From: an uncultured Clostridia bacterium
GTDB lineage: Bacteria > Bacillota > Clostridia > TANB77 > CAG-465
Length of the DNA stretch: 64,000 nt
NCBI GenBank assembly: GCA_947628005.1
Contig: CANQYI010000004.1
Span: forward strand, 80,042 to 144,041
Direction: 5' to 3'
The position numbers and the translations under genes are program-made. The notes under the pieces are model-generated. The model saw only the letters and a program-made list of their open reading frames with translations, had not been told where the DNA came from and made no database searches. Below, piece by piece: positions 1-64,000 of this stretch. Positions within the stretch are counted from its first letter, which is position 1. The number at the start of each line of letters is the position of its first letter.

Positions 1-2229
1 TCATTTGTACTTGACTGTACACCATTTAGTTATGTATTATTTGGAGTAGCAAGTGTATTTAACGTCCCACTTTTACTAGTACTAGTATTTTCAATTTTAG
101 GAATTTCTAGTACAAGCTTTTCTACTGCAGTATTAATAAAATTACTAGTTTTCTTTGTGCTGTTTACTTTTATAACTGCACTTGTAAATGTTCAAGGAAT
201 AAGTAAAAGATATTCTGTATTTTTTAAATTTATATTATCTGCAACTATAGTAGAAGTAGTATTTAATTTTATAAATTCAACACTATTTACAAATATGTTA
301 CCAATATTATCAAACTTAGTTATTTTTGCAATATTGTATTTTGTATTTGTAGCAGGTATGTATGTGTTAATTAATTTTAATAAAGGATACGTGTATACTA
401 AAGAAGAAAGTGTAGCAATGATGGCAGTGCTTGCAATTGCTCTTACTATATTTAAGGACGTTCAGTTTTTAGGACTATCAGTTTTTAATGTACTAATTTT
501 AGTTATGGTGCTATTATTTGGGTATAAAAAAGGGCCAATTTATGGAGGCGCAACAGGTTTAATTATAGGTTTACTTCTTACAATGATAACACCAATTAGC
601 ATGACTTACATAGTATCTTTAGCATTTAGTGGTATTATATCTGGTATACTTAGTAAATTTGGAAAATTAGCTGTCGTTTTAGGCTTTATTGCAGGAAATA
701 TATATATAATTTACTATGCCAACGAATTTTCTTTACTCACAATTAGAATAAGCGAGATTTTAGTGGCAAGTGTACCTTTATTATTTATACCAAAAGCATT
801 AGAATTAAAATTAGAAAGTTTATTTAATAAAAATAAAACATTAAATAGCACATATGAAAATGTTTTAGATACAGCAAGCAGTGCAAGAAAAAAAGTAGGC
901 GCTGTATCAGAAGTATTTGAAAATTTAGCAAATACTTGTGTGGATGTTACAAGTGAAGATGTATCAGAAACAAAAGATGTAATAAAAAAATATATAAAAG
1001 ATTATACTTATAATACTTGTATTGATTGTAAGAAAAAATCAGAATGTATATCAGAAGAAAAATTAAATAAAATAGTTGATGATATATATGAAAAACTAGA
1101 AAACAACCAAATACTTGATAGTTCTGTACTTACTTTTGATTGCTCTGAGGCTACAAAAATTGTTGAGGGCATACAAGATATTTATAATAGTATAAAATTT
1201 GTAAGAATTTTAAAGAATAAAGAAAAAGAAAACAGTACAAAGATATCAAATCAGTATAAAGAAGTATCTAAAATATTGTCTAATGTAGCTAAAAATATAA
1301 AAAATGATAATATAGTAAAAAGTAAGGAACAAGAAAGATTAGCTCAGGAATTAAAATTTTATGGCTTTATAGTGTACGAAGATTATTTTGAAAAAAATGA
1401 AAATGGTATAGAGTATACTTTCGTAACAGATATATTGACAGATATTGATAGACAAAAGAAGCAAATTATAAATATTGCTACAGATATTTTAGAACAAGAT
1501 ATGTCAATAAAATTAATTCTTAATAGTAGTAAGAAAGAAAAATCAAGAATAAAACTTGTTTCCACTCCTGCTTTTGAAGTGCAAACTGGTATTTGCAGTT
1601 TTATAAAAACAAATGAAACAGTTTCAGGAGATTCTTATTCTAGTTATGAATTAAACGATTTAAAACATATAAGTATTTTAAGTGATGGAGTAGGCTCAGG
1701 AAAATCAGCTTCAATTGCATCAAGTTCAGTAATATCAATGCTTGAAAAATTATTAGATGGTGGATTTAATGATGAGAAGGCAATTGAAATAATAAACAGT
1801 GTTATAAAATTAAAAGCTGAGGAGGAAGCATATTCAACTTTAGATACAGTAATTATAGATTTAAGAAACGCTAATGCAAGTTTTATAAAACTTGGATCAG
1901 CACCAACATATATAATAGAAAATGGTAAGATAATAACTATAAATAATTCAAATATTCCAGTAGGCTTATTGACTGATGTAGAATATGTACCAATAACAAA
2001 AAAACTTGAAAGTGGAAGTATTGTAGTACAAATTACAGATGGAGTAATTTCAGAAAAAGAGAGCGATATCTCTGATAATTATTTTACAAAATATTTACAA
2101 ACTATAGATACTACAAAGAATTCTAGAACAATAGCTGATGAAATATCAAAATTTATTTATAAAGAAAAGAATAATAATTTCGATGATGATATTACCGTAT
2201 TAGTCACTAAAATAAAAAAAGTTATGTAA
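1..2229 (+). CDS. spoIIE: Stage II sporulation protein E (SpoIIE), 5'-partial; polytopic N-terminal membrane domain plus C-terminal PP2C phosphatase
   Basis: Frame 1 is open from nt 1 (no stop before the listed ATG at 157), so the gene begins upstream of the window. About 10 predicted TM helices are followed by a PP2C-like C-terminus ending DDDITVLVTKIKK, typical of SpoIIE. Confidence 0.85.
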   Translation, partial: SFVLDCTPFSYVLFGVASVFNVPLLLVLVFSILGISSTSFSTAVLIKLLVFFVLFTFITALVNVQGISKRYSVFFKFILSATIVEVVFNFINSTLFTNMLPILSNLVIFAILYFVFVAGMYVLINFNKGYVYTKEESVAMMAVLAIALTIFKDVQFLGLSVFNVLILVMVLLFGYKKGPIYGGATGLIIGLLLTMITPISMTYIVSLAFSGIISGILSKFGKLAVVLGFIAGNIYIIYYANEFSLLTIRISEILVASVPLLFIPKALELKLESLFNKNKTLNSTYENVLDTASSARKKVGAVSEVFENLANTCVDVTSEDVSETKDVIKKYIKDYTYNTCIDCKKKSECISEEKLNKIVDDIYEKLENNQILDSSVLTFDCSEATKIVEGIQDIYNSIKFVRILKNKEKENSTKISNQYKEVSKILSNVAKNIKNDNIVKSKEQERLAQELKFYGFIVYEDYFEKNENGIEYTFVTDILTDIDRQKKQIINIATDILEQDMSIKLILNSSKKEKSRIKLVSTPAFEVQTGICSFIKTNETVSGDSYSSYELNDLKHISILSDGVGSGKSASIASSSVISMLEKLLDGGFNDEKAIEIINSVIKLKAEEEAYSTLDTVIIDLRNANASFIKLGSAPTYIIENGKIITINNSNIPVGLLTDVEYVPITKKLESGSIVVQITDGVISEKESDISDNYFTKYLQTIDTTKNSRTIADEISKFIYKEKNNNFDDDITVLVTKIKKVM

Positions 2230-2237
2230 TTATTAAA

Positions 2238-2274
2238 AGAATACACTAAAAATGGAGTGTATTCTTTTATTTTG
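2238..2274 (+). terminator. Rho-independent terminator after spoIIE
   Basis: Hairpin agaatacact...agtgtattct followed by a T-run. Confidence 0.6.
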
Positions 2275-2306
2275 CAAATCATATAATTAAATGTGGTGTA
2301 AATATA

Positions 2307-3638
2307 ATGATTAATTTTAAAAATATAATAATTAATTTACAAGAACTTGTATGGTCTCTACCAGTAATTTTTTTACTTATTTTTACTCATTTATACTTTA
2401 CAATAAAACTTAAATTTCCACAAAGGGGAATAGTAGCTGGACTAAAGTATATGTTTAAATTTAAAGATGAAAAAATTGAGAGTAATAGCAGTGGAATTAG
2501 CTCTTATAAGGCGTTAATGTCTGTACTAGCAGCAACTTTAGGAACAGGAAATATAATAGGGATTGCAACTGCTATAGCTATTGGAGGAATAGGTAGTATA
2601 TTTTGGATTTTTGTATCAGGGATTATTGCAATAGCAACAAAATATGCTGAGACATATATAGTTTTGAAGTATAGAAAAAAAGATAAAAATGGTTATTACG
2701 GTGGAACAATGTATGTCCTATCTGAAAGAATTGATAATAAATTGTTAGGAATTTTATTTAGTATATTTTTAATAATTGCATCATTTGGAATAGGAGCAAT
2801 GATTCAATCTAATTCAGCTGTTAATTCGATAATTACAACTTTTAAAATTAATAAAAGGGTAGTAGCAATTATTATTACCATATTATGTACTTATGTTATA
2901 TTTGGCAATGAAAAAAGAATATCTAATATAAGTAGCATATTAGTTCCACTTGCTACATTTGTATATCTTTTTATGTGCATTGCACTTATGATACAATTTA
3001 GAAATTTTTTAATTCCGAGCATAATTAGAATAGTAAAACAGGCATTTAATTTTAGATCTGCTACAGGTGGAATATTATCAAGTATAATGATTGCATCAAT
3101 GTCAGCTGGATTTTCTAAAGGCTTATTTTCAAATGAAGCAGGAATGGGAAGTTCTCCAATTTTTGATTGTACTGTTAGAGAAAATAATATATCAAAACAA
3201 TCTTTAATATCTTCTACGGCTGTATTTATTGACACAGTAATACTTTGTACTATAACGGGAATAATTTTGGTGTCAAGTTCAAGTTATCTTGTATGTTATG
3301 ATCCAATTCAAATGGTAAATATGACATTTTCAAAGTTCCCATTTGGAGAATTTTTCTTAACATTTTCGCTAGTAATATTTTCAATTGCTACTATACCGTG
3401 CTGGGGCTACTATGGAAGTTGTGGTGTAAAATTTCTATTCAAATCTCGAAATTTTTATATGATAATATATAAATTAATTTATGCAATTTGTATATACATG
3501 GGAGCAATTTTTACTTTAGATACAGTGTGGAGTCTGTCTGCTATAGCAAATGGACTTATGATATTACCTAATATATACATGCTCTTTAAACTTAGTAGGG
3601 AAATTAAATATACAAAAAAAGACTTGAATAAATCGTAA
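2307..3638 (+). CDS. Alanine/glycine:cation symporter (AGCS family amino-acid carrier)
   Basis: Polytopic membrane protein with the AGCS hallmark LGTGNIIGIATAIAIGG and a C-terminal permease fold. Confidence 0.8.
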   Translation: MINFKNIIINLQELVWSLPVIFLLIFTHLYFTIKLKFPQRGIVAGLKYMFKFKDEKIESNSSGISSYKALMSVLAATLGTGNIIGIATAIAIGGIGSIFWIFVSGIIAIATKYAETYIVLKYRKKDKNGYYGGTMYVLSERIDNKLLGILFSIFLIIASFGIGAMIQSNSAVNSIITTFKINKRVVAIIITILCTYVIFGNEKRISNISSILVPLATFVYLFMCIALMIQFRNFLIPSIIRIVKQAFNFRSATGGILSSIMIASMSAGFSKGLFSNEAGMGSSPIFDCTVRENNISKQSLISSTAVFIDTVILCTITGIILVSSSSYLVCYDPIQMVNMTFSKFPFGEFFLTFSLVIFSIATIPCWGYYGSCGVKFLFKSRNFYMIIYKLIYAICIYMGAIFTLDTVWSLSAIANGLMILPNIYMLFKLSREIKYTKKDLNKS

Positions 3639-3698
3639 TGCTATGATACAATTGGTGCATAAAAAAATTTATCATTAACTTAATAGTGGGGTGACATT

Positions 3699-4166
3699 AT
3701 GCATAAATGTAGATGTAATGAAATATGCTCTTTGGATTTATCAGAGTATAATATAATATTAATGGATTCTAGTAAGATTAGGAACAACTGTAGCTTAGAT
3801 GAATATATATGCTTAAAATGTGGCTATACTATCTCTAGTAAAATTATAGATGAAATATGTAATTTGATAAATGTTACTAATTTTAGATATCCACGGGAAA
3901 TTTTGTTTTATGAATTAGAAGAAGTTTTGAAAGAGTTGGAAAATAGAGATATCTGCTTATCAGATTATTATATATACATTATAATGAAGTTTATAGTATA
4001 TTTATATAATTGTAAAAAAGTAGATTTAGTAAAAATGTATGGCTTTGATTATTTAAGAAATTATGTAATTAATTTTGTATTAGATGAACCAAGTAAATTC
4101 CCATTTAAAAAGAGCGAAATAAAAATTTTAAAAAATATTATTTATAATAGTTTAATTTTAAAATAA
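3699..4166 (+). CDS. Hypothetical Cys-rich protein (possible N-terminal zinc ribbon)
   Basis: ORF with an RBS (ggggtga) 5 nt upstream; CxC...CxxC near the N-terminus; no recognisable family. Confidence 0.5.
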   Translation: MHKCRCNEICSLDLSEYNIILMDSSKIRNNCSLDEYICLKCGYTISSKIIDEICNLINVTNFRYPREILFYELEEVLKELENRDICLSDYYIYIIMKFIVYLYNCKKVDLVKMYGFDYLRNYVINFVLDEPSKFPFKKSEIKILKNIIYNSLILK

Positions 4167-4173
4167 GCACAAT

Positions 4174-4204
4174 AAGAGAAGAAGTTATCTTCTCTTATTT
4201 TTTT
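4174..4204 (+). terminator. Rho-independent terminator
   Basis: aagagaag-loop-cttctctt followed by a T7 run. Confidence 0.6.
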
Positions 4205-4259
4205 ACTATGTACATTTTATTAATATTTTGATATAATGTTAAAAATGGAGGGACATGTA

Positions 4260-7200
4260 ATGGGATTTGTGCATTTGCATGTGCATACTGAATACAGTTT
4301 GCTAGATGGTGCAATAAGAATAAAAGATTTAGTAAAAAAAGTAAAAGAAAATTCTATGAATGCAGTTGCAATAACGGATCATGGAAATATGTTTGGCGCA
4401 ATAGAATTTTACAAAGAATGTGTTGCAAATTCAATAAAGCCAATTATTGGATGTGAAGTATATGTGGCTCCTAGAAGTAGATTTGAAAAAGATGGTAAGA
4501 TAGATCAAGAACCAAGCCACTTAATTTTACTTGCAATGAATAATACGGGCTACCATAATTTAGTAAAATTGTGTTCCTTAGGGTATACTGAAGGATTTTA
4601 TTATAAGCCAAGAATTGATATGGAAGCATTAAAAAAATATAATGAAGGTCTTATTTGCCTTTCAGCATGTCTTGCTTCAAAGTTATCAAAAAAAATAATA
4701 TCAAATGACATTGACGGAGCAAAAGATTTAATAAGTGAATTTATAGATATATTTGGAAAAGATAGATATTATTTAGAATTACAAGATAATAAAATAAGAG
4801 AACAGGTACTAGTAAATCAAAAGTTAATAGAATTATCTAAAGAATTTGGATTAGGACTTGTAGCAACAAATGACTGTCACTATTTAAATAAAGAAGACTA
4901 CTACTTCCATGAAATTTTACTTTGTATACAAACTCGAAAAACAATGAGTGACGAAGATAGAATGTCATTTAAAACAAATGAATTTTATTTAAAAACTCCT
5001 CAAGAGATGGAGGAAGGATTTAACAATATAAAAGAGGCCATATTAAATACTCAAAAAATAGCAGATATGTGTAATGTAACAATAGATTTTGGAAAGACTA
5101 TACTTCCAGAGTTTAAAATAGATGAAAATATATCACATTTAGAATACTTTAAAAAAATGTGTTATGAGGGAATAAAAAATAGATATGGCGATAAAGAAAA
5201 TTATGATCAAGCCAAAAAGAGATTAGATTATGAAATAGACGTTATTGATAAAATGGGCTACATAGACTATTTTTTAATAGTACAAGATTTTATAAATTAT
5301 GCTAAAAGTGTAAAAATAAAAGTTGGACCGGGAAGAGGAAGCGGTGCAGGCTCAATAGCAGCGTATGCTATTGGAATAACTGATATTGATCCCCTTAAAT
5401 TTAATTTAATATTTGAAAGATTTTTAAATCCTGAAAGAGTAAGTATGCCAGATTTTGATGTTGACTTTTGCTATGAGAGACGAGGCGAAGTAATTGATTA
5501 TGTTACAAAAAAATATGGAAAAGATCATGTGGCTCAAATAATAACTTTTGGTACTATGGCTGCAAGAGCTGCTGTAAGAGATGTTGGACGTGCACTTGAT
5601 GTGTCTTATCAAAAGACTGATAAACTTGCTAAATTAATACCTCATGTAATGAATATGACTATTGACAGAGCACTTAAAGAAAATGAAGAGTTATTATCAA
5701 TGTATCAAACTGATAATGAAGTAAAGGAAATAATTGATATAGCCAAAAAAATTGAGGGATTGCCACGCCATGCTTCTACCCATGCAGCAGGAGTTGTAAT
5801 CACAAAAGAACCAGTAGTAAATTATGTTCCATTATACTCAAATGCAGATTTAATTTCTACACAGTATACAATGACAACATTAGAAGAATTAGGCCTATTA
5901 AAAATGGATTTTTTAGGACTAAGAACTTTAACTGTAATCTCTGATACAATAAAATTAGTTGAAAAAATACATAATATAAAATTCAAATTTGATGATAACA
6001 TGGATGATAAAGAAGTATTTAAACTACTCTCAGATGGAAACACAGTTGGTATATTTCAGCTTGAAAGTAGTGGAATAAAGAGGGTAATTAAACAATTAAA
6101 ACCAGACTGCATAGAAGATATAATAGTTGTTTTATCTTTGTATAGACCTGGCCCTATGGATCAAATACCAAGGTATATAGAGAGTAAAAGAAGTGGAAAA
6201 ATAGAGTACCTTCATGAATCATTAGAACCAATTTTAAAATCTACATATGGATGTATGGTATATCAAGAACAAGTAATGCAAATATTTAGAGAACTTGCTG
6301 GCTATAGCTATGGAAGAGCAGATATAGTTAGAAGGGCAATGAGCAAAAAGAAAGTTGACGTTATGAACAAGGAAAGAGATGTGTTCATAAAAGGAGCAAA
6401 AGCAAGAGGAATAACTGAAAATATAGCCAATAAGATATTTGATGAAATGTCAGATTTTGCAAAATATGCATTTAATAAATCTCACGCAGCCTGCTATGCA
6501 GTTGTCGCATATCAAACAGCTTACCTTAAAACTTATTATCCTCACGAATTTTTTGCAGCTACTATGAATAGTTTAATGGGGGATTTTACTAAAATAGCTG
6601 AATATATAAATGAATGTAAAAAAATAGGAATAGAAGTATTAAGACCTGATATAAATGAAAGTTATACTAAATTTGCAGTAGTGAACAAAAAAATAAGATT
6701 TGCTTTGGTATCTATAAAAAATGTAGGAGAAAATGCAATAAATTATATATTAAGTGAAAGAGAACAGAATGGTAAATATACTAGCTTTATAGATTTTATA
6801 AAGAGGACAGCTTCAGAAAATGTAAATAAAAAATGTATAGAAAGTTTAATAAAAGCTGGTTGCTTCGATGAAATAGAAAAGGATTTAACAAGATATGATT
6901 TATTAGAGTCTTTTGAAAATATAGTTGATGGTGTTGTTCAAACAAGAAAATCAAATTATGAAAATCAAATCAATTTATTTGAAAATTCTAATACAAATAC
7001 TAGTCAAGATATTGTAATTAATAAAAGTGCTCATATTCCAACAAAAAAAGAACTTCTAGAAATGGAAAAAGAAATGATTGGACTTTATATATCAGGACAT
7101 CCTTTAGATGAATATATGGATTACATAGAGAAAAATTCTACTATTAGTAGCAAAGATTTAACCTCATTTACAGAAGATGAAAATGAAAGTGAAGAAGATA

Positions 7201-7703
7201 TTATAAAAAATTACGATAATAAACAAGTTACATATTGTGGAATAGTGTCTAAGGTAAAAGTTATGAACACAAAATCTGGTAAACAGATGATATTTGCAGA
7301 TGTAGAAGATATATACGGAAGTCTTGAGGTAGTAGTTTTTCCTACATTATTTAGTAAATTTCACTCTTTGATAAAACCAGATGAAGTTATAAAAATAACT
7401 GGAAGAATAAATATTACTGAAGAAGAGAAACCAAAAATTTTAGTTAGTAATATAGAAAAAATAATAAAGTCTAAAAAAATTTATATTAAAATACCTAAAG
7501 ATAAATTTGAACTAGAAAGTAGAGTACAGGAGGCAATTAAAAATTTACCACAAGAAAATAAGGGAGAAAGTCCTGTATATCTATATTTTGAAGGAACAAA
7601 TAAAATGAAATTAATTTCTAGACCATACTGGTTAAATAATAATGAAAATACTGTTGAAAATTTGTATACAATGTTTGGAAAAGAAAATGTTAGATTAAAA
7701 TAA
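4260..7703 (+). CDS. dnaE: DNA polymerase III alpha subunit (DnaE-type)
   Basis: N-terminal PHP domain (HLHVHTEYSLLDGA, ITDHGNMFGA), a polymerase core (GPGRGSGAGS, FDVDFC) and a C-terminal OB fold. The start at 4260 has a GGAGGG RBS 8 nt upstream; the ORF-track ATG at 4236 lies inside the -10 box. Confidence 0.9.
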   Translation: MGFVHLHVHTEYSLLDGAIRIKDLVKKVKENSMNAVAITDHGNMFGAIEFYKECVANSIKPIIGCEVYVAPRSRFEKDGKIDQEPSHLILLAMNNTGYHNLVKLCSLGYTEGFYYKPRIDMEALKKYNEGLICLSACLASKLSKKIISNDIDGAKDLISEFIDIFGKDRYYLELQDNKIREQVLVNQKLIELSKEFGLGLVATNDCHYLNKEDYYFHEILLCIQTRKTMSDEDRMSFKTNEFYLKTPQEMEEGFNNIKEAILNTQKIADMCNVTIDFGKTILPEFKIDENISHLEYFKKMCYEGIKNRYGDKENYDQAKKRLDYEIDVIDKMGYIDYFLIVQDFINYAKSVKIKVGPGRGSGAGSIAAYAIGITDIDPLKFNLIFERFLNPERVSMPDFDVDFCYERRGEVIDYVTKKYGKDHVAQIITFGTMAARAAVRDVGRALDVSYQKTDKLAKLIPHVMNMTIDRALKENEELLSMYQTDNEVKEIIDIAKKIEGLPRHASTHAAGVVITKEPVVNYVPLYSNADLISTQYTMTTLEELGLLKMDFLGLRTLTVISDTIKLVEKIHNIKFKFDDNMDDKEVFKLLSDGNTVGIFQLESSGIKRVIKQLKPDCIEDIIVVLSLYRPGPMDQIPRYIESKRSGKIEYLHESLEPILKSTYGCMVYQEQVMQIFRELAGYSYGRADIVRRAMSKKKVDVMNKERDVFIKGAKARGITENIANKIFDEMSDFAKYAFNKSHAACYAVVAYQTAYLKTYYPHEFFAATMNSLMGDFTKIAEYINECKKIGIEVLRPDINESYTKFAVVNKKIRFALVSIKNVGENAINYILSEREQNGKYTSFIDFIKRTASENVNKKCIESLIKAGCFDEIEKDLTRYDLLESFENIVDGVVQTRKSNYENQINLFENSNTNTSQDIVINKSAHIPTKKELLEMEKEMIGLYISGHPLDEYMDYIEKNSTISSKDLTSFTEDENESEEDIIKNYDNKQVTYCGIVSKVKVMNTKSGKQMIFADVEDIYGSLEVVVFPTLFSKFHSLIKPDEVIKITGRINITEEEKPKILVSNIEKIIKSKKIYIKIPKDKFELESRVQEAIKNLPQENKGESPVYLYFEGTNKMKLISRPYWLNNNENTVENLYTMFGKENVRLK

Positions 7704-7719
7704 ATAAAGAGAATATTCC

Positions 7720-7748
7720 TTGACAAAATTTACATAATATTGTATAAT
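7720..7748 (+). promoter_or_regulatory. Consensus sigma-A promoter (TTGACA-17-TGnTATAAT)
   Basis: ttgaca at 7720-7725, 17-nt spacer, tgtataat at 7741-7748. Confidence 0.6.
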
Positions 7749-7807
7749 ATTAATATCTGTAGAACGATCAATAATAAACATAAATGTGTAGATTAGGAGG
7801 CATAATT

Positions 7808-8041
7808 ATGATTTCAAAACGGAAATTGCTTGCTTCTATTGTAGAAGCACTAATAATTATTGCATGGTTTTTCTTTGAATTCGATTTGATTATTTTATTA
7901 ATATTCATTGATGCACTGGAAAGACCTGTTGAGGCGCTCGCAATTTTGATTTTGATAAGCATTACAACAGATTCTTTTCTCCATGCAAATAATGATAAGA
8001 TGCTGGAAAAGTTCAAAGAGTTCCTTTTTACCACAGAATAA
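7808..8041 (+). CDS. Small (77 aa) two-helix membrane protein, unknown function
   Basis: AGGAGG RBS 7 nt before the ATG at 7808; two hydrophobic helices; the consensus promoter above and a strong terminator immediately downstream make it a self-contained monocistronic unit. Confidence 0.45.
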   Translation: MISKRKLLASIVEALIIIAWFFFEFDLIILLIFIDALERPVEALAILILISITTDSFLHANNDKMLEKFKEFLFTTE

Positions 8042-8042
8042 A

Positions 8043-8083
8043 AATAACTGCCCGTTAAATTTTAACGGGTAGTTATTTTTTTA
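8043..8083. terminator. Bidirectional Rho-independent terminator
   Basis: aataactgcccgttaaa/tttaacgggtagttatt with a GC-containing stem, flanked by an A-run and a T-run; serves the + small ORF and the convergent - SPFH gene. Confidence 0.7.
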
Positions 8084-8093
8084 ATTATTCTAA

Positions 8094-9026
8094 TTATTTT
8101 GATTTAATTACTTCTGTTGCAGCTCCTAATGCACCCATTGCTTTTGTAGCGTCAAAAGGAATAAATACTTTGTTTGCACTGCCTTGAGAAACTTTCTCTA
8201 AAGCTTCTAAAGATTTTAGTGCTACTAAATTTTGATCAGGTTTAGAATTCATAATAGCAGAATATACAACATTAATTTCTTCTGCTTTTGCAGATGCTAC
8301 CTTTCTTATTGCTTCTGCATTACCTTCAGCTTCAAGAATTTTTGCTTCTCTAACACCTTGAGCACGTCTAATACTAGATTCACGTTCAGCCTCAGCATCT
8401 AATATTGTAGACTGTTTAGCACCTTCAGCCATAGTAATTTGTGCTTGTCTTTTTCCTTCAGCCTCAAGTATAGCAGCTCTTTTATTTCTTTCTGCATTCA
8501 TTTGTTTTTCCATTGCATCTCTAATATCTACTGGTGGTTTAATATCTTTAATTTCAACACGGTCTATTTTACAACCCCATTTGTCTGTAGCTTCATCAAG
8601 TACTTGTCTTAATTGTATATTAATTTGATCTCTTGAACTAAATGTTGAATCAAGATCCATTTTACCAACTATATCACGAATAGTTGTAATTGCAAGGTAA
8701 GCAATACCTTTTTGTAAACTTTCAATTTCATAAACTGCTTTTGCAGGATCCATTATTTGATAGAATACAACAGTATCAATTGTTATTGTAACATTATCTT
8801 TTGTTATAACACCTTGAGGTGGTACATCCATTGTTTGTTGTTTTAAACTTACAACAGCTCTTGTTTTATCAACAAAAGGTAGTATAAAATTTAATCCTGC
8901 TTGAGCAATTTTATGATATCTACCAAAACGTTCTATAATTCTAACCTCAGATTGTCTTACTACTTTGATAGAAGCTAGAGCTACTATTGCTACAAGAATT
9001 AATAAAATAATAAAAAATACTTCCAT
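8094..9026 (-). CDS. SPFH/band-7 (stomatin/prohibitin-like) membrane protein
   Basis: N-terminal TM, SPFH domain, and an EA-rich coiled-coil C-terminus. Confidence 0.85.
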   Translation of the reverse strand: MEVFFIILLILVAIVALASIKVVRQSEVRIIERFGRYHKIAQAGLNFILPFVDKTRAVVSLKQQTMDVPPQGVITKDNVTITIDTVVFYQIMDPAKAVYEIESLQKGIAYLAITTIRDIVGKMDLDSTFSSRDQINIQLRQVLDEATDKWGCKIDRVEIKDIKPPVDIRDAMEKQMNAERNKRAAILEAEGKRQAQITMAEGAKQSTILDAEAERESSIRRAQGVREAKILEAEGNAEAIRKVASAKAEEINVVYSAIMNSKPDQNLVALKSLEALEKVSQGSANKVFIPFDATKAMGALGAATEVIKSK

Positions 9027-9038
9027 AAAATATTCCTC

Positions 9039-9476
9039 CTATATTTTTTTTACCTTTAACTTAATACTTTCTATATCTTCTATAATAACTGTTGCACCTT
9101 TTTCTATAACAGAATCATCTGAAGATTTAGCAGACCAAAGTTCACCACCAATTTTAACTTGACCGCTTGATTTTAAGTTATCAATCTCTACAGTAACTAT
9201 ACCATTTTTTCCTATTATAGATTTATTTGTAAGAAAGTCATTGTCATTAGTTTTGAATAATTTTTTTACTAGTGGTTTCATAAATATAATCATTAGAGTT
9301 GTAGATAGGGCAAATACTATAACTTGCACAGGGAATTTAAATCCAAGCATTGCACAAAAAGCAGCTAAAATAGCTCCAATACCAGGCCAGAACATAAAGA
9401 AAGTTATAGATACTATTTCTATAAAAAAACATACACCGGCAAGTATTAGCCATAAAGCCCATACAGGTATTGACAT
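9039..9476 (-). CDS. NfeD-family membrane protein, partner of the SPFH protein
   Basis: Three TM helices plus a C-terminal OB-fold-like domain; sits directly upstream of and co-oriented with the SPFH gene, the classic NfeD-stomatin operon. Confidence 0.8.
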   Translation of the reverse strand: MSIPVWALWLILAGVCFFIEIVSITFFMFWPGIGAILAAFCAMLGFKFPVQVIVFALSTTLMIIFMKPLVKKLFKTNDNDFLTNKSIIGKNGIVTVEIDNLKSSGQVKIGGELWSAKSSDDSVIEKGATVIIEDIESIKLKVKKI

Positions 9477-9645
9477 TTTAAGTCCTCCTTTCTCTTGAAT
9501 AATTATATATATTCTTCTAATTCAAAATTATACTATATAGCAGTGAAAAAAACAAGAAAAACATAAAAAAATGTTAAATTAATATTAATATATTGAATAA
9601 ATATTTAATATAAAGTATAATTATTAAGAAAAGGAGTGAAATAAT

Positions 9646-10338
9646 ATGGATGAAAATAATAATCCAATTATGGAAAATCAAACCAAAATATTTGATAATA
9701 ATAATGTCTTAAAAAAAGCATTTTTATGGATGTTTTTAGGACTTTTAGCTACAGGAATCATAGCTTTATATACATATAAAACTGATGCGTTAATTAGTTT
9801 TGCAATGTCTGGTGGATTGTCAATTTTATTAATATTAGAATTAGTTGTAGTAGTTGTATTTTCACTAATATCTAAAAAAGTACCACCAATTGTTGTAACA
9901 ATTTTATTTTTTATATATGCGGCGATAAATGGTGTAACATTGTCTAGTATCTTTTATGTATATCAATTAAATTCAATAGTCTATATCTTCTTTGCAGCAT
10001 CTGCAATATTTGGCATATTCGCATTACTTGGATATACAACAAAAGTTGATTTAAGTAAATTTTCTACAATATTATTTGGACTATTACTAGCAGGAATAAT
10101 AGTGAGTGTAATAAACTTATTTTTGAATAATAGTTTAGTCGATTTAGTACTTTCTTGGGTTATGTTGGTAGTATTTTTTGGAGTAACTGCTTATGATATT
10201 CAAAAGATAAAGAACTTAGCACAATATGATGGAATATATAAAGATAAATTGCACATATATGCAGCTATGGATTTTTATCTTGACTTTATTAATATATTCT
10301 TGAGATTGCTTAGTATATTTGGAAAAAGAAGAGATTAA
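9646..10338 (+). CDS. Bax-inhibitor-1/YccA family membrane protein
   Basis: Seven-TM topology with a BI-1/YccA-like signature. Confidence 0.7.
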   Translation: MDENNNPIMENQTKIFDNNNVLKKAFLWMFLGLLATGIIALYTYKTDALISFAMSGGLSILLILELVVVVVFSLISKKVPPIVVTILFFIYAAINGVTLSSIFYVYQLNSIVYIFFAASAIFGIFALLGYTTKVDLSKFSTILFGLLLAGIIVSVINLFLNNSLVDLVLSWVMLVVFFGVTAYDIQKIKNLAQYDGIYKDKLHIYAAMDFYLDFINIFLRLLSIFGKRRD

Positions 10339-10442
10339 TTATAATTCAAATTTTTATTTTGATTGACATATAATACTATATATGATAATATAAATCATAT
10401 AATCAAAATATTATTTATCTTTGAGATTAAATTGTGTAAAAT

Positions 10443-10471
10443 TTGACACACACTAAAATTTGTGCTATAAT
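10443..10471 (+). promoter_or_regulatory. Consensus sigma-A promoter
   Basis: ttgaca at 10443-10448, 17-nt spacer, tataat at 10466-10471. Confidence 0.55.
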
Positions 10472-10509
10472 AATAAAGTGTCTTAAAAAGGAAGGTGCAA
10501 TTTTTTATT

Positions 10510-11532
10510 ATGGAAAAAAGAAGCGTCCTCAGTACAATAAGATTTATATTTTTTAGTATTTTAATGTTGGGATTAATATTTAGTGCAGTTGCAATAACTG
10601 TTTTAAATAATTATAAACCAGCAGTTAAGACATATATAGCTGGAAAATTTATTGGATATTTTTCTAGTGAAGCTCAATTTGATGAGGCATATAATGATCT
10701 TGTTACTGAGAAGCAAAATATAGATTCGAATGTTAAGGTATATCTAGAAGAAGAACCAGTATTTGAATCTAGTTACATAAGAGACTCTTTATTTGAAAAT
10801 CAAAATGTTTATACAAATTTGAGAGCTGAAATAAAGACAGAATATACAGTATATGAAGTTAGTGTAAACGATAAAGTTGAAATGACTTTTAATTCTAAAG
10901 ATGAAGCTAGTAAATATTCAGAAAGCTTAAAGGAAAAAGTAAGCAAATTAAATGTTGCTATTAATGAAAAAAAAGTTGAAGAATTAGGAGAAATTACTAG
11001 TATAGAAAGAGCAGATGCAATACTTAATGATATAGTAGATAGAAACAAACCTGTTACTATTCCAAAGCCTGTTGTTACATACCAAAATCCAAACAATTAT
11101 GCAACAACATCTACTAATCAGACTGCATCAGATGCAATTGCTACTGCCGCAATGATGGAAGGCGGAGTTTGGCCAACTGTGTCTAGATATATTTCATCTC
11201 CTTATGGTTGGAGATGGGGATCTATGCATACTGGTACTGATATAGCTGGAAAGTATGGGGATCCTATCTATGCATATAAATCTGGACTAGTTACTTTTGC
11301 TGGATGGAATGGTTCATATGGTTATATGGTAAAAATAGACCATGGAAATGGACTATCAACTTGGTATGCACACTGTAGTTCTTTAAATGTTACAGCTGGT
11401 CAAGAGGTATCTCAAGGTCAAGTAATAGCTGCTATGGGATCTACAGGTTGGTCAACAGGAAATCACGTACATTTTGAAACTAGAGTAAATGGAGTTCATA
11501 CAAATTCTTATAATTTCATTGTTGGTAAATAA
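10510..11532 (+). CDS. M23-family (LytM) metallopeptidase with N-terminal TM anchor
   Basis: C-terminal HTGTDIAG...DHGNG...HVHFE catalytic motifs. The start at 10510 follows a GGAAGG RBS; the ORF-track GTG at 10495 overlaps that RBS. Confidence 0.8.
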   Translation: MEKRSVLSTIRFIFFSILMLGLIFSAVAITVLNNYKPAVKTYIAGKFIGYFSSEAQFDEAYNDLVTEKQNIDSNVKVYLEEEPVFESSYIRDSLFENQNVYTNLRAEIKTEYTVYEVSVNDKVEMTFNSKDEASKYSESLKEKVSKLNVAINEKKVEELGEITSIERADAILNDIVDRNKPVTIPKPVVTYQNPNNYATTSTNQTASDAIATAAMMEGGVWPTVSRYISSPYGWRWGSMHTGTDIAGKYGDPIYAYKSGLVTFAGWNGSYGYMVKIDHGNGLSTWYAHCSSLNVTAGQEVSQGQVIAAMGSTGWSTGNHVHFETRVNGVHTNSYNFIVGK

Positions 11533-11662
11533 TAATATTTGTTAATAATTACTTTTGTAATTGTTATATATCACCTATTACTCGGAGAATATATTTTTGT
11601 ATTTTACCTCAGTATATCTCTTAGTTTTAGGCAAGTTTTATAAAGTGAGGAGGTATTTTAAA

Positions 11663-11926
11663 ATGACTAAAGAAAAGAAACAAGAAATTCTAACAACTTA
11701 TGCAAGAGCAGACCATGACACAGGTTCTGCAGAAGTTCAAATTGCTCTTTTAACAGAAAGAATAAATGAACTTACTGAACATTTAAAAGTACACAAAAAA
11801 GATGAACATTCAAGACGTGGACTTTTAATAATGGTTGGAAAGAGAAAAAGATTACTAAAATATTTAGAATCAAAAGATATCGAAAGATATAGAGATATTA
11901 TTTCAAAATTAAATATTAGAAAATAG
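11663..11926 (+). CDS. rpsO: 30S ribosomal protein S15
   Basis: [55 protein letters not shown] is canonical S15; RBS gaggagg precedes the ATG at 11663. Confidence 0.95.
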
Positions 11927-11933
11927 TAATTAG

Positions 11934-11969
11934 AAAGTTTTAAGTGTTTTGCACTTAAAACTTTTTTTA
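11934..11969 (+). terminator. Rho-independent terminator after rpsO
   Basis: aagttttaagtg...cacttaaaactt followed by T7. Confidence 0.7.
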
Positions 11970-12082
11970 TGTAATATTCTGTAATATTTATCTATATATG
12001 TTGCAATTTAAATGAAAAAGTGATATAATATTAGAACGTGTAGGAACAAACCGAGTAATAATTATTAGGAGGAGAAAACATT

Positions 12083-12451
12083 ATGGAATGCTTGGCTCAT
12101 ACACTTTATTTTACAGGTCTAGGTAAACCTATCTATGACAAAGAAAAACATCTTTATTATCAGAAGTTTTTTATTGCAAAAAGCAAAAATCTTGACAACA
12201 TTGTAGACTTTGCTCAGAACTTTGTCTTGGGAACAACTGAAGAAGGGGCTAGTAGCTACTTGAATTCAGTTAAAGAAAGACTAGTAGATATACTTGGCAA
12301 ACCAAATGCTAAGAGCGGAAAAGAGTTTAAGGATGCAGAGTTCGTCGGAATATTTCTTGGCAATAAACTTATAGTAATGTCAGATGTTTGCAAAGAAAAT
12401 TTTGCATATTATGATGAGTTTACAAGTCTTGTTGAATCATTTGTTTACTAA
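12083..12451 (+). CDS. Hypothetical 122-aa protein
   Basis: ORF with an AGGAGGAG RBS, its own promoter and terminator; no family recognised. Confidence 0.5.
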   Translation: MECLAHTLYFTGLGKPIYDKEKHLYYQKFFIAKSKNLDNIVDFAQNFVLGTTEEGASSYLNSVKERLVDILGKPNAKSGKEFKDAEFVGIFLGNKLIVMSDVCKENFAYYDEFTSLVESFVY

Positions 12452-12460
12452 TTGTATATT

Positions 12461-12498
12461 CCTCTCACACTAATTTTTGTGAGAGGTTTTTTCTTTTT
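12461..12498 (+). terminator. Rho-independent terminator
   Basis: cctctcacac-loop-gtgagagg followed by a T-run. Confidence 0.7.
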
Positions 12499-12550
12499 AT
12501 GTATGTTGCATAAGAATTGACTTTATGATATAATAAAAAGCGGTGATTTT

Positions 12551-13828
12551 ATGAAGATAACTAAGCAAAAAGGAACAAAAGATATATTTTTCGATGAGGT
12601 AAAAATTTGGGAATATATTGAAGAAAATATAAGACAGATTTGTAAAGAAAATAATGTATCAGAAATTAGAACACCAGTATTTGAAGCTACAGAGCTTTAT
12701 GCACGTGGCGTTGGAAATGATACAGATATTGTAAATAAAGAAATGTATACATTTATAGATAAAGGTGGAAGAAGTATTACATTAAGACCTGAACTTACAG
12801 CAGGTGTAGTAAGATCATATATAGAAAATGGAATGAATTCACTTGCATCTCCACTAAAGTTTTGGTATGTTGCAAATATGTATAGATATGAAAAAATGCA
12901 AAAAGGAAGATATAGAGAGTTTGCTCAATTTGGTATTGAAATTTTTGACAGTGATTCATATTTAGCAGATGTTGAGACAATAAAAATATCTTATGAACTT
13001 ATGAAAAGATTAGGCCTATATGATAAAGTTATTTTAAGCCTAAATTCTATAGGATGTAAAGAATGTAGAGATAAATATATTAAAAAATTCAAAGAGTATT
13101 TGATGCCAAATCTTGATAATATGTGTGAGACTTGTAAAGTAAGATTTGAGAAAAATCCTCTTAGAATACTAGATTGTAAGGAAGAAAAATGTAATAAAAT
13201 TTTAGAGAATGCACCGCTAATAACTGATAATTTATGTCCAGATTGTAAACAAGATTTTGAGAATGTAAAGTCTGCACTAGATAAATTAAATATAGATTAT
13301 AAAGTAGATAAAAAAATTGTCAGAGGACTTGATTATTATAATAAGACTGTATATGAGTGGACATCTAAAGATTTAGATCTTGCAGTTGGCGGTGGCGGAA
13401 GATATGATGGACTTGTAGAAATTTTAGGCGGCCAAAGTTGCCCAGCAGTAGGCTTTGGAATAGGAATGGATAGACTTGTGTTATTGTTAACACAGTATAA
13501 TTTACCTAAAGATATTGATAATGATATTAAATTATTTATTGCAACAACTAACGAATCAGGCTATATTGAAGCAACAAAATTATCAGAAATATTAAAAGAT
13601 AATAAAATTGTTGTTGATATTAATATAACAAATAAAAGCTTGAAATCTCAAACAAAATATGCAGATAAAAATAATATGAATTTTATAGCATTTTTTGGAG
13701 AAGATGAATTAAATAACAATAAAATTAGAATAAAAAATATGAAAAATGCAAATCAAGTAGACTTTGATATTTCAGATTTAGATGGAATATTAAAATTTAT
13801 TAAAGAAGGGAATGAAAGTAATGCATAA
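12551..13828 (+). CDS. hisS: Histidine--tRNA ligase
   Basis: Class II aaRS motifs (RTPVFE, ELYARGVG, ITLRPELTAGVVR, GGGRYDGL) and a C-terminal anticodon-binding domain. Confidence 0.9.
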   Translation: MKITKQKGTKDIFFDEVKIWEYIEENIRQICKENNVSEIRTPVFEATELYARGVGNDTDIVNKEMYTFIDKGGRSITLRPELTAGVVRSYIENGMNSLASPLKFWYVANMYRYEKMQKGRYREFAQFGIEIFDSDSYLADVETIKISYELMKRLGLYDKVILSLNSIGCKECRDKYIKKFKEYLMPNLDNMCETCKVRFEKNPLRILDCKEEKCNKILENAPLITDNLCPDCKQDFENVKSALDKLNIDYKVDKKIVRGLDYYNKTVYEWTSKDLDLAVGGGGRYDGLVEILGGQSCPAVGFGIGMDRLVLLLTQYNLPKDIDNDIKLFIATTNESGYIEATKLSEILKDNKIVVDINITNKSLKSQTKYADKNNMNFIAFFGEDELNNNKIRIKNMKNANQVDFDISDLDGILKFIKEGNESNA

Positions 13829-15575
13829 ATATAGAACACATAATTGTAATGAGTTAGGAGAGGCAAATGTTGGAGAAGTTGTTAAACTTTCTGGGTTTGT
13901 TAGAACTATAAGAGATTTAGGGTCTGTGATGTTTGTAGATCTTGTTGACCATTTTGGAGTAACTCAAATTTTAGTTAATGAAGAAGAAAAGATAGAAAAG
14001 TTTAGAAAAATACCAGAGGAATCAACTGTATGTGTGACTGGTAAGGTATTAAAAAGAGATGAAGAAAATTATAATAACAATATTAAAACAGGAACAATTG
14101 AAGTGCTAGCAGACAATATTGAAGTATTGGGTAAAGTTCAAAAACCACTTCCATTTACTGTTGAAGATAGCTCAAAAGTTAGAGAAGACTTAAGATTAGA
14201 ATATAGATTTTTAGATTTAAGAAATGAAAGAATACATAAAAAAATTGTATTTAGATCTAAAGTTCTTAAAACTCTAAGAAATAAAATGGATGAGTTAGGA
14301 TTTGTAGAAATTCAGACTCCAATTCTTGCTAACTCTTCACCTGAAGGAGCTAGAGATTTCCTAGTTCCTAGTAGATTACATCCTGGGGAATTTTATGCAC
14401 TTCCACAAGCTCCTCAACAATTCAAACAGTTACTTATGATATCTGGGTTTGATAAATATTATCAAATAGCTCCATGTTTTAGAGATGAAGACCCAAGAGC
14501 TGATCGTTCACCAGGTGAATTTTATCAGTTAGATTTTGAAATGTCTTTTGTTGAACAAGAAGATGTTTTAAATGTACTAGAAAAAGTTGTAGGCTCAACA
14601 TTTGAGGAACTTGGAACAAAGAAGGTATCTGAATTTCAAAGAATTCCTTTCAAAGAGGCAATGGAAAAATACGGTACAGATAAACCTGATTTAAGAAATC
14701 CACTTGAAATATGTGATGTAACTTATGCATTTGAAAATAGCGATTTTAAAGTATTTAAAGATAAAACTATAAAAGCCATAAAAATAGACGCAAGTTCAGT
14801 TACAAGAAAATTCTTTGATGAAATGACAGACTTTGCTATGTCTGAACTTGATATGAAAGGTCTTGCATGGGTAAAATTTGCAGAAGATATGAGTGTTAGT
14901 GGTACAATATCACGTTTTGTTGCAGGAGATACTTTTGATAAATTAAATTCAATATTAAATTTAAAACCAAACGATGCAGTTTTCTTTATTGCAGATGAGT
15001 ATCAAAAGGCATGTAAAGATGCTGGAAATGTAAGAATAGAACTTGGAATAAGATTAGATCTTTTACAAAAAGATGTTTATCGCTTTTGCTTTATAGTAGA
15101 CTTCCCAATGTATGAATTAGACGAAGATGGAAAAATAGAATTCAGTCATAATCCATTTTCTATGCCAATGGGAGGACTTGAAGCATTAAATACTAAAAAT
15201 CCTCTAGAAATAAATGCATATCAGTATGATTTAGTATGTAATGGTTATGAACTTGCTTCAGGTGCAGTTAGAAATCATGATATAGATGTAATGGTTAAAG
15301 CTTTTGAAATAGCAGGCTATTCTAGACAAGAAGTAGAAACTAGATTTGGAGCATTGTTTAATGCATTTGAATATGGAGCTCCACCTCATGCTGGTGCAGC
15401 ACCTGGAATAGATAGAATGATTATGCTACTTACTGATGAAACAAATATAAGGGAAGTAATTGCGTTTCCTAAAAATAGTCGTGCACGTGATTTACTTATG
15501 AGAGCACCATCTTATGTATCAGACATACAACTAAGAGATGTACATATTAAACTTGATGTAAAAGATAAAAAATAA
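13812..15575 (+). CDS. aspS: Aspartate--tRNA ligase (start may be the ATG at 13821)
   Basis: N-terminal OB fold, FRDEDPRADRSPGEF motif 2, GAPPHAGAAPGIDR motif 3; overlaps hisS by a few codons (hisS-aspS operon). Confidence 0.9.
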   Translation: MKVMHKYRTHNCNELGEANVGEVVKLSGFVRTIRDLGSVMFVDLVDHFGVTQILVNEEEKIEKFRKIPEESTVCVTGKVLKRDEENYNNNIKTGTIEVLADNIEVLGKVQKPLPFTVEDSSKVREDLRLEYRFLDLRNERIHKKIVFRSKVLKTLRNKMDELGFVEIQTPILANSSPEGARDFLVPSRLHPGEFYALPQAPQQFKQLLMISGFDKYYQIAPCFRDEDPRADRSPGEFYQLDFEMSFVEQEDVLNVLEKVVGSTFEELGTKKVSEFQRIPFKEAMEKYGTDKPDLRNPLEICDVTYAFENSDFKVFKDKTIKAIKIDASSVTRKFFDEMTDFAMSELDMKGLAWVKFAEDMSVSGTISRFVAGDTFDKLNSILNLKPNDAVFFIADEYQKACKDAGNVRIELGIRLDLLQKDVYRFCFIVDFPMYELDEDGKIEFSHNPFSMPMGGLEALNTKNPLEINAYQYDLVCNGYELASGAVRNHDIDVMVKAFEIAGYSRQEVETRFGALFNAFEYGAPPHAGAAPGIDRMIMLLTDETNIREVIAFPKNSRARDLLMRAPSYVSDIQLRDVHIKLDVKDKK

Positions 15576-15595
15576 TTTGTTTAGGAGAGATTAAT

Positions 15596-16564
15596 TTGAA
15601 TATAGCAATGCTTGGTAGTGGTGCTTATGGTATAGCACTAAGTAAAGTTTTATATGAAAATAATAATAAAGTAACTATATGGACAAAATTTGAAGAAGAA
15701 AAAAATTTAGTTTCTTCTTTAAGAGAAAATCCAAAAGTACTTCCAGGTATTAAAATACCAGAAGATATTTTAATTACTACAAATATAAAAGAAGCAGTAA
15801 AAGACAGTGATGTAATATTTTTAGCAATTCCTATGGGAGCTTTAAGAAGTGTTGTAAAATTGCTTGAGGGTATTATAACAGAAAGCCAAATTTTGTGTAT
15901 AACTAGCAAAGGAGTTGAACTTGAAACAGAGCTATTTCCTAGCGAAGTAATAAAAGAAGTATTGGATTTTGAAAACGTAGCAATGTTGTCAGGGCCTTCT
16001 TTTGCAATTGAACTTGCAACAGGAGCAGAAACTGGTTTTGTAGTTGCTTCTGAATCAGAAAAAGTACGTAATACTGTAAAAAAATGTATTGAAAGTAGAA
16101 AATTAATTATAGAAACTTCACCTGACATTATAGGAGTTCAAATTTTAGCTACAACTAAGAATATTTATGCAATACTTTTAGGAATTCTAGAAGGTATGAA
16201 AGTTAGTGAATCTACTAGAGCTAGTGCTTTAAAGTGTATAATAAATGATTCAAGAAAATTATTAGAACTTTTAGGTGGAAATAGAAAAACAGCATATTCT
16301 TATGCAGGTCTTGGTGATTTACTTTTAACTTGTATGAGCGATAAAAGTAGAAATTTTTCATTTGGAAAATATATAGTTAATGCAAAAAATATAGATGATG
16401 CTTTAAGTAAATTAAATACAAATACAGTTGAGGGAATATATTCTTTAAAAGCTATATATAAATTGCTTAAAGCAAGTAATATAGATATAAAATCTATAAA
16501 TTATGTGTATGATGTGTTGTATAATAATAAAAATGTAGATTTAATATTAGAAAATTTAAGTTAA
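15596..16564 (+). CDS. gpsA: NAD(P)H-dependent glycerol-3-phosphate dehydrogenase
   Basis: N-terminal Rossmann motif MNIAMLGSGAYGIA; TTG start with an AGGAG RBS 8 nt upstream. Confidence 0.75.
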   Translation: MNIAMLGSGAYGIALSKVLYENNNKVTIWTKFEEEKNLVSSLRENPKVLPGIKIPEDILITTNIKEAVKDSDVIFLAIPMGALRSVVKLLEGIITESQILCITSKGVELETELFPSEVIKEVLDFENVAMLSGPSFAIELATGAETGFVVASESEKVRNTVKKCIESRKLIIETSPDIIGVQILATTKNIYAILLGILEGMKVSESTRASALKCIINDSRKLLELLGGNRKTAYSYAGLGDLLLTCMSDKSRNFSFGKYIVNAKNIDDALSKLNTNTVEGIYSLKAIYKLLKASNIDIKSINYVYDVLYNNKNVDLILENLS

Positions 16565-16573
16565 GGAAAAAAT

Positions 16574-17170
16574 ATGGAAAAAGAAGAAACATTAAAGAGA
16601 ATAAAAAAAGAAGCTCTAGAAAATAAAGTGCCTATTTTACAAGATGCTTCATTAGATTTAATACTTATGATTTTAAATATAAAAAATCCTAAGAAAATAC
16701 TTGAAATTGGAACTGCAGTGGGCTATTCTGCTATAAATTTTGCAAGTATAGATAGTGCGCCTTTTGTAAAAACTATAGAAATTAAAGAGAATATGTATAA
16801 TATTGCAAAAGAAAATATAAAGTCAATGGAATTGCAAAATCAAATTGAAGTAGTACTAGCAGATGCAACTGAGTATCTTAAAAATTTAGATGAAGAAAAT
16901 CTCTATGATGTAGTTTTTATAGATGCGGCAAAAGGGCAATATTTGGTATTTTTAGAAAATGCTATAAGACTTGTAAAAGATGGAGGATTAATAATTGCAG
17001 ATAATGTACTATTTAAGGGCAGAGTATTATCTGATTATAATGAACATAAGCATAGAACAGCAGTAAATAGACTTAGAACTTATTTGAAATTAATTGAGGA
17101 AGATAAAAGACTAAAATCAACTGTTGTAAATATAGGAGATGGAGTAGCAATTAGTATAGTAAAAAAATAA
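16574..17170 (+). CDS. Class I SAM-dependent O-methyltransferase (YrrM/TrmR-like)
   Basis: ILEIGTAVGYS SAM motif and VFIDAAKGQY. Confidence 0.75.
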   Translation: MEKEETLKRIKKEALENKVPILQDASLDLILMILNIKNPKKILEIGTAVGYSAINFASIDSAPFVKTIEIKENMYNIAKENIKSMELQNQIEVVLADATEYLKNLDEENLYDVVFIDAAKGQYLVFLENAIRLVKDGGLIIADNVLFKGRVLSDYNEHKHRTAVNRLRTYLKLIEEDKRLKSTVVNIGDGVAISIVKK

Positions 17171-17192
17171 CTTTTTAAGTTTAATACATAAA

Positions 17193-17230
17193 GCTAGAAA
17201 TCGTTTATAATAAGATTTCTAGTTTTTTTA
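17193..17230 (+). terminator. Rho-independent terminator
   Basis: gctagaaatc...gatttctagt followed by T7. Confidence 0.7.
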
Positions 17231-17346
17231 TTTATAAATTGTTATATATATAATTTTTATAATATTTGAAAAATTTTTATAGGTATATTATAATAGATCA
17301 TATAATATATAGATTTTAAATAGATATAATAAATATAGGTGATGTA

Positions 17347-18441
17347 ATGAAGAAAACAATTATCTTAATACCTGCATATAATCCTACAAAAGATTTAATA
17401 ACATTAGTTCATAAATTAAAGGAAAATGAAGAACTAGATATTATTGTTGTTGATGACGGCTCAAATGAAGAAGGAAAAGCAATTTTAAACCAAATAAAAA
17501 ATGATGTTATATTTCTATCACATAAAATAAATCTTGGAAAAGGTGCTGCTTTAAAGACAGGTTTTAGGTATGTTAATGAAAATTTAAAAGATGTAGTAGG
17601 TGTAATTACAGCAGATGCAGATGGACAGCATAGTTATAAAGATATATTAAAAATCTCAAAAAGTATGAAAGAAAATAGTAAAAATATTATTTTGGGTGTA
17701 AGAGAGTTTTCTAATTCTATCCCTAAAAAAAGCAAATATGGTAATAACATAACTAAATTTGTTTTTAAAATAATAACTGGAAGATATATTTCTGATACTC
17801 AAACAGGACTTAGAGGTATTCCTTCTACATATTTAGAAGATATGATAAATATATATGGTAATAGATACGAATACGAAATCAATATGCTACTTTATATAAT
17901 TGACAAAAAGATAGATATAGATGAAATAAAAATAAAAACTATATACATAAATCAAAATGAAGTATCAAGTTTTAATCCTTTTAAGGATTCTATAAAAATA
18001 TATAATCAATTACTAAAATATGTTTTTAAAAAGGAAAGTGTAAAGTATGTTTTATCTTCTATTTTAGCATTTATTATTGATTTTGTATTACTAATTTTAT
18101 TTAGTAAAATAACTAATAAATTAAATAATGAATTATCATTATTTCTTTCAGTTATATTTTCAAGAATTATAAGCTCATTTATTAATTTTAACATAAATAG
18201 AAGTATAGTATTTAAAAGTGAAAATAAATATTTAAAAGATTTTATTAATTATTATATTTTGGCAATATGCATTTTAATTTTAAATTATTTCATAATAGAA
18301 AAATTTTATGTAAGAATAAATTTAAATTTGTTCATTTCAAAATTTATAACTGAAATTATTATATTTATAGTAAGTTTTCTTGTTCAAAAACTTTTAATAT
18401 TTTGTAAAAGGGAGAGAAATGAAAGAGGCAAATATAAATAA
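17347..18441 (+). CDS. Family-2 glycosyltransferase fused to a C-terminal GtrA-like 4-TM domain
   Basis: IPAYNPTKDL...IIVVDDGSNEEG and DADGQH GT-A motifs, then a GtrA-like hydrophobic C-terminus. Confidence 0.75.
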   Translation: MKKTIILIPAYNPTKDLITLVHKLKENEELDIIVVDDGSNEEGKAILNQIKNDVIFLSHKINLGKGAALKTGFRYVNENLKDVVGVITADADGQHSYKDILKISKSMKENSKNIILGVREFSNSIPKKSKYGNNITKFVFKIITGRYISDTQTGLRGIPSTYLEDMINIYGNRYEYEINMLLYIIDKKIDIDEIKIKTIYINQNEVSSFNPFKDSIKIYNQLLKYVFKKESVKYVLSSILAFIIDFVLLILFSKITNKLNNELSLFLSVIFSRIISSFINFNINRSIVFKSENKYLKDFINYYILAICILILNYFIIEKFYVRINLNLFISKFITEIIIFIVSFLVQKLLIFCKRERNERGKYK

Positions 18442-19531
18442 TCTATTAAAATTTATGCAAGTTGGCATTTCAGGAATGTATATTACTCTATCAATATTTA
18501 ATTTTTTTAATCCTGGTATGAAATTAATAAATAATAATGTGGTAAACAATATTTTATTTACTGTAAGTTTAATATTTTTATTTTATTATTTATTTAAAGT
18601 TATATTTGATACAAAATGTGCATTAGACAAAAAAATCTTAAAAATAACTAGTAGTTTCTTAAGTATACTTATTATATTAATTGTATTTGCTTTTTCTTTT
18701 TTTGTTTTACCTAAATTTAATAAAATAAAAGTTGAAGAGGCAAATAATGCAGATTATGATTTTGATTTAAATAATAGTATATTTAATAAAACCTTAATAA
18801 GCACAGAAAATACTTACAAAAGTGACAATGTATCAGTTGAATTAAGTAAATATAAAATTGATAAAAATACAGTTTCTGTTGCTGATATTTATATAAGAAA
18901 TCTAAATAATATACAAACAGCATTTTCTAGTGACGTTTTTCAAAAGGAAGCTAAAACGAAAGAAATACTTGATATTGCAAAAAAGAATAATGCTATATGC
19001 GCAATAAACGGAGATTTTTGTACTTTAAATGATGCAGGACTCGTAATTAGAAATGGAATCGTATATAGAGATGGTGTAGAGGGAGATGTTTGTCTACTAT
19101 TAAATAATGGAGAATTAAAAACGTATTCAGAAGAAGAATTTAAAAATGCAAAAATAGATTATAGTGATGTATATCAATCATGGAACTTTGGTCCTATGTT
19201 ACTTGGAAGCGATGGAACAGTTTTAGAAAATTTTAATTGTGAGGAATATATTAAACGTAAACATCCAAGAACTGCCATAGGTTATGTAGCGCCAGGTCAT
19301 TATAAATTTTTTGTAGTTGATGGAAGAAATGATGATACATCAGGAGCCACTTTAGAAGAATTAGCTAAATATACACATGATTTTGGATGTGTTCAGGCAT
19401 ATAATCTAGATGGAGGCGCAAGTTCATTTATTACTCTAAATGATAAAATATTTAATGATCCCGTAGAATATAATTTTGATGGAGGCAACATAAGAAAAAT
19501 ATCTGATATAATTTTTATTACAGATAATTAA
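18419..19531 (+). CDS. Phosphodiester glycosidase (NAGPA/DUF2233) family protein, membrane anchored
   Basis: C-terminal YNLDGGASS motif; overlaps the GT2 gene by 23 nt, so it is translationally coupled. A paralog lies at 55551..56549. Confidence 0.6.
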   Translation: MKEANINNLLKFMQVGISGMYITLSIFNFFNPGMKLINNNVVNNILFTVSLIFLFYYLFKVIFDTKCALDKKILKITSSFLSILIILIVFAFSFFVLPKFNKIKVEEANNADYDFDLNNSIFNKTLISTENTYKSDNVSVELSKYKIDKNTVSVADIYIRNLNNIQTAFSSDVFQKEAKTKEILDIAKKNNAICAINGDFCTLNDAGLVIRNGIVYRDGVEGDVCLLLNNGELKTYSEEEFKNAKIDYSDVYQSWNFGPMLLGSDGTVLENFNCEEYIKRKHPRTAIGYVAPGHYKFFVVDGRNDDTSGATLEELAKYTHDFGCVQAYNLDGGASSFITLNDKIFNDPVEYNFDGGNIRKISDIIFITDN

Positions 19532-19667
19532 ATACATAAAATCTTAGTGGTATTTAGTATATTAAAAAGATAAATTTGTCGAATATTATTGTTTTTTCTT
19601 AGTTAATGTTGACAATTAGATAAATTTTGTACTATAATTTAACTATATTATATAAGGAGTGATTATA

Positions 19668-20111
19668 ATGTTTTGTAAAAATTGTGGAAAAGAAATTGAA
19701 GATGGAAAGGAATTATGTGATGCTTGCCAAGCAGCAGAAAATAATACTACAACTGCTGAACCAGAAATAGCTACACAAGTTTATTCATCTGCAGATACAA
19801 ATACTAACGCAAATGAAAATGCAACTACAACTACAACTGTTAACACAAATACAACTTCTACTTCAAATTCAACATCAAATACACAAAAGTCAAAAATAGC
19901 AGCTGGTCTATTTGGTATATTTTTAGGAAGCTTTGGTGTTCATAACTTCTATTTAGGATATACTGGAAAGGCTGTAGCTCAACTTTTAATTACTTTGCTT
20001 ACATGTGGATTTGGATCATTTATTTCAGCTGTATGGGGATTAATTGAAGGTATACTTATTCTTGCAGGAAGTATTGATAAGGATGCACAAGGAAATCCAT
20101 TAAAAGACTAA
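19668..20111 (+). CDS. Zinc-ribbon + T/N-rich linker + TM2-domain membrane protein
   Basis: CKNCG...CDAC ribbon, a low-complexity T/N/S linker, then GLFGIFLGSFGVHNFYLGYTGKAVAQ (TM2 domain). AGGAG RBS before the ATG at 19668. Confidence 0.7.
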   Translation: MFCKNCGKEIEDGKELCDACQAAENNTTTAEPEIATQVYSSADTNTNANENATTTTTVNTNTTSTSNSTSNTQKSKIAAGLFGIFLGSFGVHNFYLGYTGKAVAQLLITLLTCGFGSFISAVWGLIEGILILAGSIDKDAQGNPLKD

Positions 20112-20112
20112 T

Positions 20113-20487
20113 ATGAAAAGATTAATAAATATATTGATAATTGGTTTATTTGTTTTAGGCTTCTTATTAGTATTTATATTTCATGTACCTATGCTGTGCT
20201 TAATAAAGCAGGGCATAGGTATATATTGTCCTACATGTGGAGTTACTAGAAGTTTTTATAGTATTTTTAATTTAGATTTTATTAGTGCAATTAAATATAA
20301 TATTTTGGGAATACCACTATTTATATTTTTTGCTCTTTCCTTTGTTATTATCTTAAAAGATATTATTTTAAATGAAGATAAATTTTTGAGTAATATGAAT
20401 AAAATTTTACAAAATAAGTTCGTTATTACAATTTTATTTTTACTTATAATACTGTCAACAATAGTAAATAATATTACTAAATTATAG
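20113..20487 (+). CDS. DUF2752 family membrane protein
   Basis: CPTCGVTRSF motif; starts 1 nt after the TM2-protein stop. Confidence 0.7.
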   Translation: MKRLINILIIGLFVLGFLLVFIFHVPMLCLIKQGIGIYCPTCGVTRSFYSIFNLDFISAIKYNILGIPLFIFFALSFVIILKDIILNEDKFLSNMNKILQNKFVITILFLLIILSTIVNNITKL

Positions 20488-20613
20488 GGCCTTACGGGCT
20501 CTTTTTTTACTAGCAAGGGATTTTTTTTATTTTATATTGATATTTTTTAAATTTTAAGATATTATTATATAAACAATGATATAAATAAAACAAAAGAAAA
20601 GAGGTTTAATTTT

Positions 20614-22221
20614 ATGAATATAACTTTTTGTGGGGCATCAAGAACTGTAACTGGATCTTGCCATTTAGTTGAAGCGGCTGGACAAAAATTTTTGATAGAT
20701 TGTGGAATGTTTCAGGGAAAACTTACAGATCAAATGTTAAATTACGAAGATTTTCCCTTTGATATTAATGAGATAGATTTTGTTATTTTAACTCATGCAC
20801 ATATTGACCATAGTGGTAGAATTCCAAAGTTGTATAAGCAAGGGTATCAAGGAAAAATATATTGTACAAATGCAACTAAAGATTTATGTTCTATTATGCT
20901 TGCTGATAGTGGTCATATACAAGAAAAAGAAATAGAATGGGTTAATAGAAAAAGAATGAGAGCTGGTAAAAAGCCAACAGAAGCAATGTATACAGCACAA
21001 GATGGAATAGATTCTATTAAACTTTTTCATGGATTAAATTATGAAGAAGAAGTAAAAATAAATAAAAATTTAAAATTCAGATTATTAGACGCAGGACATA
21101 TGTTAGGCTCAGCTATAGTAGAACTTTATATAACTGAGAACGGTAAAAAAGAAAAAGTTGTATTTACAGGAGACCTTGGAAATGTAAATATGCCGATAAT
21201 AAATGATCCAACTTACATAGAAGATGCAGATCATTTAATTATGGAGTCAACATATGGAGATAGACTACATGGTGAGATAAGTGACCAATCAGCAGAATTT
21301 ATAGATATAATTTTTAACACTATAGAAAGAGGCGGAAATCTAATTATACCATCATTTGCTGTTGGCAGAACTCAAGAACTTTTATATGAACTTAACAAAT
21401 ATTCAAATCTAAAGGGAGTAAAAGAAAAACTAAAAAAGATACCAGTTTATGTTGATAGTCCTCTAGCTATTAATGCTACTAAGATTTTTGAAGAAAATCC
21501 TGAATATTATGATGAGGACGCACTAAGATATTTACTTAAAGGAGATAATCCATTAGATTTTGAAAATCTGCACTTTGCCGTAACTTCAGAGGAATCTAAA
21601 GCATTAAATGAAGACGGAATTCCTAAAATTATAATATCTGCAAGTGGAATGTGTGAAGTAGGAAGAATAAAACACCACTTAAAGCATAATTTATATAGAC
21701 CAGAATCTACAATACTTTTTGTAGGTTTTCAAGCAGAAGGAACACTTGGTAAGAAAATTTTAAGTGGCGAAAGACTTGTAAAAATATTTGGAGAAGAGAT
21801 AGCAGTAAATGCTGAAATAAGGTATTTAGACGCCTTTTCTGGCCACGCTGATAAAAAGGGGTTAATGGATTGGTTAGATAAAATGGTTACTAAACCTAAA
21901 AATATTTTCTTAGTACATGGTGAATATTCAGGACAACTATCATTAAAAGAAGAAATTACAAAAAAATATAATATACCAGTTGCAATTCCAGACTTACTAG
22001 ATGCTTATGATATTTATGGTAATGTTATAGAATCTAGAATACATTATAATTCTGCTAGATTTGATATATTAGAAACATTATCTTTCTTAAAACAAGATGT
22101 AGATGATATGACAAATAGTGTAAAAGCTGAAATTAAAAATAATGTTGAGGCTGATACATTAGCACAAATTAGAGATAAACTTGAAGAAGTAAAAAAAGCG
22201 ATTTCAAATTTAAAAAAATAA
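20614..22221 (+). CDS. MBL-fold beta-CASP RNA-metabolising hydrolase
   Basis: HAHIDHSGRIP motif 2 plus a beta-CASP insertion and a C-terminal RNA-specificity region; its N-terminus is unlike RNase J. Confidence 0.7.
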   Translation: MNITFCGASRTVTGSCHLVEAAGQKFLIDCGMFQGKLTDQMLNYEDFPFDINEIDFVILTHAHIDHSGRIPKLYKQGYQGKIYCTNATKDLCSIMLADSGHIQEKEIEWVNRKRMRAGKKPTEAMYTAQDGIDSIKLFHGLNYEEEVKINKNLKFRLLDAGHMLGSAIVELYITENGKKEKVVFTGDLGNVNMPIINDPTYIEDADHLIMESTYGDRLHGEISDQSAEFIDIIFNTIERGGNLIIPSFAVGRTQELLYELNKYSNLKGVKEKLKKIPVYVDSPLAINATKIFEENPEYYDEDALRYLLKGDNPLDFENLHFAVTSEESKALNEDGIPKIIISASGMCEVGRIKHHLKHNLYRPESTILFVGFQAEGTLGKKILSGERLVKIFGEEIAVNAEIRYLDAFSGHADKKGLMDWLDKMVTKPKNIFLVHGEYSGQLSLKEEITKKYNIPVAIPDLLDAYDIYGNVIESRIHYNSARFDILETLSFLKQDVDDMTNSVKAEIKNNVEADTLAQIRDKLEEVKKAISNLKK

Positions 22222-22258
22222 ATGAAAGGGTAGAATTTTTCTATCCTTTCATTTTTGT
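22222..22258 (+). terminator. Rho-independent terminator
   Basis: atgaaagggtag...ctatcctttcat followed by T5. Confidence 0.7.
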
Positions 22259-22316
22259 ATACAAAAATGAAAATAACAAATACTAATATTAATAATATTA
22301 CAGGAGAAATTATTGT

Positions 22317-23909
22317 ATGAATGATAAGGAAATAAAAAATATAAAAACCTCTGAAGATTTGGTAGAGTTTATAAAGTTAAAAACTTCTAATTCTTCTGAT
22401 ATGTATTTTAGAAAAGTAAATGTTTTAGAAGAAGATATATATATTATATATAATGAATGTACTGCATCAACAGAACTTGTATCTAATTTTGTAATAAGAA
22501 GTTTAGAAGATATATCAAAATCTAATATGACAGATGAAAAGTTAGAAAATATTAAGAATAATTTAGAGGATGAAAAAATAAATAAAGAAAACTTAAGAAT
22601 TAAGAAGAAGGAAAAATTATACAAAGATCTAAATTTGAAATTAAATAAAATTAATGAAGAAGAATTAATAGATAAAATAGAAAAAACTTTATCAATTTGT
22701 AAAGTAAAAAAAATAGATTTAAAGGAAGATAATATATTTTATTATCTGTTTTCTGGATTTACTTTAATAGTACATAATAAAAAAATTTTAGCTGTAGAAA
22801 CAAAAGAAAATCTAGATAGAAGTATACAAGAGCCAATTACAGAAGTAGCAGTAAAAGGTCCAAAAGATGGATTTTTGGAAAATTTTCAAAAAAATGTTGG
22901 ACTTATAAGAAAAAGACTTAAAGATGAACATTTAGTACTAAATGAAAAAAAGATTGGAAGGAGAAGCAAGACAAAAGTAGGACTTCTATATGTTGAAGAT
23001 ATAGCAAAAAAAGAATTTGTAAGATATATAGAAGATAAATTAAAAAATATAGATATAGATGGAATAATAGATAGCAATTATATAGTGGAAATAATAGAAG
23101 ATTCAAACAAATCAGATTTTCCTGTAACAATTAGTACAGAAAGACCAGATGTAGCATCTTTTTATCTGTTACAGGGTAGAGTAGTTATTATTGTTGAAAA
23201 TAGCCCGTTTGCAATAGTTGTTCCAGTATTTATGGAAGATTTTATAAAAAATATAGATGATTATTATCAAAAAGGTAGTAATATTGTTTTAACAAAAATA
23301 ATAAGATATTTAGCTCTATTTATTACTCTTTTTACTCCCGCATTTTATGTTGCACTAACAACTTTTGATCAAGAATCAATTCCTACACAACTCTTAGTAT
23401 CTTTTGTTACTCAGAGGGAGGGCGTGCCATTTCCTGCTTTTTTTGAAGCGACCTTAATGATTATATCATTTGAAATATTAAGAGAAAGTGACTATAGGGT
23501 ACCAAATGTAGCAGGTAATACTTTATCTATAGTAGGAGCTCTAATTTTAGGAGATGCGGCAGTAAGTGCTGGTATAGTATCTCCAATAATGATAATCGTA
23601 GTAGCAATAACTACTATATCTGGATTAATGTTTACAGATATAAATGTAGTTAATGCACTAAGAAAATGGAGACTTATTCATTTATTTTTTGCAAGTATAG
23701 CAGGAATTTTAGGTTTGGGAGTATCTGTGTTAATTTTTACTGTAAAAATGACTTCAATTACAAGTTTTACAAAGCCATATACTTACCCATTTGCACCAGT
23801 TGATTTTACTCAAATAGGTGAAAGAATATTAGCTAGAAAAAATATTGCTGATGATACAAAAAGACAAAAAATACTTACAAATAATCTTACAAAATTTAAT
23901 AAGGAGTAG
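22317..23909 (+). CDS. Spore germination protein, GerA family A subunit
   Basis: Conserved GerAA/GerKA core (FPVTISTERPDVASFYLLQGRVVIIVENSPFAIVVP) with a C-terminal membrane domain. Confidence 0.85.
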   Translation: MNDKEIKNIKTSEDLVEFIKLKTSNSSDMYFRKVNVLEEDIYIIYNECTASTELVSNFVIRSLEDISKSNMTDEKLENIKNNLEDEKINKENLRIKKKEKLYKDLNLKLNKINEEELIDKIEKTLSICKVKKIDLKEDNIFYYLFSGFTLIVHNKKILAVETKENLDRSIQEPITEVAVKGPKDGFLENFQKNVGLIRKRLKDEHLVLNEKKIGRRSKTKVGLLYVEDIAKKEFVRYIEDKLKNIDIDGIIDSNYIVEIIEDSNKSDFPVTISTERPDVASFYLLQGRVVIIVENSPFAIVVPVFMEDFIKNIDDYYQKGSNIVLTKIIRYLALFITLFTPAFYVALTTFDQESIPTQLLVSFVTQREGVPFPAFFEATLMIISFEILRESDYRVPNVAGNTLSIVGALILGDAAVSAGIVSPIMIIVVAITTISGLMFTDINVVNALRKWRLIHLFFASIAGILGLGVSVLIFTVKMTSITSFTKPYTYPFAPVDFTQIGERILARKNIADDTKRQKILTNNLTKFNKE

Positions 23910-23920
23910 ATATTATAAAT

Positions 23921-25105
23921 ATGAAGAACAAAATAATTTTTTTATTAATAGTTGTAGTACTTTTTAATGGACTAAATAATTCTCGTGAATTAAACGATAT
24001 AGCAATAGTGTCATCTATAGCAATTGACTTAGATGAAGAAGATAATTACATTGCATCTGCACAAGTATTAAATACAAAAAAGACAGGAGGACTTTCATCT
24101 GGTGGATCTAGTTCTGATGGAGCAATAATAAATGTTTATAGTAATAAAGCTGAAAGTATACAAGAGGCAATAAGAAATATGGTTGATGAATCGCCAAAAA
24201 AATTATATCTTGCGCATATGAAACTTTTAATTCTATCAGAAAAAGTTGCTAAAAATAATGATATATTAGATACATTAGATTTTTTTATAAGAGATAATGA
24301 AGGGAGCAATAAATTTATACTTGCTATAGCCAAAGATTGTAGTCCTAAAGATTTAATAAGTCAGCTTACTCCAATTCAGACAATGCCATCACAAAATATA
24401 ATTAGCAGTATTACTATTACAAATAAGTATGAGGGTATATCTTCTGATAATAGATTCTCTGATAATTTAAAAATTATGCTTGAAGAAGGTATAGAGCCTG
24501 TATTCGTAAGTTTAAGTTTATCAGGAGATATTGAAGAAGGAAAAAGTGAAGATTCGCTAAAACAAACTAGTCCGGCATCTAATATAAAAATTGATGATTT
24601 AGCCTATTTTAAAAGTGGTAAAATGATTGGCTATCTGAACCAAAATGATAATATGGTTTATAATTTAATGGAAAATAAAATAAATAATGCAATTATAAGA
24701 GTTGGCCAAAATGAAGAAAGAATAGTAGCAGAGATAATAAAATCTTCTTGTAAAATGACACCTAAATTAGAAAATTCCAAACTTTGTGTTGATATTAAGG
24801 TAGATTTGGAGTGCAATATAACAGAAATAGGACAGAGTAAAAATTTAAATAACAAGGAAAATATAAACGATGCAAATGAAAAAATAAAAGATGAAGTAAA
24901 AAAATATATTAGTAAGTATATCTATGACTGTCAACACGTTTATAAATCTGACATAATTGGATTTGGTAATCTATTTTATAAACATTTAAACAAGGAATAC
25001 AAAAAAATTAAAGAAGAATTTGAAAAAAAATATTTTCCCAATATACAAGTAAATATAGATGTTAATAGTAAACTTCCGGATGAAGGAGGAATTAAAAAGA
25101 TATGA
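23921..25105 (+). CDS. Spore germination protein, Ger(x)C lipoprotein subunit
   Basis: Signal/lipobox-like N-terminus and GerxC-family architecture immediately after the A subunit. Confidence 0.75.
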   Translation: MKNKIIFLLIVVVLFNGLNNSRELNDIAIVSSIAIDLDEEDNYIASAQVLNTKKTGGLSSGGSSSDGAIINVYSNKAESIQEAIRNMVDESPKKLYLAHMKLLILSEKVAKNNDILDTLDFFIRDNEGSNKFILAIAKDCSPKDLISQLTPIQTMPSQNIISSITITNKYEGISSDNRFSDNLKIMLEEGIEPVFVSLSLSGDIEEGKSEDSLKQTSPASNIKIDDLAYFKSGKMIGYLNQNDNMVYNLMENKINNAIIRVGQNEERIVAEIIKSSCKMTPKLENSKLCVDIKVDLECNITEIGQSKNLNNKENINDANEKIKDEVKKYISKYIYDCQHVYKSDIIGFGNLFYKHLNKEYKKIKEEFEKKYFPNIQVNIDVNSKLPDEGGIKKI

Positions 25106-26247
25106 TTAACAGTTCTAACGAATCATTAGAAGAAAGTAATCAAAAAATTTATGGTACTGGTATTGCTATGCTTATAGCAAATTTACTTTTTGCACCATTT
25201 TTTGGATTTGGAACGTATATGATATATCAAGAGTCAGCAAATGATTCATATATTGCTGTAATTATAGGAATTATACTTTCAATACTTCCACTTACAATGT
25301 TATTATTTATAAATAAATATAGTGAATCGAAAAGTATAATAGATTTAAATGTAAATTTATTTGGAAAAATTTTTGGAAATGTACTAAATGTAGTATTAAA
25401 TTTAACTTACTTTTTTTGTGCTGTAATAGTATTTTATAATATTAGTAATTTCTTTAGCCTCAATTATTTACAAGACACACAGAAGATATATATAGATATT
25501 TTAATACTTTTAGCTATATCTTATGGAGCAAGTAAAAATTCTGCAGTTATTAGTAGAATGAGTCAAATAATATTTTTTATAAATATTATATTCTTTTTTG
25601 TATGTCAAATAGGTATTTTTAAAGAATATCAAATAGATAGAATATACCCAATTTTGCAAAATGGTATTAATCCGGTTATAAAGAGCAGTTTAAAATATTT
25701 TATATGTTTATCGTTTCCAATATTTTTAGTTACAATAATTCCAAATTATGAAATCCACAAAGATAGTAAAAATAATTTAAAAATATCAATATTTTATTTT
25801 TTGATGCAATTGTGTGTACTTGCAATAGTATTTTCTACAATAATAATTATGGGAGAAAAAACACTTATAATGTTTAGATATCCTGAATATGAGGCATTAA
25901 AGACATTTTCATTATTTGAAATAATAGAAAGAATAGAAGATACATTATCACTCCAATTCTTATTTAGTATGTTTGTATTTATGGTTATGTGTCTGCATTT
26001 CATTATAAGAAGTTTAAAAAAAGTATTTAAAAAGAATCAGAGTGAAAATTTATTTCCATTAATACTTTGCTTTTTAATATTAATAATTTCTAAATATTCA
26101 TTTAAAAATGTTACAGAATCATTTGATAGTATTATACCTTTAATTTTAAGAATAATATTTATTGGAATTTTTATACCTATGCTGATAACTTTTGCAGGAC
26201 TACTTATAAAAAATATAATAAAAAAAGTTTCAATTAAGAAAGCATAA
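25102..26247 (+). CDS. Spore germination protein, Ger(x)B permease-like subunit
   Basis: About 10 TM helices, APC-like; overlaps the C subunit by 4 nt. Confidence 0.75.
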   Translation: MINSSNESLEESNQKIYGTGIAMLIANLLFAPFFGFGTYMIYQESANDSYIAVIIGIILSILPLTMLLFINKYSESKSIIDLNVNLFGKIFGNVLNVVLNLTYFFCAVIVFYNISNFFSLNYLQDTQKIYIDILILLAISYGASKNSAVISRMSQIIFFINIIFFFVCQIGIFKEYQIDRIYPILQNGINPVIKSSLKYFICLSFPIFLVTIIPNYEIHKDSKNNLKISIFYFLMQLCVLAIVFSTIIIMGEKTLIMFRYPEYEALKTFSLFEIIERIEDTLSLQFLFSMFVFMVMCLHFIIRSLKKVFKKNQSENLFPLILCFLILIISKYSFKNVTESFDSIIPLILRIIFIGIFIPMLITFAGLLIKNIIKKVSIKKA

Positions 26248-26351
26248 AAATTTATAGTAAATTAAAAATTGGTATGACTTTTTTCTACATATTTCTTGAC
26301 TTTACTTTTGTGCTAATATATAATTCTAGTATGAAGAGGAGTTGATAAAAT

Positions 26352-27491
26352 TTGCAAAGATTACAACTCGACGAGAACGAAAGTATTTCTAGAAAAGAAT
26401 ATTTAAAGAGAAAGAAAAAACAGGCTAAAAAGATAAAAGAAATAAATAAGTCAAGACTAATAATAGCAATTTGTATGATACTTTTAGGAGTATATGTATT
26501 CTTTCAATTTTTTATATATAGTAGAGCTAATAGTTATAAATATTTAGAAGGCGAAAACGTTGGTAAACAAGCAGTTTATAATATGTACTACGTTACTGAT
26601 GGATATACATACGAACCAAATTATTCATTAAATAGAATTGATTCAAATGGTTTTAATGATACAGTTGTCTATCAAAACGTAGGACTTGTAAACATATATA
26701 CTACTAATGATTATGTATATGGAATAAAATCAAATTCTTTATATAGACTTAATAAAGCTACAAATGAACTTGAACTAGTTGTTGAGAATGGAGTAGATAA
26801 ATATACGGTTTATGAAGAAGAAATATATTTAATTCATGGAGAAAATAGCAGTTTAAAAAGATTTGATCAACAGAGTAAACAATTACAAGAATTAGGAGTT
26901 GATAATGTTTCAGAGATACTAGTTGATAAAGATAATATTTTTTTAGTCCAAGATAAGAAGACAAAAAAGATATTATTAAGGATTGATAAAGATGGACAAA
27001 ATTTGAAAGAAATTGTTACAGATGCAAACGTATCTTATATAATTCAAGATTTGAATCATATATATTATGTAAATAAATCTGATGAAAATAAAATTTACTA
27101 TGTTACAAAAGATGGTGATAAAAACGAGAAATTGTCTGACATTTGCAGTAATTCAGATAGTGGAAAATTAAAAGAAGTCGATGGCTCAAAGTATATGGTA
27201 GTAAATATGGGGTATTTATATTATATAAATGTTAATGAAAATAATAGCTTATGGAAAATTAACTTAGCTACCAAAGAAAACGAAGTTGAGATTTCGGTGC
27301 CAATTGAAATTTTACAAAATTCAGAAGGTACTCTATTTTATAAAATGAAAAATGAAATGGGAGTATATCTATATAATTTGGACACTAAATTTATGTCACA
27401 AGTTACAAAGAGGAAAGTTAAAGAATTTCATGTATCAGAAAAACTAGCAGAAGAAGATGTAAAATATGATAATGATATGGTAAGAAATTAA
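26352..27491 (+). CDS. Membrane-anchored beta-propeller-like protein (DUF5050-like repeats)
   Basis: N-terminal TM then repeated YY(V/I)..D...LY.. blades; TTG start. Confidence 0.45.
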   Translation: MQRLQLDENESISRKEYLKRKKKQAKKIKEINKSRLIIAICMILLGVYVFFQFFIYSRANSYKYLEGENVGKQAVYNMYYVTDGYTYEPNYSLNRIDSNGFNDTVVYQNVGLVNIYTTNDYVYGIKSNSLYRLNKATNELELVVENGVDKYTVYEEEIYLIHGENSSLKRFDQQSKQLQELGVDNVSEILVDKDNIFLVQDKKTKKILLRIDKDGQNLKEIVTDANVSYIIQDLNHIYYVNKSDENKIYYVTKDGDKNEKLSDICSNSDSGKLKEVDGSKYMVVNMGYLYYINVNENNSLWKINLATKENEVEISVPIEILQNSEGTLFYKMKNEMGVYLYNLDTKFMSQVTKRKVKEFHVSEKLAEEDVKYDNDMVRN

Positions 27492-27509
27492 AAAAGAAGG
27501 TGTGGGTAA

Positions 27510-28178
27510 ATGGAAAGAATTAGAGTGATTTATAGTAAATCAAAAAATGCAATATTTTATGATACTAAGGACTTGGTATGTATATTTGAAGAGTCATTAA
27601 AAAGAGCAAATATCAAGTTCAATTATATAAATGATCAACCTGATTTTACATTTGCTTATCCTTTACCTATTGGAATAGAGAGTATCTATGAAATTTTAGA
27701 TATAGTAATTGAGGAAGAAGTACAATCATCTTATTTTATAAAACAGCTAAATAATAATCTCCCAAAAGGAATTACTTGTTTAAATGCAGAGTACATAGAT
27801 TTGAATTCTAAAAGCATAGAAATGAGTATATTTGCTTCTGTATATGTGATAAAATTTTTATATGATGATAAAGATTTTGAAAATAAAACTAATACACAAA
27901 TACAACAAATAAAGGATTACAATATAAAAAAATTTAAAGAATATTTGGACGAAGAACAAATACTGGTATTAAAAAAACAAGATGATAGATTAGAAAGAAT
28001 CGATATTAAAAACAACATTAAAGATTATAATATATTACTAGATGGTGGCATAGAAATTACTGTTGACACTGGTGCAAGGTCAAATATGCAAATCAATGAT
28101 TTAATGGTAGGATTTAAAGAGTACGTTGGAAAAACAATACCGTATACAATAAGAAGGACAAAAATATTGTATAAATAA
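27510..28178 (+). CDS. DUF2344 (TIGR03936 radical-SAM-linked) family protein
   Basis: N-terminal pattern IRVIYSKSKNAIFYDTKDLVCIFEESLKRANIKF...DQPDFTFAYPLPIGIES matches the DUF2344 signature. Confidence 0.5.
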   Translation: MERIRVIYSKSKNAIFYDTKDLVCIFEESLKRANIKFNYINDQPDFTFAYPLPIGIESIYEILDIVIEEEVQSSYFIKQLNNNLPKGITCLNAEYIDLNSKSIEMSIFASVYVIKFLYDDKDFENKTNTQIQQIKDYNIKKFKEYLDEEQILVLKKQDDRLERIDIKNNIKDYNILLDGGIEITVDTGARSNMQINDLMVGFKEYVGKTIPYTIRRTKILYK

Positions 28179-28276
28179 TAATTATAAAAAAATAAGGAAT
28201 TATTGTAAACAAACTATTGACATTATTTTTAGATTGTGTGATAATATAATTACAGGTATGGAAGGCGGTGTACAAT

Positions 28277-28531
28277 ATGCAAATTACAGATGTAAGAGTT
28301 AGAAAAGTAACTTCTCAAAATAGAATGAAAGCTATTGCCTCTATAACTATTGATGATGTATTTGTAATACATGACATAAAGGTTATTGAAAGCGATAAAG
28401 GTTTATTCATTGCTATGCCTAGTAGAAAAACTCCTAACGGAGAATTTAAAGATATAGCACATCCTATAAACACTGAAACAAGAGAAATGTTACAAAAAAC
28501 AATTATTGAAAAGTACAATGAGGCTGAGTAA
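28277..28531 (+). CDS. spoVG: Septation/sporulation regulator SpoVG
   Basis: [11 protein letters not shown]...[55 protein letters not shown] is canonical SpoVG; GGAAGG RBS 12 nt before the ATG at 28277. Confidence 0.95.
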
Positions 28532-28611
28532 ATAATATTTTAATGATGAATAAAAGAGGGCTCTATTATATTTTGAGTCCTCTATTTTATATAAATTTGA
28601 GGTATTTTATA

Positions 28612-30228
28612 ATGCAAGATATAGCAAAAATAAAAAAAATTATATCAAATATTCCATTTGAACCAGGAATATACATGATGAAGGATGAAAATGGTAAAAT
28701 TATATATGTTGGAAAGGCAATTTCTCTAAGAAAGAGGGTAAGGCAGTACTTTCAAAAAAATAATAAATCTGCACGTATTGCAAAAATGGTTACATTGGTA
28801 GATGACATTTCGTACATTGTAACTAAAAATGAAGTAGAAGCGTTAGTACTCGAATGTAATTATATAAAAGAAAATAGACCTAAATTTAATGTAATGCTAA
28901 AAGATGATAAAAGTTACCCATATATAAAAATTACTATAAAAGATAAATACCCTACTATATTTATTACTAGAAAAAAGTTAGAAGATGGCAATTTGTATTT
29001 TGGACCATATACTAACGTTACAGCAATAAGAAATGTGTTAAGTACTTTGAAAAGAATATTCCCAATAAAAAGGTGTAAACTAAATTTAGAAAAATCAAAA
29101 AATCAAAATGGATGTTTATATTATCATATAGGTCGTTGTCTAGGCCCATGTATGGGAAATATTAATCTTGATGAATACAAAAAAATGATAAATCAGGTAG
29201 TTTTATTTTTACAAGGTAAAACAAAACAAATAGAAGATGATATAAAAAATCAAATAGATACATGTATTAATAATCTAGATTTTGAAAGAGCAAGTGAATT
29301 AAAGCAGAGATTAGATGAAATAAATGTAGTTAGTTTAAAACAAAATGTTGATAACTTAACAGAGGTGTCAACTGATATATTTGGTTATGTAAAAAATTTA
29401 GATACTATTTACATCCAAATATTTAAGATAAGAAATCATAGGGTATCTTTGCACGATAATATGCAAATAAATGATATAGAGAATGAAAATATTGATGAAT
29501 TATTGACTCAAATGGTTGCATCATACTACATTAATAATGAAGATATTCCAAAAAAAGTGTATATAAAATTATCTGATAAAAATGTAGAAATTTTAAAAGG
29601 TCTTTTTGATACAAAAAAAATAAAAATTCAGATTTTTTCTCCTAAAAAAGGTGAAAAAATGAATTTAATAAAAATGGTAGAAAATAATATAACTATAAAT
29701 CTAGCAGATAAAAAAGAAACTGCAATAGATGAGTTATCTGAATTACTTAAGTTTAAGGAGCCAATTGATTCTATAGAGTGTTATGATATTTCTAATCTTA
29801 GAAATGATTTTATTGTAGGCTGTATGATACGTTTTGAAAATAAAAAATTAAATAAAAAGATGTATAGAAAATTTAGAATAAAATCAACTCTTACACAAGA
29901 TGATCCAAAATGTATGTATGAGGTTATAACAAGAAGAATGAATCACAGCAAGGATTGGCCACTTCCAGATGTTATTTTAATAGATGGTGGAAAGACACAA
30001 CTTACAATGGTAAAAAAAGCATTAGAAAATGTAGGATACGATGATTGTAATGTATTTGGAATGGTAAAAAATGATAAACATAGAACACGTGGATTAATTG
30101 ATATTTATGGAAATGAATATAAAATTGATGATAATAAAAAGATATTAAATTTTTTAACTTTCTTGCAAGATGAAGTACATAGATTTACAATAACTTATCA
30201 CAGAAAATTGAGAGATAAAATAAATTAA
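28612..30228 (+). CDS. uvrC: UvrC-like excinuclease (GIY-YIG + Cys cluster + UVR + RNase-H-like endonuclease domains) lacking the C-terminal HhH2 domain
   Basis: GIYMMKDENGKIIYVGKAISLRKRV (GIY-YIG), CLYYHIGRCLGPC, the UVR motif DFERASELKQRLDEI, and the endonuclease domain ECYDISNL...DEVHRFTITYHRKLR. The protein ends right after the FHRxxR motif where canonical UvrC continues for ~60 aa of HhH. Confidence 0.65.
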   Translation: MQDIAKIKKIISNIPFEPGIYMMKDENGKIIYVGKAISLRKRVRQYFQKNNKSARIAKMVTLVDDISYIVTKNEVEALVLECNYIKENRPKFNVMLKDDKSYPYIKITIKDKYPTIFITRKKLEDGNLYFGPYTNVTAIRNVLSTLKRIFPIKRCKLNLEKSKNQNGCLYYHIGRCLGPCMGNINLDEYKKMINQVVLFLQGKTKQIEDDIKNQIDTCINNLDFERASELKQRLDEINVVSLKQNVDNLTEVSTDIFGYVKNLDTIYIQIFKIRNHRVSLHDNMQINDIENENIDELLTQMVASYYINNEDIPKKVYIKLSDKNVEILKGLFDTKKIKIQIFSPKKGEKMNLIKMVENNITINLADKKETAIDELSELLKFKEPIDSIECYDISNLRNDFIVGCMIRFENKKLNKKMYRKFRIKSTLTQDDPKCMYEVITRRMNHSKDWPLPDVILIDGGKTQLTMVKKALENVGYDDCNVFGMVKNDKHRTRGLIDIYGNEYKIDDNKKILNFLTFLQDEVHRFTITYHRKLRDKIN

Positions 30229-30236
30229 AAAATATA

Positions 30237-30265
30237 AGTCAACATAATTTGTTGACTTTTTTTCA
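30237..30265 (+). terminator. Rho-independent terminator
   Basis: agtcaac-loop-gttgact followed by T7. Confidence 0.6.
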
Positions 30266-30337
30266 AAAAATGGTATAATGTATATGCGTGTAACACATAA
30301 AATTTTAATTTAATAATTTAATTGGAGGAATGTTTAT

Positions 30338-30955
30338 ATGTCAAAGATGAATTTACCAAATCGGTTAACCTGTCTTAGAATAATTCTAGTACCATTTTTT
30401 ATATTTTTCATGGCTCTGCCAGAAAGTATGAATTGGACAAAGTATGTAGCACTCATAATTTATATTTTGGCTTCAATAACGGATGCCTTGGATGGTCATA
30501 TAGCAAGAAGTAGAGATATGATAACAAATTTTGGAAAAATAATGGATCCACTTGCCGATAAACTTTTGGTATCTTCAGGCTTTGTAATGTTAACAGCTCT
30601 CGGAGTAATACCTGGGTTTATAACTGCTATAATATTATTTAGAGATCTTACAGTTTCTTCACTTAGAATGTTTGCTGTAAATAAAAAACATGATGTTGCA
30701 GCTTCGTGGTCAGGAAAAGTAAAAACAGTATTTCAACTTATAGGAATATGTATTGCTATATTTTTAACAGCATATTCTGAAGAAAACTCAGCTATGTTTG
30801 GATTTTTAAATGTGCCCATAAGTAAAATATTTGAAATATATTCAATTTTAAATTTTATTATGACTATTTGCATTTTAATAGCACTAATTACTACAATATG
30901 GTCATTAATTGATTATTTTAAAAGGTTTAAAGCAGATATAAATGTACAAGAATAA
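30338..30955 (+). CDS. pgsA: CDP-diacylglycerol--glycerol-3-phosphate 3-phosphatidyltransferase, copy 1
   Basis: NLPNRLTCLRIILVPFF...DALDGHIAR...GKIMDPLADKLLV CDP-alcohol phosphatidyltransferase motif. Confidence 0.85.
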   Translation: MSKMNLPNRLTCLRIILVPFFIFFMALPESMNWTKYVALIIYILASITDALDGHIARSRDMITNFGKIMDPLADKLLVSSGFVMLTALGVIPGFITAIILFRDLTVSSLRMFAVNKKHDVAASWSGKVKTVFQLIGICIAIFLTAYSEENSAMFGFLNVPISKIFEIYSILNFIMTICILIALITTIWSLIDYFKRFKADINVQE

Positions 30956-30964
30956 TATAAAAAT

Positions 30965-30998
30965 AGAAGGCCAATTTTTGACCTTCTATTTATTTTTT
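30965..30998 (+). terminator. Rho-independent terminator after pgsA copy 1
   Basis: agaagg-loop-ccttct followed by a T-run. Confidence 0.5.
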
Positions 30999-31008
30999 AA
31001 TATTTTAC

Positions 31009-31037
31009 TTGACATAAAACAAAAAAAGTGTTATAAT
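31009..31037 (+). promoter_or_regulatory. Perfect consensus sigma-A promoter (TTGACA-17-TGnTATAAT) driving the GC-rich ORF
   Basis: ttgaca at 31009-31014, 17-nt spacer, tataat at 31032-31037 with an upstream TG. Confidence 0.6.
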
Positions 31038-31090
31038 AATTGCGTAGGAAAAAACGATATCCTTGAAAATTTTAAAGGAGGAAAAAAAAT

Positions 31091-31537
31091 ATGGATTATA
31101 GGATAATCACAAATCAAATCTTGGTGGGTAAGGCCACCAAGGAGGAACTTCTAAAAAGATACGGTTGCTCTGAAAGCACACTGTATCGTTGCCTTGAACA
31201 GGGCGGCGATGATAAGAAGAAATTGCTTGCCCAAATGCGGGCAAACAAGAAGGCCCCAAAAATCTACCTTGACGTCTCGTACGTAAGGGCCTTTGGTGAA
31301 ATGTCCGCGTTGATGTATTTCTTAGGACGTGGCAGAATCTATGCTACGGGCCTGAGAGATGGAGGCATCAATGTTAATGAGATAGACCTCAAGGGTCTGT
31401 ATCAGGACAAGGACGGTTTCACGGTTGTATGTGGGGCAGATAATAAAGCCTTCATGTATGAAGAAGCCGGTTTTAGGACTGTGACGTACAAGAAGAAAAA
31501 ATACAATTTCCGTAGGAAAAAGGAGGAAGTAAGCTAA
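31091..31537 (+). CDS. 148-aa protein of foreign composition with an N-terminal resolvase-type HTH (..GCSESTLYRCL..) and a C-terminal domain of unknown function
   Basis: AGGAGG RBS 8 nt upstream. GC content is about 45-50% against a ~25% background. Codon usage is alien to the host (ctg, ggc, gcc, gcg, acg, cgt); the first ~10 codons are AT-rich, then the composition switches. Confidence 0.6.
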   Translation: MDYRIITNQILVGKATKEELLKRYGCSESTLYRCLEQGGDDKKKLLAQMRANKKAPKIYLDVSYVRAFGEMSALMYFLGRGRIYATGLRDGGINVNEIDLKGLYQDKDGFTVVCGADNKAFMYEEAGFRTVTYKKKKYNFRRKKEEVS

Positions 31538-31551
31538 AAAGCTAAATTTTA

Positions 31552-31588
31552 AGACGGCGCTTAATTTAAGCGCCGTTTATTTTTTTGT
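31552..31588 (+). terminator. GC-rich Rho-independent terminator after the foreign ORF
   Basis: acggcgc-ttaatttaa-gcgccgt followed by T-rich sequence. The GC-only stem is unlike the AT-rich host terminators. Confidence 0.7.
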
Positions 31589-31635
31589 TTATTTGTGTAA
31601 ATTTTATGAAAAGATTTAAAAATAAAATAAAGTAA

Positions 31636-31665
31636 TTGACTTTTATATTATATCTTTGCTATAAT
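31636..31665 (+). promoter_or_regulatory. Sigma-A-type promoter for pgsA copy 2
   Basis: ttgact at 31636-31641, 18-nt spacer, tgctataat at 31657-31665. Confidence 0.5.
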
Positions 31666-31689
31666 ATGCATAAAAAGGAGAAGATATAA

Positions 31690-32307
31690 ATGTTAAAGAA
31701 AATGAATTTACCTAACAAATTAACTTGTTTAAGAATAATATTAGTTCCAATTTTTGTTATATTAATGTGTTTACCAGAAGAAATTAATGTTACTAAATAT
31801 ATAGCTTTAGGAATATTTGTACTTGCTGCAGTGACAGATTTCTTAGATGGTACCATTTCAAGAAAAAAAGGAATAGTTACAAATTTTGGAAAAATAATGG
31901 ATCCACTTGCTGATAAACTTTTAGTTTCTGCAGGATTTATAATGCTTACAGGATTACAAATTATTCCAGCATGGATTACTTTCATAATAATTTTTAGAGA
32001 TTTTTTTGTTAATGCACTTAGAATGTTTGCAGTAGGAACTGATGAAGATTTAGCTGCTAGCCTTAGTGGAAAAATAAAGACTATATTTCAACTTGTAGGA
32101 TTAGTTTTAGCTTTAGTAGGATTTGCATTTGGATTTGAATATAATAGCTATGTAGACTTTATTAATTCATATTCTGTAATGAAATTTTTTGAACTTTTTG
32201 TAAATGTATTTATGAGTGTATCTATTTCGGCAGCAACTGTATGTTCTGTATGGTCACTTGTTGATTACTTTTTTAAATATAAAAAACACATAGATGTTGA
32301 AAAATAG
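31690..32307 (+). CDS. pgsA: CDP-diacylglycerol--glycerol-3-phosphate 3-phosphatidyltransferase, copy 2 (diverged paralog)
   Basis: Same motif set (NLPNKLTCLRIILVPIF...DFLDGTISR...GKIMDPLADKLLVS); roughly half identical to copy 1. Confidence 0.85.
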   Translation: MLKKMNLPNKLTCLRIILVPIFVILMCLPEEINVTKYIALGIFVLAAVTDFLDGTISRKKGIVTNFGKIMDPLADKLLVSAGFIMLTGLQIIPAWITFIIIFRDFFVNALRMFAVGTDEDLAASLSGKIKTIFQLVGLVLALVGFAFGFEYNSYVDFINSYSVMKFFELFVNVFMSVSISAATVCSVWSLVDYFFKYKKHIDVEK

Positions 32308-32408
32308 TGTTAATAATTAGAGAGGGTATTAATTTTACCTTCTTTTATTTTTCTATTGAAAAATATTGATTTATAGTATAAAATATTAATATAATGAGGG
32401 GTAGTTTT

Positions 32409-32951
32409 ATGAATAAAGATGGTAGAATTTCTTTGGTATTAATTTTATTTTTACTAATATCAGTTATTTTAATTATTGTAATTGTAAATATTGATTTAGA
32501 TGGAAAGACTCCATATGAGAATACATCTCTTGCCTCATTGCTTGAAAGTAAGGAAGGAATAGAGAATCAAATATCTATCTATAAATCTAATATTTTATCT
32601 ACTAATACAGTTGAAAGTGCGACATATAATGTAATTATAGATAGTAAAAATTATAGTATAATTGATGATAATTATATAGAAGAGCCATTAGATATGGATT
32701 TTAATGGTTCTAGAATTATTTTATATAAAATAGACCAAAATAAATATAAAAAAAATGTTTCTACTAGTGTAATGATGCAAGAAGATCTTATAGACAACTT
32801 ATTTATAGATGACAATGAAAGTGTGTACTTTGTATTTGATAATTATGATAGTATTCCTAAATGGGTAAAAAAAATATTAGAAAATGGAAAAGATTATGAA
32901 AAACAAACTCTTGCAAATTTTATAGTAATAAAAGATAATGGAGAATTATAA
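32409..32951 (+). CDS. Hypothetical membrane-anchored protein
   Basis: GAGGGG RBS then the ATG at 32409; one N-terminal TM; no family recognised. Confidence 0.45.
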   Translation: MNKDGRISLVLILFLLISVILIIVIVNIDLDGKTPYENTSLASLLESKEGIENQISIYKSNILSTNTVESATYNVIIDSKNYSIIDDNYIEEPLDMDFNGSRIILYKIDQNKYKKNVSTSVMMQEDLIDNLFIDDNESVYFVFDNYDSIPKWVKKILENGKDYEKQTLANFIVIKDNGEL

Positions 32952-32952
32952 T

Positions 32953-34971
32953 ATGAATTTTGAACAGTTAAATATATTTTCAGATGATGAAAATTTAGAA
33001 CAAATTGAAAATGAGATAAAAAAGTTAAGGGAAGAAATAGTATATCACAATAAGAAATATTATGATCAAGATGAGCCAGAAATTTCTGATTATGAGTATG
33101 ACAAATTAACTCAAAGGCTAAAAAAATTAGAAAGTAAATACCCACAATTTATAACGAAAGATTCTCCAACTCAAAAAGTTGGTGGAACGGTAAGTAAACT
33201 TTTCGATGAAGTAAAGCATAGCGTACAAATGCAGAGCTTACAAGATGTATTTAGCTTCGAGGAAGTTGAAGATTTTACAAAGAAAATCGAAGATGAATAT
33301 GATAATATTGAATATATTGTAGAAACTAAAATTGATGGATTATCTATTTCCTTGGAATATAAAGATGGTATATTTGTAAGGGGTTCTACTAGAGGAGACG
33401 GATTTGCTGGTGAAGATGTAACTCAAAATTTAAAATGTATAAAAGATATACCACAGAAGTTAAATGAGAAAATAGATATTGAAGTAAGGGGAGAAGTTTA
33501 TCTACCAAGAGAAGAATTTAATAAAATAAATGAAGAATTAGAAAAGAAGGGAAAGCCCCTTTTATCTAATCCAAGAAATGCTGCTGCTGGAACAATTAGA
33601 CAGTTAGATTCTAAACTTGTTGATGAAAGAAATTTAAGTATATTTGTATTTACCGTATTAAAAGGACCAGAATTTGATACAGATAGTAGTAGATTAGACT
33701 ATTTAGAAAAATTAGGATTTAAAGTAGTACAGATAAGAAAAGTATCTAAGAATATCAAAGAAGTTTTATCAGCAATTGAAGAGATAGGAAGTTTAAGAGA
33801 TGAACTTTTATATGATATTGATGGTGCTGTTGTAAAAGTTAATAATCTAAAGGTAAGAGATGAAATAGGAAAAACTGTAAAAGTTCCAAAATGGGCAGTA
33901 GCGTATAAATACCCACCAGAAAGAAAAGAGACTAAGATAATTAATATAGCACTTCAAGTTGGAAGAACAGGTCAAGTAACTCCTATGGCAATACTAGAGC
34001 CAGTGAGACTAGCAGGCTCAGTTATTTCTAAGACAACTCTACATAATTTTGATTATATAAAACAAAAAGATATCAGGGTAAATGATGTAGCTATTATACA
34101 AAAAGCAGGGGATGTAATACCAGAAGTAATAGATGTGCTCCCACAAAAAAGAGATGGTACACAAGTAGAATATGAAGTTCCAAAAGTATGCCCTGTATGT
34201 TTTGAAGAACTTGAAAAAGAAGAAAATCAAGTTGCTCTTAGATGTACTAATAGTGAATGTCCTGCTTGCATATATAGAAGTATAATACATTTTGCTTCAA
34301 GAGATGCTATGGACATTTCTGGACTTGGTCAAAGTAATGTTGAAGCATTAATTGATAATAATTTAATTAAAGATGTCGCAGATATTTATTATTTAAAGTA
34401 TGAAGATATATTAAAACTTGATAGATTTAAAGAAAAATCAGCAAAAAATTTGATAGATTCTATTGAAAAAACAAAATCTAATAGTCTAGATAAGCTTATT
34501 TTTGGACTTGGTATAAGACATATAGGTAAAAAAGCAGCAAAAGTACTTGCTGAAAAATACGATGATATTTATAAAATAATGGATTTAACAGTTGAAGAAG
34601 TTGAAAATATAAATGATTTTGGACTTACTATGGCAAAATCTTTAGTAGAGTTTTTTAGTAAAGCTAAAACAAAAGAACTCATAGAAAAATTTAAAAATGC
34701 TGGAGTAAATATTGAAGGTAAAAAAAGTGATGCACTATCAACTAAGCTTGAAAATAAAAATATAGTAGTTACTGGAACTTTTGATAACTATACAAGAGAT
34801 GATATAGTAAAACTTATTGAACAAAATTCAGGTAAATTTGTAAGTTCAGTATCTAAAAAGACTGATTTTGTAATAGCAGGTGAACAAGCAGGATCTAAAC
34901 TTAATAAGGCAAATGATTTAGGTATAAAAGTTATAACAATAAATGATTTTTTAAATATGATAAACAGTTAA
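32953..34971 (+). CDS. ligA: NAD-dependent DNA ligase
   Basis: KxDG adenylation motif (ETKIDGLSIS), OB fold, Cys4 zinc finger (CPVC...CTNSEC), HhH and a BRCT C-terminus. The ATG at 32953 has a GGAGA RBS 8 nt upstream (track start 32938). Confidence 0.9.
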   Translation: MNFEQLNIFSDDENLEQIENEIKKLREEIVYHNKKYYDQDEPEISDYEYDKLTQRLKKLESKYPQFITKDSPTQKVGGTVSKLFDEVKHSVQMQSLQDVFSFEEVEDFTKKIEDEYDNIEYIVETKIDGLSISLEYKDGIFVRGSTRGDGFAGEDVTQNLKCIKDIPQKLNEKIDIEVRGEVYLPREEFNKINEELEKKGKPLLSNPRNAAAGTIRQLDSKLVDERNLSIFVFTVLKGPEFDTDSSRLDYLEKLGFKVVQIRKVSKNIKEVLSAIEEIGSLRDELLYDIDGAVVKVNNLKVRDEIGKTVKVPKWAVAYKYPPERKETKIINIALQVGRTGQVTPMAILEPVRLAGSVISKTTLHNFDYIKQKDIRVNDVAIIQKAGDVIPEVIDVLPQKRDGTQVEYEVPKVCPVCFEELEKEENQVALRCTNSECPACIYRSIIHFASRDAMDISGLGQSNVEALIDNNLIKDVADIYYLKYEDILKLDRFKEKSAKNLIDSIEKTKSNSLDKLIFGLGIRHIGKKAAKVLAEKYDDIYKIMDLTVEEVENINDFGLTMAKSLVEFFSKAKTKELIEKFKNAGVNIEGKKSDALSTKLENKNIVVTGTFDNYTRDDIVKLIEQNSGKFVSSVSKKTDFVIAGEQAGSKLNKANDLGIKVITINDFLNMINS

Positions 34972-34999
34972 TATAATTGCCGTAAGGTATGGTGAAAAA

Positions 35000-37900
35000 A
35001 TGAATCCGCTAATTAATATAAAGAGTAATATATTTGAAAATATTCTACAAGATATACAAGATAAAGATATTAGTATTTCATATTTAACAGATAGTTCTAA
35101 AGCCCATATTATATATGGGCTTACTGTGCGTGGTAAAAAATCTTCACTTGTGTGTTGTGCTAACACAGTAGATGCACATAAAATGGTAACTAATTTAAAA
35201 TTTTATTCTGATATAAGTGTTGAATATTTTCCAGCAAAAGAATTGATATACTACGATATAGAAGCTGAAAGTAAAGAAAATTTAATTGATAGAATGAGTA
35301 TAATAAAAAACATATTGCTAGATAAAAATAAAAAAATTATTGTTACTACAATAGATGCTTTAATGCAAAATATGCCTGACTTTGATAATAGATTAAATAA
35401 TTTAGAGACTTATATAGATATTAATACTAAAGTTAATTTGGATGACTTTGTAAATACACTTATTAATATGGGCTACGAAAGATGTGAAAATATAGAAGGT
35501 AAATCTCAATTTGCTGTAAGAGGTGGAATAATTGATGTATTTCCAATTGAGAGTAAATTACCAGTAAGAATTGAATTTTTTGGAGATGAAATTGATAATA
35601 TAAGGACTTTTGATTTAATTACTCAAAGAAGTATAGATACATTGCATCATGTAAATATAACTTTTGTCAAAGAAAATAATATAGATAAATCAACAAAAAA
35701 TGATGCTATAAAAAAAATTAATAAATTAATTGAATCTGAGGAATGTGATACAAAATTAAAAGACTATTTAAAAGAAGATTTAGATAAGATAGAAAATGAT
35801 GATACATACGGTATTATAGATAAGTACTTTGAAATATTAGTCAAAAATAAGAAAAAATTATTAGATTACTTAAAAGATTATAATATATTTATTAATGAGC
35901 CACAGAAATGTTTAGAAAAATCATATAACTTAATTAATGAAAATCAAGAAACTTTAAATGTATTAGAGGAAAAAAATTACATATATAGACCATTTGTAGC
36001 AAAGTATTTAAATTATGATGATACTTTCGATGGCGTTAAAAATCGTATATACTTAGAAAATCTTAAAATTTCAAATTCTAATAAATCATATTCAAAAGAA
36101 TATGTCTTAGATTTTAAGGAACAAAATTTTTATAAAAACTCATTTGAGACGTTGTTATCAGATGTAAAAAAACATAAAGATTATTTAAAAATACTTGTTT
36201 TTCCTACAAAAGTTAGAGAAGAACAAGTAAGCAATTTTCTTATAGATAATAAAGTTAATGTATTACAGGTAAATGATATATTTGATGTTGATATAACTAG
36301 AAAAGATACTGTATATATAATGCAGTCTGTGCTATCAAATGGTTATGTATCTGATAATTTAAAATTGTACATTTTGACTGAATCTGTTACGGGAACAAAT
36401 TCTAAATTTAAAAAATTAAGAAAATCTAAACCTTTAGGTAGTGTTATTAATAGCTATGATGATTTGCAAATAGGGGATTATATAGTACATGAAAATCACG
36501 GTATAGGTATATATAGAGGAATTAGCACAATTAGTGTTCAAAATGTGATAAAAGATTATATAAAATTAGAATATCAAAATGGTGGAATTTTATATGTACC
36601 GATAAATCAATTAGATAGTGTTACAAAATATATAAGTGATGAAGATAAAGTAGTAAAACTTAATTCATTAAATGGAAAAGACTGGGAAAAAACGAAGAAA
36701 AATGTACAAGAACACGTATATGAGATTGCTAAAGAATTGATAAGTTTATATGCTAAAAGAGAAAAATCTAAAGGCTATGCATTTGAAAAAGATAGTCAGT
36801 GGCAAAAAGAATTTGAAGATTCATTTGAATATGAACTTACTCCCGATCAAAAACAGGCAGTTATGGATGTAAAAGCTGATATGGAAAGTGATAAAATAAT
36901 GGATAGATTGCTATGTGGCGATGTTGGATATGGAAAGACAGAAGTAGCACTTAGAGCTGCATTTAAAGCTGTAATGAGCGGAAAACAAGTAGCTTACCTT
37001 GTTCCAACTACTGTATTATCTATGCAACAATATCAAACTTTTAAATCCAGAATGGATCCATTTGGAGTCAAGGTAGAAATGCTTAGTAGATTTAAATCAA
37101 AGGCTGAACAGACTGAAATATTAAAGGGACTTATAGATGGTAAAATTGATGTTGTAATTGGAACACATAGACTTTTATCTAAGGATGTTTATTTTAAAGA
37201 TTTAGGATTTTTAATTATAGATGAAGAGCATAGATTTGGTGTAAAAGCTAAAGAAGCAATAAAAACATTAAAAGAAAATATAGATGTTTTATCTATGACT
37301 GCAACACCGATACCTAGAACATTGCACATGTCACTTGTAGGTATTAGATCTATGAGTACACTTACAGAGCCACCGCTAGAAAGATTACCAGTACATACAT
37401 ATGTTTTAGAATATGATGATGTAATTATAAAAGAAGCAATTGAAAAAGAATTGTTAAGAGATGGCCAAGTATTTTATATAAGTAATAGAGTAGAAGATAT
37501 AGAGGAAGTTACAAATAAGGTTAAAAATCTTGTACCAAATGCAAGAGTCGGATTTGCTCATGGTCAAATGTCACCAGATGAGATAGAAGATGTAATGATA
37601 AAATTTATTAATCACGATTTAGACATAATAGTTTGTACAACCATATTGGAAACAGGTATTGATATCAGAAATGCTAATACTATAATAATAGAAAATGCTG
37701 ATAAATTAGGACTTGCTCAATTATATCAAATAAGAGGAAGAGTTGGAAGGTCAAATAGACTTGCTTACGCTTATATTACTTACGAAAAAAATAAACAAAT
37801 CTCTGAAATATCTGAAAAGAGGCTTAAAGCAATTAGAGATTTTACTGAATTTGGAAGTGGATTTAAAATAGCTCTAAGAGATTTAGAAATAAGAGGAGCA

Positions 37901-38423
37901 GGAAGTTTGCTTGGAAGTAAACAACATCGGTCATATGGTTAAAGTTGGTTATGAAATGTACATGAATTTACTTGAAAGAGCAGTTGAAAAAGAAAAGAAT
38001 GCAGATAAAGAAAATAATATTGTTAAACAAAATATTAATAAAGAGGTAAAGATAGATGTAAATGTTTCAGCATATATTAGTGATGAATATATAAAAGATC
38101 CAATACAAAAGATTTTAATGTATCAGAAAATATCTAATATTTCTAATAAAGAAGAAAGTTTAGATGTAACAGATGAATTGTTAGATAGATATGGAAATAT
38201 ACCAATTGAAACACAAAATTTAATAAAAATAGTAGAAATAAGAAATATTGCAAGAGAGATTGGTGTTAATAAAATATGTGTAAATGGTGAAAATTTGTTT
38301 ATTGAAACTAATGATAGGAAATTAAGATTGACAAACAAAAAAACAAATGATATACTTGTTTACATACAGTTACAGCTAAATGACTTAAAAGAAAAATTAA
38401 ATGAAAAGGAGAGTTATACATGA
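35000..38423 (+). pseudogene. mfd: Transcription-repair coupling factor Mfd, split by a +1 frameshift (single extra C) near nt 37928
   Basis: ORFs 35000..37942 and 37911..38423 together give a full-length Mfd (UvrB-homology, RID, DEAD/helicase motifs GDVGYGKTEVALRA, DEEHRFGV, TRCF C-terminus). The join reads LLGSKQH|GHMVKVGYEMY only if the C in catCggtcat is removed. Confidence 0.8.
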
Positions 38424-39646
38424 AAAAAAATAAAGAGGAAGCAAATGTAATAGACGAAAAGAAAACAAAAAAAGAAAAAAAAGCAGAAAAAGTAAATGAA
38501 GAAAAGAATTTAGAAAAGGTTAAAGAAAAAAGACTTAAAAAGATTAACACTATAAGTTCAGATAAAATTGCTATATTTTCTATAATATTGATAGTATTAT
38601 TAATAGCTTTTGGATTATTCTTCTATTTATACTATTCACAAAATATGGTGGCAGTTGTAACTTTTGATGGTGGAAAAGTAACACGTGCAGAATATGAAGT
38701 TTATTATAAAACTTTCCAACCTTTCTTAACTCAGTATTATGGCTATCCAGAAGATGAAGTTGGAAATCAAATAGCACAAAAAGCTGCTTTAGATAAAATA
38801 ATTGTAAATGATGCTAAAGCTAAAGGTGTTACATTAAGTGATGAAGATATACAAGAAATAAATGATGTATTTAATGATGAAGAAAGAGTAAAATCCTTTA
38901 CACAAAGTGGAATTGACCTTTCTATAATGAGACAATTATATGAAAGTGATTATATGATATCAAATTATATGGAAAAATTGGCAGAAGAACTTACTGATGA
39001 TGAGGTAAAAACATATATTACTTCTACTTACGGAGAATCTTCAGATTTATATGAATACAATACAAGTCACATATTATTTAAAACAATTGATGACTCATAT
39101 CAAAGCATAAGCGATGAAGAAAAAAATGCTAAGAAGGCAAAAGCTGAAGAAGTTTTACAAAGAGCTTTAGCAGGTGAAGATTTTGCTGCTCTTGCAAAAG
39201 AATTTTCTGAAGATAGTACAGCAGATGAAGGTGGAGTATTCGTAATGTATATGGACGGAAATACAATTACTGAATATTCTGATGCAGTAAAAACTTTATC
39301 TGAAGGACAGATTTGCCCTAATATAGTAGAATCTGAATATGGATACCACATAATAAAATTAAATCAAAAAATAGAAAATGGTAGATTAAAAAATTCATCA
39401 GAAAGAGAAACTTATGTATCAGAAAAGATTAATTCATTGTCAGAAGAAAAAAATGTAAAAGTAAATGAAGAAATAATGAATAAAATTATTGAAAAAATAA
39501 AAGGTCAAACTTCAACTAGTGATGATGAAGATGCAGAAACTGAAGCAGTTGATACAGAAGATTCAACAGAATCTAGTACAGATGGTGAAGATCAAACACA
39601 GCAACAAGAAAATGTAGAACAAGAAGAACAGACAACTGCTGAATAA
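38420..39646 (+). CDS. PrsA-like parvulin-type peptidyl-prolyl isomerase, membrane anchored, acidic C-terminal tail
   Basis: N-terminal TM, SurA/PrsA-like N domain, PpiC domain (SHILFKT...GGVF...YGYHIIK), D/E/T-rich tail. Confidence 0.7.
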   Translation: MKKNKEEANVIDEKKTKKEKKAEKVNEEKNLEKVKEKRLKKINTISSDKIAIFSIILIVLLIAFGLFFYLYYSQNMVAVVTFDGGKVTRAEYEVYYKTFQPFLTQYYGYPEDEVGNQIAQKAALDKIIVNDAKAKGVTLSDEDIQEINDVFNDEERVKSFTQSGIDLSIMRQLYESDYMISNYMEKLAEELTDDEVKTYITSTYGESSDLYEYNTSHILFKTIDDSYQSISDEEKNAKKAKAEEVLQRALAGEDFAALAKEFSEDSTADEGGVFVMYMDGNTITEYSDAVKTLSEGQICPNIVESEYGYHIIKLNQKIENGRLKNSSERETYVSEKINSLSEEKNVKVNEEIMNKIIEKIKGQTSTSDDEDAETEAVDTEDSTESSTDGEDQTQQQENVEQEEQTTAE

Positions 39647-39658
39647 AAGGAGTATATA

Positions 39659-40492
39659 ATGGATATATCTTTGTGTATTAATAGTAAATCAAATGAAAAA
39701 GTAAAATTTATAAAATCTTTAAATGATAAAAAGTTTAGAATTATAAATAATGCTTTTTACTTAGAAGGTATAAAAGTTGTAAATGAAATATTAGATTCAA
39801 AAAAAGCGATAGACATTTTGTTTATCGCTTATTCTGATGAGATTTTAAAATCAACAAAACAGGGAAATAATATCTTAGAAAAAATCAATTCTAAGGATTA
39901 TACTAATATTTCACGTTATAATTTTTCAAAAAATATATTTAATTATATGTGTGATACAGTCACACCACAAGGAATATTAGTTGTATTAAATATTGAAAAT
40001 AAAAATATTGATTATTTAATAAATGATGCAAATAATAATAATGAAAATATTTTAATTATAGATAAGGTTCAAGATGCTGGAAATCTTGGAACTATAATAA
40101 GAAGTGCAAATGCATTTAAAATAAAAAATATTATTTGTATTTCAGGAACTGTAGATGCATATTCTCAAAAGGTAATAAGATCAACAATGGGGACAATGCT
40201 TAATACTAATATGATATATGTTACATATGACCAGATGAAAGCTATAAAACAAAAGTTAAATGAAAATAATTTTTTAATTGCCTCTTCTATGCTAAATGCA
40301 AAGTCTTACATTCAAGATTTAGATTTTAGTAAAAAATATGCTTTTGTATTAGGAAATGAGGCAAATGGAATAAGTAAAGAAATGCTTTCATTATCAGATA
40401 ATACATTTAAAATAGATATTAAAAGTAATGTGGAGTCTTTAAATGTTGCTGTAGCATGTGGAATAATACTTTTTAATCAATATAAGAAATAA
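39659..40492 (+). CDS. TrmH/SpoU-family RNA 2'-O-methyltransferase (RlmB-like)
   Basis: C-terminal SpoU methylase motifs (DKVQDAGNLGTIIRSA, FVLGNEANGIS, NVAVACGIILF). Confidence 0.75.
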   Translation: MDISLCINSKSNEKVKFIKSLNDKKFRIINNAFYLEGIKVVNEILDSKKAIDILFIAYSDEILKSTKQGNNILEKINSKDYTNISRYNFSKNIFNYMCDTVTPQGILVVLNIENKNIDYLINDANNNNENILIIDKVQDAGNLGTIIRSANAFKIKNIICISGTVDAYSQKVIRSTMGTMLNTNMIYVTYDQMKAIKQKLNENNFLIASSMLNAKSYIQDLDFSKKYAFVLGNEANGISKEMLSLSDNTFKIDIKSNVESLNVAVACGIILFNQYKK

Positions 40493-40582
40493 TAAAATTT
40501 ATAAAAATCTCTATATAGTATAAACTTATTTTATTTGCACAATATATAATTAGACAAATTATTAATTTGTCAGGAGGTTTTT

Positions 40583-40798
40583 ATGAAAGCTTTAAACGTT
40601 ATATTCTTAATTTTAGTTATAATAGGAGCTGTTAACTGGGGTTGCATAGGATTATTTGGTACAGACGTTGTAGGAACTATTTTAGGTGGAACAACTTCTG
40701 TAATAAGTAGAATTGTGTATACTATAGTTGGTATAGCTGGTCTTTGGTCTTTATCTTTTTTCGGTAAAGTTGATGACAAAGAGGAACAAGCTTCTTAA
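40583..40798 (+). CDS. DUF378 family small membrane protein
   Basis: MKALNVIFLILVIIGAVNWGCIGLFGTDVV signature. Confidence 0.7.
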   Translation: MKALNVIFLILVIIGAVNWGCIGLFGTDVVGTILGGTTSVISRIVYTIVGIAGLWSLSFFGKVDDKEEQAS

Positions 40799-40811
40799 AT
40801 ATAACTAAAAA

Positions 40812-40842
40812 AGGTTAGTGTGACTTATACTAACCTTTTTTG
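40812..40842. terminator. Bidirectional Rho-independent terminator
   Basis: aggttagt-loop-actaacct flanked by A5 and T6. Confidence 0.7.
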
Positions 40843-40871
40843 TTGACATATTCAAGAATTTATGATATAAT
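40843..40871 (+). promoter_or_regulatory. Perfect consensus sigma-A promoter with extended -10 and no downstream protein gene
   Basis: ttgaca at 40843-40848, 17-nt spacer, tgatataat at 40863-40871. Confidence 0.6.
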
Positions 40872-40877
40872 AACCGT

Positions 40878-41075
40878 ACGTTGTAAAAAATTGATTTTAA
40901 AGATAATTTTCTTTTTTTGTTTTATTTTATTTTATTTTGGCTTACTATATTCTTTGCAATATTTACTTTATTTTATTTTTTTATTTTTGCGTGCGAGGGA
41001 TTAGTCATATGGCCTCCTTTTTGATTGGGAAATTGAGCAGCTTTTAAAAAAGCTGCTCATTTCCTTTTTTTAGCA
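40878..41075 (+). ncRNA. Candidate small RNA (about 190 nt) from the consensus promoter to a terminator; may carry a 12-codon mini-ORF
   Basis: No ORF of 60 aa or more on either strand. Contains AT-rich ttttat-type repeats, then a GC-rich patch gcgtgcgagggattagtcatatggcctcc, then the hairpin gagcagc-ttttaaaaaa-gctgctc plus a T-run at 41031-41070. Mini-ORF 41009..41047 (MASFLIGKLSSF) follows a GAGGGA motif by 8 nt. Confidence 0.25.

Positions 41076-64000: not shown

Follow-up and report, generated by a model that had tools for sequence, protein, structure and literature searches.

The interval between a DUF378 gene and the convergent sporulation gene spoIIR in an uncultured Clostridia bacterium contains a compact non-coding unit on the plus strand, running from a sigma-A-type promoter of perfect consensus to an intrinsic terminator. 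All coordinates refer to the whole 64,000-nt stretch of DNA that was analysed, which we call the window. Judging from these signals, a discrete plus-strand transcript of about 195 nt very probably exists. We tentatively favour the reading, to which we would give slightly less than an even chance, that the unit encodes an orphan small RNA (sRNA) acting cis-antisense to the 3′ region of spoIIR. This reading is favoured by the promoter, which matches the consensus at 12 of 12 positions and carries a TG extension, by a terminator of the plus strand, by the persistence of the unit in six haplotypes and by indels whose lengths are not multiples of three; it is weakened by the lack of a homologue outside the species, by an RNA body that is not significantly structured and by the absence of covariation. 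A preliminary description of this DNA had proposed a candidate sRNA at this place. What has held up of that proposal is the independent promoter-to-terminator unit without coding function; a homologue, a structured body and covariation did not emerge.

Promoter and terminators of the unit

The window has 26.6% GC and is densely packed, with nearly all genes on the plus strand; no tRNA or tmRNA genes were found within its 64 kb. The local gene order begins with mfd, followed by a prsA-like rotamase gene (38420–39646), a gene for a SpoU-family methyltransferase (39659–40492) and the upstream neighbour of the unit, a gene for a 71-aa DUF378 protein (40583–40798, plus strand; Pfam PF04070, E = 5.6e-23). 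Convergent to the unit is a gene of 199 aa (41044–41643, minus strand), which the preliminary description had taken to be spoIIR, an assignment borne out by Pfam (PF09551, Spore_II_R, E = 1.1e-28). SpoIIR is the forespore-to-mother-cell signal that triggers sigma-E activation. Beyond spoIIR, a plus-strand gene for a 144-aa protein starts at 41857; it lies 790 nt from the unit, past the antisense of spoIIR, and has a promoter-like site of its own at 41802.

The promoter (40843–40871, plus strand) consists of the −35 hexamer TTGACA (40843–40848), a 17-nt spacer ending in TGA, with the TG extension at 40863–40864, and the −10 hexamer TATAAT (40866–40871). To gauge how often such sites arise by chance we used Markov-1 simulations of the 64-kb window, both strands included. 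Perfect 12/12 sites are expected 0.22 times and five are present; for perfect sites with the TG extension the expectation is 0.013 and three are present, and every one of these sites is on the plus strand. The other two TG-extended sites lie 24 and 54 nt upstream of ORFs, so perfect promoters of this kind appear to be functional in this genome; only the site at 40843–40871 has no gene behind it. The preliminary description had read both the promoter and the absence of any plus-strand ORF of 60 aa or more behind it correctly, the longest such ORF having 54 aa and starting inside the promoter. The hexamers and the TG are identical in 13 conspecific sequences, and the flanking positions 40842 (G/A) and 40853 (C/T) vary. 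From the geometry of the promoter, transcription is predicted to start at 40878, 7 nt past the −10 hexamer, and each of the six haplotypes has a purine there, either A or G.

Two terminators enclose the unit. The one at 40807–40841 follows the DUF378 stop codon directly and is a perfect 13-bp inverted repeat of the form A6-stem-loop-stem-T6, which works in both directions: the fold has −18.3 kcal/mol on the plus strand (z = −6.2) and −14.2 kcal/mol on the minus strand (z = −4.7), with a U6 tail on each. It terminates DUF378 transcripts and probably those of spoIIR as well. The −35 hexamer begins one base past its T-run. The preliminary description had considered that the region might be only the extended 3′ UTR of the upstream gene; since DUF378 has a good terminator of its own right before the −35 hexamer, the unit is not simply a 3′ UTR.

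The second terminator is a hairpin at 41027–41065 (−23 kcal/mol, z = −4.9) followed by a U7 run at 41065–41071, and a terminator scan calls it on the plus strand only. Read on the minus strand, the hairpin is followed by CCCAAUCAAAAAGG, without a U tract, and the scan makes no call; the second terminator therefore belongs to the plus-strand unit. Thus, where the preliminary description had placed two bidirectional terminators, the one at 40807–40841 is bidirectional and the one at 41027–41065 works on the plus strand alone. The description had also noted a hairpin with a T-run overlapping the spoIIR stop, and so it does: the stop codon (41044–41046, minus strand) is in the loop, and spoIIR draws its final nine codons (KKGNEQLF and the stop) from the 3′ arm together with the U7 run, the latter being the complement of the spoIIR Lys-Lys codons (AAAAAAA on the minus strand).

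Origin of the unit by insertion

A single-protein SpoIIR scan of the GTDB genomes returned nothing, so the species is without a representative there. A SpoIIR scan based on an alignment retrieved 80 loci, with 53% identity for the closest. Homologues of SpoIIR fall into two groups, one 90–99% identical (the same species, in ENA and Logan assemblies) and the other at 55% or lower, with uncultured gut Clostridia MAGs and ‘Clostridium sp. CAG:465’ as the nearest named relatives. The closest relative (L004) has kept the gene order Mfd-PrsA-SpoU-DUF378 / spoIIR / 144-aa gene, and its DUF378–spoIIR gap is 52 nt long with one A-run/hairpin/T-run terminator. In 15 related loci with the convergent DUF378/spoIIR pair (14 MAGs and the closest relative) the gap measures 14–88 nt, and the gaps that are long enough hold one hairpin flanked by A- and T-runs. 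This single terminator sits beside the DUF378 stop, as does the one at 40807–40841 here, and the first bases past the DUF378 stop codon are similar between the present species and the closest relative. The relatives thus point to one shared bidirectional terminator as the ancestral state, and their comparison shows that the unit, of ~220 bp, is a lineage-specific insertion between spoIIR and the ancestral terminator.

The insertion also changed the end of the protein. SpoIIR ends in LKKGNEQLF here and in LKKS in the closest relative, so the new hairpin supplies the last six spoIIR codons; the older Lys-Lys codons are reused as the U tract of the new plus-strand terminator. Other lineages carry unrelated insertions at the same junction, which makes it an insertion hotspot: a gene of 512 aa with its own promoter (L018), a gene of 236 aa (L022 and L034) and a non-coding insert (L009 and L023, homologous to each other), the last with a TTGAAT/TTGATT-17-TATAAT site in the same orientation as in the unit. 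Among bridging relatives, the gene downstream is a different one in P0005 and P0008, and the contigs of P0006 stop just past spoIIR.

No homologue of the unit was found outside this species in any collection searched. Pattern matching, nhmmer and blastn at a word size of 7 turned up neither a second copy nor a repeat family, whether in the window or across 93 loci totalling 513 kb; an exact search with the GC-rich patch described below gave no match in JGI metagenome contigs or viral contigs. When the whole unit was compared by blastn with collections of phages and plasmids, nothing meaningful came up, the only match being 44 nt of low complexity in a Flavobacterium phage. On this sequence evidence the unit is restricted to one uncultured species. 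The preliminary description had recommended a comparison with Rfam. With Rfam 15 at the gathering threshold the whole window has no match, and the unit fits no family, riboswitch or T-box; the best matches by E-value in 40400–41500 are sub-threshold terminator look-alikes, namely STnc390 on the DUF378 terminator (23.5 bits, threshold 50) and STnc240 (22.9 bits, threshold 55). The unit has the features generally asked of an sRNA gene, being intergenic with its own promoter, a Rho-independent terminator and no conserved ORF; cross-species conservation is missing, as the unit is absent from all related loci. In a literature search, neither an antisense RNA nor an sRNA at spoIIR came to light.

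Conservation within the species and coding potential

Conspecific sequences were collected by an exact search for the DUF378 protein, which gave ten more places; as L100 and L001 are one and the same Logan contig, nine of these were new. The window was aligned with 12 contigs, giving 13 sequences that come from at least 12 samples; a further two contigs, L086 and L087, include just the 3′ part of the unit. The unit is present in all of these, promoter core and terminator being intact in the 13 aligned sequences, and makes six transcript haplotypes of 194–208 nt. The DUF378 protein is 100% identical across all conspecific contigs, and the flanking genes are 99.2–99.8% identical between strains. 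The 3′ 84 nt of the unit (40987–41071) are identical in all; this invariance is uninformative, because a background divergence of ~0.4% predicts about 0.3 changes there. As a sign of selection, conservation of these 84 nt is thus ruled out by the background divergence of 0.2–0.8%.

Three ORFs of 54, 35 and 36 aa run through the T-rich body of the putative RNA (40879–40986). They exist because sequence of the (TTTTA)n type lacks stop codons in every frame. None was retained as a gene: they have no Shine–Dalgarno (SD) sequence and no Pfam match and are frame-shifted between haplotypes, all three being shifted between strains by indels of 1, 2, 5 and 9 nt. With these frame-breaking indels, the T-rich body is non-coding.

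The preliminary description had drawn attention to two mini-ORFs next to the GC-rich patch, and both are there. The one on the plus strand, MASFLIGKLSSF, has 12 codons (41009–41047); its ATG at 41009 is preceded by GAGGG with a 9-nt spacer, its codons 7–12 form the 5′ arm of the terminator and its stop codon TAA (41045–41047) falls in the terminator loop. A ribosome translating MASFLIGKLSSF would thus be incompatible with the terminator hairpin. It is the only plus-strand ORF retained in all six haplotypes; its retention says nothing on coding, since it sits in the invariant stretch of strains that are 99.2–99.8% identical. The minus-strand mini-ORF, MTNPSHAKIKK, is hydrophilic and has 9–12 aa among the haplotypes.

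Predicted structure of the RNA

The RNA would start with the T-rich body, in which TRF finds TTTTA/TTTAT-type repeats at 40915–40938 and 40962–40988, and would continue into the GC-rich patch GCGTGCGAGGGATTAGTCATATGGCCTCC (40989–41017), which occurs once in the window and is identical in 15 conspecific contigs. Repeats and patch alike had been seen in the preliminary description. The patch carries an SD-like GAGGG (40995–40999) and an anti-SD-like CCUCC (41013–41017), the latter followed by U5; CCUCC and U5 are unpaired in both the MFE and the centroid structure, just 5′ of the terminator.

The description had further called the RNA structured, which is true of the terminator (z = −4.9) and does not extend to the body or to the central helix. 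The entire 193-nt RNA has z = −3.7, a value owed to the terminator, and the body taken without it (40878–41024) has z = −0.85, that is, it is no more structured than shuffled sequence. A central helix (40938–41014), in which a 5′ arm at 40938–40958 pairs with a GC-patch arm at 40987–41014, is predicted alike by MFE, centroid and RNAalifold and would sequester the SD-like GAGGG; its z is only −1.7. Two polymorphisms fall in its 5′ arm, both one-sided and both keeping the pairing (A–U to G–U and U–G to C–G). The covariance analysis that the preliminary description had recommended was run within the species and gave no double-sided pair changes in this helix, and the two pair-keeping transitions are not significant. 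The evidence for the central helix as a real structure is accordingly weak.

Possible action on spoIIR

According to the reading that we favour, the sigma-A promoter with its extended −10 element would start transcription near 40878, and the hairpin at 41027–41065 with its U7 run would stop it, giving an RNA whose length would vary with the strain from 194 to 208 nt. The message of spoIIR is the one partner that can be predicted for it. The closing ~27 nt of such an RNA are complementary to the final spoIIR codons, and this overlap is certain from the sequence. For a longer overlap the end of the spoIIR message matters. We infer that spoIIR transcripts probably pass the hairpin, which in their direction has no U tract, and end at the old terminator (40841–40807); the resulting spoIIR 3′ UTR of ~240 nt would be fully complementary to the RNA. 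An abundant vegetative RNA could then form a duplex with the forespore (sigma-F) spoIIR message and change its stability or 3′ processing, and trans targets reached through the exposed CCUCCUUUUU tract would also be possible. The strong terminator of the unit speaks against the reading in so far as it caps the overlap with spoIIR codons at 27 nt in the absence of spoIIR read-through, and termination at a hairpin that lacks a U tract is still possible with help from NusA or NusG. A sequence-specific function of the 5′ 110 nt is disfavoured, since this is the most variable stretch nearby; the same variability would also fit transcribed junk.

Provided that the RNA is produced and does act on spoIIR, a sporulation checkpoint gene would have gained an antisense regulator by a recent, species-specific insertion. 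The locus could then serve as a model of sRNA gene birth, in which a promoter and a hairpin were dropped between a stop codon and its terminator and Lys codons were borrowed as a U tract, and it would offer a handle on the timing of sigma-E activation in the clade of uncultured gut Clostridia to which ‘Clostridium sp. CAG:465’ is related. Should the unit be no more than a transcribed relic, it would be one of the ordinary by-products of a junction prone to insertion. In either case it is no new class of element, and no long-standing question becomes directly testable through it.

Alternative explanations

The unit may be a transcribed relic of insertion or deletion at the hotspot, with a promoter that may fire and an RNA that has no function; a lost gene, for example, may have left behind its promoter, leader, ribosome-binding site and opening codons, now joined to a terminator. 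We regard this as rather unlikely. In its favour are the unrelated insertions at the junction in L018, L022, L034, L009 and L023, an SD sequence, ATG and 12 codons that run straight into the terminator, the lack of a homologue, of significant structure and of covariation, and a highly polymorphic 5′ body with indels of the slippage type. Against it, a useless consensus promoter should decay fast in a compact genome of 27% GC, whereas 13 contigs in which adjacent bases vary have kept the terminator and all 14 specified promoter positions intact, an argument that is weak at such low divergence (P about 0.3). The nucleotide diversity of the 5′ body (π of 0.034 versus 0 in other intergenic regions) is unlike simple neutrality, and the 512-aa protein of L018, the sole start compared, does not begin like MASFLIGK. 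That the promoter is a chance sequence in AT-rich DNA and no transcription unit exists is hardly credible. Loose promoter-like matches are indeed common in a genome of 26.6% GC (36 found versus 25.6 expected in 3 kb), but the expectation for a perfect site with TG is only 0.013 in 64 kb with both strands counted, the five perfect sites of the window are all on the gene-rich plus strand, and this one lies exactly between one terminator and another that is oriented for the same strand.

Two further explanations accept a functional RNA. One makes it a trans-acting sRNA, whose single-stranded CCUCCUUUUU between the central helix and the terminator would pair with the Shine–Dalgarno regions (AAAAAGGAGG) of mRNAs from other parts of the genome and repress their translation, the adjacency to spoIIR being incidental. 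The promoter and terminator evidence serves this explanation just as it serves the cis-antisense reading, the CCUCC and U5 are unpaired in the predicted structures, and the seed region is invariant in all haplotypes; but the seed complements a generic ribosome-binding site, so that nearly every such site pairs with it, and the duplex energies with 45 initiation regions of the 64-kb window (mean −12.9, sd 3.2, best −21.5 kcal/mol) form a continuum with no distinct target. We hold it to be unlikely; trans-acting and cis-antisense action are compatible with each other. The other explanation takes the 12-codon ORF as a micropeptide or a leader-peptide switch: a ribosome on it would block the hairpin and cause read-through into the antisense of spoIIR and on in the direction of the gene for the 144-aa protein (start at 41857), much as in an excludon, with the SD-hiding central helix setting the frequency, or the peptide itself would be the product. 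The layout of GAGGG, spacer, ATG and codons, with the TAA in the loop and codons 7–12 as the 5′ arm, invites this explanation, as do the pairing of the SD sequence with UUCUU/CUCUU in the predicted helix, where T>C at 40950 strengthens the pair, and the status of MASFLIGKLSSF as the sole ORF preserved in six haplotypes. Yet that preservation is in a stretch free of any polymorphism and carries no information, no stable antiterminator fold is visible, no sense gene follows directly behind the terminator, Rfam detects no riboswitch or T-box, and 12-aa products are seldom functional alone, which together leave this explanation quite improbable. More speculative still, and very improbable as a whole, is a recently acquired, fast-evolving riboregulator of sporulation timing that would combine these elements: a highly expressed vegetative RNA would buffer spoIIR by pairing with its 3′ UTR, ribosomes on the 12-codon ORF would gate read-through into full antisense, and the 5′ hypervariability would reflect diversifying selection or transcription-associated mutagenesis.

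Comparison with known systems

The unit belongs to no known family; its kind, an sRNA or cis-antisense gene running from promoter to terminator, is well known. In Firmicutes, cis-antisense pairs that overlap at their 3′ ends include bsrG/SR4 of B. subtilis (PMC3834814) and other RNase III-dependent pairs (PMC3531473), in which the antisense RNA promotes RNase III-dependent decay. The unit resembles bsrG/SR4 in that its predicted small RNA would be transcribed convergently, has a sigma-A promoter and a terminator to itself and is complementary to the 3′ part of a neighbouring mRNA, and by analogy its expected action would be duplex formation and decay of the RNase III type. It differs in its partner, which is the sporulation signalling gene spoIIR and not a small hydrophobic toxin, in having no conserved toxin ORF with a ribosome-binding site, in a long overlap that depends on read-through of spoIIR, and in the lack of sequence homology. 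A type I toxin–antitoxin system of the bsrG/SR4 kind was considered and rejected: the hydrophobic ORFs of the T-rich body have no SD sequence and are frame-shifted, and the minus-strand mini-ORF is hydrophilic, with 9–12 aa.

In the ubiG-mccBA operon of Clostridium acetobutylicum, an S-box-controlled antisense RNA is made from a convergent promoter (PMC2566862; the class is reviewed in PMC9943018). Here, too, the promoter is downstream of and convergent with the target, a leader of ~150–200 nt follows, the terminator is at the 3′ end of the target, and read-through would give an antisense RNA; unlike that operon, the unit has no known sensor (by Rfam) and no visible antiterminator, and its leader is of low complexity, U-rich and hypervariable instead of a conserved aptamer. 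Riboswitch- or T-box-gated antisense of the ubiG type was rejected as a candidate, there being no Rfam aptamer and no stable 3′ fold other than the terminator.

Two other classes share part of the layout. Leader-peptide attenuators, such as that of E. coli pyrBI, are controlled by a translating ribosome that blocks terminator formation. The unit is like these in its upstream U-rich tract and in the short ORF that extends over the 5′ arm of its terminator; unlike in these, the U-rich tract is ahead of the ribosome-binding site and outside the ORF, and no sense gene lies past the terminator. The sRNAs with C-rich seeds of low-GC Gram-positives (RsaE/RoxS type) pair with Shine–Dalgarno sequences and repress translation. 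The unit lacks an Rfam match to them, has a single CCUCC in place of several UCCC loop motifs and occurs in one species only; in general description it is like them, as a short RNA predicted to be driven by sigma-A, with an unpaired C-rich motif and an intrinsic terminator.

Hypervariability of the 5′ body

The 5′ body (40879–40986) is the most polymorphic stretch nearby, with about 12 segregating substitutions and 15 indel columns (indels of 1, 2, 5 and 9 nt). Its π is 0.0335, compared with 0.000 in DUF378, 0.0012 in SpoU, 0.008 in spoIIR and 0.000 in two further intergenic regions, of 90 and 213 nt, that is, roughly 4-fold (spoIIR) to 28-fold (spoU) above the neighbouring genes. Slippage and transcription-associated mutation in an unconstrained, highly transcribed tract, recombinational import of a diverged allele, or selection for diversity may each account for this, and the local hypervariability is a curiosity. 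Seven of the 10 substitutions in the transcribed part are at plus-strand adenines, the minority base of this T-rich stretch. The adenine-biased variation, followed by a GC patch and a hairpin, brought a diversity-generating retroelement to mind; this candidate was dropped, as no template repeat was found in the 64-kb window or the related loci and the variable region is non-coding. The variants form three haplotype blocks, and two contigs (L003 and L103) are apparent recombinants between them.

Sequence variation at the putative RNA and spoIIR

Comparison of 13 conspecific contigs revealed a local polymorphism hotspot at window positions 40835–40986. Nucleotide diversity (π) in the T-rich 5′ body of the putative RNA (40879–40986) was 0.034 in this set, compared with 0–0.008 in the flanking genes and 0 in two other intergenic regions. 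The variants in the hotspot fall into three haplotype blocks, together with recombinants of these, and seven of the 10 substitutions within the transcribed region of the putative RNA hit adenines of the + strand. The hotspot may have arisen by slippage or transcription-associated mutation, by recombination or by selection.

The convergent spoIIR gene (compared over 41071–41643) is itself variable among the conspecific contigs, with 14 segregating sites and a π of 0.008; this is several-fold higher than in the neighbouring genes for the SpoU-family methyltransferase, the DUF378 protein and the PrsA-like protein (π of 0–0.0025). Upstream of spoIIR, beyond the position matching 41979, one conspecific contig (L003) diverges from the window and has instead an 83-aa ORF that matches BofC_C weakly. 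The divergence is either a structural variant or the product of a chimeric low-coverage assembly.

Insertions at the DUF378/spoIIR junction

The junction between the DUF378 gene and spoIIR is a recurrent insertion site in related lineages. Two related MAG species have a different non-coding insert in this gap (L009:3588–3817, 228 nt; L023:2932–3307, 374 nt). The two inserts are homologous to each other and hold a TTGAAT/TTGATT-17-TATAAT site oriented towards spoIIR, with a small hairpin and a T-run downstream of it; in L023 the insert additionally contains a long-range inverted repeat, GGCTAACTTTGTA...TACAAAGTTAGCC. The insert may provide an independent example of a promoter directed at the spoIIR 3′ end. 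Protein-coding genes are inserted at the junction in two further loci, one encoding a 512-aa protein (L018:3594–6113) and the other a 236-aa protein, in a gap of 919 nt (L022:3594–4514). The 888-nt gap at L034:3594–4483 is similar in size to that of L022.

The mfd reading frame

An apparent 1-nt insertion in mfd, located within 37911–37942 (at about 37926), yields two ORFs, of 980 and 170 aa; in the closest relative, L004, mfd is a single ORF of 1136 aa. The break point reads CAT C GGT CAT ATG GTT AAA, where the expected peptide is ...QH GHMVKVGYEMY. Two conspecific contigs (L001 and L002) are identical to the window at the break and their gene calls are likewise split, which rules out an assembly error in one sample. 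Either mfd is truly frameshifted or a pseudogene, or it undergoes recoding.

Elsewhere in mfd, at the sequence matching 37687–37704, L002 has five substitutions within 18 nt, each of which replaces an adenine (A>T, A>G, A>T, A>G and A>G). This cluster, known from one contig at a coverage of about 3x, may be erroneous, or it may mark a recombination patch or targeted mutagenesis.

Consensus promoters in the window

The window has five perfect TTGACA-N16-18-TATAAT promoters, at 7720, 10443, 19609, 31009 and 40843. All of them lie on the + strand, which also carries nearly all of the genes. A near-perfect promoter at 28217 is predicted to drive a short SpoVG-like ORF starting at 28277.
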